Shown: positions 1 through 57,803 of the stretch, one piece after another
Position numbering within the stretch: the first letter of the stretch is position 1
Layout of the letters: the number at the start of each line of letters is the position of its first letter
Origin: a virus
Lineage: Duplodnaviria; Caudoviricetes
Strand: one strand, 5' to 3'
DNA: 57,803 nt
Virus record (IMG/VR): IMGVR_UViG_3300009154_000067
Span: 1 to 57,803 of that record
The notes under the pieces: generated by a model
The model's database searches: none
What the model was told of the DNA's origin: nothing
Seen by the model: the letters and a program-made list of their open reading frames with translations, nothing else
Made by a program: the position numbers and the translations under genes

Positions 1-1
1 G

Positions 2-745
2 GTTCCTTGCCAGAAGGGCTACCATTATACGACCATTCGTTATTGGCAACAACATCGATCTGATCGAATGTTTTTGATTACTCCTGGCGATGAAGTAATT
101 GCTGACGACACCAAGTGGGTCTGCCGTACAGCGAAGCTGACTGCCGAAGTCACTACATGGAACCAGAAGAACCTGAGCCTCTTCGCTGCTGACTGTGCCG
201 AGCGCGTAGCGCATCATAACAGCGACCCACGAGTGATGACAGCGATTGTTGCTGTTCGTGATTTCTGGGCTGGTAAAATCAGTATGGAAGAGCTACGTGC
301 TGCTTATGCTGCTGCTCATGCTGCTCATGCTGCTGCTTATGCTGCTGATCATGCTGCTCATGCTGCTGCTTATGTTGCTGCTGATGCTGCTTATGCTGCT
401 GCTCATGCTGCTCATGCTGCTGCTTATGCTGCTCGTGCTGCTGCTGATGCTGCTGCTCATGCTGCTGCTCATGCTGCTGCTCATGCTGCTGCTCGTGCTG
501 CTGTTAATGCTGATGATGCTGCTGCTAATGTTGCTGCTGCTGCTGCTCGTGCTGCTGCTTATGCTGCTCATGCTGCTGCTTATGCTGCTTATGTTGCTGC
601 TGCTGCTGCTCGTGCTGCTGTTAATGCTGATGATGCTGCTGCTAATGTTGCTGCTGCTGATGCTGCTGATGCTGCTACTGCTCGTGCTGCTGAACGCGAA
701 TGGCAGAACGATCGTCTACTTCAATATCTGAACGGAGAAGTTTAA
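2..745 (+). CDS. Ala-rich phage protein with Imm5-like N-terminal motif (5' end truncated by window edge)
   Basis: Frame is open from base 2 (VPCQKGYHY...). Contains FAADCAERV...DPRV...GKIS, then a long AAxAA tract and AEREWQ, a common phage pattern. Confidence 0.7.
   Translation, partial: VPCQKGYHYTTIRYWQQHRSDRMFLITPGDEVIADDTKWVCRTAKLTAEVTTWNQKNLSLFAADCAERVAHHNSDPRVMTAIVAVRDFWAGKISMEELRAAYAAAHAAHAAAYAADHAAHAAAYVAADAAYAAAHAAHAAAYAARAAADAAAHAAAHAAAHAAARAAVNADDAAANVAAAAARAAAYAAHAAAYAAYVAAAAARAAVNADDAAANVAAADAADAATARAAEREWQNDRLLQYLNGEV
299..691 (+). repeat. (GCT)n-based low-complexity coding repeat
   Basis: About 130 codons, all of form NNT (gct, cat, tat, gat, cgt, gtt, aat, act). An internal ~50-nt block repeats near 491 and 608. 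Confidence 0.95.
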
Positions 746-746
746 A

Positions 747-1196
747 ATGGATGTCATCTGTGATATTGATGGAACGGTAGCTGACCTAACGCATCGTCGC
801 CATTGGGTAGCCACCAAACCAAAAAATTGGAAAGCATTTTTTCAGAACATCGAACAGGATAAACCAATCGATTCTGTTATTAATACCATCCAGGCGCTAC
901 ACAGCAACTGGTGTCAAATCATTTTTTGTTCTGGTCGGGGAGATGAACATCGTGATGTTACCAGAGCATGGTTGATCGAACACATTGGCGATTGGACGGA
1001 GAACTGTCCTCTATACATGCGAGCGCAGGGCGATTTTCGTGCTGATGATATTGTGAAAGAAGAATTGCTTGCAAAAATGCGAGTGGATGGATATAATCCA
1101 ACTATGGCATTCGATGATCGTGCTCGCGTTTGTGACATGTGGATTCGCAATGGCATTTTTGTTTTTGATGTGAGTCAAGGCAAAGGAGATTTTTGA
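747..1196 (+). CDS. HAD-family phosphatase, PseT/PNKP 3'-phosphatase-like domain
   Basis: DIDGT motif I, SGR motif II, MR..D.R.D.IVK and FDDR motifs. Confidence 0.85.
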   Translation: MDVICDIDGTVADLTHRRHWVATKPKNWKAFFQNIEQDKPIDSVINTIQALHSNWCQIIFCSGRGDEHRDVTRAWLIEHIGDWTENCPLYMRAQGDFRADDIVKEELLAKMRVDGYNPTMAFDDRARVCDMWIRNGIFVFDVSQGKGDF

Positions 1197-1375
1197 ACAT
1201 GAAAAAGTATAATGAAAATATGGAAGAGGAAAATATGAAACTTCTTATTAAAGAACTTGATTATCAAGATGAGTGTTATGCTAGTCTTTATGATGATCAA
1301 GAAGCTGTTCCCGAAGATTGGGAAGAAGAAACTCGATATCTGAAGTTTGCAACTCGGTTTAATGGGAATCCATAA
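1193..1375 (+). CDS. Small acidic hypothetical protein
   Basis: ORF in tightly packed gene chain; start codon uncertain. Confidence 0.5.
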   Translation: MNMKKYNENMEEENMKLLIKELDYQDECYASLYDDQEAVPEDWEEETRYLKFATRFNGNP

Positions 1376-1376
1376 A

Positions 1377-1556
1377 ATGGGTAATATTTTCATTCAGTTT
1401 CAAGAACATGGTACGTGGCGAACGTGTGTAATTTTTCTTGACACCGAAAACGCCCAGCGTATTTTAATCGAAATGCAAATTGCACAGCGAAATTATCCAG
1501 GCAAGCGCATTCGTGCTGTGGATAATGATAATCGTCTCATTGATATGCTAGCATAA
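1377..1556 (+). CDS. Hypothetical protein
   Basis: ATG directly after the upstream stop. Confidence 0.6.
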   Translation: MGNIFIQFQEHGTWRTCVIFLDTENAQRILIEMQIAQRNYPGKRIRAVDNDNRLIDMLA

Positions 1557-1582
1557 TTTTGAAATTTGGGGCTAAAAAGTTC

Positions 1583-1611
1583 TTGACGGTTTCATCTGAT
1601 TAGGCTATAGT
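1583..1611 (+). promoter_or_regulatory. Early sigma70-type promoter
   Basis: TTGACG-17 nt-TATAGT. Confidence 0.7.
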
Positions 1612-1640
1612 GTCTTTGTTGATGAGGAAGAGAGAAAAAC

Positions 1641-1814
1641 ATGCTTTTCATTGTTGAACTGACCAACTTCCGTACCGTAGTTTATCAGGGCACCAGCGTT
1701 TACGACGCCACTAAAAAGGCGGAAGACACTGGATTTGAATGTACTATGAAGATGGAGAAGACCAGCGGCGATGCTGCCTATTGGTTTTATTCTCCGATTT
1801 GTGGTTGGCGCTAA
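1641..1814 (+). CDS. Hypothetical early protein (57 aa, MLFIVELTNF...)
   Basis: Below the ORF-track cutoff; lies downstream of a promoter and a purine-rich RBS. Confidence 0.65.
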   Translation: MLFIVELTNFRTVVYQGTSVYDATKKAEDTGFECTMKMEKTSGDAAYWFYSPICGWR

Positions 1815-1847
1815 AATAATAATAAATTCATTCTGAAAGGAAATTTT

Positions 1848-2036
1848 ATGTTTGATCGTGGAGAGACTGTCGTTGGTATTAGTATATTTTTGTTTTTCTT
1901 GCTTCTCATGTTTGCGTGGGTAACACACATTGTCGTGAGTATTAAGACGAGTGCGTGGGTTTTGATGCTATTTGGTATTTTTGTGCCACCAATTGGATTT
2001 ATCCACGGCATCGGCAATTGGTTCGGTGTTTTCTGA
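1848..2036 (+). CDS. Small membrane protein
   Basis: Two hydrophobic segments; AAAGGA RBS. Confidence 0.7.
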   Translation: MFDRGETVVGISIFLFFLLLMFAWVTHIVVSIKTSAWVLMLFGIFVPPIGFIHGIGNWFGVF

Positions 2037-2045
2037 AAAAAGTTC

Positions 2046-2074
2046 TTGACATGCCTATCTGAATTTGCTACAAT
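2046..2074 (+). promoter_or_regulatory. Early sigma70-type promoter
   Basis: TTGACA-17 nt-TACAAT. Confidence 0.75.
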
Positions 2075-2121
2075 CCTCTTGTTGAATGGTTCAACAAGCT
2101 TTCAAAAAACGGAGAAATATC

Positions 2122-2343
2122 ATGACTGCAATTAATTCGGTTCTTAATGCTCTCAGGTCCGGTGAGCGTCTTACTCCACGCCAAATTTCTTCACGTTACA
2201 ATGTGAAGAATCCATGGGACGTGATTTATCGTCTCCGTAATGAGAGCTATGAGATTATCACTTTCGAGCGGAAGAATTCGGAAGGTCATCCAACTCGGTT
2301 CTATGATATGCCCGATCACGATATGAAGGTGATTGCTGCATAA
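2122..2343 (+). CDS. Winged helix-turn-helix-like protein
   Basis: VLNALRSGERLT..QI...Y...N...VIYRLR pattern; GGAG RBS. Confidence 0.6.
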   Translation: MTAINSVLNALRSGERLTPRQISSRYNVKNPWDVIYRLRNESYEIITFERKNSEGHPTRFYDMPDHDMKVIAA

Positions 2344-2360
2344 ATAGAAATCTATCCGGT

Positions 2361-2438
2361 GGTCCTATAGCCCAATTGGTAGAGGCAGTAGATTCAAAAC
2401 CTGCTCAGGTGTCAGTTCGAATCTGACTAGGACTACCA
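2361..2438 (+). tRNA. tRNA-Leu(CAA), short variable region
   Basis: GGTCCTA/TAGGACT acceptor, TT-CAA-AA loop, GTCAG-TTCGAAT-CTGAC T-arm, ACCA end. Confidence 0.85.
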
Positions 2439-2448
2439 TTTTTTTTAT

Positions 2449-2533
2449 GCCCGCTTGGTGGAATGGCAGACATATGGGACTTAAAATCCCTGGCCCTAAT
2501 GGCGTACCGGTTCAAGTCCGGTAGCGGGTACCA
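2449..2533 (+). tRNA. tRNA-Leu(TAA)
   Basis: Cloverleaf with long variable arm, CT-TAA-AA loop and ACCA end. Confidence 0.93.
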
Positions 2534-2552
2534 TTTTTAATCTCACTTTCTT

Positions 2553-2560
2553 TATAAATA
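2553..2560 (+). promoter_or_regulatory. T4-type late promoter TATAAATA
   Basis: Exact consensus upstream of the 2584 ORF. Confidence 0.8.
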
Positions 2561-2583
2561 TTCAAAAAAAGGAGTGATGAGAT

Positions 2584-3291
2584 ATGCTTTCATATAGAGA
2601 ATTTGTTCAGGAAGAATTGAAGAAAATTGGCGAACGTCTTGGGTCTAACCCAGGCGGGGTTCATGTGGATACTGATACCAATCAAAAGCATTATGTAAAA
2701 TATTATGATAATCCCGATCAAGCTAAATCAGAGGCACTTGCCGCAAGAATTCATGAGCATATGGGCATCCCTACTCTACATCCACGCCATCAAGTTATAG
2801 ATGGCAAACATGCAGTAGTCACAAAATGGAATCCTGATTTGGAGAGAATGCATCCTCATCATTTTGAGCAGTTAAATCATGACCAACAAAACACTATTGG
2901 TAAAATGTATCACGCTGCTGTGTTGACTAAAAATTGGGATGCAGTCGGTCTTGAGCATGATAATATTGAAAGAAATAGACACACAGGGGCCTTGCATTCT
3001 GTAGATGCTGGTGGTACATTCAATTTTAGAGCGCAAGGTGGCCATAAAGATTATGGTTCTGATGTTGCCGAAAAAGATTCGCTTTTGAATAGACCTGGGG
3101 AAGCATCTTCTCATGTATTTTCTACAGTTTTTAAACAAAATCCAAATGCAAAAGCAGAAGGTTTAAATTCAGTAAAAAATATGGACATGGAACATGTTCG
3201 TGGGTTGTTCAAAAACTCTGGACTTTCTAATCACGAAGAGCTATACTCTAACTTCGCTAAACGTAGAGAAAAATTATTGAAAGGTGACTAA
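2584..3291 (+). CDS. Late protein with PI3/4-kinase/HipA-like kinase fold and internal-protein-like N-terminus
   Basis: GSNPGG loop, YVK lysine, KSE glutamate, NWD...DN loop, VDAGG; leader MLSYREFVQEE. Confidence 0.65.
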   Translation: MLSYREFVQEELKKIGERLGSNPGGVHVDTDTNQKHYVKYYDNPDQAKSEALAARIHEHMGIPTLHPRHQVIDGKHAVVTKWNPDLERMHPHHFEQLNHDQQNTIGKMYHAAVLTKNWDAVGLEHDNIERNRHTGALHSVDAGGTFNFRAQGGHKDYGSDVAEKDSLLNRPGEASSHVFSTVFKQNPNAKAEGLNSVKNMDMEHVRGLFKNSGLSNHEELYSNFAKRREKLLKGD

Positions 3292-3299
3292 TAAATATT

Positions 3300-3605
3300 A
3301 TGTGGATTTGTTTTAATGATGGGTTTGTGTCAGTTGTCGAGGATACACGCGGTATTAATGATCTTGTTGTAAGGTCTAGGCGTCCTGAAATTCTTCAAGT
3401 GCTTTTTCCTACTAATGAGATTATAGAGTTGGACGTTTCTGATTATAAGTATCGAACATACACTTCGCGAGAAGAATGGGCTGAAATTATGTTTGAGAGA
3501 GTCAATAATATTGACTATTCAAATTTCAAAAATTCTGTAGCTGATAATGAACTACATACATTATATGAACGTATGTGGGGATTGCATTATAATTATCAGC
3601 GATAA
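3300..3605 (+). CDS. Hypothetical protein (MWI..NDGFVSVV type)
   Basis: 101-aa ORF in gene chain. Confidence 0.7.
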   Translation: MWICFNDGFVSVVEDTRGINDLVVRSRRPEILQVLFPTNEIIELDVSDYKYRTYTSREEWAEIMFERVNNIDYSNFKNSVADNELHTLYERMWGLHYNYQR

Positions 3606-3750
3606 TAGTTTTTTATGGACGGGTTGCCATAGGGGTCGAATGGTCCGTTCAATGAGATGTACGAAAAATGCCGCGCCCTCATGGAACTGCTGGAACAGTA
3701 CGAAGCCATGGTGGAAGAACTGAATACTGATAACGAACCGCTGGAAGAGG

Positions 3751-3792
3751 TTGACATGGGGGCGTGATTCCCCTATACTCCACCCCATAGAC
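3751..3792 (+). promoter_or_regulatory. Early promoter with CATAGAC downstream motif
   Basis: TTGACA-17 nt-TATACT followed by CATAGAC. Confidence 0.75.
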
Positions 3793-3808
3793 AACAAGGA
3801 GATTGAAC

Positions 3809-3991
3809 ATGCCCGTTGAAAATATTGCCAAGTTGACGCTCGTATCCATCTACTACAGGGGAACCCGTCACAGTAGCTTCATTGGATTGCCGGTGATCGA
3901 TGGCAAGGTGGTGCTGGCTGGATCGCAACTGGAACGTATGCTGGTCAAGATTGGTGTGCGACACGGCGACACGTATTCGATTGGCTATTGA
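3809..3991 (+). CDS. Hypothetical early protein
   Basis: AAGGAG RBS after the early promoter. Confidence 0.65.
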   Translation: MPVENIAKLTLVSIYYRGTRHSSFIGLPVIDGKVVLAGSQLERMLVKIGVRHGDTYSIGY

Positions 3992-4018
3992 CAAGGGCTA
4001 TCATCATTTTTTTATAGT

Positions 4019-4146
4019 TAGTGTGAGAGTTGGTCTAAAAGTTGGTTCGAATCCAACAAAGTCCTGAAAGTGGCTTCCGGGCTGGTGTGCCGTTCGATTC
4101 GGCCTTGAGATTTGGAATCTAGTGGGATCGTTCCCCACCACACTAT
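4019..4146 (+). ncRNA. tRNA-like RNA with three T-arm-like hairpins
   Basis: 7-bp acceptor TAGTGTG/CACACTA and T-arm GTGGG-ATCGTTC-CCCAC, plus internal GTTGG-TTCGAAT-CCAAC and GCCG-TTCGATT-CGGC. Confidence 0.65.
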
Positions 4147-4157
4147 TTTATTTTTTT

Positions 4158-4233
4158 GCATCGTTGGTCGAATGGCTTAGGCACGGGACTGCAAATCCCG
4201 TTAATGTTGGTTCAATTCCAACACGGTGCTCCA
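4158..4233 (+). tRNA. tRNA-Cys(GCA)
   Basis: Cloverleaf, CT-GCA-AA loop, U73 and CCA. Confidence 0.95.
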
Positions 4234-4242
4234 ATATAGTTG

Positions 4243-4284
4243 TTGACAATGCTACCGGATATCGCTATAATACACCTCATAGAC
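4243..4284 (+). promoter_or_regulatory. Early promoter with CATAGAC motif
   Basis: TTGACA-17 nt-TATAAT followed by CATAGAC. Confidence 0.8.
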
Positions 4285-4302
4285 AGAAAGGAGTAAGTGA
4301 CG

Positions 4303-4476
4303 ATGGAATTGAATTACGGTGAGACTTGGATTGAGCGTCAAATCGAAGCCAAGATCGAACGCATCAATAAGCTTTTTGATGGTGGTAAGATTGATATCGT
4401 TGAGTATCTGGTTCGCCTGAAGTCTATCGAAGATTATGGCGACGATTGTTACGCAGAACTTAAAAATAGTGATTGA
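4303..4476 (+). CDS. Hypothetical early protein (57 aa, MELNYGETW...)
   Basis: AAGGAG RBS; below the ORF-track cutoff. Confidence 0.7.
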   Translation: MELNYGETWIERQIEAKIERINKLFDGGKIDIVEYLVRLKSIEDYGDDCYAELKNSD

Positions 4477-4510
4477 TTTTCTTTAGATTGTAGCGTATAA
4501 ATACTTTTAT

Positions 4511-4631
4511 GGACCGGTAGTTCAGAGGCAGAACGGCGGGCTTTGGGCAGATGATGTGAGATCACGACAGGTGCAAGTCCTGTATGCCAAGCTTAATCCG
4601 CGCGTCGGGATTTCGAAATTCCCCTGGTCCT
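4511..4631 (+). tRNA. tRNA, probably Lys(TTT), interrupted by a 49-nt minihelix-like insert in the anticodon loop
   Basis: GGACCGG/CTGGTCC acceptor, GTTC/GAAC D-stem, GCGGG/TCCGC anticodon stem enclosing CTTT[insert ~4545-4593]TAA, then a T-arm. Confidence 0.8.
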
Positions 4632-4648
4632 TTATTTTATAAAGTTAT

Positions 4649-4772
4649 TGGTTAGTAGGGGAATGGTAGACCCAGAAGACTGTGGGGCCGTTAGTATAAT
4701 ATGGTGCAAATCCATATGGTCCAAAAGTAATCTTCCGCGAAAGCACTGTAGGTTCAAGTCCTACCTAATCAG
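4649..4772 (+). tRNA. tRNA, probably Asn(GTT), interrupted by a 44-nt minihelix-like insert in the anticodon loop
   Basis: TGGTTAG/CTAATCA acceptor with G73, GAAGA/TCTTC stem enclosing CTGT[insert ~4684-4727]TAA, GTAGG-TTCAAGT-CCTAC T-arm. Confidence 0.75.
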
Positions 4773-4777
4773 CATAG

Positions 4778-4833
4778 ACACTTTTAGTTTATAGACAGCA
4801 ACGACAATAAGATTGTCTATAAACTAAAAGTGT
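4778..4833. repeat. Perfect 20-bp inverted repeat, 16-nt loop
   Basis: ACACTTTTAGTTTATAGACA / TGTCTATAAACTAAAAGTGT. Confidence 0.9.
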
Positions 4834-4841
4834 AAGAATTT

Positions 4842-4916
4842 GCTCTCAACCCCTAGATAGCGAGGGACCGGTTTTGTAACCCGGACAGCAGCGCGCAAAT
4901 CGTTGTGGGAGCACCA
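4842..4916 (+). tRNA. tRNA-Thr(TGT), non-canonical D/T loops
   Basis: GCTCTCA/TGGGAGC acceptor, TT-TGT-AA loop, ACCA end. Confidence 0.75.
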
Positions 4917-4919
4917 AAG

Positions 4920-5104
4920 ATCAGAAACTAGACGGAGTAAATAGGGTACCCGTCCTCAAATTGACTGCTGGCAAGTGCCGAGAAATCCACCTATGGAGTG
5001 CAGGGCATTGGTTTCTGATAATAGATTTGATCTGGATACATCTAGCTTAGTTGCCGGTGTCGAAATGTCAGACAACATTTGGTCCAATAACGTGAGGACC
5101 AGCA
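4920..5104 (+). ncRNA. Candidate structured ncRNA(s) in the tRNA array
   Basis: ATCAGAAACTA/TGGTTTCTGAT closing stem with internal hairpins, followed by a TGGTCC/GGACCA hairpin and T-run. Confidence 0.4.
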
Positions 5105-5115
5105 TTTTTTATCGC

Positions 5116-5144
5116 TTGACAGATTTCTGCTGCTCTGATATACT
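5116..5144 (+). promoter_or_regulatory. Early sigma70-type promoter
   Basis: TTGACA-17 nt-TATACT. Confidence 0.75.
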
Positions 5145-5172
5145 CTTAACATCAGATAAGGGATAGATCAAC

Positions 5173-5682
5173 ATGATGCTTCAGACGAATGGCGAAATGT
5201 TTGTTTCGGAATTGATCAACGACCGCTTTCAGATTTTGCAGTCGAAGATTAACAAGGAATATTTCATCTATGATGCGACCAAGGGTGATAATCTGAGAGA
5301 GCGCGGCGAAAGCAACACTCTCTACTTTAAGAACCTTGATAACGCAATGAACCACCTGAATGTAAAGGAAGTTAAGAAGCTTCAATACATTCAGCCTAAG
5401 AAGGAAATTGTTGTGGCTCCTAAACCTGCTGCTGTAGTTATGGCTCCCGCAGCTTCTCCTACGGTCACTGAGGCTCCTATGGTAGCTAAGGCTCCTATGG
5501 CGGTAAAGACTTCGGGGCGTAAGCCTTCTGCTTTTAGCATGCTTATTGAGCTTCTTAAGACGACTAAGAACGACGATGATACGATTATCGTTCTGGTCAA
5601 GGGCGCTTTTCCTGATAGCAATTACAATGCTAGTATGGTAAAGTTCCATCGTAAGAGGTTGGTTACTGAGGGAGTGATATAA
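5173..5682 (+). CDS. Hypothetical early protein with Pro/Ala-rich linker
   Basis: 169-aa ORF after a promoter, with APM repeats. Confidence 0.75.
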   Translation: MMLQTNGEMFVSELINDRFQILQSKINKEYFIYDATKGDNLRERGESNTLYFKNLDNAMNHLNVKEVKKLQYIQPKKEIVVAPKPAAVVMAPAASPTVTEAPMVAKAPMAVKTSGRKPSAFSMLIELLKTTKNDDDTIIVLVKGAFPDSNYNASMVKFHRKRLVTEGVI

Positions 5683-5689
5683 ATAATAT

Positions 5690-5763
5690 GCGTCCTAAGT
5701 GTTATGATAGCACAATCGGCTCCAACCCGATTAGCGTGGGTTTGACTCCTACAGGACGCGCCA
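5690..5763 (+). tRNA. tRNA-Trp(CCA)
   Basis: Cloverleaf, CT-CCA-AC loop, GCCA end. Confidence 0.9.
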
Positions 5764-5777
5764 TTTTATAAAAAATA

Positions 5778-5904
5778 ACACAAGAGGATAGAACGGGCAC
5801 CTATCGCACCACAATATATAATAAGTGATCGTATTATATGTGGTAAATAGTTTGGTGTAACAAACCAAATGAAGAGATGCCGGAATGTCACCCGGCCTTG
5901 TGTT
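5778..5904 (+). ncRNA. Oversized cloverleaf tRNA-like RNA
   Basis: ACACAAG/CTTGTGT acceptor, GATAG/CTATC arm, long CCACA..TATAAT/ATTATATGTGG arm, TTTGGT/ACCAAA arm and GCCGG/CCGGC T-like arm. Confidence 0.6.
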
Positions 5905-5914
5905 AATTGTTTTT

Positions 5915-5989
5915 GCGGGTATGGTATAGGAGATGTGCCCTAGCCTTCCAAGCTAGAGAGGACCGGAGCGTTGCCGGCTACCCGCTCCA
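5915..5989 (+). tRNA. tRNA-Gly(TCC)
   Basis: GCGGGTA/TACCCGC acceptor, CT-TCC-AA loop, TCCA end. Confidence 0.9.
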
Positions 5990-6000
5990 ATTTTTTTTAT

Positions 6001-6072
6001 GGCACAGGTATTGATATACAGCCGAGCATCATAGGCTTGGTGTCATTGGTTTAATTCCAATATGTGCTACCA
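6001..6072 (+). tRNA. tRNA with CAT anticodon (Met or Ile2), degenerate D-arm
   Basis: CCGAGC-AT-CAT-AG-GCTTGG arm, ATTGG/CCAAT T-stem, ACCA end. Confidence 0.65.
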
Positions 6073-6081
6073 TTTTTTTAT

Positions 6082-6156
6082 TGCGGGGTAGAGAAGTAGT
6101 AACTCACTTGGCTCATAACCAAGAGATCGGTGGTGCGAATCCACTCTCCGCATCCA
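6082..6156 (+). tRNA. tRNA-Met(CAT), initiator-like acceptor
   Basis: TGCGGGG/CTCCGCA acceptor, CT-CAT-AA loop, CCA end. Confidence 0.9.
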
Positions 6157-6180
6157 TTTTTTTGCTAAAGGATTTAACAT

Positions 6181-6423
6181 ATGGAAGCTGAAGTTGATTT
6201 TAATAAAATCTCTGAGCCTACCTGGGTTATTGAATCCCCTGGTGTTCTAAGATGGGAAGGTACTGGGTTTACCATCCACAGCGATTTTACGGGAAGCGTC
6301 GGCCCTATGTTTTATGTCAAGCATAACGATCATACTGTTGGTTGTTATGTCACGATTTCTGGATCAAAACAGATAGCCTTGCTGATTTCTAATCAGATGC
6401 TTCAAATGGGACTTGACCCATAG
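6181..6423 (+). CDS. Hypothetical protein
   Basis: AAGGA RBS; 80-aa ORF. Confidence 0.7.
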   Translation: MEAEVDFNKISEPTWVIESPGVLRWEGTGFTIHSDFTGSVGPMFYVKHNDHTVGCYVTISGSKQIALLISNQMLQMGLDP

Positions 6424-6450
6424 AGAGAAATAGGCTATAATGGTTTTATT

Positions 6451-6531
6451 GGGTTAGTATGCAGCTAAGGACGCTGCTCGGTCTGTAAAACCGTCGCTTC
6501 GGCTGGCTTGGCTCGATACCAAGATAACCCA
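6451..6531 (+). tRNA. tRNA-Tyr(GTA)
   Basis: CT-GTA-AA loop, long variable arm, GGGTTA/TAACCC acceptor; CCA not encoded. Confidence 0.8.
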
Positions 6532-6554
6532 TCAAATTTTTCAAGGATTATATT

Positions 6555-6977
6555 ATGATCGACTCGTTTACGGGAGAACATAGATTTCTCTCTAATTTCT
6601 GGCCTGTTGATATTGAATATCTTGGCGTGATATATCCTAGTGTCGAACATGCCTATCAGGCGTCTAAGACCAATGATCCTGAAGAGCGCAAATTAATTCT
6701 ACAAGCTAAAACAGCAGGCATCGCCAAGAGGCTTGGTAAGTTTCTTATCATTCGTCCCGATTGGGATAATGTTAAAGTTCCCATTATGCATCATCTTGTC
6801 TGGAAGAAATTTCAGAACAAGGAATTGAATGATCTACTTCAGGCAACAGGCGACTGTGACCTAGTTGAAGGTAATACCTGGGGTGATACTTTCTGGGGCA
6901 TCTGTAATGGACAAGGTAAAAATCATCTAGGCAAAATTTTGATGCACGAACGAACGTGGAACAAAGTCAATGATTGA
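6555..6977 (+). CDS. NADAR family protein
   Basis: FLSNF, YPSVEHAYQA, AKRLG, RPDW..VK..M, KF, LVEGN.WGD.FWG and G.N.LG motifs. Confidence 0.92.
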   Translation: MIDSFTGEHRFLSNFWPVDIEYLGVIYPSVEHAYQASKTNDPEERKLILQAKTAGIAKRLGKFLIIRPDWDNVKVPIMHHLVWKKFQNKELNDLLQATGDCDLVEGNTWGDTFWGICNGQGKNHLGKILMHERTWNKVND

Positions 6978-7365
6978 TTGTGCTATTCTTGGTGACAGTA
7001 TTGCTGTTGGGGTTTCTCAGCAGCGACCAGAATGCATTTGTATGGCTACAGTCGGCATTTCCTCCATGGCATATATTCAGCGATTTCCGCGCCATGTAAA
7101 TTCTGGCAACATTCTTATTAGCCTTGGTTCTAATGATGGCAATAGCATCACCACCAAGACAGCCCTAGAAACCCTCAGAGAGCGGGTACACGGGCAGGTG
7201 ACGTGGCTACTATCAGCCAACAATCAAGCCGCCCATGATATCGCCAGGGCTGTTGCCGCAAGGTTTGGCGATAGGGTTCTGGAGGTCAAGCCTGCTGTCG
7301 GCAGGGATGGGGTTCATCCTACGACAGCAGGTTATCGAGAGTTGGCTAATGGCTGGCGTAACTGA
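6970..7365 (+). CDS. SGNH/GDSL hydrolase-like protein
   Basis: GDSI block I, LGSND block III, DGVHP block V. Confidence 0.85.
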   Translation: MIDCAILGDSIAVGVSQQRPECICMATVGISSMAYIQRFPRHVNSGNILISLGSNDGNSITTKTALETLRERVHGQVTWLLSANNQAAHDIARAVAARFGDRVLEVKPAVGRDGVHPTTAGYRELANGWRN

Positions 7366-7522
7366 AATAAAAGAACCAGGGTTCCAAGAAGCTTTTTGGA
7401 ATTGGTGGGACTCTCTTGATAAAAACATCAAAGACCGATTTAAAAACTATCAAGAAGATGCTGCTCACATATATTTTTACAATGCTATTTGGTCAAAATA
7501 TAACAAATTTGATAAAAAATAG
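7349..7522 (+). CDS. Hypothetical protein
   Basis: Overlapping gene chain; FWNWWD motif. Confidence 0.65.
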   Translation: MAGVTEIKEPGFQEAFWNWWDSLDKNIKDRFKNYQEDAAHIYFYNAIWSKYNKFDKK

Positions 7523-7564
7523 TTCTTGACTTTCTCCTGTTCCTAGAGTATAAATATAAGTGTT

Positions 7565-7806
7565 ACCGTTGATAACGACTAAATAAGTTAAGCAGGACCG
7601 GAGGGCAGTGCTCCGCATTTCCACCATATTATGGGAATGAAACAGGATCGACTGATGACATTAAGGGTTGAAGTAGGTGATGGCGCGGAAGCTGCCTTAA
7701 CGCAACGAAAACAATAAATGCTAACGACAACGGACGCATTGCTCTAGCCGCTTAAGCTAGGACTGGGCTTTACTGGTTGTGCCTGGAAACAGAAACAATC
7801 TTACCC
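7565..7806 (+). ncRNA. ssrA: Circularly permuted (two-piece) tmRNA, tag ANDNGRIALAA
   Basis: T-arm plus CATTTCC-ACCA (ends 7626) precedes GGGAATG (7633), giving a G3.U70 acceptor stem. Resume codon GCT at 7720; tag ORF 7720-7755. Confidence 0.9.
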
Positions 7807-7844
7807 ATTTTTTACACAGACACACACATAAAGGATAAACAAAA

Positions 7845-8072
7845 ATGAATGCTTATGAAATCAGATTGCAGATATTGACTATGGCCAAGGATATGCTTTT
7901 TCAGGAATGGGGAATGAAGGAGCGCGCTGCTTCTGAAGAATTTTATCAGAAAAGAGAAATTGCGAATAGAGCAAATTCATTCGTGCCATTTCCAGAAATA
8001 GCGCCAATGCCGAGTGCCAATAATATTTTAGAATTGGCAGAAAATTTGAATAAATTCTTGAATAGAGTATAG
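7845..8072 (+). CDS. Hypothetical protein
   Basis: MNAYEIRLQIL.MAKDML motif; AAGGA RBS. Confidence 0.75.
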   Translation: MNAYEIRLQILTMAKDMLFQEWGMKERAASEEFYQKREIANRANSFVPFPEIAPMPSANNILELAENLNKFLNRV

Positions 8073-8248
8073 AGATACTGCTAAGATTTGTTCTTGTTCT
8101 AAGTAAAATTTTATGTTGAATCAAGAACCATCGAATGACAAATTATTTATAATTATTCCTACTCATCATCGAGTCATGCCCACCATAATTTTTAATGATA
8201 TTAAAGGGGTTTCTCCTTCTCCTTTACTGGATGTAGCTACGCAAGTAC

Positions 8249-8336
8249 GGAAGATAGGCTCCAAGGTGGAGACACGGTCTTGAAAACCGTCCCAGCCCTC
8301 TAAAGGCTGATAGTTCAATTCTATTATCTTCCTCCA
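8249..8336 (+). tRNA. tRNA-Ser(TGA)
   Basis: GGAAGAT/ATCTTCC acceptor, CT-TGA-AA loop, long variable arm, CCA end. Confidence 0.85.
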
Positions 8337-8364
8337 TTTTTTTATCAGTGTAAGGCTGATGCTT

Positions 8365-8934
8365 TTATTTTTGTCTGACTACAATATGACCTGCTTTTGA
8401 AGTCACTTCATGGGTAGATTCGGGAAATACATTTTTGACTTCATCGACATATGATGAAGTTGGTTTGTTATTTTGCCAGGAACTTCCTTTGCCTTTATCA
8501 GCTTTTGTCATTTTACCGTTGCCAGATTTATCGCCTTCGTATGTTGTTATATGAACAATTCCGGTTCCTGGCTTCATAAATGATTTAGTTTGTCTTAATG
8601 CTTTTTCTCTTTGTTCAGGCTCTTTGATAACATTAAGAACGTTATGAAGACCAACGTAATCAGCGTTGCCTGATGCTTGTTTTTTAACTTGCGAATTATG
8701 TTCTTCTGATCTATTATATGGATCATGAACGTGAAATTTACTGCCTTCGACAGAACCTTCTACGAAGTCTTTACCTCTGTCAAATCTACCACCACCGTTA
8801 TCGACATTCAAGCTGTCGGGTTTAATCAGACCAGTTTTTACAGCATGCTTGACACCACCTGATACCTGTGATATAGATGTGTCTGCGCTAGTGTGTTCTT
8901 GCTGCTCTAAAATGAATTGCTTAAAATTTTTCAT
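8365..8934 (-). CDS. Late class I SAM-dependent methyltransferase-like protein with internal-protein-like leader
   Basis: VDNGGGRFD SAM motif, HDPYN, NVLNVI; leader MKNFKQFILE; minus-strand TATAAATA at 8956-8963. Confidence 0.7.
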   Translation of the reverse strand: MKNFKQFILEQQEHTSADTSISQVSGGVKHAVKTGLIKPDSLNVDNGGGRFDRGKDFVEGSVEGSKFHVHDPYNRSEEHNSQVKKQASGNADYVGLHNVLNVIKEPEQREKALRQTKSFMKPGTGIVHITTYEGDKSGNGKMTKADKGKGSSWQNNKPTSSYVDEVKNVFPESTHEVTSKAGHIVVRQK

Positions 8935-8955
8935 GATATTCCCCGTTTTTAAGAA

Positions 8956-8967
8956 TATTTATAAATA
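8956..8967. promoter_or_regulatory. Overlapping divergent late promoters (TATTTATAAATA palindrome)
   Basis: TATAAATA reads on both strands. Confidence 0.7.
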
Positions 8968-8974
8968 AGTTTAT

Positions 8975-9050
8975 CAGGGTATAGCTCAGTTAGTAGAGTA
9001 CCGCACTTGGAATGCGGAGGCCGCCGGGGCGGGACCAGCTACCCTGACCA
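8975..9050 (+). tRNA. tRNA-Pro(TGG)
   Basis: CAGGGTA/TACCCTG acceptor, CT-TGG-AA loop, ACCA end. Confidence 0.9.
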
Positions 9051-9055
9051 TATTT

Positions 9056-9085
9056 TATAAATATTCCTAAAAACAGGAGTATTTT
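9056..9085 (+). promoter_or_regulatory. Late promoter plus RBS-sequestering hairpin
   Basis: TATAAATA overlaps the AAATATTCCT/AGGAGTATTT stem. Confidence 0.75.
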
Positions 9086-9703
9086 ATGCTAAACTTTTCA
9101 CAATTCATACAATTGAATGAGCGTATAACTAATATTTTTCCTGATAGAAAAGAAGATCAAGAAAAATTACAAAATCATCTACCAGAAATTAATCGTCAAA
9201 TTGATAAATCATATGAAGATATTGGTGGATTTTTGGGTTCCAGAAAATTTGATATGCATAAAGTAATCACCAAACCAAATGAGTCTGGCAAAACAGTCGT
9301 TGTCGGTGGTGGTGCATATAAAGGAATGAAAAAAGGCAGAAGAAAGCTTTCGGTTATTCATCATGATGGAACCAAGCAAGGTAAAACAGAAGTTGCCAAT
9401 CGTATTATTGCTGATGATTTAAAGACAGGAAGAGCAGTCCATCATATTTCTGGCGGCATGATAGGATTTACTAAAAATGCCCTTGCTAAAAGAGGGGATA
9501 GTATGGAAAATTATGTCTTGCCTCTTCATAAAGTAAAAAAATTGTTTCCAGATGAAAATATTGGTCATGCTGATCCAGATAACGAAGATGTTAAAGCCCA
9601 TCCAAATTTACCTTGGTTTACTACTGAAGTTGGACCTGAAGGTAAAAAAGAAAAAGTACATAAAATCGCTTTGTCAGGCGCACCTGAACATCATAAAAAT
9701 TAG
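9086..9703 (+). CDS. Late hypothetical protein with internal-protein-like leader
   Basis: Leader MLNFSQFIQLNE; late promoter upstream. Confidence 0.75.
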   Translation: MLNFSQFIQLNERITNIFPDRKEDQEKLQNHLPEINRQIDKSYEDIGGFLGSRKFDMHKVITKPNESGKTVVVGGGAYKGMKKGRRKLSVIHHDGTKQGKTEVANRIIADDLKTGRAVHHISGGMIGFTKNALAKRGDSMENYVLPLHKVKKLFPDENIGHADPDNEDVKAHPNLPWFTTEVGPEGKKEKVHKIALSGAPEHHKN

Positions 9704-9758
9704 GTATTGACGTACCTATAAAATATGCTATAATGCTCGTATAAATATGGAGTAGATT

Positions 9759-9962
9759 TTGGTGACTAAAGAATATCGTGATACTTCAATTGTCGTTGCT
9801 GATGATGGCACTGCCACAGTTGAATTTATGGAATATGAAGATGATAAGCTATCTTATAGCAATGTCGTTTGCTTCAAAGATGAGGCTATAGCCAGACTAG
9901 CTATCAAGATGTTTATGTCTGAGTATAGCGGGCACGATATTTTTGGTGATTATGATTTCTGA
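9759..9962 (+). CDS. Hypothetical acidic protein
   Basis: GGAG RBS and upstream promoter. Confidence 0.6.
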   Translation: MVTKEYRDTSIVVADDGTATVEFMEYEDDKLSYSNVVCFKDEAIARLAIKMFMSEYSGHDIFGDYDF

Positions 9963-9978
9963 AATGGGGAATAACAAA

Positions 9979-10146
9979 ATGTCAAATTATTCAAGTGAAA
10001 TCCTGAAGAAATCTGCTTTTGTTGACGAAATTAATAATGTGATCAATGACCCACTTTCCGCTGGAATTTATGGCGAAGAGACTTTGAAGATCGTCAAAGA
10101 TTACTTGACAAGAAGGCTCGCAGAGATTATAAAAGAGCATGGATAA
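9979..10146 (+). CDS. Hypothetical protein
   Basis: ORF in gene chain. Confidence 0.6.
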   Translation: MSNYSSEILKKSAFVDEINNVINDPLSAGIYGEETLKIVKDYLTRRLAEIIKEHG

Positions 10147-10150
10147 ATAT

Positions 10151-10226
10151 GGGTCATGCGCCAGATGGGAAGGCAGTTGGTTTACATCCTACGATTGACG
10201 CGGTTCGATTCCGTGATGACCTACCA
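10151..10226 (+). tRNA. tRNA-Val(TAC)
   Basis: Cloverleaf, TT-TAC-AT loop, ACCA end. Confidence 0.85.
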
Positions 10227-10234
10227 TAAATATT

Positions 10235-10310
10235 GCCATTCAAGCTAACTTAGTAGAAGCGTGTGCCTGAAGAGCACGAGGACTTGGAGCGGAACCAAGG
10301 AATGGCACCA
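10235..10310 (+). tRNA. tRNA-Phe(GAA)
   Basis: GCCATTC/GAATGGC acceptor, CT-GAA-GA loop, ACCA end. Confidence 0.88.
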
Positions 10311-10320
10311 TTTTTTAAGT

Positions 10321-10392
10321 TTGGTGATGGTATTTACAGAAATGTACAATTTTGTAAACAAAAGTTAGTATGGTGAGACTTCCGATCACCAA
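10321..10392 (+). ncRNA. tRNA-sized structured RNA candidate
   Basis: TTGGTGAT/ATCACCAA closing stem and internal TTTACAGAA/TTTTGTAAA hairpin; flanked by T-runs like the neighbouring tRNAs. Confidence 0.45.
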
Positions 10393-10403
10393 GTTTTTTT
10401 TAT

Positions 10404-10476
10404 TGCCCACTAGATCAATTGGTAGATCAACGGACTCTGAATCCGCAGGTTCCTCGTTCAAATCGAGGGTGGGCAT
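10404..10476 (+). tRNA. tRNA-Gln(CTG)
   Basis: TGCCCAC/GTGGGCA acceptor, CT-CTG-AA loop; CCA not encoded. Confidence 0.9.
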
Positions 10477-10488
10477 TTAGTTTTTTAT

Positions 10489-10559
10489 TGCCGGATCGTC
10501 TAATGATAGGACAGCAGACTTTGAATCTGCGTATCTAGGTTTGAGTCCTAGTCTGGTAT
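10489..10559 (+). tRNA. tRNA-Gln(TTG)
   Basis: TGCCGGA/TCTGGTA acceptor, CT-TTG-AA loop; CCA not encoded. Confidence 0.88.
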
Positions 10560-10572
10560 TTAGTTTTTATAT

Positions 10573-10653
10573 GCTCCAGTAACCGCCATGAATACGAATC
10601 ATGAGTAAGGTAATTGAAGGCAGATGTAGGTTTGAGTCCTACCTAGAGCGCCA
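10573..10653 (+). tRNA. D-armless tRNA-Arg(ACG)-like with enlarged variable region
   Basis: GCTCCAG/CTAGAGC acceptor, 7-nt connector, CATGA-AT-ACG-AA-TCATG arm, 22-nt variable region, T-arm, GCCA end. Confidence 0.7.
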
Positions 10654-10660
10654 TTTTTAT

Positions 10661-10735
10661 GCCCTGATGATGGAACGGCAGACATAGCGGACTTAGAATC
10701 CGTGGGTTACTAGAATATCACCAGAATATTTTCTT
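10661..10735 (+). pseudogene. Truncated tRNA-Leu(TAG)
   Basis: Intact 5' half and GCGGA-CT-TAG-AA-TCCGT arm, but no recognisable T-arm before tRNA-Ala. Confidence 0.65.
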
Positions 10736-10811
10736 GGGCTTGTAGTGATAGAAGTTAGCACACCTGCCTTGCACGCAGGAAGACACGGGGCGGTACCGTG
10801 CTGGTCCACCA
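10736..10811 (+). tRNA. tRNA-Ala(TGC)
   Basis: G3.U70 pair, CT-TGC-AC loop, ACCA end. Confidence 0.9.
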
Positions 10812-10951
10812 TTAATGAACTTATCATAATAGTCTCTATCTTCCTAGCGTAATTTCTGTTCCTTCTGAAAGTCTTGGAGCGGTGGCTATGTTGTCTGGAA
10901 TGATTCCTACACAACCAAATCGACCCGCTGTTCCGGCAGCACGATAAATTT

Positions 10952-10974
10952 AGGGGGCGAAAGCCCCCTTTTTT
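10952..10974 (+). terminator. Rho-independent terminator
   Basis: AGGGGGC-GAAA-GCCCCCT followed by T-run. Confidence 0.9.
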
Positions 10975-11030
10975 ATTGACTAAATTCCGAATGCCTGCTA
11001 TATTTGCTTCATAGAACGGAGATACCTAAT

Positions 11031-11309
11031 ATGGCTGAAATCGCTCTTCCTGTCATTCGTCTGACTCCTGGCAATTGGAACAATCGTCCCATTGGTGGTC
11101 GTGAAATGAGTGTGGCGTATTCTTTGTATAACAAAGACGATCAGATAATTGATATCATGACTTTCGAAATTTATGGTGATCGGGCGTATGTAAACGATTG
11201 CTATGATCGCTGCTGGGAAGCTACCCGTGCTGATGCTCGTGCCGTAGTCCGTGATCTGAAGAATTGCGGATACAAGGAAACCGCTTACTGGACTCCCACG
11301 TTCGTATAA
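11031..11309 (+). CDS. Hypothetical early protein
   Basis: Promoter at 10976-11004; GGAG RBS. Confidence 0.7.
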   Translation: MAEIALPVIRLTPGNWNNRPIGGREMSVAYSLYNKDDQIIDIMTFEIYGDRAYVNDCYDRCWEATRADARAVVRDLKNCGYKETAYWTPTFV

Positions 11310-11357
11310 ATATAAATAAATGAATTGTGAATAATCAACATTTTAGAGGATTCGCTC

Positions 11358-13427
11358 ATGCTAGGATTTAAGGCATATAAAAAAGCAATAGACATTCATA
11401 CTATTGCTCCTGTATCTGAAGATCATCCTGACTACAGAGAATATGAAGTACAGAATATGCATTTTGGTGTAAATGATTATGTCCCCGAGATACGTTCAAG
11501 TGAAAATCTATCAGAAGATTTTTTCACTGAAGAACAGATTCGATATCCAGACCCAAATAATCCAAAAAAAACTATTATCGGTCATACTGGCGGTAAAAAA
11601 ACAAGTTCAGCCACACAACAGATTCGATATCCAGACCCAAATAATCCAAAAAGAATTATTATCGGTCATACTGGCGGTAAAAAAACAAGTTCAGCCACAC
11701 ACATATCCGTACCATCGCATGTTTTTACAGGTGGGCGAACGTCCGGTAATAAGCATTTCATGGGCATGGATGAACGCAATGTGATGCGCTCTGCTGTTTA
11801 TGGGGAGGACCACAGAGAACCATTGGGCCTTCAGGATATGACAAATATCCATAAACAAACATTGGAAAATCATTTCAATATGTCTGAATCAGAGCAGATA
11901 AAGGCAGAAAAAGAAGCAATCGAACGTCTCCATAGAGCCGGTCATCTTGATAGCAAAGATACTACAGATGAAGGTGAAAAGACTGATACTGTCGAGCATG
12001 AGCATGATGAGCAAGGCAGAAGCTTTGAAGCAGCATCGTCTAAAGGTGTAGCAGGTCATGCGGTTTATACACAAGGTCATGGGGATAATCAGAGACATTC
12101 AATTATAAACACTTGCTCAGGTCAAACAAGAGGATGTGGTGGTGGTATTGATATTCGCAAAGTAATTAATACCAAAGGGGAACCAAAACTCGATGATAAA
12201 GGCAAACCTGTTGAACAAAAAAGTATAGATACTTCTCGTGGCACATGTTTTGCACCGAAAGCAGAAACACAATATGTTGGTGCTTCTGTACGTAGAGCAT
12301 GTCATGAACAAGCAAAACACGATCCAGCAATGACCCGAGATTGGATTTTAGCACACACACATTCATTGCGTAATAGAGCCAATGAAGCAGACAAAAAAAA
12401 TAAGAGATTTCTTTTCCGCCCAAATGTGGTTGACGAAACAGATAGAAGTTCTCGCTATGTAATCAAACATTTGAATGCCCAAAGAGCCAAAGCAGGCAAA
12501 CCCCCAATTGTCGGGAATTCCTATGGTAAGACTAACGAACTCCATGATCCTGCAAATAATTGGCATGTAACATTTTCAAATCCTGGACCAAAAACTAAAC
12601 ACGGCGCAGAAATTTCTGAAAATAAAACTCGCGATTCTAATAGAGTATTAAATACTATATCTTCAACAGACAAAAATAATCAAGACATTAAAAACGATGA
12701 AGGCGAAAGAACACCAAACAAAAATTCATATCTCGTAACTAATATGCAGCGCGGCGGGGCTATGGATAAAAGATTCCAGGGTTCCGTAACTCATGCTAAA
12801 TATTGGGGAATTGGCAGAGAAGAAAAAGACCTTTCTCAAGCTGAGAGAGAAGAGGGAGACGAAGGGCATTTTGATGGTGAAGGCAAGCCAACAACACCAG
12901 ATAAAGCCCACTATGGTCATAGAACAATTACTGGGAATGATGGTGTTCGTAGACGATACGATTATCAAAAACAACATATTCTTCACCCAAGATTGGTAAA
13001 TGTTAATGGCCATGATATTCCTACAGATTCTCGTTTTCAGGATGAAAATTTTCTTCCCCCACCAAGCAGAAGATTTAAAACAAAAAATCGTAAAATCGCG
13101 GGGGCAATTCTAGTAACAACACCAACTACATCAACTAGTAAAATTCAACATCATTCTGTATTTACACATGATGTAAATGAAAATCATATTGATCACGCAA
13201 CACACCATAATGGTGAGTATGAAATCGACAAACCAGAAGATCAAGAAAAGGCTCGCGGAAATGAATATGATCCGCCAAGTCCAATTATTGATCCGAAAAA
13301 AGAAGCTGACAAAAAACGCAATGCAATTGCGAATGCAGCAAGACCAAGAATAAGGATAAGGATGAACAAGAAGAAATCCTCTAAAACAAGTTTACCAAAA
13401 AAACCATCTAAAGAAAAATGGTATTAA
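11358..13427 (+). CDS. Large His-rich late protein with Cys motif (GP88-like)
   Basis: Tandem TATAAATA at 11305-11318; TCSGQTRGC...GTCFA and RPNVVDE motifs. Confidence 0.6.
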   Translation: MLGFKAYKKAIDIHTIAPVSEDHPDYREYEVQNMHFGVNDYVPEIRSSENLSEDFFTEEQIRYPDPNNPKKTIIGHTGGKKTSSATQQIRYPDPNNPKRIIIGHTGGKKTSSATHISVPSHVFTGGRTSGNKHFMGMDERNVMRSAVYGEDHREPLGLQDMTNIHKQTLENHFNMSESEQIKAEKEAIERLHRAGHLDSKDTTDEGEKTDTVEHEHDEQGRSFEAASSKGVAGHAVYTQGHGDNQRHSIINTCSGQTRGCGGGIDIRKVINTKGEPKLDDKGKPVEQKSIDTSRGTCFAPKAETQYVGASVRRACHEQAKHDPAMTRDWILAHTHSLRNRANEADKKNKRFLFRPNVVDETDRSSRYVIKHLNAQRAKAGKPPIVGNSYGKTNELHDPANNWHVTFSNPGPKTKHGAEISENKTRDSNRVLNTISSTDKNNQDIKNDEGERTPNKNSYLVTNMQRGGAMDKRFQGSVTHAKYWGIGREEKDLSQAEREEGDEGHFDGEGKPTTPDKAHYGHRTITGNDGVRRRYDYQKQHILHPRLVNVNGHDIPTDSRFQDENFLPPPSRRFKTKNRKIAGAILVTTPTTSTSKIQHHSVFTHDVNENHIDHATHHNGEYEIDKPEDQEKARGNEYDPPSPIIDPKKEADKKRNAIANAARPRIRIRMNKKKSSKTSLPKKPSKEKWY
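11533..11700 (+). repeat. In-frame 84-bp (28-aa) tandem duplication
   Basis: QIRYPDPNNPK[KT/RI]IIGHTGGKKTSSAT occurs twice. Confidence 0.95.
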
Positions 13428-13466
13428 TTTATCTAAATAAATAACCTCATACAAAACACAATTTTT

Positions 13467-13503
13467 AAGGCTTGTATTTGTGATTCAGATACAAGCCTTT
13501 TTT
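13467..13503 (+). terminator. Rho-independent terminator
   Basis: AAGGCTTGTAT.../ATACAAGCCTT followed by T-run. Confidence 0.8.
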
Positions 13504-13524
13504 ATTTGAAAGGATTCTCATGAA

Positions 13525-13911
13525 ATGCACGGTTCAAATCTGCCACTAGGTAAGCATTTAATTTTGGAAATTTGGGGCACGCCTTATTCACTTCCGTTTT
13601 GGAATATGGATGAAGCTGCCGCAACTTTAGTCCAGTCGGCAAATGATGCTAAAGCCACGGTTTTAACAGAACGATGGCATCATTTTGGTACTGGATATGG
13701 ATATACCGGTGTGGTAATTTTAGCCGAAAGCCATTTGAGTGTTCATACATGGAATGAATATGGATATGCTGCAATTGACGCTTTTATGTGCGGCGAAGCC
13801 AATCCAGAATTGTGCATACCAAGAATTTTGAAATTCTATCATCCAAAAAAATATAAGGTGAATCTTATTGAAAGAGGATGTGAGCCAGATTCTTCTTTCA
13901 TTTTTGCATAA
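13525..13911 (+). CDS. speD: S-adenosylmethionine decarboxylase proenzyme (pyruvoyl)
   Basis: GKHL, G.TGVVILAESHLSVHTW.E.GYAAID.F.CG motif. Confidence 0.9.
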   Translation: MHGSNLPLGKHLILEIWGTPYSLPFWNMDEAAATLVQSANDAKATVLTERWHHFGTGYGYTGVVILAESHLSVHTWNEYGYAAIDAFMCGEANPELCIPRILKFYHPKKYKVNLIERGCEPDSSFIFA

Positions 13912-13919
13912 ATTTTTGC

Positions 13920-13970
13920 TTGACTGATTCCTCCTGATTGGGTATATTCTCTTCATAGACACAACGCGGA
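13920..13970 (+). promoter_or_regulatory. Early promoter cassette (repeated)
   Basis: TTGACT-17 nt-TATATT-CTCTTCATAGACACAACGCGGA. Confidence 0.8.
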
Positions 13971-13978
13971 GATTGATT

Positions 13979-14278
13979 ATGATCCAGATTTGGCAATATC
14001 ATTGTAATTTTTCTCATAGCCCATACACCATGGAAGAGGTTAAGACTGCCATCTACAATTCAAAGTACAAGCATGTCGCTACGTACTTTGATGATAACAT
14101 GAGCAATGCTTATTGTTTGACTCAAAATTTTGATCATTCCTGGGTAGAGACTGAGGAAGATTTGCTTTCTGTCAAGGTGGAAGGTTGTTGCCGTTCCACG
14201 ATGATTGGTGATATCATGATTAAGAATGGTGTTATCTTCATGGTTGATCGTGTTGGCTTTACGGAACTCGTCGTTTAA
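13979..14278 (+). CDS. Hypothetical early protein
   Basis: AY.LTQN...SW and RSTMIGD motifs. Confidence 0.75.
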   Translation: MIQIWQYHCNFSHSPYTMEEVKTAIYNSKYKHVATYFDDNMSNAYCLTQNFDHSWVETEEDLLSVKVEGCCRSTMIGDIMIKNGVIFMVDRVGFTELVV

Positions 14279-14284
14279 AACCAG

Positions 14285-14335
14285 TTGACATAGTTTTCAA
14301 AACTGTTTATATTCTCTTCATAGACACAACGCGGA
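14285..14335 (+). promoter_or_regulatory. Early promoter cassette (repeated)
   Basis: TTGACA-17 nt-TATATT; 28 nt identical to 13943-13970. Confidence 0.8.
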
Positions 14336-14345
14336 AACGGATATC

Positions 14346-14681
14346 ATGGTCATCACGAAGAATTCTCTGGAAAACATGATCTTGACTGCCAACACCGAAA
14401 GGCAGGCACAAATCATTGGCCGGGCTTGTCTGGCCCTTTTCAATCGTCAAACCGAAAGCGAACAGCAGATTAACGAAGCTGTAATTAATAATTTGGCTGG
14501 CTTCTGTAAGCAAGATGCTCGTGAGGGGTCAATTACTGCGAAGAGTTTTATCAAGAATAAGACTCTTGCGGAATGGCAGGTTGAAAAGTGGACAAAGCGA
14601 GATGTTCGTGGTACTATGCGTATCGCAAAGTATTGGCGGCAGTTGGCTGCTGTTTCTGCTTCCCGTGCTGTTGCTGCATAA
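14346..14681 (+). CDS. Hypothetical early protein
   Basis: RQT..EQ...N..GF...DA...KYWRQL pattern. Confidence 0.75.
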   Translation: MVITKNSLENMILTANTERQAQIIGRACLALFNRQTESEQQINEAVINNLAGFCKQDAREGSITAKSFIKNKTLAEWQVEKWTKRDVRGTMRIAKYWRQLAAVSASRAVAA

Positions 14682-14688
14682 AATCATG

Positions 14689-14731
14689 TTGACAGTGACG
14701 ATAGCTTAGGCTATATTCTCTTCATAGACAC
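14689..14731 (+). promoter_or_regulatory. Early promoter cassette (repeated)
   Basis: TTGACA-17 nt-TATATT-CTCTTCATAGACAC. Confidence 0.8.
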
Positions 14732-14751
14732 ACAGCACGGAGACTACCACG

Positions 14752-15042
14752 ATGTACAAGGTCGGCATCACAATCCATGATCAAATCTGGGCACAGGACA
14801 AGTGGGCGTTTGCAAATTGGGGCGCCAAGGATATGGTCTATGGTGATAATGGGGTTCAATTCAAGACCAGCGGCGCTGTAAAGTATAAGGGTTATGTTGT
14901 CATTCGGCTGACAGGCAATGATCTTTATGAAATCACTTTCTACAAGCTTCGTGGCATCAATATGACCAACGTAATTCTTCGGCGCGATATTTACGCTGAT
15001 AGTGTTATTTGTGAAATTAACTCTATCGTTCTGGGAAATTGA
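14752..15042 (+). CDS. Hypothetical early protein
   Basis: GGAG RBS; DLY.I motif. Confidence 0.75.
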   Translation: MYKVGITIHDQIWAQDKWAFANWGAKDMVYGDNGVQFKTSGAVKYKGYVVIRLTGNDLYEITFYKLRGINMTNVILRRDIYADSVICEINSIVLGN

Positions 15043-15150
15043 AATGCCGTATCTCAATCAAGTGCTAGCTGGAATTGTTGTCTGGCTAGCGTTTTTCTTA
15101 TTTTTTTGGGAGGCATATGATGTTGCCTTGCTCTTGATACAAAATACTCA

Positions 15151-15191
15151 TTGACACACCTACCACAATTTGCTATAATGCTTTCATAGAC
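15151..15191 (+). promoter_or_regulatory. Early promoter cassette
   Basis: TTGACA-17 nt-TATAAT followed by CATAGAC. Confidence 0.8.
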
Positions 15192-15211
15192 AGAAACAAG
15201 GAACCTAAACA

Positions 15212-15490
15212 ATGATTACCAATCTTCGTGATGCTCTGGCTCGTGGCGCTGTTACCGTGACCTTCATCAAGGTAAATGGTGAAATGCGCGTTATGCGCTG
15301 CACTACCAACGATGATCTTTTTGATTATGAGTTCAAGAATGTCGAACAAGTGTACAATTCTGACATTCTTCGCGTGTGGGATTTTGGTTCCAATGCTTTC
15401 CGTTCTTTTCACAGGGAAAATGTGATTAGTTGGGAAGTTGATGTGAAGATGGCGGTTGATCGTGATGGGAATATTTCTTTCCGAATGTAA
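15212..15490 (+). CDS. SH3-like beta-barrel (WYL-like) protein
   Basis: V.VTF.K.NGE.R.M.CT...VWD....FRSF pattern. Confidence 0.75.
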   Translation: MITNLRDALARGAVTVTFIKVNGEMRVMRCTTNDDLFDYEFKNVEQVYNSDILRVWDFGSNAFRSFHRENVISWEVDVKMAVDRDGNISFRM

Positions 15491-15542
15491 AAACCACATT
15501 TTCTTATATATAAACCAAAATTTAGAAAGGAGAGTATGAAAA

Positions 15543-15722
15543 ATGGCGCAATACAAACTGGTTTATTCTGAAGTGAACAATGATCGTACCTCCAAGAATT
15601 TTGGTTACGAGATTGAGCAAGTAAAGAAGTTTCATTCCTTGAATGAAGCTGTTGAATTCTCACGTATGTTGGCTAATACCAACATAAACATGCGCGGCAA
15701 ACCCATCATTGAGGAAATTTGA
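15543..15722 (+). CDS. Hypothetical protein (59 aa, MAQYKLVY...)
   Basis: AAGGAG RBS; below the ORF-track cutoff. Confidence 0.6.
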   Translation: MAQYKLVYSEVNNDRTSKNFGYEIEQVKKFHSLNEAVEFSRMLANTNINMRGKPIIEEI

Positions 15723-15838
15723 CATGTCCTACATTACTCGCTATAATCTTGAAAGCAAGCTTTGGGAAGTCGGTTATTGGGTTAATAGCCGCTTCTACAT
15801 CGTAAGCCGATATCCAAATGCATAAAAGGAAATTTGCA

Positions 15839-16243
15839 ATGGCTTATATTGATTCTGATATCGGTGAGTTAGTCGGTCTGGTCCTGAGGAAGATCGATTA
15901 TGATGATTATACAAAGGATACGATTGACTTTACCACCGATTCCGGTAAGCTCTTTCGCATGTACCATGATCAGGATTGCTGTGAGACTGTGCGCGTAGAA
16001 GAAATCATTGGTGATCTTGATGATTTGATCGGCAATCCTATTTTGACCGCTGAAAAGCGCACATCAGATGCATCTGGCGACCCTGATGTTTGGGAATCTG
16101 GTGCATGGACTTTCTACGAATTGGCGACCATCAAGGGCAGCGTAACAATTCGCTGGCTTGGTATCAGTAATGGTTATTATAGCGAAAGCGTAGAGTTTGT
16201 AGAAGTCAATGGCGATAAAACTTCGCGATTTCGGAGTCATTAA
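15839..16243 (+). CDS. Hypothetical phage protein
   Basis: H.QDCCE.V, WTFY.L.T.KG and SNGYYSE motifs. Confidence 0.8.
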   Translation: MAYIDSDIGELVGLVLRKIDYDDYTKDTIDFTTDSGKLFRMYHDQDCCETVRVEEIIGDLDDLIGNPILTAEKRTSDASGDPDVWESGAWTFYELATIKGSVTIRWLGISNGYYSESVEFVEVNGDKTSRFRSH

Positions 16244-16429
16244 ATGAACGAAGATCGGAAGACGGCCGCCTGGCAGCCGCTCATGGCCGAGAACAACCGG
16301 CTGCGGTCCGGCTGGCTCCGCTCCATCCAAGCAGAGAATTCCTGCGCGGCCACTGGCAAGCCATGCCGCGAACCGTGCGCATGCGTGCTGGAGCAGGCCG
16401 CGTTGATGGAGCCGCCCCATGCCGAATGA
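16244..16429 (+). CDS. Small Cys-containing hypothetical protein
   Basis: CxxxxxxCxxxCxC; start abuts the previous stop. Confidence 0.5.
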   Translation: MNEDRKTAAWQPLMAENNRLRSGWLRSIQAENSCAATGKPCREPCACVLEQAALMEPPHAE

Positions 16430-16690
16430 CACGCCCCGTCCCGAGACGACCGGCCCGCACTGGCGCGCATTTTGGTCTGCGTTCGCGCCAGCGTACGTCC
16501 GCTGGATGCTGTGGGCATCCCCAATCTGGGGATCGGTGCTGGCGTATTCGCTGTGGGAGATCGCGCATGGCCGGTAGATCAGGAAACCACCACCAAGCCC
16601 CGACGCGAAGCGCGCTATGATCCCCACGGCAAGATCGTCTGCATGGCGGCAGAGCCGCGCGTGGGCTGCTAGCAGGGAGCCAGTAGTGGC
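16250..16690. other. GC-rich foreign insert carrying small overlapping ORFs
   Basis: Abrupt shift to visibly GC-rich sequence within AT-rich flanks. Confidence 0.75.
16419..16577 (+). CDS. Trp-rich small membrane protein (52 aa)
   Basis: MPNDTPRPETTGPHWRAFWSAFAPAYVRWMLWASPIWGSVLAYSLWEIAHGR; GGAG RBS. Confidence 0.55.
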   Translation: MPNDTPRPETTGPHWRAFWSAFAPAYVRWMLWASPIWGSVLAYSLWEIAHGR

Positions 16691-16710
16691 TTATTATTGA
16701 GGATTCTTTT

Positions 16711-16929
16711 ATGAATGAGGATAAAGTGTTCAGATACGTGGTGGCTAGAAAATGGCACCCCGACGATCCTAACAGCGATTTATGCATCTATGCATATCAC
16801 ACTGAAATACAAACAGGTACGATGGAAGATGCCCGTCGCTTTCTTGAATATGTCAACGTTCGACTTCGACGCGATGATAAGAAGGACTATAGCATATATC
16901 GGGTAGAATTCGTTGAGGTTGAGACATGA
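16711..16929 (+). CDS. Hypothetical protein
   Basis: GAGGA RBS. Confidence 0.7.
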   Translation: MNEDKVFRYVVARKWHPDDPNSDLCIYAYHTEIQTGTMEDARRFLEYVNVRLRRDDKKDYSIYRVEFVEVET

Positions 16930-16955
16930 TATCGTCCTAGCCGCACCAAAAATCG

Positions 16956-17150
16956 TTAATTTGATCTACCCATTGTTGGATTGCTCTCGGCCCGGACTTC
17001 TGTGTTAGGCCATGTCCAACATTCTCCACTATCATTTTGAAAACAAACCCACAAAAGATGATGCTCTGGTCCATAATCTATAAGAAAATGGGCCAGGGCT
17101 TTTCCTTTTGGTGTTTTGATAGGAATAGGTGGATTTAACTGTAGAATCAT
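16956..17150 (-). CDS. Hypothetical protein
   Basis: QLNPPI...TPKG.A.A.F.IDYG.E..L.W pattern. Confidence 0.75.
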   Translation of the reverse strand: MILQLNPPIPIKTPKGKALAHFLIDYGPEHHLLWVCFQNDSGECWTWPNTEVRAESNPTMGRSN

Positions 17151-17154
17151 AAAT

Positions 17155-17430
17155 TCAATCCGTTACCATTGATTTTTTTGCGTCTTCTAAAAATGTTCTG
17201 ATAGCGTCAAGACTATTTTTACATTGTTGGTTTTGCTGATATAGATTTGCAATAAATCTGGCTACTTGTATATCAGTCAAGTTATTGCTTGGTGGAATCT
17301 CCACACGATTACAAACAAACATACTGTCTGCTGGCATCACAACGAACGTGTGCTGGGTTCTAATCATAACAGGGTCTGATGTACACCCTGTCAATAGCAG
17401 CATACCTATAAAGGTTGATAATCTGCTCAT
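17155..17430 (-). CDS. Lipoprotein, probable o-spanin (Rz1-like)
   Basis: Lipobox LLTGC; Pro/Cys periplasmic part; overlaps the i-spanin-like gene. Confidence 0.7.
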   Translation of the reverse strand: MSRLSTFIGMLLLTGCTSDPVMIRTQHTFVVMPADSMFVCNRVEIPPSNNLTDIQVARFIANLYQQNQQCKNSLDAIRTFLEDAKKSMVTD

Positions 17431-17798
17431 TGCGTCTCTCCATTTCTTAGCTGGTCTAGGGTGCGTCTCAGAACGTCAGAGGCTGGTCTATCGGCTGCCT
17501 GGGCTACTGGTGATGCCAGAAACTGGTTCAGGCTTTCTATGCGTCTAGAAAGGGCTTGATTCTGTGCAGCTAGCTGTTCTGTTATAACCGCCTGCTGTGT
17601 AGCTATAGCCTCCTGTCGCTGTTCAAAATCTCTACGATCTTTCTCTGCCTGTTCCATCTGTCTTTGATTAAATTCCACCAAGGCTTGGTGTTCTATATTA
17701 CGTTTCCAAATAACATACGTAGTTCTAACGGCACCGCCCAGCGCGATGCCAATAAATATGTACATAGCAAGTTTGTCTAAACCAAAAAATGAAAACAT
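17427..17798 (-). CDS. Probable i-spanin (Rz-like)
   Basis: N-terminal hydrophobic segment, then long coiled coil. Confidence 0.6.
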   Translation of the reverse strand: MFSFFGLDKLAMYIFIGIALGGAVRTTYVIWKRNIEHQALVEFNQRQMEQAEKDRRDFEQRQEAIATQQAVITEQLAAQNQALSRRIESLNQFLASPVAQAADRPASDVLRRTLDQLRNGETQ

Positions 17799-18028
17799 AT
17801 TTAAAACTCCAATGGATGGATGAAATAATGTACATTGTTCCAAAAAAATATATATTAGATGCTTCTAAAGACCCAGAAATAGATCAAAAAAACAACACGT
17901 TTATTTATGCCTTACAGATAGCAAAAATTTATAAAAATGAAAATCTTACTCCGGTATTCATTTATAATCCATCAGAGAACCAATTAATCGTGACCACCAA
18001 ACAAAAAATAAACAATGAATTTCATTAA
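17789..18028 (+). CDS. Hypothetical protein
   Basis: ORF between spanin-like genes and Hsp20; start uncertain. Confidence 0.5.
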   Translation: MKTYLKLQWMDEIMYIVPKKYILDASKDPEIDQKNNTFIYALQIAKIYKNENLTPVFIYNPSENQLIVTTKQKINNEFH

Positions 18029-18130
18029 AATATTTTAATTTTGCTTGACAATCGATCCCGAAAGACATATATAGAATTGTGCGGTGCAACATTTGGCCGC
18101 ACAATAAAATCTTGCTTTAAGGAGAAAAAT

Positions 18131-18592
18131 ATGTCATTTTGGAAAACTTATAATATCGATACTACAAATTTTGATCGTTTTTTTGTCGGTGCAGATACAC
18201 TGGCAAAACGCCTATCAGAATCTACAGCATTCTATGCAAATAATGTAGCAAATTATCCACCATATAATATCAGAAAAGTCGAAGATAACAAGTATGTTAT
18301 CGAAATGGCCGTCGCTGGTTTTACTAAGCAGGACATTGAATTGACTCTTGAAGATAATAAACTTCTCATTAAGGGAAGCACGAAACTGGAAAGCAATCCT
18401 AAAGATGGTGACGGTGCATCATATCTCTATAAAGGAATTGCCGACAGAAGTTTCAGTAGAGCATTTACACTGGCGGATAACGTAGAAATTCACAATGCAG
18501 AATTGATGAATGGTATGCTCAAGGTTTGGTTGGAACATTTAATTCCGGAGTCCAAGAAACCACGTAAAATTGAAATCGAAACAAAGGAATAA
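18131..18592 (+). CDS. hsp20: Small heat shock protein (Hsp20/IbpA family)
   Basis: NYPPYNI, IEMAVAGF, KGIA.RSF.R.F.LA and NGML motifs. Confidence 0.95.
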   Translation: MSFWKTYNIDTTNFDRFFVGADTLAKRLSESTAFYANNVANYPPYNIRKVEDNKYVIEMAVAGFTKQDIELTLEDNKLLIKGSTKLESNPKDGDGASYLYKGIADRSFSRAFTLADNVEIHNAELMNGMLKVWLEHLIPESKKPRKIEIETKE

Positions 18593-18596
18593 AACA

Positions 18597-18773
18597 ATGA
18601 TATTTTCTCTGGCCACTCATATTATTGAGTGGGTGCGTGCAACATATGCGTTGCGAAAACAATCAAGAGAATTGAATATGTTAAGCGATAATGATCTTAA
18701 AGATATCGGTCTTACTCGTGGTGATGCTGTTGCCCTTGCGCTAAGGCTAAGGGAAGTTCATCAGGGATCATAA
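18597..18773 (+). CDS. DUF1127 (YjiS-like) small protein
   Basis: EL..LSD..LKDIGLTR.D motif. Confidence 0.85.
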   Translation: MIFSLATHIIEWVRATYALRKQSRELNMLSDNDLKDIGLTRGDAVALALRLREVHQGS

Positions 18774-18776
18774 ATA

Positions 18777-18803
18777 AGGGGAGCTTAACGGCTCCCTTTT
18801 TTT
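18777..18803 (+). terminator. Rho-independent terminator
   Basis: GGGAGC...GCTCCC followed by T-run. Confidence 0.8.
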
Positions 18804-18823
18804 GTTATAGGAGAACTTAAATC

Positions 18824-19438
18824 ATGGCAATCACTAGAGAACAGCTTCATTTATTTTTCGAGACTACTCACCCCGAAATTATCAATCAATACATCGATCC
18901 ACTGAATAAAGCAATGAATCAATTTTTTATCAATAACACGTATCGTATCGCGATGTTTCTTGCCCAGATAGGTCATGAGTCTGGGGGGTTCATGCATGTA
19001 GAAGAAAATCTAAATTATAGAGCAGAAAGATTAGTTATTGTTTTTCCTAAATATTTTCGTAATGTTGACCCAAACAAATATGCCCATAATCCTGAAAAAC
19101 TTGCTAATCGAGTTTATGCAAACAGAATGGGTAATGGTCCCGAATCATCAGGTGACGGGTATCGTTTTCGTGGAAGAGGATTTATACAATTAACTGGGCA
19201 TGATAATTATGTTAATTTTGCCAAGGACATGGGCATTTCATTAGATGATGCGGTTATATATCTCTCTACGCCAGAAGGCGCATGTATGTCTGCTGCATGG
19301 TTCTGGCATAAACACAACCTCAATTTTTATGCTGATGCTAGCGATGTGGTAGAAGTCACTCGTCGTATTAATGGCGGTGAAATTGGTCTAACTGAACGTA
19401 CTGCCGCATTCAAGGAAGCCCTACAAATATTTACTTGA
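18824..19438 (+). CDS. Glycoside hydrolase family 19 endolysin
   Basis: FLAQIGHESGG, EENLNY, DG.RFRGRG.IQLTG, SAAWFW and INGG motifs. Confidence 0.92.
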   Translation: MAITREQLHLFFETTHPEIINQYIDPLNKAMNQFFINNTYRIAMFLAQIGHESGGFMHVEENLNYRAERLVIVFPKYFRNVDPNKYAHNPEKLANRVYANRMGNGPESSGDGYRFRGRGFIQLTGHDNYVNFAKDMGISLDDAVIYLSTPEGACMSAAWFWHKHNLNFYADASDVVEVTRRINGGEIGLTERTAAFKEALQIFT

Positions 19439-19496
19439 CTTCCTCTTTCTGACATGCTATATTGATGGGTCTAAGAAAGTGATGTGAGGTTAAAGT

Positions 19497-20993
19497 ATGT
19501 CAGAATTTTATACAAATGTATTTCAGCGCGGTAATAAAATTTATCTACGTGGGTACAAAGATGGCGTGGTAGTGCGCGAGAAGATTGATTACAAGCCATA
19601 TCTTTTTGCGCCTGCTGGTACAGAATCGATGACACCATATCGCACTCTGTATGGTGTCCCTATGGTCAAGAGAAATTTTGACACAATTCAGGAAGCCAAT
19701 AAATTTCTTGAGACGCACAGCGATATTTCAAATTTTCATGTTCATGGTCTAACGGACTATAAATATCTATTCATTTATGATCGTTTTCATGGTGAAATTG
19801 AATACGATCCTTCCCTAATCAACGTGATCAGTCTTGATATCGAAACCGATTCATCGGATGGGTGGCCGGATATTGATTCGGCTGATAAAGCTATCACAGC
19901 TATCACACTGAGCCGGCGTGGGGTTAAGAAGGTATTTGGGGTATTCCCATACAAGACGACAGATGATAATGTAGAGTACATTCATTGTATTGACGAGCAC
20001 ACTCTTCTTACCAATTTTTTGCAGGTATGGAGAACTGGGCATTTTATGCCTGATATCGTTACTGGGTGGAACATTGAATTTTTTGATATTCCGTATCTGG
20101 TAAATCGTATCAATCGAATTCTTGGCACAAATGATTGTGAAAACCCAGCAAAATATCTTTCCCCATGGAATCTTCTTACTGAGAAGCAAATCGAGATTCG
20201 CGGAAAGACCCATACGGTATTCAATCCTCTTGGCATTTCTGTGCTTGATTATTATCCACTTTACAAGAAATTTAAATTTGAAACGCAAGAAAGTTATCGT
20301 CTGGAAAACATTGCCCAGGTAGAAAATTTGCCTATCAAAAAGCTGGATTATAAGGCACAGGGGTATACCTCTCTTGATGACATGTATAAGAGGAATTTTC
20401 AGCTTTTTATCGACTACAACATTCAAGATACTACCGTAATTGATTTGCTTGAAGAAAAATTAAAGTTTATTGAGCAGGTAATGGCCCTTGCATATGATGC
20501 GAAAGTAAACTATAATGATACCTTGGCGACAGTGAAGCCATGGGATATTATTATTCACAATTATCTACTTGATCGTGCTATTGTCATTCCTCAATTCAAG
20601 CGTGGTAATTTCAGTCAAAATCTAGCCGGTGGATATGTCAAAGAACCAAAAATTGGTATGTCGAAGTGGGTAGTCTCATTCGATTTAACTTCATCATATC
20701 CCAATCAGATTATTCAATATAATATTTCCCCCGAGACATTCCGAGGAAGAGAACAAAAATTTAAAAATATTGATGATTTGATTATTGCCATGAGAGAAAA
20801 TAATTTATCGATTGATGGAAAGTATGCATTTGCGGCAAATGGAACAAAATATGATAAAGATAGACAAGGATTCTTACCATCCATCATGAAAAAGATGTTA
20901 GATGATAGAGCGAAGTATAAAACCCTAATGCTCGAATCAAAGAAACATCTGGAAAAATTGGAAGATGAAATCAAACGTCGTGGTTTGATCTGA
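19497..20993 (+). CDS. 43: Family B DNA polymerase, N-terminal part (gp43A-like)
   Basis: ExoI DIET, TGWN..FFDIPY, YN..D and motif A SFDLTSSYP; ends in the fingers helix. Confidence 0.92.
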   Translation: MSEFYTNVFQRGNKIYLRGYKDGVVVREKIDYKPYLFAPAGTESMTPYRTLYGVPMVKRNFDTIQEANKFLETHSDISNFHVHGLTDYKYLFIYDRFHGEIEYDPSLINVISLDIETDSSDGWPDIDSADKAITAITLSRRGVKKVFGVFPYKTTDDNVEYIHCIDEHTLLTNFLQVWRTGHFMPDIVTGWNIEFFDIPYLVNRINRILGTNDCENPAKYLSPWNLLTEKQIEIRGKTHTVFNPLGISVLDYYPLYKKFKFETQESYRLENIAQVENLPIKKLDYKAQGYTSLDDMYKRNFQLFIDYNIQDTTVIDLLEEKLKFIEQVMALAYDAKVNYNDTLATVKPWDIIIHNYLLDRAIVIPQFKRGNFSQNLAGGYVKEPKIGMSKWVVSFDLTSSYPNQIIQYNISPETFRGREQKFKNIDDLIIAMRENNLSIDGKYAFAANGTKYDKDRQGFLPSIMKKMLDDRAKYKTLMLESKKHLEKLEDEIKRRGLI

Positions 20994-21070
20994 GCAAAAA
21001 CCAACTCGGAAGGACGGCAGAAAAAACCCGAATATTACCAGAGCAATAGAATGGAGAAAGAATAGCAACG

Positions 21071-22214
21071 ATGGATTTACATGATTTAACCGACGATGAA
21101 TTGATTGAAATGAAAAAAAAGGCAGAAAGGGATGTTGCACGTTATCATAATATGCAATTGGCCAAAAAGGTGCAACTTCAACTCAGCATATGGCGCGATT
21201 GCAAACGAATGGTTTCGGTGGTTTGACTTTAATCTGGCAGAGGCTATTACTCTATCTGGTCAGCTTTCCATTCGCTGGATTGAGAAGGAAGTTAATGCAT
21301 ATCTCAACAAAATTCTAAAGACTAAAAATGTTGATTATGTGATCGCATCAGATACAGATTCGATCTATGTCAATATGGAACCTATTGTAAAGTCAATGGG
21401 AATTGTTGATGATCCGCTGGCTGCAACTTTTGCGCTTGATGAATTCTGTAAGACTCATATTCAATCCGTAATCAATAAGTCTTACAAGAAGCTTTCTGAT
21501 TATATGAATGCTTATGAGCAGAAGATGTTCATGAAGCGAGAAACCATTGCGGAGAAGGGAATTTGGCGCGGCAAGAAGATGTACATTCTAAATGCCTGGA
21601 ACATTGAAGGCGTGCAGTTTTCTGAGCCAAAGCTGAAGATCATGGGCATTGAGGCTGTACGGTCTTCGACGCCAAAAGTATGCCGCAATAGCATCAAAAA
21701 GGCTCTTGAAATTATCATGAACAAGGATGAGGAAAGCATCCAGAATTTTATCCAAAATTTCAAGGAAACCTTTGAGAAACTTCCTTTTGAAGATATTGCA
21801 TCACCAAGAGGAATGAACGGTATTGAAAAATATTTCACTAATGGAATAACTGCCATGCAAGAGCAAATTGAATTGTATGGCGCACAATACATTTCTAGAA
21901 CTCCAATCCATGTCAAGGGGGCGATCATTTATAACAGTCTTCTGGTCGCTAATGGTCTAGATAAGAAATATCAAAAGATTGGCAACGGAGACAAGATCAA
22001 GTTTGCATATCTAAAACAACCAAATCCAATTCAAGCTTCAGTAATTTCTATTCCAGAAGAATTGCCACCAGAACTAAAGCTTGAGAAATATATCGACAAA
22101 GAAATGCAATTTGAGAAGACATTTCTTCTGCCTATCAAATCAATTCTTGATGTAATCGGGTGGAAGTCTGATAAGTCTCAGCATTATGCATCTCTTGAGA
22201 GATTCTATGAATAA
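21071..22214 (+). CDS. 43: DNA polymerase C-terminal part (gp43B-like), with +1 frameshift at ~21179
   Basis: ATG 21071 frame gives ...MQLAKKVQL; the +1 frame continues NSAYGA...DTDS...KKMY. Confidence 0.85.
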
Positions 22215-22234
22215 CAAATTTGAAAGGATAATAT

Positions 22235-23146
22235 ATGTCACTACGTGATAGAATTCTACAAAACTCAACAATTAAAGAGACTGCCATTCTGTCGGAAAGT
22301 TTTTTGTTTAAAACCAAAGATGTAGTACCAACCCGAGTACCAATGATAAATGTTGCGCTATCAGGTAAAGTCGATGGTGGTATCATACCGGGACTTACAA
22401 TGATTTCCGGACAATCAAAACACTTCAAATCTGGATTTACTCTACTTTTAGCTTCAGCTTTTCTGAAAAAATACAAAGACGGTATCATTCTATTTTATGA
22501 TTCTGAATTTGGTTCACCAGAAAGTTATTTCGCTTCTTTTGATATTCCTGCTGAAAATGTCGTTCATACTCCGGTAACAGATATCGAAGAATTGAAGCAC
22601 GACATTTCTGTTCAATTAAAAGATTTTACACGAAAAGACAGGGTAATGATACTTGTTGATTCTATTGGTAATTTGGCTTCAAAAAAAGAAACAGAGGATG
22701 CAATCGAGGGCAAAACTGTTGCTGATATGTCAAGAGCAAAAGCATTGAAATCTCTTTTTCGTATTGTCACTCCAAAGCTAACATTAAAAAATATTCCTAT
22801 GGTCGTCATCAATCATACGTACAAAGAGATTGGTCTATATCCCAAGGATATCGTCTCAGGTGGGTGCGTCGATGGGGAGACTATGATTCGGATGGCTGAT
22901 AATAGTTTATCTAAAATGGCTGATTTGACTGTCGGTGATTTTGTTTTAACTATAGATGGACCAAGGAAGGTGATTGCTACATGGAATCCCGAAACATTAT
23001 ATGAGGGTACACCAGATCGTTTTGAAGTTGAATTTGAAGATGGATATAAAGTTATCGTATCCGAAAATCATAAATTCTTAACAATCAATCGTGGATGGGT
23101 TCAAGTCACAGATTTAAATAATTATGATGATTTGGTATCAGTGTAA
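22235..23146 (+). CDS. uvsX: UvsX recombinase N-extein plus split intein N-part (22865-23143)
   Basis: G.SKHFKS, FYDSEFG, DSIGN, NHTY..IG..PK..VSGG, then CVDGET...SENHKFLT..GW (intein blocks A/B). Confidence 0.9.
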   Translation: MSLRDRILQNSTIKETAILSESFLFKTKDVVPTRVPMINVALSGKVDGGIIPGLTMISGQSKHFKSGFTLLLASAFLKKYKDGIILFYDSEFGSPESYFASFDIPAENVVHTPVTDIEELKHDISVQLKDFTRKDRVMILVDSIGNLASKKETEDAIEGKTVADMSRAKALKSLFRIVTPKLTLKNIPMVVINHTYKEIGLYPKDIVSGGCVDGETMIRMADNSLSKMADLTVGDFVLTIDGPRKVIATWNPETLYEGTPDRFEVEFEDGYKVIVSENHKFLTINRGWVQVTDLNNYDDLVSV

Positions 23147-23567
23147 GAAACAAAGGAGTATTTTACTCGCCATAAATTCAACTGGCGCCAACAACAATTT
23201 TTATGGTAAAACACACAGCCTAGAAACAAAGATGTTAATTTCACAAAAATTGACAGGCAATAATTATAGAACAGAAGAAACTATAAAAAAATGGATTGAT
23301 GAAGTTGCAAAAAAACCAAAAACTTCAGAACATAGATTAAAAATAGCCGCTGGTTCAAGAGGATTTCTTGTATTTCAAAATACACAAACTATGGAGATAA
23401 TCCGAATTGATCGCGAAAGTTCTGAAAATTTGAACAAAAATCTATGGGTACATCCAAGAAAACTAAAACCGGAAACAAAATTTAAATGCGATCATTGTGA
23501 AATTATCACAACCAAAGCGTGTTTAAAACGATGGCACAATCAAAATTGTAAAAAAAAGGATTTGTTT
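23124..23567 (+). pseudogene. Decayed homing endonuclease (NUMOD3 and Cys/His tail, no nuclease domain), in frame with the intein C-part
   Basis: GANNNFYGKTHSLETK..IS NUMOD3 motif; C.HC...RWH..NC. Confidence 0.65.
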
Positions 23568-24095
23568 ATGAAAATTACAAATATTAAATCAATCGGTCCC
23601 GGTCCCGTTTATGACATTTCTGTTGATGGGAATGAGCAATATGTTCTTGAAAATGGTATTGTTTCCCACAATACGGGCGCATATTATGGGGCAAATGATA
23701 TCTGGATTATTGGGCGTCAACAAGACAAAGACAAAACCGAAATTTCTGGATATCATTTTATTATCAATATTGAAAAGTCTCGTTTTGTTCGCGAAAAATC
23801 AAAAATTCCTATCACGGTTTCTTTTGCCGGTGGCATCGATAAATGGTCTGGGCTACTTGACTTGGCAATGGAAGCAGGTTATATTGTCAAGCCGAAGAAT
23901 GGATGGTATGCTCGCACAAATAAAGAAACTGGTGAAATGGGTAAAAATATGCGAGAGGATGATTTTATTAATAATAATGAATTCTGGACTTCTCTCTTTG
24001 AAGAAACTGATTTTTCTAGTTGGATTCAGGAAAAATACACTCTTGTTCAGGGCAGCATTATGCCAGAAGACGATGATGAAACTATCAAGGAATAA
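23568..24095 (+). CDS. uvsX: Split intein C-part (35 aa) plus UvsX C-extein
   Basis: AAGGA RBS; MKITNIK...VYDISV....Y....GIVSHN|TGAYYGANDIWIIGRQQ...KSRFVREK. Confidence 0.9.
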   Translation: MKITNIKSIGPGPVYDISVDGNEQYVLENGIVSHNTGAYYGANDIWIIGRQQDKDKTEISGYHFIINIEKSRFVREKSKIPITVSFAGGIDKWSGLLDLAMEAGYIVKPKNGWYARTNKETGEMGKNMREDDFINNNEFWTSLFEETDFSSWIQEKYTLVQGSIMPEDDDETIKE

Positions 24096-24097
24096 TT

Positions 24098-25501
24098 ATG
24101 AAAATTGAAAGAGTAATATTTGGTAATTTATTAAATCGTGAAGAGTATGGTAGAAAGGCCATACCCTTCATCAAGGCAGAATATTTTCACGACAAGAATG
24201 ATAGAATCATATTTGAATTGATTGATGATTATGTTCAGAAATATAACAGGTTTCCTACCAAAGAATCCCTACAAATTGATCTAGAGAACAAGCAGGGTGT
24301 TAACGACACCATGTTTAAGGAAATCGCAGAAGAGATTGCAACGATTGAGACGGATTCTGCCACAGAACTGGAATGGATTCTAGAAAAGACAGAGAAGTTT
24401 TGTCAAGAGAAAGCAGTCTATAATGCAATCATGCAATCAATTCAAATTCTTGATAAAAAGGACACAAAGTATGATAAGGGGGCAATTCCTCAAATTCTCA
24501 GCGATGCTCTTGGTGTTTCTTTCGATACTCACATTGGACATAATTGGATGGATGATAGCGATAGTCGTTTTGAGTCTTATCATCTTAAAGAAAATAAAAT
24601 TCCGTTCAGATTAGAATATTTTAATCTTATAACAAAGGGAGGATTGCCTAACAAAACACTTACGACCATTTTAGCTGGAACAGGCATTGGAAAAAGTCTT
24701 GCCATGTGTGATTTTGCAGCAGGCAATTTACTTGACAGTAAAAACGTTTTATATATCACAATGGAAATGGCCGAAGAAAAGATTGCGGAGAGAATTGATG
24801 CTAATCTTCTAGATATCCCATTGGATCAGATGGAAGATATTTCAAAAGAAGTATATGATAAGAAACTAGCCAGAGTCAAGACAAAGACTAAAGGTCGGCT
24901 GATCATCAAGGAATATCCAACATCATCAGCTAGCTCTGCAAATTTTAGACACCTACTAAACGAATTGAAGCTTAAGAAAAGTTTTGTTCCAGAAATTATT
25001 TACATCGACTACCTAAATATCTGTGCGTCTTCGCGTATCAAATTAAGTGGTAATGTTAACAGCTACACCTACATCAAGTCTATTGCAGAGGAAATTAGAG
25101 GGCTAGCCGTCGAGTTCAACGTACCTATTGTGACTGCTACCCAAGTGAATAGAGCCGGGTACTCTAGCTCTGATGTGGGCCTAGAGAACACTTCTGAGTC
25201 GTTTGGTCTGCCTGCTACCGTCGATCTAATGTTTGCTCTAATCTCTTCAGAGGAACTAGAAGCCCTAAATCAGATCATGGTCAAGCAGCTAAAAAATCGT
25301 TTCAATGATCTAAATTTTCACCGAAAGTTTGTAGTTGGTATTGATAGGTCGAGAATGAAATTGTATGATGTAGAAGAATCTGCACAGCACGATTTAGTTG
25401 ACGATACTCCTGTGATGAACCAGACAAAATTTGGCTCCGAGGATGATAACCGTTCAAAAGATAATAAGGGGTTTAAAAACAAATTTAAAGGATTTGCATG
25501 A
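24098..25501 (+). CDS. 41: Replicative DNA helicase (gp41)
   Basis: LAGTGIGKS, YITMEMAEE.I..RIDAN, IDYL, TATQ.NR and SESFGLP motifs. Confidence 0.95.
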   Translation: MKIERVIFGNLLNREEYGRKAIPFIKAEYFHDKNDRIIFELIDDYVQKYNRFPTKESLQIDLENKQGVNDTMFKEIAEEIATIETDSATELEWILEKTEKFCQEKAVYNAIMQSIQILDKKDTKYDKGAIPQILSDALGVSFDTHIGHNWMDDSDSRFESYHLKENKIPFRLEYFNLITKGGLPNKTLTTILAGTGIGKSLAMCDFAAGNLLDSKNVLYITMEMAEEKIAERIDANLLDIPLDQMEDISKEVYDKKLARVKTKTKGRLIIKEYPTSSASSANFRHLLNELKLKKSFVPEIIYIDYLNICASSRIKLSGNVNSYTYIKSIAEEIRGLAVEFNVPIVTATQVNRAGYSSSDVGLENTSESFGLPATVDLMFALISSEELEALNQIMVKQLKNRFNDLNFHRKFVVGIDRSRMKLYDVEESAQHDLVDDTPVMNQTKFGSEDDNRSKDNKGFKNKFKGFA

Positions 25502-25701
25502 CAAACTACAAAGTAAAATACATGGCCGGCAACACTCTCCCTTGGGGAGTTGTCGAGGTACCGACTGAAAATATTATGAAGACTTACATTTCTTACAAAG
25601 ATGCAAAATCATTTACACAAAACATGAATAAGAATTTATTGGGATTTCAAGGCTGGACACCAAATTTCTTCTTTGCAGAATGTAGTATAGAAAATAACTG
25701 A
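25498..25701 (+). CDS. Hypothetical protein
   Basis: GF.GWTP.FF motif. Confidence 0.7.
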   Translation: MTNYKVKYMAGNTLPWGVVEVPTENIMKTYISYKDAKSFTQNMNKNLLGFQGWTPNFFFAECSIENN

Positions 25702-25706
25702 AAAAA

Positions 25707-25737
25707 GAGTAGGTCAGAAACGGCCTACCCTTTTTTT
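25707..25737 (+). terminator. Rho-independent terminator
   Basis: GTAGGTC...GGCCTAC followed by T-run. Confidence 0.7.
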
Positions 25738-25768
25738 ATAAATATTCCTGATATACGGAGTGTTTTTA

Positions 25769-26386
25769 ATGGTTGATTTACTTTATCAAATATCCAAAAC
25801 AGGTATTGGCTTTGGTACAAAAAAATATTTAAAAAAAACTATATCAAATATGATAAACAAAACCAATAAATTATATAATAAACCAATAGAATATCATTCT
25901 AAAATGTCGGATGGTAGAAAAGTATATTATGGCATTGACGATTTTGATTATGAAATGCACATAATAGTAAATCAAAATGATGCCGTCGAAGCAATATTAG
26001 CTACTGAGAAAAAATGGAAAAGCCAGAGAGTTGAGAGCGTTATTTCCATTCACCGAGCAAAAATTCACAAACTTTATTACCATCTTATTATGAAATTTGA
26101 TTACATCATAATAACTGACAGGCAATCAATTGGTGGAGTTCGTGTATGGCAAAAACTTTCAAAAATGAAAAATATAAACATATATGGCATAAATCCACAA
26201 ACAGATCAATCATATAATATTGATTTGCGAGAAATTCATGACACGCATGTTTCCGATATTGACTTATTAAAAATTAAATCAGCATCGACTGGCGTGTGTA
26301 AAAAAATTGTCAAGAATGAAATTGGCTCCATGAAAGAGACAAGGATGATGAATCTTGTCGCTCATAGTAAAACTTCTACAATATAA
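25769..26386 (+). CDS. Late hypothetical protein, possibly GNAT-like fold
   Basis: TATAAATA at 25737 plus RBS hairpin; TDRQSIGG.RVW motif. Confidence 0.55.
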   Translation: MVDLLYQISKTGIGFGTKKYLKKTISNMINKTNKLYNKPIEYHSKMSDGRKVYYGIDDFDYEMHIIVNQNDAVEAILATEKKWKSQRVESVISIHRAKIHKLYYHLIMKFDYIIITDRQSIGGVRVWQKLSKMKNINIYGINPQTDQSYNIDLREIHDTHVSDIDLLKIKSASTGVCKKIVKNEIGSMKETRMMNLVAHSKTSTI

Positions 26387-26408
26387 ATATCAAAAATTGG
26401 AGATTTAT

Positions 26409-27191
26409 ATGAAAAACGATCCCTGCTGGAATGGCTATAAAATGGTCGGAACAAAGAAAAAAGGCGGTAAGACTGTCCCCAATTGTGTTCCGGTACAGAA
26501 AGAATCTACAGAATTGCTGGATGAGGCAAATACTGCCATTAAAGCAATCGGCGGAACAGAATCTAGACATGTGAGAACATATCTAAAAAATAATGGGTTT
26601 TCTATGCGTGAAAATCAAAATAATGGTGGACATGAAATGTGGGTTCATCCTGATGGCAGAAGTTTTGCTATTCCGAGACATAAAGGTGATTTGTCGCCGG
26701 GCATTTTAAACAGCGCATATAAAGTTGCTAAGGGCACAAAAATGAATGAAGAAAAATTATCTGTGCAAGCAGCAAATGTAAAAAAATATGGAAGTTCTGA
26801 AAAACGTTCTAAAGTTAAAGCAAATCCGTTGTCTAGATTGGATGGTGATCCAACAGATTATATCAAAGATACCCCAGGACAAAGTAAATTGGCAACTGTC
26901 AAGAAAATTGTCAAAGAAGCTTTAAATAAATTAGAAGAAGATGCTAAAGGCTATAAAAATCCTACTGGCGGTTTGACCCAAGCTGGCCGCGATCATTATA
27001 ACAGAGAAACTGGTGGAAATCTACAGGCCCCAGTAACAACACCTCCTCAAAAATTAAAGCCAGACAGCAGAGCCGCCAATCGCAGAAAGTCTTTTTGTGC
27101 TAGAATGTCCGGAGTAGAAGGACCAATGAAAAAACCAAATGGTAAACCAACCCGCAAAGCACTAGCTTTAAGAAAATGGAATTGTGAATAA
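26409..27191 (+). CDS. Late modular protein containing a HicA-like domain (~26550-26738)
   Basis: DPCW.GY..VG.K.K.G..VPNCV module; L..NGF......GGHE.W.HP.....IP.H..DL..G.L.S HicA pattern; C-terminal GGLT..GR..YN...SFCARM...W.C module. Confidence 0.75.
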   Translation: MKNDPCWNGYKMVGTKKKGGKTVPNCVPVQKESTELLDEANTAIKAIGGTESRHVRTYLKNNGFSMRENQNNGGHEMWVHPDGRSFAIPRHKGDLSPGILNSAYKVAKGTKMNEEKLSVQAANVKKYGSSEKRSKVKANPLSRLDGDPTDYIKDTPGQSKLATVKKIVKEALNKLEEDAKGYKNPTGGLTQAGRDHYNRETGGNLQAPVTTPPQKLKPDSRAANRRKSFCARMSGVEGPMKKPNGKPTRKALALRKWNCE

Positions 27192-27631
27192 TGGAAGAGC
27201 TTGTACAGCAGATGAAGGTATGCCTAGCCAGCACTTTCGCATTTTATCTGAAGGCTCATAATTTTCATTGGAACGTAGAAGGTCCATTATTCCCTCAGTA
27301 TCATTCTCTATTTGAAAGCGTGTACACTGATGCATGGGGCGCTATTGATTCAATCGCAGAGCATATCCGTGCTCTTGATTCCTACGCCCCTGGAAGCATG
27401 TCAAGATATTCATCACTTTCAATTGTCGATGAACAGCTAAATGTTCCAAACGCACACAAGATGATTATAGAAATTCTTTCAGATAATAACTCAGTGAAAA
27501 CCCTTCTAGAAAAAACTTGTAATTTGGCTGAAAAAAATAATCAAGTCGGCCTAGCAAATTTTCTTCAGGATCGTATTGATATTCATTCTAAGCAGGGCTG
27601 GATGCTAAAAGCTACATCAAAGGTCCAATAA
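27191..27631 (+). CDS. dps: Dps (DNA starvation/stationary phase protection protein)
   Basis: KAHNFHWNV.G..F..YH.LFE..Y, D.IAEHIRAL and K.GWML motifs. Confidence 0.92.
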   Translation: MEELVQQMKVCLASTFAFYLKAHNFHWNVEGPLFPQYHSLFESVYTDAWGAIDSIAEHIRALDSYAPGSMSRYSSLSIVDEQLNVPNAHKMIIEILSDNNSVKTLLEKTCNLAEKNNQVGLANFLQDRIDIHSKQGWMLKATSKVQ

Positions 27632-27632
27632 T

Positions 27633-29129
27633 ATGACAAACAAATACAGAAGCATAGAATCGTTGATTCGTCAGGTTGTTGGTGAGAGTTATAGCAGTTA
27701 TAGTAGGCAGATTCGTAATAGATCGACAAAATCGCCCGATAAAATGGAGGATGGTATTGAAGATGGTGCCAAAAGAAATGCCAGCGCAGCGGCTGCTGCC
27801 GAAGAGAAAAAAGAAGATAAAAAGGAAACTCGTGAAATTGAAATTGAGAAACGCGAACTTGCTGCACGCAGACGCAGCAGAGAACACAGCGTTCGCGAAG
27901 AAATTTCAGTGGGGACAAAAAAACGTATTGAAATTAAAACTGTTAGTAGATTGGTTGATCCAGCACCTACCTCAGAAAAATCTAAATTGTCAAGAACAGC
28001 AGAAATTACATCAAAAATAATAGAAGGAAATTCATTAATGTATAGCGATAACAAATTCGGACTAACAGCCAGCCTTATCAATGCGACCAAATCTATTCTT
28101 GAAAGAGCCGAAGACAAAGAAAAGAAAGCTGTTGAAAGAGACGACGAGGAAGAAGTCAACCTTTTTAAAAAAGACCCTAAAAAAGATGGTAAGTTTGGTG
28201 AAGTTGCGGGCGGTAAAACTTATATTGAGTTAGAGCCAGAAACAGACGAAGACAATCATGATGGTGATGATGATAAAATCACAAAAAAATCTGGCAAAAA
28301 CGAAAAGGATGAATTCAAGCGTCGTGGAATGAAAGAAGAAGTTGAACTTCACGAAGCTCTTCTTCCTATTCATACAATTGAAAGCCCAAAGGGTGAACAT
28401 TTTTCAAAGATTTTCCGTAATACCACTACTGGAACTTATGAAATTCACCATTATGAAAACAACCAGAAGGTTGGTTCTTCCGTGACCAATAATATTGATA
28501 ATGCACATAAGATTGCAAAAGATTCTGTGACAAGAGCACAAAATTCAAAAACCATAAAGAAAATTAGAGAATCAGTAGAGAATGTGGATGAGGGGTTTGT
28601 AAGACCATATGAACATTATGGGACGCATACAGGCACTCATTCAGGGGCAATAGAGCACGTTATTAATCATATGAAAAACCTTGGTTGGAAGCACTCAGGA
28701 ACCACTAACCATAGTGATAAGATGAGCACGGCATATTTTGGGCATAAAAGTGGCGCAAAAGCATTTGCTACAATTAGCAATGTTGGTAGAGAACCACATG
28801 AGCATGGTTATGATATCCATTCAAGTGCATATGGTCCAAAGAAAGCGGTACGCGAAGAAGTGCATATTTCTGATGAAGAGCTTAATCATATCAACGCAAT
28901 TGCTAACACTTTGGACAAAGCAAAAAATAAAAAACTAGACGAAGAAAAAATTGAGCACTTCCGCAATGGTTCAAGGCATGTTATTGCTGAACCTAGCCCA
29001 GCAGACCCTGATCACATGTTATTAACTTACCGAGAGAAAAACCAAGATATTGCATATGGAAAAGCCCATCGCAGTCACTATAAAAAAATAGCCAATGAAT
29101 TTATCAAAACGGGTGAATTGAGAGGCTGA
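27633..29129 (+). CDS. Large charged/His-rich late protein with repeated xxE motifs
   Basis: VREE, IIEG, MKEE, LHEA, IRES, VDEG, VREE and LDEE separate short segments. Confidence 0.65.
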   Translation: MTNKYRSIESLIRQVVGESYSSYSRQIRNRSTKSPDKMEDGIEDGAKRNASAAAAAEEKKEDKKETREIEIEKRELAARRRSREHSVREEISVGTKKRIEIKTVSRLVDPAPTSEKSKLSRTAEITSKIIEGNSLMYSDNKFGLTASLINATKSILERAEDKEKKAVERDDEEEVNLFKKDPKKDGKFGEVAGGKTYIELEPETDEDNHDGDDDKITKKSGKNEKDEFKRRGMKEEVELHEALLPIHTIESPKGEHFSKIFRNTTTGTYEIHHYENNQKVGSSVTNNIDNAHKIAKDSVTRAQNSKTIKKIRESVENVDEGFVRPYEHYGTHTGTHSGAIEHVINHMKNLGWKHSGTTNHSDKMSTAYFGHKSGAKAFATISNVGREPHEHGYDIHSSAYGPKKAVREEVHISDEELNHINAIANTLDKAKNKKLDEEKIEHFRNGSRHVIAEPSPADPDHMLLTYREKNQDIAYGKAHRSHYKKIANEFIKTGELRG

Positions 29130-29130
29130 A

Positions 29131-29295
29131 GTGATTTCTTTCAAGAAATGGCTGATTGAAAAAGTAAAGAAAAGGGGCGAGAAGGATAAAGTTCCTTCCG
29201 CTCCTACAATCGGTTCTGCCCAAGGAGCAAATGGCGACCAAAGCGGTGTTAGACCAACTGGCGATGATACACCTGCTGGCGGTGGCAACGACTAA
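29131..29295 (+). CDS. Small protein with internal-protein-like leader (MISFKKWLIE, 54 aa)
   Basis: GTG start after GAGG RBS; below the ORF-track cutoff. Confidence 0.65.
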   Translation: MISFKKWLIEKVKKRGEKDKVPSAPTIGSAQGANGDQSGVRPTGDDTPAGGGND

Positions 29296-29606
29296 TAACA
29301 CATAAATAAAAGCAAAACATTTTTAGGAGTCAAGAAAATGGCATTATGGGGAAAAAATGATCAGGCTGTTACTGCAAACAGCACAACAACAAGAGAATCG
29401 TCAAACGGTGCTCCAATCAGGCGACCAAAGCGGATTTAATGTTGCGACTGATGTTACTAGAGCCGGTGGTGGCAACGACTAATAACACATAAATAAAAGC
29501 AAAACATTTTTAGGAGTCAAGAAAATGCCATTATGGGGAAAAAATGATCAGGCTGTTACTGCAAACAGCACAACAACAAGAGAATCGTCAAACGGTGCTC
29601 CAATCA
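29233..29606 (+). repeat. 187-bp tandem duplication with a divergent internal block
   Basis: Copies start at 29233 and 29420; their ATGs are at 29338 and 29525. Confidence 0.92.
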
Positions 29607-30499
29607 ACACCTACGCATTAGTGCGTCAGGGCGGTGGCGCAAACGCAGCATACGGCAATACAAACAACGGACTAAGCCACGCTAACGTAGATGTTGCTAT
29701 GTTTGGTAATACAACAATAGGAGCTTTTGTTCCCGGTCAGGCTGTTGGCGTATTCGGCGTTGATACAACAGAAATGGCCGTAGGTTCTAGCGGTCTTGCC
29801 GTAGGAAGAGTGACGTTTGGTGGTACAGGCTATAGCGCAAATGCTACCGTAACAATCACTGCAACAAATGGCGGAACTAGTGGTGTTGCCAATGCATTCG
29901 CAAATACCACTGCTGGTGTTGGTGGAAAAATTACAGACATTAATATATCAACAGCAGGTTCTGGGTATATAACAAATCCATCAATCGTAATTTCAGCACC
30001 AACAGGATTGAGCATTACAGCAAATACCGCTGGCGTAAGCAATACTGCTGACGTTCTACTTCTTGCCACTGCAAATTCTCGTTTCCAGGCTGGCGACAGA
30101 CTTCAGTATAGAGTTGCAACAGGCAATACGGCAATTCCTAATTTGACTGGAAACGCATTTTATTATGTGTCTTTTGCGAATACGACTGCTCTTGCGCTTT
30201 CTACAACAATTGGTGGTGCAAACATTGACATTGCAGAAACTCGTGTGGCTGCTTCCGAAACTGGACATAGCTTGATTGGTGATACTGCAACAGGCGTTAT
30301 CATCGTTGGTGGTGCTAGAAACAAAGGCATAGCTCATGCTGGGTGGGTCTTGAGAACTGAAGGTAGTGGTGGTCGTGCAGGGCGTGTTACATACGAAACT
30401 CTAGTTGCTATGGCATCACTGGGCACACAGTCAGCACCATACGGCACTCCTGCTCTTGTGGCTGATGCTTCTGATGACACATTCCTACCTGATTCGTGA
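29525..30499 (+). CDS. Gly/Thr/Ala-rich virion structural protein
   Basis: M.LWG..D start; HAGWV....G.GGRAGRV..ETLVAM C-terminal motif. Confidence 0.75.
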   Translation: MPLWGKNDQAVTANSTTTRESSNGAPINTYALVRQGGGANAAYGNTNNGLSHANVDVAMFGNTTIGAFVPGQAVGVFGVDTTEMAVGSSGLAVGRVTFGGTGYSANATVTITATNGGTSGVANAFANTTAGVGGKITDINISTAGSGYITNPSIVISAPTGLSITANTAGVSNTADVLLLATANSRFQAGDRLQYRVATGNTAIPNLTGNAFYYVSFANTTALALSTTIGGANIDIAETRVAASETGHSLIGDTATGVIIVGGARNKGIAHAGWVLRTEGSGGRAGRVTYETLVAMASLGTQSAPYGTPALVADASDDTFLPDS

Positions 30500-30531
30500 T
30501 AAATACTTCTAAAAACTAGGAGTATTTTTTT

Positions 30532-31233
30532 ATGTCTAATGACGCAAAAAAGGTAAGTGAATTAGGTATTGCTACTACCCTGTCTGCAAATGACAGGGTA
30601 GTAATTTTATCAAATCCAGACACTTCAGCCAATGTAAAAACTATAACCACAAATAATTTCTTTGCATCTCTGGGGCAAATGAATGTCAACGGGAATATTG
30701 TTCCCACATCAAACAATGTTTACGCGCTCGGTAATAATACAAATCGTTGGGCGTCTTTGTGGATTGGTAGTAACACCGGAATTAGATATTCAGACAACAC
30801 CACTCAGACTACTGCATATACAGTAACTTCAAATACATTCAATCCAAATTTCACAACAAATACAGGTAACGTTCTTGTTGGTATGACGCAAAGTGGAAAT
30901 TATATTAAATTTGGAAAAATATGTTATTTCCGTACATATATTAATTTTGCTAATGTGTCTTCATATGCTGATGGGAGTGGCCAATATCAAATCACTCTTC
31001 CATTCCCATCTGTCGCAACAATTTCTATTAGAGGCGGAACCCTACATAATATTAATACTGCGTCTGTTTACCATATCGGTGGTGTTTTAGATACCGAAAC
31101 CAACAACTCCATTTTAAGTCTATATTATTCTGGATCAACCACAGATTTGGCATGGAAAAATACCACACCAGTATCATGGTTTTCAGGCAACACTACTCAT
31201 TTTGATATTTCTGGCGTTTATGAAACCGTTTAA
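30532..31233 (+). CDS. Putative virion fibre/structural protein
   Basis: KKVSEL, GNIVP..NNVY.LG....RW, G.Y.K.GK and ITLPF fibre-like motifs; late RBS hairpin. Confidence 0.6.
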   Translation: MSNDAKKVSELGIATTLSANDRVVILSNPDTSANVKTITTNNFFASLGQMNVNGNIVPTSNNVYALGNNTNRWASLWIGSNTGIRYSDNTTQTTAYTVTSNTFNPNFTTNTGNVLVGMTQSGNYIKFGKICYFRTYINFANVSSYADGSGQYQITLPFPSVATISIRGGTLHNINTASVYHIGGVLDTETNNSILSLYYSGSTTDLAWKNTTPVSWFSGNTTHFDISGVYETV

Positions 31234-31628
31234 TGAACGAAAATTTACATGATGGGAATTTTTTAATATACTGCGCGAAGCGATATGATGATCCAGGCGT
31301 CACTTCAACTGAAGAGTTTATGGAAGATCTAGACAGAATCAAGTATATCAAAAAACTACTGACCAGATATACTGAGACAGGTGAATTGAAAGAACGACTT
31401 ATACTTAATCATATAATAGTATTACATAATTGTTTTGGTAAATATTTGTCTAAGATATTATTTTTGAAATTGGAACCACAATTTCATTATGTCAAGCCAT
31501 TTTTAATTCTACTTAATGCTTTACCTCTGATCATATATAATGTGAATGAAAAAAACATCCACACGGACGAAATTCCACTTGACATTGGAATAGTAACCGC
31601 TCTCAGGAAGATCAACAATGAAGCTTAA
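31233..31628 (+). CDS. T4-like conserved hypothetical protein
   Basis: EEF.EDL.RIKYIK.L...Y...GELKERLILNH motif. Confidence 0.8.
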   Translation: MNENLHDGNFLIYCAKRYDDPGVTSTEEFMEDLDRIKYIKKLLTRYTETGELKERLILNHIIVLHNCFGKYLSKILFLKLEPQFHYVKPFLILLNALPLIIYNVNEKNIHTDEIPLDIGIVTALRKINNEA

Positions 31629-32124
31629 TGGAAACATACATAACAAATTATTAAATTTTATCAAATTTGTTGGTAAAGAAATTGGTCTGTCCAAACTACC
31701 AAAAGTAAATTTTGTCAATTCAAAAGAAAATAGTATGCGAGCTTTTGGTCATTTTGATCCAAAAACCAAAGCAATTGTTGTGAGAATTACAGATCGTCAT
31801 CCACTTGACGTTATGCGTACCATCGCGCATGAAATTGTTCATTACAAACAAATCATCACAAACAAACCCGGCAACGAAGACGAAGCGAATGCTGTAGCTG
31901 GTAGAATTATGAGGAAATACGATAACACGCACCCTTCAGAATTTGACGAGCACCCCATCAAAGAGGATATCACGTCAGCCGTCCCAGCAAACGCTGTAGG
32001 TTCCCCTAGCGCCGCAAATGCTGCATTCCCCGGCCTAGGAGACAACCCCCCTGTAGGCCCAAAAAAGAAGGGTAGTAGGGGAGCATCCATTATAGGAATC
32101 GTTGCTAGGAAAATGCCATCATGA
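31618..32124 (+). CDS. Zincin-like metallopeptidase domain protein
   Basis: RTIAHEIVHYKQ (HExxH) and E.EANA motifs. Confidence 0.7.
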   Translation: MKLNGNIHNKLLNFIKFVGKEIGLSKLPKVNFVNSKENSMRAFGHFDPKTKAIVVRITDRHPLDVMRTIAHEIVHYKQIITNKPGNEDEANAVAGRIMRKYDNTHPSEFDEHPIKEDITSAVPANAVGSPSAANAAFPGLGDNPPVGPKKKGSRGASIIGIVARKMPS

Positions 32125-32519
32125 GCGACAACGTGGAATTCAGATTTAATAAAATAGATGATGCAATTGCAAAATTGGCCGTAGTAGCATCAGACTTATC
32201 TCGTATGATTGCTGTACAAGAATTGAGAATCAGTCAGCACGAAAAATCATCAGATAATATAGGGGTTCTCATGGAAAAAAGGCGCGATGAAATTGATAAA
32301 AAATTCCATGATGTTTACGACACTATTCGTGAAGAAGACCATGCCGTACTTGAGGAAATTCGCAAATCAAGAGAGGCGTCTGACAAGCAGCACAAATCAT
32401 TGGATGAAAAAATTTCTCGAATGGAAAAAACGTTATGGATGGCAATCGGTGGTGGGGCTACCATTGGTTTTTTAATTTCTATGGCAGCAAATTACCTTAA
32501 ACTTTTTGGAGGTCACTGA
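32121..32519 (+). CDS. Coiled-coil protein with C-terminal TM segment
   Basis: Heptad-rich region followed by LWMAIGGGATIGFLISM. Confidence 0.7.
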   Translation: MSDNVEFRFNKIDDAIAKLAVVASDLSRMIAVQELRISQHEKSSDNIGVLMEKRRDEIDKKFHDVYDTIREEDHAVLEEIRKSREASDKQHKSLDEKISRMEKTLWMAIGGGATIGFLISMAANYLKLFGGH

Positions 32520-32594
32520 TCCGAATTTGCTTGACACCATGATGGCTAATGTGTATAATTCATATTGTGAAAATGATATAAAGGTTTATATAAT

Positions 32595-33629
32595 ATGGAT
32601 TATATTGATACAAAGTATGTAAATTTGATTTCAAGTAGGCTAAGGAATTTTACCAGAAAGTCATCAGAGTTATATAATTTTTCTTGTGTATTTTGTGGAG
32701 ATTCAAAAGAAGCAAAAAAGGCAAGGGGATATGTCTATATAAAGCAGGGCAAGACTTTGTTTCATTGTCATAATTGTTCTGTGACTATGGGATTCCATAA
32801 TTTTCTGAAAACATTTGATTTTCAGTTATATTCTGAGTATAACTTAGAAAAGTACAAAGACTCCAAACCAATTGAGCAAGTAAAGCAAGAGGCAGAGCTT
32901 CAAGATTTTATTAGCAAAATGAAAAAACCAATCTTCATGCAATCAGGCCCGCTTAAAGGTCTTAAAAAAATAAGTCAGTTAAAATCAGATCATCCATGTA
33001 AGATTTTTGTTGACAATAGACAAATCCCAAATCCATTTCATGCTAAGATGTTTTATTGCCCAAATTATATGCATTGGGTTAATGAAATTATTCCAGGCAA
33101 ATTTCGTGACGAGATTTTGTTATACGATGAGCCAAGACTTCTTATTCCATTTTTTGATAAAGAAAAATATATGCATGCATTTCAGGGAAGATCACTTGAC
33201 CCAAATTCTGATATGCGATATATTACCATCGTAAATGATGACAGCAAGCCAAAAGTTTATGGCATGGATGTAGTTGATTTCAATAAAAAATATTACGTTT
33301 TTGAAGGTCCGATTGATTCCATGTTCGTTGCAAATAGTATTGCAACTGCTGGGGGCGATCTTGTCTCTACCGTAAAAGATTTGCCTAAGAAAAATGCTGT
33401 TGTCGTGTATGATAACGAACCAAGATCAAAAGAAACAAAGCAAAAGCTTGACAGAGCCATAATTAATGGGTATAAAGTATGTGTCTGGCCTACCAATCTT
33501 GAGCACAAAGATGTAAACGATATGATCCTGGCTGGTCTTAGCGCAGATTTCATTCGATACATTATCGATCAAAATACATACCATGATCTAAGAGCTAAAC
33601 TAGCATTGAACATGTGGAGTAAAGTATGA
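32595..33629 (+). CDS. 61: DNA primase (gp61)
   Basis: C..CGDS...HCHNC zinc finger, QGRSL, EGPIDS, DNEPR and KDVND motifs. Confidence 0.95.
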   Translation: MDYIDTKYVNLISSRLRNFTRKSSELYNFSCVFCGDSKEAKKARGYVYIKQGKTLFHCHNCSVTMGFHNFLKTFDFQLYSEYNLEKYKDSKPIEQVKQEAELQDFISKMKKPIFMQSGPLKGLKKISQLKSDHPCKIFVDNRQIPNPFHAKMFYCPNYMHWVNEIIPGKFRDEILLYDEPRLLIPFFDKEKYMHAFQGRSLDPNSDMRYITIVNDDSKPKVYGMDVVDFNKKYYVFEGPIDSMFVANSIATAGGDLVSTVKDLPKKNAVVVYDNEPRSKETKQKLDRAIINGYKVCVWPTNLEHKDVNDMILAGLSADFIRYIIDQNTYHDLRAKLALNMWSKV

Positions 33630-33841
33630 CAAAAAAATTAGTTTTTTATGTCGAGCCGCCAGTAAAATGTGATTGGGCTATTGAGTATGTTGTTTTGGAA
33701 TTTTGGTCTGGTGTTCAAAATCTTAGCGATTTTAAATGCATTGTATGCACAACACATTCACAAGAATTGGCTGAAAAAATTGTAATGGAAAACGAAATTA
33801 ATCGAACTTGGGTCAAGGCATGGAGGTTATTCCCAGAATGA
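33626..33841 (+). CDS. Hypothetical protein
   Basis: Overlapping gene chain. Confidence 0.55.
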   Translation: MTKKLVFYVEPPVKCDWAIEYVVLEFWSGVQNLSDFKCIVCTTHSQELAEKIVMENEINRTWVKAWRLFPE

Positions 33842-34050
33842 AATCTTACCACTACAACCAACAGACAATTAACGAAGATGATGCATCTGTTGTCACGGTT
33901 ACAGAAGAACAAATCATCAAAGAATATTACCCATGGTGGGAAGAACAGATGATTAAAAAATTTGGCAGCGGGCATTATCTCATTACGCCAGAAAAATGCA
34001 TCGAAGATTGGGTTATCGTTAATTGGGCGTGGGAAAGTAAATGGAAATGA
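33838..34050 (+). CDS. Hypothetical protein
   Basis: YYPWW..M..K...CIEDW...NWAW pattern. Confidence 0.7.
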   Translation: MKSYHYNQQTINEDDASVVTVTEEQIIKEYYPWWEEQMIKKFGSGHYLITPEKCIEDWVIVNWAWESKWK

Positions 34051-34286
34051 CCAGATACGAAAAAATAGAAAATTTGAGAGAAATGCGTCGGTTACAAACT
34101 TTGCTTGCTGATAAAATTGAAAAAAATCGTCTAGAGCTTAAAAAAGAATGTGATCATAAATGTGGTTATGTAAAAAATAGAATCACATATTACCCAGGAA
34201 CATACTACGATAAAGGAATGGATGTACATTATGAATATTGTGATATGTGCGATTATACCAAAGAACTTAAACAAGTTTATGATTGA
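34041..34286 (+). CDS. Hypothetical protein with CxH/CxxC
   Basis: Overlapping gene chain. Confidence 0.6.
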   Translation: MEMTRYEKIENLREMRRLQTLLADKIEKNRLELKKECDHKCGYVKNRITYYPGTYYDKGMDVHYEYCDMCDYTKELKQVYD

Positions 34287-34489
34287 AGGATGAAACAATG
34301 ATTATGAAAGTTGAGAGCATTGAAGATTTGAACGATGGTTTTTGTCGAGTTACATTTACCATGGATTGGGATACGATGGCTATTTTTACAAGGATTGGCT
34401 TGGAAAATACTTTAATAAAAGCTGCGGAAGAATCAATACAAACTTTTGATGTGACGACTGAGGAAATGGTGGAAAATGAACACAGCTAA
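34283..34489 (+). CDS. Hypothetical protein
   Basis: Overlapping gene chain. Confidence 0.55.
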   Translation: MKDETMIMKVESIEDLNDGFCRVTFTMDWDTMAIFTRIGLENTLIKAAEESIQTFDVTTEEMVENEHS

Positions 34490-35126
34490 AATTATTGCAA
34501 TTACAAATCCACTGATTAAGAACTTGTCTGTCGAAGATTTCATCGCATATGCTGCCAGGGTATCAAACCCATCCAATCAAATGAACACCGAAACGTCAAC
34601 TAAACTTCTCAAGTATTGCATCAAGAACAAGCACTTCTCAATTTTTGAAATGGTTAATGTTGTCATGGAAATCGAGACAACGCGAGATATTGGGCGACAG
34701 ATTTTACGCCATCGCTCATTCTCATTTCAAGAGTTTTCACAACGATATGCCGATCCCACCAAAGCTTTAGGATTTGTGGGCCGCGAAGCAAGACTTCAAG
34801 ACCCCAAGAACCGTCAAAATAGTATTGAGGTGGATGATGATGAATTGTCCATCAAATGGGATAATAAGCAGACTAAATTGATTGAGCATGCATCGGACCT
34901 TTATAACTGGGCGATTCAAAACGGCATCGCCAAGGAACAAGCTAGGGCTGTTCTGCCAGAAGGTCTGACTGTTTCGCGAATGTACATGAACGGCACACTT
35001 CGTAGCTGGATTCATTATATTTCTACTAGAATAGAAATAGGCACTCAAAAAGAGCACAGACTTGTGGCAGAGGCAGCATGGCGAGAGCTAACAAAGTATT
35101 TTTCATTTTTGGTAGAGAATAAGTAG
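34476..35126 (+). CDS. thyX: FAD-dependent thymidylate synthase
   Basis: RHRSFSFQEFSQRY motif. Confidence 0.95.
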   Translation: MNTAKIIAITNPLIKNLSVEDFIAYAARVSNPSNQMNTETSTKLLKYCIKNKHFSIFEMVNVVMEIETTRDIGRQILRHRSFSFQEFSQRYADPTKALGFVGREARLQDPKNRQNSIEVDDDELSIKWDNKQTKLIEHASDLYNWAIQNGIAKEQARAVLPEGLTVSRMYMNGTLRSWIHYISTRIEIGTQKEHRLVAEAAWRELTKYFSFLVENK

Positions 35127-35154
35127 TACCCAATAACAATCAAGAGGTAAGTGA

Positions 35155-36777
35155 ATGACTATTAGAGTAACAAAAAGAAACGGCAAATTGGAACCACTTG
35201 ATTTAAACAAATTTCATCGCGTTGTTTCATGGGCATGCGAAGGTCTTAGCAACGTATCTGCAAGCGAAATTGAAATCAAATCTCAAGTTCAATTTTATGA
35301 TAAAATCAAAACATCAGATATTCATGAAACATTGATTAAAGCCGCTTCAAATCTTATTTCAGAAGACAATCCAAATTATCAGTACGTTGCGAGCAAGCTA
35401 GTAAATTTTGTTTTACGTAAAGAAGTTTATGGGCAACCAAATCTTATCAATCTTTTTGATCATGTGCAGAATGTTATTGATTTGGGATATTACGACAAAG
35501 AAATAATTTTCAATTATACCGTGGATGAATTTGATATTCTGAACAAGTATATCAATCATGACAGAGATTTTAATATTGTCTATGCAGGTATTGAGCAATT
35601 TCGTGGAAAATATCTTATCAAAAATAGAGTCACGGGTCAATTCTACGAAACACCACAAATGGCTTTTATGCTAATTTCGATGACTCTATTCAAGGACTAC
35701 TCAAAAGAAACACGCCTGAAATGGGTAAAGGATTTCTATGATGCAATTTCAAATTTCGACATTTCGTTGCCAACTCCAATCATGGCAGGACTTCGCTCGC
35801 CGCAACGGCAGTTTAGCTCTTGCGTACTTATCGAAACAGACGACTCACTTGACTCAATCAATGCTACCTCTTCTGCTATCGTTAAGTACGTTTCTCAAAA
35901 AGCTGGTATTGGTATCGGTGCCGGTCGTATTCGTGCTATCGGTTCTGCTATTCGCAACGGTGATGCTTCACATACTGGCACGATTCCGTTTTTCAAACAT
36001 TTCCAATCAGCAGTTAAAAGCTGTAGCCAGGGCGGTGTACGCGGAGGCGCAGCTACTTTACATTATCCTATCTGGCATTTGGAAGTAGAAGACCTTCTAG
36101 TTTTAAAAAACAATAAAGGAACTGAAAATAACAGAATTCGCCATCTTGATTATAGCGTTCAATTTAACAAAATTATGTACGAACGTCTATTAACAAATGG
36201 GCATATTACATTATTTTCACCACACGATGTTCCTGAAATGTATGATGCGTTTTTTGTTGACAACGATAAATTTCGTAAGTTGTATGAGGCGGCAGAAGCC
36301 AATCCAAACATACGACAGAAAAAAGTTTCTGCTCTAGAATTATTTTCATCTTTTATTCAAGAAAGAAAAGATACCGGAAGAATTTATTTGATGAATGTGG
36401 ATCATGCCAATGACCATGGATCATTCATCAAAGAACTTGCACCAATTCGAATGAGTAATTTGTGTCTTTCTGGTGATAGCATCGTGACCGTGCAACTTGA
36501 AAATGGTGACATAAAGGATATGATACTTCAGGAGATTGTTGAAAATTCTTCCGAAAATTATAGAATTTTGTCACGTAATATCAAAAATGGTAAAGATGAA
36601 TTTAGAAAAATAACAGAGCGAGCCAAAACTGGCACAAATAGAGAAGTCATCAAAATAACCGATGAATTGGGCAATAGTTTGACATGCACACCAGAACATC
36701 AAATTTATACTAAAAATAGAGGATATGTCGAGGCTAAAGACCTTTTAGAAACCGACTGCCTCCAGTTGGTAAAATGA
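35155..36777 (+). CDS. nrdA: Class Ia ribonucleotide reductase alpha N-extein plus split intein N-part (36463-36774)
   Basis: ATP-cone, PTP..AG.R....FSSC, SQGGVRGG; MSNL|CLSGDS...CTPEHQIYT.NRGY. Confidence 0.93.
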   Translation: MTIRVTKRNGKLEPLDLNKFHRVVSWACEGLSNVSASEIEIKSQVQFYDKIKTSDIHETLIKAASNLISEDNPNYQYVASKLVNFVLRKEVYGQPNLINLFDHVQNVIDLGYYDKEIIFNYTVDEFDILNKYINHDRDFNIVYAGIEQFRGKYLIKNRVTGQFYETPQMAFMLISMTLFKDYSKETRLKWVKDFYDAISNFDISLPTPIMAGLRSPQRQFSSCVLIETDDSLDSINATSSAIVKYVSQKAGIGIGAGRIRAIGSAIRNGDASHTGTIPFFKHFQSAVKSCSQGGVRGGAATLHYPIWHLEVEDLLVLKNNKGTENNRIRHLDYSVQFNKIMYERLLTNGHITLFSPHDVPEMYDAFFVDNDKFRKLYEAAEANPNIRQKKVSALELFSSFIQERKDTGRIYLMNVDHANDHGSFIKELAPIRMSNLCLSGDSIVTVQLENGDIKDMILQEIVENSSENYRILSRNIKNGKDEFRKITERAKTGTNREVIKITDELGNSLTCTPEHQIYTKNRGYVEAKDLLETDCLQLVK

Positions 36778-36784
36778 TTTCTAT

Positions 36785-36821
36785 TATAAATATATTCTGA
36801 AATTAAGATATTTGGAGTATA
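36785..36821 (+). promoter_or_regulatory. Late promoter and RBS-sequestering hairpin of the endonuclease gene
   Basis: TATAAATA; TATATTCTGAA/TTTGGAGTATA stem. Confidence 0.75.
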
Positions 36822-36829
36822 TAAAATAG

Positions 36830-37519
36830 ATGGCTATAGTATATAAAATTACCAATCGTATAAACGGGAAGTCATATATTGGAATGACTTCCCGTTCTTT
36901 GGATGCTAGATTTAATAGTCATTTGGCCGCCGTCCGACAAGGAAGTAAATTTAGATTTCATAGTGCCATCAGAAAATATGGAATAGATTGTTGGGATAAA
37001 TCAATATTAGCTGAATGTGATGATATAAAAAATATCAGGTTAATTGAAGAGCAAATGATAATTGAATATAAAACAATGGACAAATCATTTGGATATAATG
37101 CCAAACCCGGCGGATGTGGTGGCTGGATCGTTTCTGGTGAACATTATGAAAATTGGAGATTAAAGACGGCAGAAAGAAATGTAGGAGAAGGTAACGGCAA
37201 TTTTAATGGATTGACAAACGATCAACTTTTTGATTTGGTTTTAGAAGAATCAATAAAAAATGGAAGAGTTGTTACACATTCTCATATGATAAAAAAATAT
37301 GAGAAATTTCCAAAATCCTTCACCAAATTTAGATTTGGTGGTAAATATAAAAATTTAGCGAATCTTGTTGCAGAACGCCTAAAAATGGTATATAATCCAA
37401 ATTTTAGAACTGAAGAGCATCGACAAAAATTAAAAATAGCTAACACTGGGAAAATTGGTAATAATAAAAATACACATGTAGAAATTAAAAATGGGAAAAG
37501 AAAACATGTTAAAAATTGA
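36830..37519 (+). mobile_element. GIY-YIG homing endonuclease between the nrdA halves
   Basis: AIVYKITN..NGKSYIG, R...H, AIRKYG, E, GYN...GG and NUMOD3-like tail. Confidence 0.9.
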
Positions 37520-38609
37520 ATATTTAAAAGAAAAAATTGACGTATATGATTTGACAGTTGAAGGAAATCACAATTTTTATGCAAATGGAATTTTAGTCCA
37601 CAATTGCCAAGAAATAAATTTGCCCACAAAACCACTAAATCATATTTTTGATGAAAATGGTGAAATTTCACTTTGTACCCTTAGCGCCATCAATTGGGGA
37701 AGAATAAAAAATGTTAGCGATTTTGAGCGTGTTTGTAATCTTGCTGTTCGTGCTCTTGATAGCCTATTGGATTATCAGGATTATCCCATTTTGGCTGCTA
37801 GAAAAAGCACCATGGGTAGGCGCCCCCTTGGCATTGGTATTATTAATTTTGCTTACTGGCTTGCTAAAAATGATTTAACATATCAGAATATTACGCCAGA
37901 AGGTCTTCAAAAAATTCATGAATACGCTGAAGCATGGTCATATTATTTGATTAAGGCTTCAGTCGATCTTGCTAGAGAAAAGGGTGGACCTATTAAAATT
38001 AATGAAACCAAATATAATCAAGCAATATTACCAATCGACACATACAAAAAAGAAGTTGACGAATTGGTAAAGCCAGTGTATCATATGGATTGGGATGCGC
38101 TGCGACAAGAAATGCTTGTGTTTGGAATTCGCAATTCAACACTGATGGCTGGTATGCCTGCTGAAACTTCTGCCCAGGTTTCCAATTCTACCAACGGAAT
38201 TGAGCCTGTGCGTTCCCTAGTAACAATCAAGGGATCAAAAGAAGCTGGATATGTCAAGCAGGTTGTGCCTGAAGTCAGAAAGTTGAAAAACAAATATGAT
38301 CTTCTCTGGGATCAAAAATCGCCAGAAGGATATTTAAAAATTATGGCAGTGTTACAGAAATTCATAGATCAAGGTGTTTCGGTGAACACAAGCTATAATC
38401 CAGAGCATTATCCTATTGATCCAATTACACAAATGCATAAAATTCCAATGTCTGATTTGATTCGACATATCGTTATTTCATATAAATGGGGAATTAAACA
38501 ATTATATTATTTTAATACTTTTGATGGTGCTGGGGAAGAAGCGAGTCCACATCTAGAACTGGAACGAATAAATCAAGATGATGAAGATTGTTTATCTTGT
38601 AAAATTTGA
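37506..38609 (+). CDS. nrdA: Split intein C-part (33 aa) plus NrdA C-extein
   Basis: MLKIEY...VYDLTVEGNHNFYANGILVHN|CQEINLP; LCTL, MP.ETS, NGIEP, LYY and C-terminal CxxC. Confidence 0.93.
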   Translation: MLKIEYLKEKIDVYDLTVEGNHNFYANGILVHNCQEINLPTKPLNHIFDENGEISLCTLSAINWGRIKNVSDFERVCNLAVRALDSLLDYQDYPILAARKSTMGRRPLGIGIINFAYWLAKNDLTYQNITPEGLQKIHEYAEAWSYYLIKASVDLAREKGGPIKINETKYNQAILPIDTYKKEVDELVKPVYHMDWDALRQEMLVFGIRNSTLMAGMPAETSAQVSNSTNGIEPVRSLVTIKGSKEAGYVKQVVPEVRKLKNKYDLLWDQKSPEGYLKIMAVLQKFIDQGVSVNTSYNPEHYPIDPITQMHKIPMSDLIRHIVISYKWGIKQLYYFNTFDGAGEEASPHLELERINQDDEDCLSCKI

Positions 38610-38618
38610 GGACTGATA

Positions 38619-38810
38619 ATGACAGAAGAATATATGCGTGGATACGCTGAAGGTTTTGAAAAGGGCTATGCAACAGCCATAGCCAGCGAACCACCACCAG
38701 AACAAATGCTAGCGCCTATCATCAAGCTATGCCCCGTGTGTGGCTTGATAGAGGGCGAAACGTGCTATATGACTACCCCATGCTATTACGGAGCTAATAA
38801 AAATAGATGA
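38619..38810 (+). CDS. Hypothetical protein with CxxC
   Basis: GAGGA RBS; lies between nrdA and nrdB. Confidence 0.65.
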   Translation: MTEEYMRGYAEGFEKGYATAIASEPPPEQMLAPIIKLCPVCGLIEGETCYMTTPCYYGANKNR

Positions 38811-39880
38811 GTACAGTTTTTAATATTTCCAACAAAAATCATATGCAACATACTTTATTTTTTGATGATAATCTTTCAATTGCACGATTTGATGTTGTCA
38901 AGTATCCTTTTCTAGAAAAGCTTACTGAAAAACAAATGGGATTTTTCTGGCAACCTACCGAAGTGGATTTGACTCGCGATAAAAAAGACTTCAATGCTCT
39001 TTCTGCTCACGAACAGCATATTTTCACATCCAACATTAAGCGCCAGATTGTCCTAGACAGCGTACAGGGTCGTGCTCCGACTGCTGCATTTGCCCCAATC
39101 GCATCACTTCCAGAATTAGAAAATTGGATCATCGCCTGGGCATTCTCGGAGACGATTCATTCACGTTCTTATACCCATGTCATTAGAAATGTCTATGCAA
39201 ATCCATCTGTAGTTTTTGATGGTATCCTTGACATTCCAGAAATTATGCAATGCGCGGGCGATATCAGCGAATATTATGATAATTTGATTATTATGAATAA
39301 TATACAATATTACGATTATGAACACATGAAAGCCCTTTGGCTAGCTCTCATGTCAGTCAATATCCTTGAAGGCATTCGATTTTATGCATCTTTTGCATGT
39401 TCATGGGCATTTGCAGAGTTGAAAAAAATGGAAGGAAATGCTAAGATCATCAAGTTGATCGCAAGGGATGAGAATCTCCATCTTGCCGGCACGCAGCAGC
39501 TTCTGAAAATCCTTCCACAAGATGATCCAAATTTTGTTAAGATTAGAGACGAAACCAGAGAACAATGCATCAATCTATACATCTCGGCATGTGACCAAGA
39601 AAAAGCCTGGGCTAAATATTTGTTTAAGAATGGATCGGTTATTGGTCTAAATGAGGAACTTCTTTGCTCATATGTGGAATGGATCACAAATAAAAGACTT
39701 CAAGCCGTAGGATTTCCTTCTCAATATAAAGTTACTTCAAATCCGTTGCCATGGACTCAAAAATGGATTAGTGGTGGGGACGTTCAGGTAGCACCTCAAG
39801 AAACAGAGATTTCTAGTTATATTGTTGGCGGCATCAATAATGATGTATCAATAAATATACTTCAATCGATGAGTTTATAA
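38807..39880 (+). CDS. nrdB: Ribonucleotide reductase beta subunit
   Basis: FFW.P.EV, LDSVQGR, ETIHSRSY, EGIRFY.SF, DE.LH and APQE.EI..Y motifs. Confidence 0.95.
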   Translation: MSTVFNISNKNHMQHTLFFDDNLSIARFDVVKYPFLEKLTEKQMGFFWQPTEVDLTRDKKDFNALSAHEQHIFTSNIKRQIVLDSVQGRAPTAAFAPIASLPELENWIIAWAFSETIHSRSYTHVIRNVYANPSVVFDGILDIPEIMQCAGDISEYYDNLIIMNNIQYYDYEHMKALWLALMSVNILEGIRFYASFACSWAFAELKKMEGNAKIIKLIARDENLHLAGTQQLLKILPQDDPNFVKIRDETREQCINLYISACDQEKAWAKYLFKNGSVIGLNEELLCSYVEWITNKRLQAVGFPSQYKVTSNPLPWTQKWISGGDVQVAPQETEISSYIVGGINNDVSINILQSMSL

Positions 39881-39894
39881 AAAAAGGAACGAAA

Positions 39895-40995
39895 ATGACA
39901 AAAAGACTTAAAGAAATTACAAATTTAAAAAAAGATACAAAAAAAGATAATTCGATTAAGCCTTCTGTTTTTCCGGCAGAGTTTCAGGGCGGCATTGCTC
40001 CATTACCTATTGCGTTCAATGATGGACAACATCACCAAAAAAAACGTAGAAAAAACATCAAAGAAGATAGTGATTCACCAAAAGTAGTTCTACACGCACC
40101 AGCACAGTCACTTAGTGGATGGTTAAATCACAATGATAATCATCATCTTGGCGATAATAATTATGATATCAATGATAAATTACAGCAAACTTCAAAAAGA
40201 GAAAATTTAACTCAAGAACATTTTGATGCCGCAAGAGATTATACAGGCGGATCAAGTGATTTAAATCGTAATTTAATTGATTCTCATAAAAATGGCGAAA
40301 AAATTAATAAATTTCATGAAAATACCATAAATGCTATGGATTCCCTTACCAGACAACCAATTGGCCATTCGCTACATGTGTATTCTGGTATTGGCTTTGA
40401 TCCCAGAAATCACGTAGGTTCAAACGGACATTTACATCTTCCCGCATTTACATCAGCTACTCATAATAAATATATTGCTCAAAGTTTTTCGAAAACTTCA
40501 TATCCCGGTTCTGATTATGATATTAAACCAAACGAATCACATTCTATTCATATCGAATTACATCCACATGATCATGCTGCACACGTTTCGCACATTTCAA
40601 GTTTTCCTAATGAGCAAGAAACCATGCTCCCGAGAGGGACTACATTAAAAGTCAGAAAAACTCCAACTATTTTTAGAGACGTATATGGAAATAAAGGTCG
40701 GACACATTATGTTTGGCATGCGACTGTAGTACATCAGCAAGATAACCCGGAATTGGATGCAGCAAATGCAAAAAAAGAAAAAGAAACAGCGGCAAAAAAA
40801 CTAATTGCAATGCAAAAAGCGCGAATTCTAGCACAACATGCTTTAAAATTCAAACAAGAACATGGTCGTTTGCCTGATATCAATTCCGCAGACCCATGGG
40901 AAAAAAGCATGGCTAAAGGCGTTAAACATTTTGCCAGTAAAGTAGGTGAAAATCAACAAAAAAAGCTTGACAAACCATCAGAAAGTGAAGTATAA
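39895..40995 (+). CDS. ADP-ribosyltransferase (VIP2/Alt-like) domain protein
   Basis: YT..S..LN..L, VYSG, FTSAT and EQE.MLPRG motifs. Confidence 0.75.
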   Translation: MTKRLKEITNLKKDTKKDNSIKPSVFPAEFQGGIAPLPIAFNDGQHHQKKRRKNIKEDSDSPKVVLHAPAQSLSGWLNHNDNHHLGDNNYDINDKLQQTSKRENLTQEHFDAARDYTGGSSDLNRNLIDSHKNGEKINKFHENTINAMDSLTRQPIGHSLHVYSGIGFDPRNHVGSNGHLHLPAFTSATHNKYIAQSFSKTSYPGSDYDIKPNESHSIHIELHPHDHAAHVSHISSFPNEQETMLPRGTTLKVRKTPTIFRDVYGNKGRTHYVWHATVVHQQDNPELDAANAKKEKETAAKKLIAMQKARILAQHALKFKQEHGRLPDINSADPWEKSMAKGVKHFASKVGENQQKKLDKPSESEV

Positions 40996-41846
40996 TGGTC
41001 AAACGATTAAAAGAAATAGTTCCTAAAAAAAGACTTTTCACTTCTTCTTATCCACCACCAGAATTAAAGGCTGGTATAATTCCAGAACCCATTGAATTTC
41101 GTGGAGGCAACAGAAAATATGTTTCTAGAAATTCGGGCGTAGCTCCTTTTGCCATAAATTTTCGTGATGGCAGAAGAGGGCAAAATATAAAAGAAGAAAA
41201 TGATGAAAAATCATTTCATGATTGGCTAAATCAAAAATCAAACACTCATATTGAACCCGGCACAAATGGCGCAGACAATGCACATAATGTAAGTGATGAA
41301 TTGATCAAATCCAGTCCAAATTTAAATGATCATGAAACTTATGCCATTAAATATTATAGTGCCGGATCAGGACCACTCAATCAAGAATTACTTGACCATC
41401 ATAATGGAAAAATTGATAAAATAAGTTCAAAGCATGAAGAATTAGCTAGACATATTCATACTGCAACCAGCCATCCAATTGGACATGAATTGGATACATA
41501 TTCTGGTCTTGGGTTTGACCCCAGAAATCATGTAGGTACAAGTGGGCATTTATATTCGCCTTGCCCAATATCAACGTCTAATAGCAAAAGTGTTGCACAT
41601 GGGTTCACGAGTAGTAGTATTTCTGGTACTGACATTAAACCAAAAGAAAGACACATATTGCATGTTCATTTACAACCGCACGATCATGCGCTACATATAG
41701 AACATTTGACATATAATCCAGGCGAATATGAAACTATGATACCACCAAAAACAACACTTCATATACATCATACGCCAACAATTTTACACCACAAAAATGG
41801 TGATAAAATACATATCTGGCATGCAACAATCGCACATCAACAATAG
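40995..41846 (+). CDS. ADP-ribosyltransferase domain protein (paralogue)
   Basis: YS..S..LN..L, TYSG, ISTS and EYE.MIPP; shares leader with the upstream gene. Confidence 0.75.
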   Translation: MVKRLKEIVPKKRLFTSSYPPPELKAGIIPEPIEFRGGNRKYVSRNSGVAPFAINFRDGRRGQNIKEENDEKSFHDWLNQKSNTHIEPGTNGADNAHNVSDELIKSSPNLNDHETYAIKYYSAGSGPLNQELLDHHNGKIDKISSKHEELARHIHTATSHPIGHELDTYSGLGFDPRNHVGTSGHLYSPCPISTSNSKSVAHGFTSSSISGTDIKPKERHILHVHLQPHDHALHIEHLTYNPGEYETMIPPKTTLHIHHTPTILHHKNGDKIHIWHATIAHQQ

Positions 41847-41857
41847 GAGAATTAAAT

Positions 41858-42112
41858 ATGGGTTGGTCAAGTGGATCGGGACTTTTTGCTGAAATTGCAG
41901 CATTGATTGTAAATCATGTTGACAGTGAAGAAACTCGTGCTATCTTATACGAAGGTATAGTTGAACATTTTGAAGAGCGTGATTGTGATACATTGTCCGA
42001 ATGTACAGGTATCGATGATGTTCTAGATGAAATTTTGATTGAAAAATATGATTTAGAATTGCGTGTAAATGGCGACGAAAAATGGCCTTATGAGCACGAA
42101 GATGATGAATAA
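41858..42112 (+). CDS. Acidic hypothetical protein
   Basis: MGWSSGS.LF...FE..DCDTL.EC motif. Confidence 0.75.
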   Translation: MGWSSGSGLFAEIAALIVNHVDSEETRAILYEGIVEHFEERDCDTLSECTGIDDVLDEILIEKYDLELRVNGDEKWPYEHEDDE

Positions 42113-42158
42113 AATTTAAGTCCACTAAATACTAGGATATCATAATGGAGTTCCTAGT

Positions 42159-42566
42159 ATGTGGATTTATAATGAAAAAGATGTTGACGAAGCTATTTTA
42201 GTGGATTACATTGGCTTCGTCTATCAAATAACCAATTTGACTAATAATAAAAAATATATTGGAAAAAAACTGCTAAAAAGCAGACGAACCAAAATTATCG
42301 CAGGAAAAAAGAAAAAAGTTTCAGTTGATTCCGATTGGAAAAAATATTGGGGATCAAATAAATTTCTTCAAGAAGATGTGAAATCTCTTGGAGAAGAAAA
42401 TTTCAAAAGAGAAATATTACGTCTTTGTAAATCAAAAAGCGAGGCGAATTATTTTGAGGGCCATTATCAATTTGCAAATGGCGTACTTCTCAGCGATAAT
42501 TTTTATAATCAATGGATAATTTTGAAAGTAACTTCTGCTCACCTTAAAAATGTGTTGACAGAATAA
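42159..42566 (+). CDS. Small GIY-YIG nuclease
   Basis: GFVY.ITN..N.KKYIGKK, SDW..YWGS and FYN motifs; upstream ATACTAGGA/TCCTAGTAT hairpin. Confidence 0.8.
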   Translation: MWIYNEKDVDEAILVDYIGFVYQITNLTNNKKYIGKKLLKSRRTKIIAGKKKKVSVDSDWKKYWGSNKFLQEDVKSLGEENFKREILRLCKSKSEANYFEGHYQFANGVLLSDNFYNQWIILKVTSAHLKNVLTE

Positions 42567-42616
42567 AATTCATGTGATAGGGTACAATCCTACAGCCAAC
42601 GAAAGAAATCAGTATT

Positions 42617-43081
42617 ATGTCATTCGACATTGATAAAATAAGAGAATACGTTTCATCTTCTTCTGAAAATTCCAAAATTTATATCGGTGTTGATTCGGAA
42701 CGTTTTAAAGTTCGTGGTCAATGGTATGCTGATTATGCAGTTGTTGTAGTTGTACATATTAATGGAAAACATGGATGTAAAGTTTTTGGTGAAGTCACAA
42801 GAGAACGTGATTATGATCAAAAACCAAATCGTCCTGCAATCCGACTGATGAACGAAGTAATGAAACTTGCTGAATTTTATCAGAGATTTGAGGATGTTAT
42901 CGGAACTCGCTATTGCGAGCTTCACCTAGATATCAATCCAGACGACAGACATGGTTCTTCTTGTGTTGTTCAGCAAGCTGTTGGCTACATTCGAGGTGTC
43001 TGTAATATAGTTCCTAAATTAAAACCATATGGATTTGCGGCTTCGATATGTGCAGATCGTTTCAAAGAGCTTGCTGCATAG
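42617..43081 (+). CDS. RNase H-like YkuK family protein
   Basis: IYIGVDS, RL..EV, ELHLDIN and KP...AAS..AD motifs. Confidence 0.8.
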   Translation: MSFDIDKIREYVSSSSENSKIYIGVDSERFKVRGQWYADYAVVVVVHINGKHGCKVFGEVTRERDYDQKPNRPAIRLMNEVMKLAEFYQRFEDVIGTRYCELHLDINPDDRHGSSCVVQQAVGYIRGVCNIVPKLKPYGFAASICADRFKELAA

Positions 43082-43194
43082 CAACAATGCGTTTTCCTAT
43101 ATACAAAGACGCATTGCTATGATATAAGCAAGTCTCGCATCGTGCGAGAAAGTAGGTCCAATTCCTGCTGAGTCCAATATAGGAGAAACAGACG

Positions 43195-43689
43195 TTGAGA
43201 AAGCGCATTTATGTTGTGCTTTTGAGTTTGGGAATTTTACTACACTCTGCTCCCGCAACTTTTTCAAGCGGTAGCGAATCAAACTTCAGTCAAATCGATA
43301 TCACAAACGGCATCGAAACTGAGCAGCCAGAAATTGCTCTGGCATTTTTACATATTCCCAATCTTGAAAATACAAACAAAGTCACCGCTATCAGGGACGT
43401 TGTTCGTTCATATACAGCAACAGCATCTTGGTACAAACATGGAACCCGAACCGCAAATGGAGAAAGGTTCAATCCACAGGAATTTACAGTAGCTCATAAA
43501 AATCTTCCATTCGGTACAATGGTTAGATTCACAAATCCAGAAAATGGAAATGCGGTTTTAGCCAGAGTAAACGACAGGGGACCGTATATCAGGAATAGAG
43601 AATTTGATCTATCTCTCAGATGTGCAGAGCTTCTAGGAATGACTGAACGTGGTGTCACAAGATTATTTGTGGAGATACTTCAAAATTGA
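43195..43689 (+). CDS. rlpA: RlpA-like lytic transglycosylase
   Basis: Signal peptide; ASWY..G..TANGE, AHK.LPFGT and VNDRGPY...R..DLS motifs. Confidence 0.9.
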   Translation: MRKRIYVVLLSLGILLHSAPATFSSGSESNFSQIDITNGIETEQPEIALAFLHIPNLENTNKVTAIRDVVRSYTATASWYKHGTRTANGERFNPQEFTVAHKNLPFGTMVRFTNPENGNAVLARVNDRGPYIRNREFDLSLRCAELLGMTERGVTRLFVEILQN

Positions 43690-44114
43690 AAATTTATAAT
43701 TATATAACGGAGTTAATGAAAAAAATGAATGAAACCGTAAATCGCAAGGGTCCAAAGACTGGTCATATCGAACAAAAGATTCAGCTTGCTCTTGTAGAAT
43801 TTAAGCGTAGGCTTGACACCGAATATAACAAGCCACAAGTTGCTACTTTTGATCCCTACACTCTATCGGACACAAATCCTAGTCATATAGCCTCTCTAGG
43901 CTTTGATGAGCGGCTGTTCTTGGTAGAGGGTAATATCAGCCTAGTACCTCTAGTTGAGGGCCATTCAGGCGCCGTTTCCGATCAGCGCAGGCTGGTATGG
44001 GCGGAAGACGATAATAGTGCAGTGGCAAAATTTGTTGCATATTTTGGTGGTATGAATGACCATGAGAATAAATATGTGGTGAATGGAGTTTCTGTTACTG
44101 AGGCGATTCGTTAA
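43686..44114 (+). CDS. Hypothetical protein
   Basis: Gene chain; start uncertain. Confidence 0.65.
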   Translation: MKIYNYITELMKKMNETVNRKGPKTGHIEQKIQLALVEFKRRLDTEYNKPQVATFDPYTLSDTNPSHIASLGFDERLFLVEGNISLVPLVEGHSGAVSDQRRLVWAEDDNSAVAKFVAYFGGMNDHENKYVVNGVSVTEAIR

Positions 44115-44371
44115 TGATCGTTGAAATTTATACCAAGGATGATTGTCCATATTGTTTTCAGGCAAAACGTTTTCTGTCACAGAACAACATTCAATTTACT
44201 GAAAAAAAATTGAATGTTGATTTTACCCGAGAATTTCTAACAGAAAAATATGCGACTGCTCGCTCATATCCAGTTATTGTGGTTGACGGATTTTACGTTG
44301 GGGGATATACTCAACTTAAGACATTGGTTGAGCAGAACAACATGACCACTAAAATTCTTTTAAATGAGTGA
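44114..44371 (+). CDS. Glutaredoxin
   Basis: CPYC and P.I.VDG..VGGY motifs. Confidence 0.92.
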   Translation: MIVEIYTKDDCPYCFQAKRFLSQNNIQFTEKKLNVDFTREFLTEKYATARSYPVIVVDGFYVGGYTQLKTLVEQNNMTTKILLNE

Positions 44372-44658
44372 TTGAAATGGCTCAAAGACCAAATGCGTAT
44401 AATCGTGATGCAATTCTAAAAGATTTGCGGGTCCACGTAGTAGAACTCACTATCCACACTGAAAATGGATTTAAGATTTTTCATCTTTGTCTAAAACCAG
44501 AATATCTCCCAGAATCTTATATGCGAGATATGCAAGACGAAATTCGGTTTCATGAACATAATGTTGATGTTATTAATGCATGGAACGTAAAAGAACATCG
44601 ATGGCAGGCTTTAACCATCGATCAAATTCACTATTGTCAAGTTATTGATGCGTACTAA
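44368..44658 (+). CDS. Hypothetical protein (SH3/WYL-like)
   Basis: L..EYLP...AW.V....W pattern. Confidence 0.6.
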   Translation: MIEMAQRPNAYNRDAILKDLRVHVVELTIHTENGFKIFHLCLKPEYLPESYMRDMQDEIRFHEHNVDVINAWNVKEHRWQALTIDQIHYCQVIDAY

Positions 44659-44669
44659 AGGAGAATATT

Positions 44670-45041
44670 ATGGAAGAATATACAGCTTGGGGGTGGCATG
44701 CAATTATCGATGCCGCTGGTTGTGATCTGGATAAAATGTCCAGTTATGATAACGTCTATAATTTTGCCAAGCAGCTTGTCAAGGATATTGACATGGTTGC
44801 ATACGGTGAGCCACATATTGTGAATTTTGGTAGCGGGGACAAAGCTGGGTTTACTCTGATTCAACTTATCGAAACCAGTAATATCTGCGCTCATTTCGCA
44901 AATGAAAATCGTGAGATTTATCTTGACGTTTTCTCATGCAAGCCATTTGACGAAAAAATTGTTGAAGAACTGGTAGCCCAGTATTTTGGCTGTACAAGCG
45001 TCCGTCGCGCATTCATCAAGCGTAAGGCTACCGCTGAGTGA
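44670..45041 (+). CDS. Second SpeD-family pyruvoyl decarboxylase homologue
   Basis: WG.H.IID..GC, LIETSNICAHF and YLDVFSCK.FD motifs. Confidence 0.85.
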   Translation: MEEYTAWGWHAIIDAAGCDLDKMSSYDNVYNFAKQLVKDIDMVAYGEPHIVNFGSGDKAGFTLIQLIETSNICAHFANENREIYLDVFSCKPFDEKIVEELVAQYFGCTSVRRAFIKRKATAE

Positions 45042-45463
45042 GCAAGACAAATAAGTTAGGCATCACATTTGGTGCCTTCGACCTTCTACATGCTGGCCAT
45101 GCAGAATTTTTTAACGCAATAAATGAACACGTAGAACGTATCATTGTTGGATTACACATTGATCCATCAGTCGAGAACCCAAACAAAAACAAACCCATTC
45201 AATCAGTGTTTGAGCGTAGTTGGCAGCTTGGTGCAGTCAAAGGTGTTGATTGTGTCATTCCGTATGAAACGGAAAAAGATATTGAGAGAATGCTTGGTAT
45301 GATTTCCAATATCACTCATTATTTTGTCGGAGAAGACCACAAGAATCGACCAGTGACAGGTGAGTTTCTTTGCGCTATCAAAGGAATACAAATTCACTAC
45401 CTTCCGAGAATGCATGACTTCAGTAGCACTGAATTGAGACAAAGAATAAAGGAATTTGGATAA
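45038..45463 (+). CDS. Nucleotidyltransferase (TagD/HldE-C family)
   Basis: GAFDLLHAGH (HxGH), KPIQ...ER and SSTELR motifs. Confidence 0.88.
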   Translation: MSKTNKLGITFGAFDLLHAGHAEFFNAINEHVERIIVGLHIDPSVENPNKNKPIQSVFERSWQLGAVKGVDCVIPYETEKDIERMLGMISNITHYFVGEDHKNRPVTGEFLCAIKGIQIHYLPRMHDFSSTELRQRIKEFG

Positions 45464-46167
45464 TGGCAATTATTAGATTTAGTGATGATGAAGTTTTCTC
45501 TACAGATAGTAATGAGTATGAAATTCTTCAAAAAGCCGCAGAATTGGTTGGTGATACCCCTGGCGCAGTTGTAGAAATTGGAACCAGACGTGGTGGCTCT
45601 ACCAAAATCATCATTGACGCCCTACACTCACAAAATAATACATCCCGTTCGATGTTTTGTATTGATCCTTATGGGAATATTGAACTGGATTGTAGCAATA
45701 AGAATATTTCCATTCATATGCCATGGCGAGGCATTAATGAAGAAGGTGATGCCATGTCAACGGAACATTCCAAGGGTATACGGCTGGATTATACCAACGA
45801 CATGAGAAATCGAATCATTCCTTCTTTGTATTATTATGCATATCAACAAGGTTTGAATTTTCATTTTTTCTGTCTAGAAGACCATGAATTTTTTAGTCGT
45901 TTTGCTGATGGCGTTCCGACTTACGATTACAACAAAACTTTAGAAAATAATTACGCATTTGTATTTTTTGATGGACCCCACACGAATGAGGCTGTCGATC
46001 TAGAGATTAATTTTTTCTTAGATCGATCAACAATCGGATCAATTTTTGTTTTTGATGATATTTGGATGTACGATCATGACAAATATGAGAACATTCTATT
46101 CGCTGCTGGATTTGAAACAATAGACAGAGGCACAGTCAAGGCCAGCTATCGCAGGGTTAAAATGTAA
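45463..46167 (+). CDS. Class I SAM-dependent methyltransferase
   Basis: VEIGTRRGGS, IDPY, FFDGPH and FDD motifs. Confidence 0.85.
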   Translation: MAIIRFSDDEVFSTDSNEYEILQKAAELVGDTPGAVVEIGTRRGGSTKIIIDALHSQNNTSRSMFCIDPYGNIELDCSNKNISIHMPWRGINEEGDAMSTEHSKGIRLDYTNDMRNRIIPSLYYYAYQQGLNFHFFCLEDHEFFSRFADGVPTYDYNKTLENNYAFVFFDGPHTNEAVDLEINFFLDRSTIGSIFVFDDIWMYDHDKYENILFAAGFETIDRGTVKASYRRVKM

Positions 46168-47222
46168 TGAATAATTTTGATTTAATGGAAACAAACGAGA
46201 TTTCCAATTCAAATGCCCAGGGCGGAACTGAAATGTATATGCGATTTTTGTATAGTGGTGGGATTCCTCGTCACTTACTCAAAAATGTGCAGATTGTACC
46301 TAGTAGATTGCGTACATTGAAAGAAGACAAGATTCGTATATGGTTTGAGCACAATTTACCGAATGACCCAGAAAGCATGAAGCCATTCGTCGATCAAAAT
46401 TTACGAGATAGCTTTCACAAAATGATCTTCCTATCAAATTGGCATTATCAATCCTTTGTGACACATGTTAATGCGCCATATTCATCAAAATGTGCTGTTA
46501 TCGAAGGTGGGATGCATTGCATAGATTCTTTTGATAATGATCCAATTCTGCCTGCGAAACCAGACCCCCACAAAATAATTAATATTTCATATCATACCAC
46601 ACCCCATAGAGGATTGGAACTTCTCGTTCCAGTTTTTTTGAAGTTGGCGGAAGAAGATAAAAATATTCATCTTCATGTCCATTCTTCTTTCAAAATGTAT
46701 GGATGGGATTCTCGTGACAAGCAATATGAAAATATTTTCAATATTTGTAAAAATCATCCACAAATCACATATCATGGATTCACTAAGCATGAAGATTTGA
46801 TTTTGAGATTAAAAAATGAATATCATATTTTTGCATATCCAAATATTTGGCCAGAAACTATGTGCCGCGCACTACTCGAAAGCATGTATTATGGACTGTC
46901 GTGTGTCCATCCTGATCTGGCTGCTCTTCCCGATACGTCTGGCGCATTGAATAAATATATGTACAATGGCACCTTCGATCATCAAGAACACGCCAATTTG
47001 CATTACATAAATCTCAAAAAAGCAATCGAAGATTGTCGCATTTCCGATACCAATCATATAAACGGATTGAAATTTAATCGCCAATATATTCAGAATCGTT
47101 ACAATACTGATTTTGTCTATAGTAAGTGGATTAAAATATTGGAAGAATTGAACACACAATATCCCACCGTAGAATCCCGCGCAATAAAAAAACAACAAAA
47201 ATATTTTATGTATAAAACATGA
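46167..47222 (+). CDS. GT-B glycosyltransferase
   Basis: GGTE, Y.TTP.RGL..L, YPN.W.ET.C.A.LE and AALPDT motifs. Confidence 0.88.
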   Translation: MNNFDLMETNEISNSNAQGGTEMYMRFLYSGGIPRHLLKNVQIVPSRLRTLKEDKIRIWFEHNLPNDPESMKPFVDQNLRDSFHKMIFLSNWHYQSFVTHVNAPYSSKCAVIEGGMHCIDSFDNDPILPAKPDPHKIINISYHTTPHRGLELLVPVFLKLAEEDKNIHLHVHSSFKMYGWDSRDKQYENIFNICKNHPQITYHGFTKHEDLILRLKNEYHIFAYPNIWPETMCRALLESMYYGLSCVHPDLAALPDTSGALNKYMYNGTFDHQEHANLHYINLKKAIEDCRISDTNHINGLKFNRQYIQNRYNTDFVYSKWIKILEELNTQYPTVESRAIKKQQKYFMYKT

Positions 47223-47229
47223 GGATATC

Positions 47230-48192
47230 ATGAAAACTTATTTAATTACTGGTTCTTGTGGTTTCATTGGAAGCAATCTTGCATTGCGTTTACTTAATAG
47301 TGGTGCTAGAGTGATTGGAGTTGACCGATATCACTCTAGGCACGATAAAATATTATCTGAATTGACAATTAATTCTAATTACAAACATTACAATATTGAT
47401 TTGTCGAATGAAAATTCTTTGGATATTATTTCTGATGATGTTGATATGATTTTTCATTTGGCGGCAAATGCCGATGTTCGTTTCAGTTCTGTTTATCCTG
47501 ATAAAGACTTGAATGATGGAATTATTTCCACTTTTAATGTTCTTCGATGGGTCAAGCAAAAGAATATTAAAAATATTGCCTATGCGTCAACGGCAGCATT
47601 GTATGGTGATCCTAGTGTTATCCCAACGCCGGAAACATATCCCTTTATTCAAACTTCGTTCTATGGTGCATCTAAGCTGGCTGGCGAGGCATTAATACAA
47701 GCACATTGTTCTTCGTATGACGCCAATGCCTGGATTTTTCGGTTTTGTTCTATAACTGGACCAAAATATTCTCATGGGTTCATTTATAATTTTTATTCAT
47801 CATTGAAAAATAACTCAGATGAATTGTATATTCATGGCGGTCAAAATCAAAGAAAAACGTATCTTGATATAGATGATTGCATAGATGCCATTCTCATTAT
47901 TATTAATAAAACCAAAGAATCAGTAAATATATTTAATATTGGGCATCCTGATATTTGTGGTTTGAATGATTCTCTTCCAATTATAACCAATTATTTAAAA
48001 ATCAATCCAAAAATTATTTGGTCTGGTAATGAAATTGGATGGGTCGGAGATAGCAAAATAAGTCATCTTGATTTGACCAAATTGATTAATTTGGGATGGT
48101 CGCCAAAATATTCAATACCCCAGACGATAACAAGAACTCTGGAATGGTTGGAGGCTAATAAGTGGATTTTAGATGTTAGGAAAGAAATTTAA
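47230..48192 (+). CDS. NAD-dependent sugar-nucleotide epimerase/dehydratase
   Basis: TG..GFIG, HLAA, ST.A.YG and YGASK motifs. Confidence 0.92.
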   Translation: MKTYLITGSCGFIGSNLALRLLNSGARVIGVDRYHSRHDKILSELTINSNYKHYNIDLSNENSLDIISDDVDMIFHLAANADVRFSSVYPDKDLNDGIISTFNVLRWVKQKNIKNIAYASTAALYGDPSVIPTPETYPFIQTSFYGASKLAGEALIQAHCSSYDANAWIFRFCSITGPKYSHGFIYNFYSSLKNNSDELYIHGGQNQRKTYLDIDDCIDAILIIINKTKESVNIFNIGHPDICGLNDSLPIITNYLKINPKIIWSGNEIGWVGDSKISHLDLTKLINLGWSPKYSIPQTITRTLEWLEANKWILDVRKEI

Positions 48193-49172
48193 TGATTGTT
48201 AGTAGAACTCCATTCAGATTATCATTTTTCGGGGGAGGCAGCGATCTTCCCCAATACTACAATTATATGCCTGGAATGGTGATTTCGACCACCATCAACA
48301 AACATATACAAATTGCGGTCCACAAAAGCCAGCCAAATCATATTCGAGCAGTTTACTCTGAATTGGAAATTGTTGATGATGTTGATAATCTAAAACATGA
48401 TAGGATTAAAGAAACATTAAAATATTTCAATATCAAAAGTAATATCGAAATTTGTTCATTTTCTGATATCTCGTCAAAAGGAACTGGACTTGGTTCTTCA
48501 TCCACATTTACGGTTGGACTGATAAATGCTCTTTACAAGATGCAAAAAATCAGATACAATAGGTCCGATTTAGCAGAATTGGCATGCAAAGTCGAAATGG
48601 AGTTATGTGGGGAACCAATCGGAAAGCAAGACCAGTATGCTGCTGCATATGGTGGATTCAACGTAATTCGATTTGATTCTTCCGGGGTTGAAATTAGCCC
48701 AATAAATATTAATAGCTTATCTCTGGAAAAACTCAATAACAATCTATTGTGCTATTCGACTGGTGATAATGGCAGAAGTACAGCAGAAATTCTTTCAGAT
48801 CAAGTCAAGAATCTAGAAACTAAAAAAAATTCTGCTTTTAATAATACTTCACTCATGGTTGATATTGCGGAGGCAGGATTAAAATATTTAAAAAATAACA
48901 AGATCGATGATTTTGGTTCTTTGTTGAATGAGTCGTGGATGCTGAAGCGAAAACTTTCCTCAAAAATTTCAACACCAGATATCGATCTAATGTATGAAAT
49001 TGCAACTTCTGCTGGTGCTCTTGGTGGAAAGCTTTTGGGCGCTGGTGGTGGTGGGTATATGTTATTTTATGTGCCAGAATCAAGGCACAATTCGGTAACT
49101 CTGGCGATGAGAGAATTTCGTAGATTTCACTTTAATTTTACAGATTATGGGAGCACAGCGGTAGAACTATGA
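48192..49172 (+). CDS. hddA: GHMP sugar kinase, heptose 7-phosphate kinase (HddA)-like
   Basis: RTPFR.SF.GGG.D, GTGLGSSS, GKQDQYAAA.GG and GAGGGG motifs. Confidence 0.85.
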   Translation: MIVSRTPFRLSFFGGGSDLPQYYNYMPGMVISTTINKHIQIAVHKSQPNHIRAVYSELEIVDDVDNLKHDRIKETLKYFNIKSNIEICSFSDISSKGTGLGSSSTFTVGLINALYKMQKIRYNRSDLAELACKVEMELCGEPIGKQDQYAAAYGGFNVIRFDSSGVEISPININSLSLEKLNNNLLCYSTGDNGRSTAEILSDQVKNLETKKNSAFNNTSLMVDIAEAGLKYLKNNKIDDFGSLLNESWMLKRKLSSKISTPDIDLMYEIATSAGALGGKLLGAGGGGYMLFYVPESRHNSVTLAMREFRRFHFNFTDYGSTAVEL

Positions 49173-49759
49173 TTCAAAACGATCATTATATTTGGTATGC
49201 TAGCAAATTAAATTCAGCTTTGTTAGGCGTTAGCCAGGAGAGTATTCAACAGGCTTATTCGTTACTTGTTGGCAGCATCGGACAACCAGTGTACATTTTT
49301 GGCAATGGTGGCTCTGCTGCTATTGCTGATCACTTCTGCTGTGACTATAACAAGGGCATCACTCAAGATACTGCCATGAGAGGCAGAGCTATCAGTCTAT
49401 CCTCCAACGGACCTCTGATGACTGCAATCTCCAATGATAATGGGTACAAAAATTTATTTGCTGATCAGTTGTACCAACATAATCCAAGTCGTGGTTTGGC
49501 TATCGCAGTTTCGTCAAGTGGAAATTCTGAAAATATTATTCGTGGTTTAATTGAAGCAAAAGAATTGGGCCTTAATACCATGGCTCTTATCGGATTTAAT
49601 GGCGGCGTTGTTCTGGCGAATAATTTGGCGGATATCACCATTCATGTTGATTGTGATAATTATGGCATCGTTGAGGACGCTCATATGGCAATTTTACATT
49701 CTCTTATTCAGACCATCCGTAAGAGCTATGCCCATTCACCGGAGACTCTTCGACTATAA
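49169..49759 (+). CDS. gmhA: Phosphoheptose isomerase (SIS domain)
   Basis: GNGGSAA.A.H, TA..ND, SSSGNS.N, G..GG and ED.H motifs. Confidence 0.88.
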   Translation: MIQNDHYIWYASKLNSALLGVSQESIQQAYSLLVGSIGQPVYIFGNGGSAAIADHFCCDYNKGITQDTAMRGRAISLSSNGPLMTAISNDNGYKNLFADQLYQHNPSRGLAIAVSSSGNSENIIRGLIEAKELGLNTMALIGFNGGVVLANNLADITIHVDCDNYGIVEDAHMAILHSLIQTIRKSYAHSPETLRL

Positions 49760-49807
49760 ATATAGATAGTTCTTGACTGCTATTAAAATATAAGGTATAA
49801 TGCACAT

Positions 49808-50200
49808 ATGGATACAATTGCAAATAACGTAATTATGTTTCCAAGTAAAAACATTAATTTTCGGGGGCCACAGTCAATAGAAGAGATTGATGAGCGGGTT
49901 GATATGGTTAAACAAATTCATATTCAAAGTACAATTGAAACAGTTGCCCCCATATTATTTGATAATCTTTCAATTGCTGGATTTCCTCCATCAGATGATG
50001 ATTCTGATTTGAAACATGGAGCTTTAATAGTTGAATCGATACGTTCTTTTCTTTGTTCACAAATCGGATTTGAACATCCATTACAAGTAATTGCAGAAAA
50101 TTTATTTGAATATTCCGAAGAAGAAGATGGATTAATTGTGTCTGAAAAAATCAAAATAGTTATAACTCCCAATGTGGAAGGACAGGGTAAACCCTCATAA
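49808..50200 (+). CDS. Hypothetical protein
   Basis: NNVI.FP start and HPLQ motif; upstream promoter. Confidence 0.75.
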   Translation: MDTIANNVIMFPSKNINFRGPQSIEEIDERVDMVKQIHIQSTIETVAPILFDNLSIAGFPPSDDDSDLKHGALIVESIRSFLCSQIGFEHPLQVIAENLFEYSEEEDGLIVSEKIKIVITPNVEGQGKPS

Positions 50201-50203
50201 ATT

Positions 50204-51061
50204 ATGATAATAATGGATTATTCTCAAGTAAGTCTCTCAAATATTATGGTGCAGATTGGCAATCATACCAATGCAGAAATAGAAGAGAGTATGTGTCGTC
50301 ACATGGTTTTGAACTCGATTCGTTCATATAAATCAGAATATAGTCAAAAATATGGTGAACTTGTTATTGCGTGCGACAACAAGAATTATTGGCGTCGTAA
50401 AGTTTTTCCATATTACAAGGCAAATCGTAAAAAGAGCCAGCAAGCATCGGAGCTTAACTGGAAAGAGATATTTGAATGTCTCAATAAAATCAAATCAGAA
50501 ATCGAAAATAATTTTCCTTATCGTGTTATTGATGTTGACACCACAGAAGCAGATGATATCATCGGAACTCTGTGCTCAGAATATGGAGATACAGATGAAC
50601 CGATTTTAATTCTGTCTGGTGACAAAGACTTCCAACAGCTACAAAAATACAAAAATGTTTTCCAGTATGATCCTGTTCGTAAAGGTAAAATCGTCTGCAA
50701 GAATCCAGAAGAATTTCTAAAGGAGCATATTCTGCGCGGCGATGTTGGTGATGGTATTCCAAATTTCCTTTCAAATGATAATTGTCTTGTGATTGGCGAA
50801 AGACAAAAATCTGTCTATGCCAAGAAAGTAACAGAATGGCTTTATTCTCCACCAGAAACTTTCTGTGATGAAGTCAAATTACGAAATTACAGACGCAATG
50901 AACAGCTTATTGATCTTGGTAAAATACCAGATGAAATCAAGGAAAGAATCCTTGAAAGTTATCATGATCAAAAAGGTAAAAAAACCAATGGAAATATTTT
51001 GAATTATTTCATTGAACATAGACTAACAAATTTAACTTCTAATATCGGAGATTTCTTATGA
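50204..51061 (+). CDS. rnh: T4-type RNase H (5'-3' exonuclease)
   Basis: WR...FP.YKANR, EADD.I, SGDKDF.QL and GD.GDGIPN motifs. Confidence 0.93.
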   Translation: MIIMDYSQVSLSNIMVQIGNHTNAEIEESMCRHMVLNSIRSYKSEYSQKYGELVIACDNKNYWRRKVFPYYKANRKKSQQASELNWKEIFECLNKIKSEIENNFPYRVIDVDTTEADDIIGTLCSEYGDTDEPILILSGDKDFQQLQKYKNVFQYDPVRKGKIVCKNPEEFLKEHILRGDVGDGIPNFLSNDNCLVIGERQKSVYAKKVTEWLYSPPETFCDEVKLRNYRRNEQLIDLGKIPDEIKERILESYHDQKGKKTNGNILNYFIEHRLTNLTSNIGDFL

Positions 51062-51474
51062 AACTTGGAGTTGCTGAAATTTTAGAAAAAGCATCTAAAA
51101 TGACTAACGACAACGAAATTATCACTTGTCTTCAGCAAAATCATAGCGTTGCTTTGGAAACAGTTTTGCGTGGTATATTTGATCCTACAATTATATGGTT
51201 GCTACCAGACGGCAATCCTCCATACAAGCCAAATATTCTGGTTGATCAACAAAATCAATTTTACAAAGAATGTAGGAAATTGTACCTTTTCATCGATGGT
51301 GGAAATCCGAACCTAAAACAAACCAAACGAGAATCACTTTTTATTGAATTTTTAGAAACCATTGACAAGGATGATGCACTCATTGTTCTTGCAATGAAAG
51401 ACAAGAAATCTCCACACAAAAACATCACAGAGGGACTGGTACGTAAAGCGTTTCCAGGGATTTTGCCGCAATGA
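51058..51474 (+). CDS. T4-like conserved hypothetical protein
   Basis: FDP...W.LP.G.PPY and KRE.LFI..LE motifs. Confidence 0.8.
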   Translation: MKLGVAEILEKASKMTNDNEIITCLQQNHSVALETVLRGIFDPTIIWLLPDGNPPYKPNILVDQQNQFYKECRKLYLFIDGGNPNLKQTKRESLFIEFLETIDKDDALIVLAMKDKKSPHKNITEGLVRKAFPGILPQ

Positions 51475-51674
51475 AACAATACGTTTATCGAATCAATTCT
51501 GAGTGGGATATTGGCTCAGAATATTTGGTATTTTCTTCGAAAGAAGCCGCGATGAAATGGCTTGACAATAACCCAAATATAGATGATATTGTTGAAGAAG
51601 ATGGTGGCACTTTGAATGATATCATCGATGAAGGTTTGATTAGTTTTTCTGCGTTGGAGATTATCTATGAGTAA
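51471..51674 (+). CDS. Hypothetical protein
   Basis: Overlapping gene chain. Confidence 0.6.
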   Translation: MKQYVYRINSEWDIGSEYLVFSSKEAAMKWLDNNPNIDDIVEEDGGTLNDIIDEGLISFSALEIIYE

Positions 51675-51849
51675 GTCACGCCCAAAATCCTATGGCGGTC
51701 GCAATAATTGGTATGATGAAGAAGACAATCAATATGAAAACGATAATTCAAAAAATGCTAGGGAACGTCGCAAGGAAAAACGAATGAAGAATATCATTCG
51801 TTCCAAGAACATCGACCAATTGATGAATATTGAAGAGGATGAGGAATAG
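51667..51849 (+). CDS. Small charged hypothetical protein
   Basis: GGAG RBS. Confidence 0.65.
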   Translation: MSKSRPKSYGGRNNWYDEEDNQYENDNSKNARERRKEKRMKNIIRSKNIDQLMNIEEDEE

Positions 51850-51852
51850 ATA

Positions 51853-52008
51853 ATGACTCAGACTGAAATGGCTGTACTAATCGCAAGGCTTTCTATGGTG
51901 CTCAGAAAGCTAGAATGGGAAGGTCATCATATGAACGCATATGCCGTGAGTGATGTGATATATTATCTTGAAGATCAACTATTGAACCCAACCGGGGAAG
52001 GGAAGTGA
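51853..52008 (+). CDS. Hypothetical protein (51 aa)
   Basis: GAGGA RBS; fills the gap; below the ORF-track cutoff. Confidence 0.55.
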   Translation: MTQTEMAVLIARLSMVLRKLEWEGHHMNAYAVSDVIYYLEDQLLNPTGEGK

Positions 52009-52009
52009 A

Positions 52010-52258
52010 TTGCCCACTTACTTACTAAAAAATATAAATACAAACGAAGAGCATGAGCTTTTCATGGGCATTTCAGAGAAGGAGGATTTTCTTAAAGCTA
52101 ATCCACAATTCATTCAATTACTGAATGGCGCCCCCTCTATAGGAGATTCCATTCGGTTGGGCTTACGCAAACCTGATGATGCATTCCGAGATAGACTTAA
52201 AGAAATCAAAAAAAATGCTCAAAAAGGGATTAGTCGTAGCACCATAAACACATTTTAG
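52010..52258 (+). CDS. Hypothetical protein (MPTY type, upstream of phoH)
   Basis: PTY...N..T.E and KPD..FRD.LK.IK motifs. Confidence 0.75.
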   Translation: MPTYLLKNINTNEEHELFMGISEKEDFLKANPQFIQLLNGAPSIGDSIRLGLRKPDDAFRDRLKEIKKNAQKGISRSTINTF

Positions 52259-52265
52259 GAGCTTC

Positions 52266-53033
52266 ATGACCGCATATCCAAATTCAAGACAAAAAAAAGT
52301 TTCTCGTAAAGAAAAGAGAACAAGTAATCGAAATAAAGAAATGGAAATCAAGGAAAAATTGAATTTCACTCTTCGAAAAGTTGTTCCACTGACCGACAAC
52401 CAAAAAAGCACTTTTGAAGGATATGAAGATCATCAAAATCTTCTATTGATAGGGACCGCCGGAACAGGTAAATCATTCCTATCAATTTATTTGGGTATGC
52501 AAGATATTATGGAACGCAAGACGTATAATAAAATGGTTATCGTCAGAAGTGTCGTTCCGACTAGAGACATGGGATTTTTACCAGGGTCAAATAAAGAGAA
52601 ATCCAAAGTATATGAAGCCCCCTATTACTCAATTTTTGCTGAGTTATTTGGAAGAGGTGATTCCTACGAATATTTAAAAAATAAAAATGTAGTTGAATTT
52701 ATGACAACTTCTTTTGTTCGTGGCATCACAATCAATGATTGTATTATGATTGTTGATGAATTTCAAAACATGACCGCAGGAGAGTTGCATTCTATCTTTA
52801 CAAGAATAGGAAAAAACTGTAGAGTGATTTTTGCTGGTGATATCAAGCAGAATGATATTAACGGCAGAAAAGAAGAATCTGGATTTAAAGATTTTTTCAA
52901 AGTTATAAATCGTATGGATGATTTTGATGTGATTGAATTTGATCGAAATGATGTGGTGCGCGGACCTCTGGTAAAGGCTTATATCATTGCCAGAGAAGAC
53001 CTCGAAGATGCTGGAGAAATTTCTCGCCTTTAA
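52266..53033 (+). CDS. phoH: PhoH family ATPase
   Basis: GTAGTGKS, GFLPG, RG.T, DE.QN, TR.G and GD..Q.D motifs. Confidence 0.93.
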   Translation: MTAYPNSRQKKVSRKEKRTSNRNKEMEIKEKLNFTLRKVVPLTDNQKSTFEGYEDHQNLLLIGTAGTGKSFLSIYLGMQDIMERKTYNKMVIVRSVVPTRDMGFLPGSNKEKSKVYEAPYYSIFAELFGRGDSYEYLKNKNVVEFMTTSFVRGITINDCIMIVDEFQNMTAGELHSIFTRIGKNCRVIFAGDIKQNDINGRKEESGFKDFFKVINRMDDFDVIEFDRNDVVRGPLVKAYIIAREDLEDAGEISRL

Positions 53034-53039
53034 AAGTGA

Positions 53040-53091
53040 CTTCGTAAAGAGTTACATTAATTATATTTATAAAATGTAACTCTTTACGAAG
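53040..53091. repeat. Perfect 19-bp inverted repeat overlapping the RBS of an endonuclease remnant
   Basis: CTTCGTAAAGAGTTACATT / AATGTAACTCTTTACGAAG. Confidence 0.88.
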
Positions 53092-53100
53092 GACTATTAA

Positions 53101-53181
53101 ATGTATCATTATACCTACATCATCAAAACCAATTCCGGTAAATATTATGTTGGTAGACATTACACTGGGCGCCATCAATAA
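53101..53181 (+). pseudogene. GIY-YIG endonuclease N-terminal remnant
   Basis: MYHYTYIIKTNSGKYYVGRH... terminates after 26 aa. Confidence 0.6.
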
Positions 53182-53219
53182 ATCCACCATGGAAATAATT
53201 ATTTTTTTTTATTATTATA

Positions 53220-53507
53220 TCATGATATAATATTTGGTGCAATTCTGCCTATTTTTTTGGCCATATGTGTATTGAGTGTTTTGTGTGCATCATCCAGTTT
53301 TTTAATCGCTGGATGATGGATTCCTAATTTTTTGACAGCCAAATGTTTGACTGCTCGCGTTAAATGACTAGCAATTTCAGCAGGCCCCATTTCAGGATGG
53401 GTTGTTAATGAAGTAAGCAAATCAGCTAATATTGAAGATTCATTCAACGGTTCAATTTTTTTATTCTGCGATTTGATGAATTCTTCATAAAGTTTGATTG
53501 TGTCCAT
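53220..53507 (-). CDS. His-rich protein with internal-protein-like leader
   Basis: KLYEEFIK...LNES; GGAG RBS. Confidence 0.65.
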   Translation of the reverse strand: MDTIKLYEEFIKSQNKKIEPLNESSILADLLTSLTTHPEMGPAEIASHLTRAVKHLAVKKLGIHHPAIKKLDDAHKTLNTHMAKKIGRIAPNIIS

Positions 53508-53553
53508 TCTGATTCTCCAATTTTTTTATTATTTATTATTTGAGGAATTTGAC

Positions 53554-53988
53554 ATGAATTGGGATGAATATTTTATTGGAATGGCTGATTATGTCTCAAC
53601 AAAAAGTAAAGACCGATCTACTAAAATTGGCTGCGTGATTGTTGGTCCAAATCATGAAATAAGAACGACTGGATATAATGGTTTTTGTCGTGGGATTAAT
53701 GATGAAGTCGATGAAAGACACGATAGGCCAGCTAAATATCTATGGACTGAGCACGCAGAAAGAAATGCAATTTATAATGCCGCCAGGAATGGAATACGGT
53801 TAGAAGATTGCATCGCGTATGTTAATGGAATTCCTTGTGCTGATTGCACAAGGGGACTGATTCAATCTGGTGTCAAGAAAATAGTATATCCTGATATCAG
53901 CAAGCAAACCACGAAAATGCCGATTGAGACATATCATGCGGCTATCGAAATGATGAACGAAGCTGATATTGAACAGCTTGTATATTAA
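53554..53988 (+). CDS. cd: dCMP deaminase
   Basis: WDEYF, SKD, GYNG, HAERNAI and PC.DC motifs. Confidence 0.93.
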   Translation: MNWDEYFIGMADYVSTKSKDRSTKIGCVIVGPNHEIRTTGYNGFCRGINDEVDERHDRPAKYLWTEHAERNAIYNAARNGIRLEDCIAYVNGIPCADCTRGLIQSGVKKIVYPDISKQTTKMPIETYHAAIEMMNEADIEQLVY

Positions 53989-54000
53989 TAGGAATTATGA

Positions 54001-54795
54001 ATGAAAATTTTGTTACTAGACATTGAAACTGCTCCACATGTAGTGTATGCATGGGGATTGTTCAAACAGACGATAAGCATCAATCAAATCGCCCAGCCAG
54101 GACATACAATTTGCTACGCAGCAAAATGGCTAGGCGAAGATGATATCACCTTTAAATCTATCCATCACGATGGTCATGATGATATGATTACAACTCTATG
54201 GAATCTTCTTGATGAGGCTGATGCCGTCATTCATTATAATGGCAAGAAGTTTGATATTCCAACAATCAACAAAGAATTTGTTCTTCTTGATATGCCGCCA
54301 CCAGATGGGTATCATCAGATTGATCTTTACACAGTGGTTCGTTCCAGATTCAAGTTCGCCAGCAACAAGCTAGACTATGTTGCTAATGCACTTGGACTAG
54401 GAACCAAGGTAAAGAATCGGGGAATGGATTTGTGGCGTGAGTGTATGGCCGGTGATCCGGTGGCCTGGAAGGAAATGAGAGCATATAATATCCAAGACGT
54501 TGCTATTATGGAACCACTCTATAAAAAGTTGCTTCCCTGGATTAAGAACCATCCAAATCAAGCAATCTTTGCTGCATTGGAGTTGTATGATTCAACCGAA
54601 ATTACGGAAAATGATGACAAGCCTATGTGCCCAAATTGTGGCAGCTATCACGTTGTCAAAAAGGGTATTGAGACGACAGCAACAATGGCATACCAGCGTT
54701 ATCGCTGTATGAGTTGCAAAACGCCAATACGCGGGAGAAAGACTCTTCTGTGTTCAGAGGACAAGAAGTTTATCATAACACAGAGCAAGACATGA
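54001..54795 (+). CDS. RNase H-like 3'-5' exonuclease with C-terminal zinc ribbon
   Basis: LDIET, HYNG.KFDIP, YN.QDV and CPNC...C..C motifs. Confidence 0.85.
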   Translation: MKILLLDIETAPHVVYAWGLFKQTISINQIAQPGHTICYAAKWLGEDDITFKSIHHDGHDDMITTLWNLLDEADAVIHYNGKKFDIPTINKEFVLLDMPPPDGYHQIDLYTVVRSRFKFASNKLDYVANALGLGTKVKNRGMDLWRECMAGDPVAWKEMRAYNIQDVAIMEPLYKKLLPWIKNHPNQAIFAALELYDSTEITENDDKPMCPNCGSYHVVKKGIETTATMAYQRYRCMSCKTPIRGRKTLLCSEDKKFIITQSKT

Positions 54796-54796
54796 C

Positions 54797-54822
54797 AAAG
54801 GGGGCGAAAGCCCCCTTTTTTT
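54797..54822 (+). terminator. Rho-independent terminator (same stem as 10952)
   Basis: GGGGGC-GAAA-GCCCCC followed by T7. Confidence 0.9.
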
Positions 54823-54975
54823 ATATCAAGACGCACCATAACAGGCAAGAAAAAAATAGCCTCCTAACATTAAAACTTTTTAATAAAAGGGAGCTTGCGT
54901 TTAAAGGCGTCTTAGTGCATATTACGTCTATCGGCGGTGATGACCGCAACTCAAGAATGTTTTGGAGAAAATAAT

Positions 54976-55881
54976 ATGCCTCGTGGTGTTCCTTCTGCTG
55001 GTTTTCGTATGACGAAGAACCGTAAGATGATGACGTTTAATACGGATGCCTATGTCCGTACCAATCTCTTTAAGGTCAATACTCCTGCCGTGATCGAAGA
55101 TCATAAGATTGAGACTGACGAAGAGATTTATTCTCGTATTGCAGAACGGTTTGAAGTTCTGGAATACATGACTGATGCCGCCATTACGGGCGATGCTCGT
55201 GCGGTCATCGTGTCTGGTCCTGCTGGTCTTGGCAAGTCTCATACGGTCGAAAGCAAGCTTGCTGCATGGGGCAATGAAGACGTTAATTATCGCATCGTGA
55301 AGGGCTATGTGCGCGCCACTGGTCTATTCAAGCTGCTCTATCAGAACCGCATGAAGGGTCAGGTTCTGGTGTTTGACGACACTGACTACATCTTTAAGGA
55401 TGAAACTGCTCTTGGTCTTCTTAAGGCTGTCTGTGATAGTGGTAAGCGCCGCATCGTCAGCTACATGACTGAGGGTGTTATGATTGATGATGAGACTGCT
55501 GAACGTATTCCCAAGCAGTTTGAATTTAACGGCACCATCATCTTCATCTCCAATAAGGATTTTGATGAAATGATTGCGCGTGGTCATGCTATGTCTCCAC
55601 ACTTGGAAGCCATGGTTTCCCGTGCTCATTATATCGATCTTGCTATGAAGACTGCTCGTGATTATATGATCCGCATCAAGCAAGTCTGCGATGCGGGTCT
55701 TCTTGATGATTGTGGTCTTGACAGCGAGGGTAAGGCTGATGTAATGTTGTTCTTGGAGACGTACCAAGACCGCCTTCGTGAGATTTCTCTTCGTATGGCC
55801 AAGAAGATTGCTGATATTCGCCGCGTCAATCCCGTTAACTGGGAACGTGTGGCTCGTATCACTTGCTGCGTCAATCAGTAA
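54976..55881 (+). CDS. AAA+ ATPase
   Basis: Walker A GPAGLGKS, Walker B VLVFDD, sensor FISN, SR arginine finger. Confidence 0.85.
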   Translation: MPRGVPSAGFRMTKNRKMMTFNTDAYVRTNLFKVNTPAVIEDHKIETDEEIYSRIAERFEVLEYMTDAAITGDARAVIVSGPAGLGKSHTVESKLAAWGNEDVNYRIVKGYVRATGLFKLLYQNRMKGQVLVFDDTDYIFKDETALGLLKAVCDSGKRRIVSYMTEGVMIDDETAERIPKQFEFNGTIIFISNKDFDEMIARGHAMSPHLEAMVSRAHYIDLAMKTARDYMIRIKQVCDAGLLDDCGLDSEGKADVMLFLETYQDRLREISLRMAKKIADIRRVNPVNWERVARITCCVNQ

Positions 55882-55897
55882 TAAAAGGAAACATATC

Positions 55898-56104
55898 ATG
55901 TTTGATTATGAGGAAGCGAATAACAGGGTTGCTCAAGCTTTCGCTGGCGCACGTAAGGTGTACAATGAGAGCCAAGATATTTACTGTATCCATAGTTTTA
56001 TTGGCCATCTTGAGGCTATGGTAATGTGTGGCATCAAGGACGAAGGGGATGTAAAGCGGATTGTCGCATCTTTGGGTCGGTTTGTTGCCTGGAATGCAAA
56101 ATAA
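55898..56104 (+). CDS. Hypothetical protein
   Basis: AAAGGA RBS. Confidence 0.65.
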   Translation: MFDYEEANNRVAQAFAGARKVYNESQDIYCIHSFIGHLEAMVMCGIKDEGDVKRIVASLGRFVAWNAK

Positions 56105-56124
56105 AAAAAAATCAAAAAAACCTG

Positions 56125-56153
56125 TTGACTTCCTATCTGATTAAAGCTATTAT
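56125..56153 (+). promoter_or_regulatory. Early sigma70-type promoter
   Basis: A-rich UP element, then TTGACT-17 nt-TATTAT. Confidence 0.7.
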
Positions 56154-56195
56154 CTGTTCATCGAAGCAAACCAACCCCTAAAAGGATACTTTAAA

Positions 56196-57140
56196 ATGTC
56201 TCATGAAATTGAAATGGTTAACGGTGTGGCTCAGATGGCTTATGCCGGCGAAACTCCCTGGCACGGTCTGGGCACCAAGGTTCTTCCTGATCTTACTCCT
56301 GATCAGATGCTGGACGCCGCCGGTCTTAATTGGGAAGTGCGTAAGGTTCCTGCCTTTGCCACTATCAATGACCGACAGGTGAATGTTGGTCACTCGGCTC
56401 TTGTCCGCAATATCGACGACAAGGTTCTTGATGTGGTTTCCAATGATTGGAATCCGGTTCAGAACAGCGAAGCTTTTGCTTTCTTCAATGACTTCATTGC
56501 GGAAGGTGACATGGAAATGCACACTGCTGGCTCTCTGAAGGATGGTCAAATTGTGTGGGGTCTTGCCAAGGTTAAGGCTGGCTTCTCTCTCTTCAACGGT
56601 GATGAAGTGGAAAGCTATCTTCACTTCACTAACTTCCACAAGTATGGTTTCTCTACGGACGTTCGTTTCACTCCCATTCGCGTGGTGTGCAATAACACTC
56701 TAACTCTTTCTCTCAATACCAAGGTTGAGAAGATGGTGAAGATTTCTCACCGCCGAGAGTTTGATGGTGACAACGTTAAGCTAATGCTTGGTGTTGCTGC
56801 CGAAAAGCTGGCTCAGTACAAGGAAATGGCTCAGTTTCTGGGGTCCAAGCGTTACAGCAATGAGAACGTGGTGGAATACTTCAAGCGGGTGTTTCCTTCT
56901 GCTGGACAAAAGGAAGTTTCTCGTTCTACCAATACGGCTATGGAGATTCTGGAAACTCAACCCGGCGCTCAGTTTGCTGAAGGTACGTGGTGGACATGCT
57001 TTAATGCAGTAACGTACATGACTGATCATCTACTGGGCCGCACTCAGGATACTCGGTTGACTTCTGCTTGGTATGGCGCCAACAAGAACGTCAAGACGAA
57101 GGCTCTGGAAACCGCTTTGGAATTCGCTGAAGCGGCTTGA
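56196..57140 (+). CDS. DUF932/DUF945 family protein
   Basis: PWHGLG, AGL.W.V, QN.EAF.FF, TPIRVVCNNTL and GT.W...NAVT...DH motifs. Confidence 0.88.
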   Translation: MSHEIEMVNGVAQMAYAGETPWHGLGTKVLPDLTPDQMLDAAGLNWEVRKVPAFATINDRQVNVGHSALVRNIDDKVLDVVSNDWNPVQNSEAFAFFNDFIAEGDMEMHTAGSLKDGQIVWGLAKVKAGFSLFNGDEVESYLHFTNFHKYGFSTDVRFTPIRVVCNNTLTLSLNTKVEKMVKISHRREFDGDNVKLMLGVAAEKLAQYKEMAQFLGSKRYSNENVVEYFKRVFPSAGQKEVSRSTNTAMEILETQPGAQFAEGTWWTCFNAVTYMTDHLLGRTQDTRLTSAWYGANKNVKTKALETALEFAEAA

Positions 57141-57207
57141 TGAAAAAATTTAATATGCCTGCTCTTCGGAAAATAGATTTCGAACGCATGAAAAAGGAAT
57201 TTGGTGA

Positions 57208-57435
57208 GTGACTAATATTTTGGTAGAATTTGCGTTTCATAGAGAAGATAGTGACAAATATTTTCATTCATTCAATTTTAATGAAGATGTTGAAAATTTG
57301 GATACGCTTTTGGAGAAACTTGAGCCATTCCTCTTAGCAATGGGATTTGTGTTGGGGGATCGTCGCCTGGAACTTGTTAAGCCTAATTATGGTAACGATA
57401 ATATTCCTTCCGCAAACTCTCCTGATGAGGTATAA
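57208..57435 (+). CDS. Hypothetical protein
   Basis: FLLAMGF motif; GTG start. Confidence 0.6.
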   Translation: MTNILVEFAFHREDSDKYFHSFNFNEDVENLDTLLEKLEPFLLAMGFVLGDRRLELVKPNYGNDNIPSANSPDEV

Positions 57436-57442
57436 TATAAAC

Positions 57443-57649
57443 ATGAACCCAAATAATTTTCATGGGCCAGAAAATGCTCCTATCGGATATTTTCGTAATG
57501 TGATGACCCCATGGGGTTGCGTTGAACGCTGTAGTGTAGTAAAGATGCCGAGTCTTCTGGGTGGTTTTGTAGAATATGCCAGCGTTTATAAGCCAACATC
57601 AAATCCTGGCGTTCGTTGGTCTGTATTTGAGATTAAAGGGACAGACTAA
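57443..57649 (+). CDS. Hypothetical protein
   Basis: ATG downstream of GAGG. Confidence 0.55.
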   Translation: MNPNNFHGPENAPIGYFRNVMTPWGCVERCSVVKMPSLLGGFVEYASVYKPTSNPGVRWSVFEIKGTD

Positions 57650-57803
57650 AAAAATTCTTGCTTTCTTTTTGTTCATAGGATATAATGCTTTTATAGATTG
57701 ATGAGGGATTCGTGATGAAAAAGCTAACTCTTGATGCTCCGGTAAAGTTTCTTCGTGACAATCTGGCTGCTCCAATAGGAGCAGGTAGCTGGATTGTTGG
57801 TGA

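What the first reader, a model, noticed from the sequence alone, without database searches (positions are those of the whole stretch)
4511..4772. Two adjacent tRNAs whose anticodon loops carry tRNA-minihelix inserts: candidate new tRNA intron class
Seen: both genes have complete acceptor, D, anticodon and T arms, but the anticodon loop holds 49 or 44 extra nt in the same register (CTNT-GGG...CC-AANN-NTAA). Each insert folds as an acceptor-like stem plus T-arm with a GG-TGCAART-CC loop. Insert 1: GGCA/TGCC, small hairpin, ACAGG-TGCAAGT-CCTGT. Insert 2: GGGCCGT/ATGGTCC (with a G3.U pair and A discriminator), ATGG-TGCAAAT-CCAT. The sequences differ but the structure is shared. Excision between positions 35 and 36 gives Lys(UUU) and Asn(GUU), neither otherwise present in the window; U1-A72/G73 fits Asn. 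Other cut registers give other anticodons. The inserts are too short for group I introns and show no clear bulge-helix-bulge. Established: RNase P recognises acceptor-plus-T-arm minihelices, and tRNA-Lys(UUU) is the PrrC target. Inference: the intron mimics a pre-tRNA so host processing enzymes excise it and a ligase seals the exons. Alternatively the unspliced form is a nuclease-resistant store or decoy.
Basis: partly seen in the sequence, partly recalled or inferred. Interest (0 to 1): 0.92.

Follow-up and report, generated by a model that had tools for sequence, protein, structure and literature searches.

The report
tRNA-shaped introns inside phage tRNAs
Two neighbouring phage tRNA genes are each split in the anticodon by a tiny insert that is itself shaped like the top half of a tRNA, and they belong to a widespread but barely described family of phage tRNA introns whose way of removal is still unknown.

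Summary
Window 4511-4631 and 4649-4772 are well-formed tRNA genes with 49- and 44-nt inserts in the anticodon loop. A contig from another freshwater run carries the second gene without exactly those 44 nt (4684-4727). That fixes the junction at 35|36 and the anticodon as Asn GUU.

The inserts are not isolated. Motif scans plus an intron-aware ARAGORN run gave 24 non-redundant relatives in phage and metagenome contigs. All share one plan: an end-to-end helix, a variable middle, and a T-arm-like hairpin lying against the 3' strand. The intron 3' end lies 16 nt after the T-like loop in 18 of 24, as in a mature tRNA. NCCA tails occur in 7 of 24. Three long members score as tRNAs in Rfam. Related introns sit in tRNAs of different identity.

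Group I, bulge-helix-bulge and IS200/IS605 tests fail. 'Enigmatic' introns in phage tRNAs, one tRNA-like, were reported for Lak megaphages in 2019, without class or mechanism.

The most likely mechanism is excision by the enzymes that trim tRNA ends (RNase P at the 5' site), then ligation. This is inferred, not shown.

The parts
4511..4544 (+). tRNA 1 exon 1: acceptor 5' strand, D arm, anticodon stem 5' strand 4536-4540, loop nt CTTT 4541-4544
   Evidence: ARAGORN with introns; sequence. The exon/intron border assumes the Lys(UUU) register. A CUU register (border after 4542) is not excluded.
4545..4593 (+). Intron 1, 49 nt. N1 G 4545 lies opposite A 4589. P1 is 4546-4549 with 4585-4588. Small hairpin 4556-4565. 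T-arm-like hairpin 4567-4583 (loop TGCAAGT 4572-4578). 4-nt tail 4590-4593.
   Evidence: The contigs of runs X2 and X3 cover it and show no other letters there. 15 nt from the T-like loop to the 3' end.
4594..4631 (+). tRNA 1 exon 2: loop nt TAA, anticodon stem 3' strand 4597-4601, T arm with a U:U in the last stem pair, acceptor 3' strand 4624-4630, discriminator T 4631
   Evidence: Not reported by Rfam's tRNA model.
4649..4683 (+). tRNA 2 (Asn GUU) exon 1, ending with loop nt CTGT
   Evidence: The border is fixed by the intron-less contig.
4684..4727 (+). Intron 2, 44 nt. N1 G 4684 lies opposite A 4723. P1 is 4685-4691 with 4716-4722. 9-nt linker. T-arm-like hairpin 4701-4715 (loop TGCAAAT 4705-4711). 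4-nt tail AAAG 4724-4727.
   Evidence: A contig of run X2 joins 4683 to 4728, skipping exactly these 44 nt with no ambiguity in the junction. 12 stacked layers and 16 nt from the T-like loop to the 3' end, as in tRNA nt 61-76.
4728..4772 (+). tRNA 2 exon 2: loop nt TAA, anticodon stem 3' strand, 12-nt variable region, T arm, acceptor 3' strand 4765-4771, discriminator G 4772
747..1196 (+). Context only: stand-alone polynucleotide kinase/phosphatase (PNKP) phosphatase-domain protein upstream of the tRNA array. Possible RNA end-healing function; a link to the introns is not shown.
   Evidence: Pfam HAD_PNKP 7e-30; PHROG polynucleotide kinase 2e-37.

Best explanation
What it is (well supported). 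Each insert is a member of a family of small, ORF-less intervening sequences that sit in the anticodon loop of phage tRNA genes. They are built like a tRNA seen from its top half. The two intron ends pair (P1, the acceptor-stem equivalent). A T-arm-like hairpin stacks directly on the 3' strand of P1. Four unpaired nucleotides follow, where a tRNA has N73-CCA. Larger relatives are complete tRNA look-alikes. The two window copies are the minimal form. The host tRNAs are real genes for Asn(GUU) and Lys (UUU more likely than CUU).

How it works (inferred). The precursor is read as exon 1, then a tRNA-like unit, then exon 2.
- RNase P cuts at the 5' end of the mimic, which is the 5' splice site.
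- A 3'-end-maturation nuclease cuts at the position equivalent to nt 76, which is the 3' splice site.
- The two tRNA halves stay held together by the tRNA body and carry 3'-OH and 5'-phosphate ends.
- An ATP-dependent RNA ligase (phage Rnl-type, or a host enzyme) seals them.

Because the cut sites are set by the intron's own shape, the same kind of intron can live at different positions of the loop and in different tRNAs.
For: Shown:
1. Intron-less allele. An X2 contig joins 4683 to 4728 and keeps intron 1. The 161 nt after the joint are identical to the window, and the 215 nt before it have 3 other letters.
2. A family exists. The motif scan gave 78 viral and 120 metagenome stretches. ARAGORN with introns then gave 47 distinct intron-bearing tRNAs holding the motif. 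After parsing and de-replication, 24 non-redundant introns remained.
3. P1 covaries. Every P1 sequence differs, yet the strands pair. The mean contiguous run is 6.0 pairs, with 22 of 24 at 5 or more. In 552 chimeras with the 5' strand swapped, the mean is 3.9 and 34% reach 5.
4. tRNA geometry. The stack of P1 plus T stem is 12-13 contiguous pairs in the best-formed members and about 11-12 in most others once flanking non-standard pairs are read in by eye. The intron 3' end is 16 nt after the T-like loop in 18 of 24. NCCA tails occur in 6 of 23, plus L261, against about 0.4 expected if the four bases were equally frequent (my estimate).
5. Rfam's tRNA model scores three introns themselves at 54.6, 41.5 and 35.1 bits, above the gathering score of 29.
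6. The insertion site varies (32|33 x1, 33|34 x1, 34|35 x7, 35|36 x13, 36|37 x1) while the intron geometry stays the same.
7. Exon helices are intact in all 24: acceptor 7/7, anticodon stem 5/5, T stem 5/5 in 23. Sequences differ between orthologues. Anticodons predicted from the geometry agree with discriminator bases. L224 has G3:U70 for Ala. The Leu and Tyr cases have long variable arms (read by eye).
8. Related introns sit in different tRNAs. Intron/exon identity is 78%/58% for Lys versus Leu, 75%/57% for Gln versus Tyr, and 67%/59% for Pro versus Thr.
9. The 5' site is T|G in both window introns. Across the family, -1 is T in 19 of 23 and +1 is G in 13 of 23. Ordinary tRNA 5' ends in the same loci show 63% and 63% (n = 542).
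10. Ligase genes. The L017 contig (92% complete) has Rnl1 (66 bits) and Rnl2 (88 bits). Three other large records have an OB-fold plus RNA_ligase ORF.

Inferred from established knowledge (recalled): bacterial RNase P recognises the acceptor/T minihelix. RNase P and RNase Z leave 3'-OH and 5'-phosphate ends.
Against: - No RNA data. No RNA run holds the region, so splicing itself has not been seen.
- The junctions of the relatives were chosen by me with the geometry rule, so the 16-nt and 4-nt counts are partly circular. Only intron 2 has an independently fixed junction.
- 6 of 24 depart from 16 nt: window intron 1 and L023 at 15, L170 x2 at 13, L238 at 14, L183 at 8.
- The first pair of the mimic is not a standard pair in 12 of 23 (G opposite A in 9), both window introns among them.
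- I know of no common bacterial nuclease that cuts at 76|77 whatever the sequence. Canonical RNase Z cuts after N73.
- T at -1 may simply reflect the U-rich 5' side of anticodon loops.
- Folding z-scores of the two inserts are unremarkable.
- No RNA ligase lies in the 35% of this genome that is held. The ligase-like ORFs of three records are below Pfam's cut-offs.
- Gene 1 has a flawed T stem and is not seen by Rfam.
Confidence: 0.5

Rival explanations
1. Endonuclease plus heal-and-seal. A dedicated or borrowed protein endonuclease (phage- or host-encoded) cuts both sites and leaves 2',3'-cyclic phosphate and 5'-OH ends. PNKP with an Rnl-type ligase, or host RtcB, then repairs the break, as in T4 tRNA repair or yeast tRNA splicing. 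In this reading the tRNA-like shape is the enzyme's handle.
For: A PNKP phosphatase-domain gene lies at 747-1196, just upstream of the tRNA array. The L017 contig has Rnl1 and Rnl2. The constant intron geometry fits any enzyme that measures from the T-like loop.
Against: No EndA-type domain in 5 records, 3 of them at least 90% complete. No RtcB in the same 5. No unknown protein of the window's tRNA region recurs in the other intron-bearing loci, although those loci are short. The carrier phages are very different from one another, which favours a universal host enzyme.
Confidence: 0.2
2. Not spliced. The inserts are selfish DNA (a miniature transposon, for example of the IS200/IS605 hairpin type) that lands in anticodon-loop DNA, inactivates a dispensable phage tRNA gene and can excise precisely at the DNA level.
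For: There is a DNA-level presence/absence polymorphism with a seamless empty site. The elements have a conserved hairpin near one end and no ORF.
Against: No Y1 transposase in 5 records. The left flank is not a fixed target word: CTGT, CTTT, CTT, CT, C, TTT and CTTAT all occur. All 24 lie in the sense of the tRNA. tRNA-specific features (16 nt to the end, NCCA tails, Rfam tRNA scores) are not needed by a DNA element. Exon helices stay perfect across diverged carriers.
Confidence: 0.1
3. Nested gene. The inner tRNA-like RNA is the useful product (a suppressor tRNA, a decoy or a regulator released by tRNA processing). The outer tRNA is only a scaffold or is sacrificed. Alternatively, the unspliced RNA acts as a nuclease-resistant store or decoy.
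For: The intron at L021 2828-2899 scores 54.6 bits as a tRNA, and its anticodon-like loop reads CUA (sequence). A free-standing RNA of similar design lies at window 6000-6072.
Against: The minimal introns, including both in the window, have no anticodon arm at all and mostly no CCA. The outer exons are conserved as perfect tRNAs. An intron-less allele of the outer gene exists.
Confidence: 0.1
4. Self-splicing or self-cleaving RNA. The insert is a very small ribozyme, or one half of one.
For: There is a conserved hairpin loop and conserved geometry. Small self-cleaving ribozymes of about 50 nt exist (recalled).
Against: No ribozyme or group I/II family matches 4440-4840 at E<=10. Apart from the T-like loop the two inserts share almost no sequence. 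That loop can be replaced by ordinary T loops in relatives.
Confidence: 0.04

Closest known systems
'Enigmatic' introns of Lak megaphage tRNAs (Devoto et al. 2019, Nat Microbiol, PMC6784885; bioRxiv 10.1101/356790; passages read)
   Same: Introns lie in the anticodon region of phage tRNA genes. They are present or absent between closely related genomes and highly conserved where present. One (Thr UGU) is predicted to encode a tRNA, and Tyr(GUA) is also interrupted. Locus L199 shows the same two isotypes with members of the family described here.
   Different: That work gave no structural class, no common architecture and no mechanism. It concerned >540-kb gut phages. The window is a T4-like freshwater phage fragment with much shorter, minimal inserts (44 and 49 nt). 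Sequence identity to the Lak introns could not be checked: Supplementary Table 6 is closed, and no Lak record matched in the phage collection.
Group I introns in bacterial and phage tRNA anticodon loops (e.g. Williams 2020 bioRxiv 10.1101/2020.01.27.920355, abstract read)
   Same: They sit in the anticodon loop at variable positions, usually with a U before the 5' splice site, and are mobile between tRNAs.
   Different: Group I introns need a catalytic core of about 200 nt or more. Here the inserts are 44-123 nt, have no Rfam group I match and no conserved terminal G.
Archaeal/eukaryal protein-spliced tRNA introns (bulge-helix-bulge, EndA/TSEN, then RtcB or Trl1)
   Same: Short, ORF-less introns in the anticodon loop, with intron ends that pair.
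   Different: 0 of 23 have the strict bulge-helix-bulge geometry. The site is 32|33 to 36|37 rather than 37|38. No EndA domain occurs in 5 phage records. The window carries a bacterial-type two-piece tmRNA.
tRNA punctuation and tRNA-like processing signals (mitochondrial transcripts; MALAT1 mascRNA; recalled knowledge)
   Same: A tRNA-shaped element inside a longer transcript directs cuts at its own 5' and 3' ends by RNase P and a 3' nuclease.
   Different: There the flanks are separate RNAs. Here the flanks are two halves of one tRNA that must be rejoined.
Phage T4 tRNA repair by PNKP and Rnl1 (recalled knowledge)
   Same: A break in a tRNA anticodon loop is sealed by a phage RNA ligase. PNKP- and Rnl-type genes are present in some carrier phages.
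   Different: In T4 the break is damage made by a host anticodon nuclease, not programmed removal of an insert.

Membership tests
Group I intron | Conserved catalytic core (P3-P9), typically more than 200 nt | tested here: not met
   The inserts are 49 and 44 nt. cmscan of 4440-4840 at E<=10 gave no intron family.
Group I intron | U at -1 and terminal G (omega G) of the intron | tested here: inconclusive
   -1 is T in 19 of 23. The last intron base is G in only some members (tails such as ACCA, CCTT, AAAA).
Bulge-helix-bulge (archaeal/eukaryal) tRNA intron | Two 3-nt bulges on opposite strands separated by a 4-bp helix, with the splice sites in the bulges | tested here: not met
   The central helix is fully paired in 1 of 23. 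It is fully paired with a flanking helix in 0 of 23. Both window introns score 0 of 4.
Bulge-helix-bulge (archaeal/eukaryal) tRNA intron | Splicing endonuclease (EndA/TSEN) available | tested here: not met
   PF01974 in 0 of 5 phage records, with controls positive in 4 archaea. Host genomes were not examined.
Phage tRNA introns of the Lak-megaphage kind | Intervening sequence in the anticodon loop of a phage-encoded tRNA, absent from some near-identical genomes | tested here: met
   The X2 contig lacks exactly 4684-4727. Description in PMC6784885.
Phage tRNA introns of the Lak-megaphage kind | Sequence relationship to the published Lak introns | not testable with these tools
   Supplementary Table 6 is closed. 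The phage collection gave no Lak match to L199.
tRNA-like (acceptor/T-arm minihelix) processing substrate | Coaxial stack of about 12 pairs from the T loop to the 5' end | tested here: met
   Intron 2 has 12 layers (1+7+4). Intron 1 has about 11. Most relatives have 11-13.
tRNA-like (acceptor/T-arm minihelix) processing substrate | T-loop motif (U..RA in a 7-nt loop closed by G-C) | tested here: met
   The loops are TGCAAGT and TGCAAAT. Relatives have TTCGAAT, TTCAAAT or TTCAAAC at the same place. The window's own tRNA-Met has TGCGAAT. The TGCAART form was the search key, so its frequency is biased.
tRNA-like (acceptor/T-arm minihelix) processing substrate | 3' end four nt past the helix (N73-CCA position) | tested here: met
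   Intron 2: 4711 to 4727 is 16 nt, with the junction fixed independently. 18 of 24 overall are at 16 nt. NCCA tails in 7 of 24. The window tails are AAAG and AGCT, not CCA.
tRNA-like (acceptor/T-arm minihelix) processing substrate | Actual cleavage by RNase P and a 3' nuclease | not testable with these tools
   No RNA run was listed.
IS200/IS605-type miniature element (PATE) | Fixed 4-5 nt target word at the left end; Y1 transposase in the genome or its host | tested here: not met
   The left flanks vary. PF01797 in 0 of 5 records. Hosts were not examined.

The most novel reading that the evidence does not exclude
A further class of tRNA intron exists in bacteriophages. It is a tRNA-shaped 'punctuation' intron that carries no catalytic core and no bulge-helix-bulge. 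It is cut out at both ends by the cell's own tRNA end-maturation enzymes (RNase P and a nuclease acting at position 76|77). The halves are rejoined by a 3'-OH/5'-phosphate RNA ligase. This would give phage Rnl-type ligases a housekeeping role in splicing. It would also explain how these introns hop between positions and between tRNAs, and link full nested tRNAs (one with a CUA anticodon-like loop) to 44-nt minimal forms as one evolutionary series.
Probability: 0.35. Interest if true: 0.92.

Novelty: new variant of a known kind. Interest (0 to 1): 0.8.

Why it matters
Bacterial-type tRNA genes are thought to be interrupted only by group I introns. Short protein-spliced introns are a hallmark of archaea and eukaryotes.

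The single earlier report of odd introns in phage tRNAs left them 'enigmatic'. This window, set beside 22 non-redundant relatives, gives them a common architecture that copies the ends of a tRNA to the nucleotide. It also gives a defined empty site and shows them in unrelated phages (a T4-like freshwater phage, gut phages).

That turns an open question into bench experiments with clear predictions: which enzymes cut, what the end chemistry is, and which ligase joins.

If the model holds, it adds a splicing pathway to bacteria, a natural substrate for phage RNA ligases, and a reason why standard tRNA finders under-count phage tRNAs. Default ARAGORN missed both genes here.

Tried and rejected
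- RNA evidence. The look-up of sequencing runs listed no RNA holder, so expression and splicing could not be examined.
- Folding energy. The z-scores of the inserts and of the whole genes are weak, so I dropped thermodynamic stability as an argument.
- Syntenic relatives. The search for related loci with the PNKP phosphatase protein gave 5 loci. Only one has tRNAs and none is interrupted.
- Cultured phages. blastn of window 4100-5100, L012 6590-7710, L236 1230-1700 and L199 150-2150 against 50,697 phage records found only ordinary tRNA or HNH matches.
- Cellular genomes. The motif scan of genome contigs gave 71 stretches. Only L108, a copy of the L012 phage family in a MAG, carries an intron of this kind.
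- Shared splicing protein. tblastn of 24 window ORFs against all loci found none shared with the other intron-bearing loci.
- Covariance model. MAFFT put the T-like hairpin in register but not P1, so I built no model. I counted pairs with my own parser and a chimera control instead.
- Promoter and terminator scan of 4300-4950. Nothing on the + strand.
- Rows dropped. Before de-replication I removed L002, L011, L013, L077 and L225, whose parses were implausible. L261 was re-registered by hand. The splice register of each relative was set by hand.
- Rejected readings. Group I, bulge-helix-bulge, IS200/IS605 and ribozyme; see the membership tests and rival explanations.
- The supplements of Devoto et al., which hold the Lak intron sequences, could not be seen and bear on whether the window's family is the same.
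Full report
**Setting**

The window is a 57.8-kb fragment of an uncultured virus, with completeness estimated at 35%. It carries T4-like replication genes:
- a family B DNA polymerase in two ORFs;
- a UvsX recombinase interrupted by an intein;
- a DnaB-like helicase.

It also has a tRNA array at 2.3-10.8 kb, with a two-piece alpha-type tmRNA and a skipping-rope RNA. DNA runs that hold the region are freshwater metagenomes.

**The observation**

Default ARAGORN finds 10 tRNAs and a tmRNA but nothing at 4511-4772. With introns allowed it calls two more genes:
- tRNA-Lys at 4511-4631, with a 49-nt intron;
- tRNA-Asn(GUU) at 4649-4773, with a 44-nt intron at 35|36.

Rfam's tRNA model matches 4649-4772 over its full length at 38.3 bits, with a 47-nt insertion in the anticodon loop. 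It does not report the first gene.

GGTGCAARTCC occurs only at 4570 and 4703 in the window. The other tRNAs of the window decode Leu, Cys, Trp, Gly, Met, Ser, Pro, Val, Gln and Ala, so Lys and Asn are otherwise missing.

Gene 1 has a U:U in its T stem. Folding energies are not unusual (z -0.27 and -1.6 for the inserts). The structure therefore had to be tested by comparison.

**An empty site**

I laid the contigs of four runs on 4100-5200. Run X2 comes from another sample and is recorded as 'DNA?'. One of its contigs, 376 nt long, covers 4469-4683 and 4728-4888. It skips exactly 44 nt (4684-4727), and no letters are shared across the joint.
- The 161 nt after the joint are identical to the window. 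The 215 nt before it have 3 differences.
- The same contig keeps the 49-nt insert of gene 1.
- The joined loop reads CTGT|TAA, which is Asn(GUU) with the insert between nt 35 and 36.

If the run is DNA, this is an intron-less allele. If it were RNA, it would be the spliced form. Either way the 44 nt are a discrete, precisely removable unit.

**A family**

I searched for the pattern 'T-like hairpin core, 15-45 nt, ordinary T arm':

| Collection | Stretches found |
|---|---|
| Viral contigs | 78 |
| Genome contigs | 71 |

ARAGORN with introns, run on all 274 loci plus the window, gave these counts:
- 793 tRNAs, 88 of them with an intron of at least 30 nt;
- 47 distinct interrupted tRNAs with the motif inside the intron.

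In the genome collection only L108, a MAG contig that copies the L012 phage family, has such an intron. The phenomenon is therefore essentially viral in this sample.

A parser that looks for a T-loop hairpin and a helix between the intron ends fitted 45 of 76 distinct candidates. I removed five loci with implausible parses and collapsed sequences more than 85% alike. That left 24 non-redundant introns of 44-123 nt.

**Architecture**

Every member has the same order of parts:
- a 5' strand of P1 at or one nt after the 5' junction;
- a variable middle of 9-88 nt, often with one or two hairpins;
- a hairpin with a 7-nt T-type loop closed by G-C;
- 0-3 nt of linker;
- the 3' strand of P1;
- a short tail.

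P1 sequences are all different, yet the strands are complementary. The contiguous pairing averages 6.0, and 22 of 24 have 5 or more pairs. In 552 chimeras whose first 16 nt came from another member, the average is 3.9 and 34% reach 5.

With the splice register set so that the tRNA gets a 7-nt loop, the intron 3' end falls 16 nt after the T-like loop in 18 of 24. That is the distance from nt 60 to nt 76 in a tRNA. The tail is NCCA in 6 of 23, plus L261. Exceptions are window intron 1 and L023 (15 nt), two L170 introns (13), L238 (14) and L183 (8).

I chose those registers with the geometry in mind, so these counts are partly circular. Three things are independent of that choice:
- Intron 2 is fixed by the empty site, with 4711 to 4727 = 16 nt.
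- The predicted anticodons agree with discriminator bases (G73 for the Asn and most Gln cases, A73 for Leu, Tyr, Ala and Pro).
- They also agree with G3:U70 in the predicted Ala tRNA and with long variable arms in the predicted Leu and Tyr tRNAs (read by eye).

**From minimal to complete tRNA mimics**

Three introns with ordinary T loops and a D arm are scored as full-length tRNAs by Rfam:
- L021 2828-2899, 54.6 bits;
- L199 223-304, 41.5 bits;
- L012 6633-6716, 35.1 bits.

Their boundaries coincide with tRNA positions 1 and 76. The L021 one has an anticodon-like loop reading CUA.

A 45-nt intron in a Leu tRNA (L236) is 78% identical to one in a Lys tRNA (L209). It has TTCAAAC where the other has TGCAAAT, so the TGCAART loop is a T-loop variant. 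The window's own tRNA-Met has TGCGAAT as its T loop.

**Mobility and selection**

Related introns occupy tRNAs of different identity, with exon identity at background level. In the last two pairs P1 is entirely different but still complementary.

| Pair | Intron identity | Exon identity |
|---|---|---|
| Lys versus Leu | 78% | 58% |
| Gln versus Tyr | 75% | 57% |
| Pro versus Thr | 67% | 59% |

The insertion site ranges from 32|33 to 36|37. The exons of all 24 carriers keep perfect acceptor and anticodon stems, and 23 keep a perfect T stem, on different sequences. This argues that the outer tRNAs are used, and hence spliced.

**What it is not**

- No group I or II intron or ribozyme family matches.
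- Strict bulge-helix-bulge geometry occurs in 0 of 23.
- No EndA domain, no Y1 transposase and no RtcB occur in five records, three of them at least 90% complete.
- The left flank is not a constant target word.

**Mechanism**

Cut sites follow the intron's own shape. That shape is a tRNA top half with tRNA-exact ends, and the carriers are unrelated phages that share no obvious dedicated protein. The economical reading is therefore that universal tRNA end-maturation enzymes do the cutting.

RNase P would act at the 5' site. The site is T|G in both window introns, and its composition resembles ordinary tRNA 5' ends in the same loci.

The 3' cut is at the 76|77 equivalent, not after N73. The nuclease is therefore open. 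RNase Z/BN forms that cut after CCA are known to me only from recall.

Such cuts would leave 3'-OH and 5'-phosphate ends, which suit Rnl-type ligases. The L017 contig encodes Rnl1 and Rnl2. Three other large records encode an ORF with an N-terminal OB fold and an RNA_ligase domain, both below Pfam's cut-offs. The held part of this genome has only a PNKP phosphatase-domain gene.

None of these steps is shown.

**Literature**

Ten searches were run. They found one relevant work: Devoto et al. 2019 (PMC6784885) and its preprint, of which I read the matching passages.
- It reports 'enigmatic', highly conserved introns in Lak megaphage tRNAs (Phe, Gly, Thr, Tyr).
- One intron is predicted to encode a tRNA.
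- Some genomes lack an intron.
- The authors remark that such introns may be common in large phages.
- No architecture or mechanism is given.
- The sequences are in a supplement I could not open.

Williams 2020 (abstract) concerns group I introns only.

**Verdict**

The finding is real. It is a minimal variant of a kind that has been sighted once but never explained. The tRNA-mimic architecture is well supported, and the enzymology is a testable inference.

Noticed in passing
window 6000-6072 (+): Free-standing tRNA-like RNA between tRNA-Gly and tRNA-Met. It has an acceptor-like helix, one internal hairpin, a T arm (ATTGG-TTTAATT-CCAAT), then ACCA and a T run. It has the same design as the introns but is not inside a tRNA. 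ARAGORN does not call it even at a lowered threshold.
   Followed up: partly
window 8975-9047 and 10736-10808 (+): tRNA-Pro(UGG) and tRNA-Ala(UGC) are found by Rfam but not by default ARAGORN. Their T loops read GGCGGGA and GGCGGTA instead of the usual TTCRANT.
   Followed up: partly
window 7522-7846 (+): Phage-encoded two-piece (permuted, alpha-type) tmRNA with tag ANDNGRIALAA. Rfam 101.8 and 93.6 bits. It hints at an alphaproteobacterial host.
   Followed up: no
window 5777-5904 (+): Skipping-rope RNA (RF02924, 56.6 bits) between tRNA-Trp and tRNA-Gly.
   Followed up: no
window 4496-4503 and 17 other places: TATAAATA occurs 18 times against 5.1 expected, 15 of them on the + strand. Several lie just upstream of tRNAs: 7 nt before tRNA 1, and also before tRNA-Trp and tRNA-Pro. 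It resembles the T4 late-promoter word (recalled).
   Followed up: partly
window 4778-4834: A 19-bp perfect inverted repeat directly after tRNA 2. It shows up as spurious microRNA matches. The terminator scan does not call it.
   Followed up: no
window 19497-24095 (+): Family B DNA polymerase split into two ORFs (19497-20993 and 21132-22214). UvsX/RecA-like gene interrupted by an intein with a NUMOD3 motif (22235-24095).
   Followed up: no
window 26355-27191 (+): ORF joining a HicA-toxin-like domain to DUF6321.
   Followed up: no
L002, L013, L026, L047, L049, L052, L059, L067, L077, L225: A different set of long type-II tRNA-like genes. GGTGCAAATCC sits where the anticodon arm should be, so G is at position 33. 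About 70 extra nt, holding a second T-arm-like hairpin, precede the real T arm. ARAGORN's readings of them disagree with one another.
   Followed up: partly
L021 2828-2899: The intron of one tRNA is itself a well-formed tRNA (Rfam 54.6 bits) whose anticodon-like loop reads CUA, as an amber suppressor would. The record is a complete 169-kb phage genome with terminal repeats.
   Followed up: partly
L012 1068-1118: Sub-threshold match to the type-P1 twister ribozyme (41.1 bits, gathering 67.2) inside a phage tRNA array.
   Followed up: no
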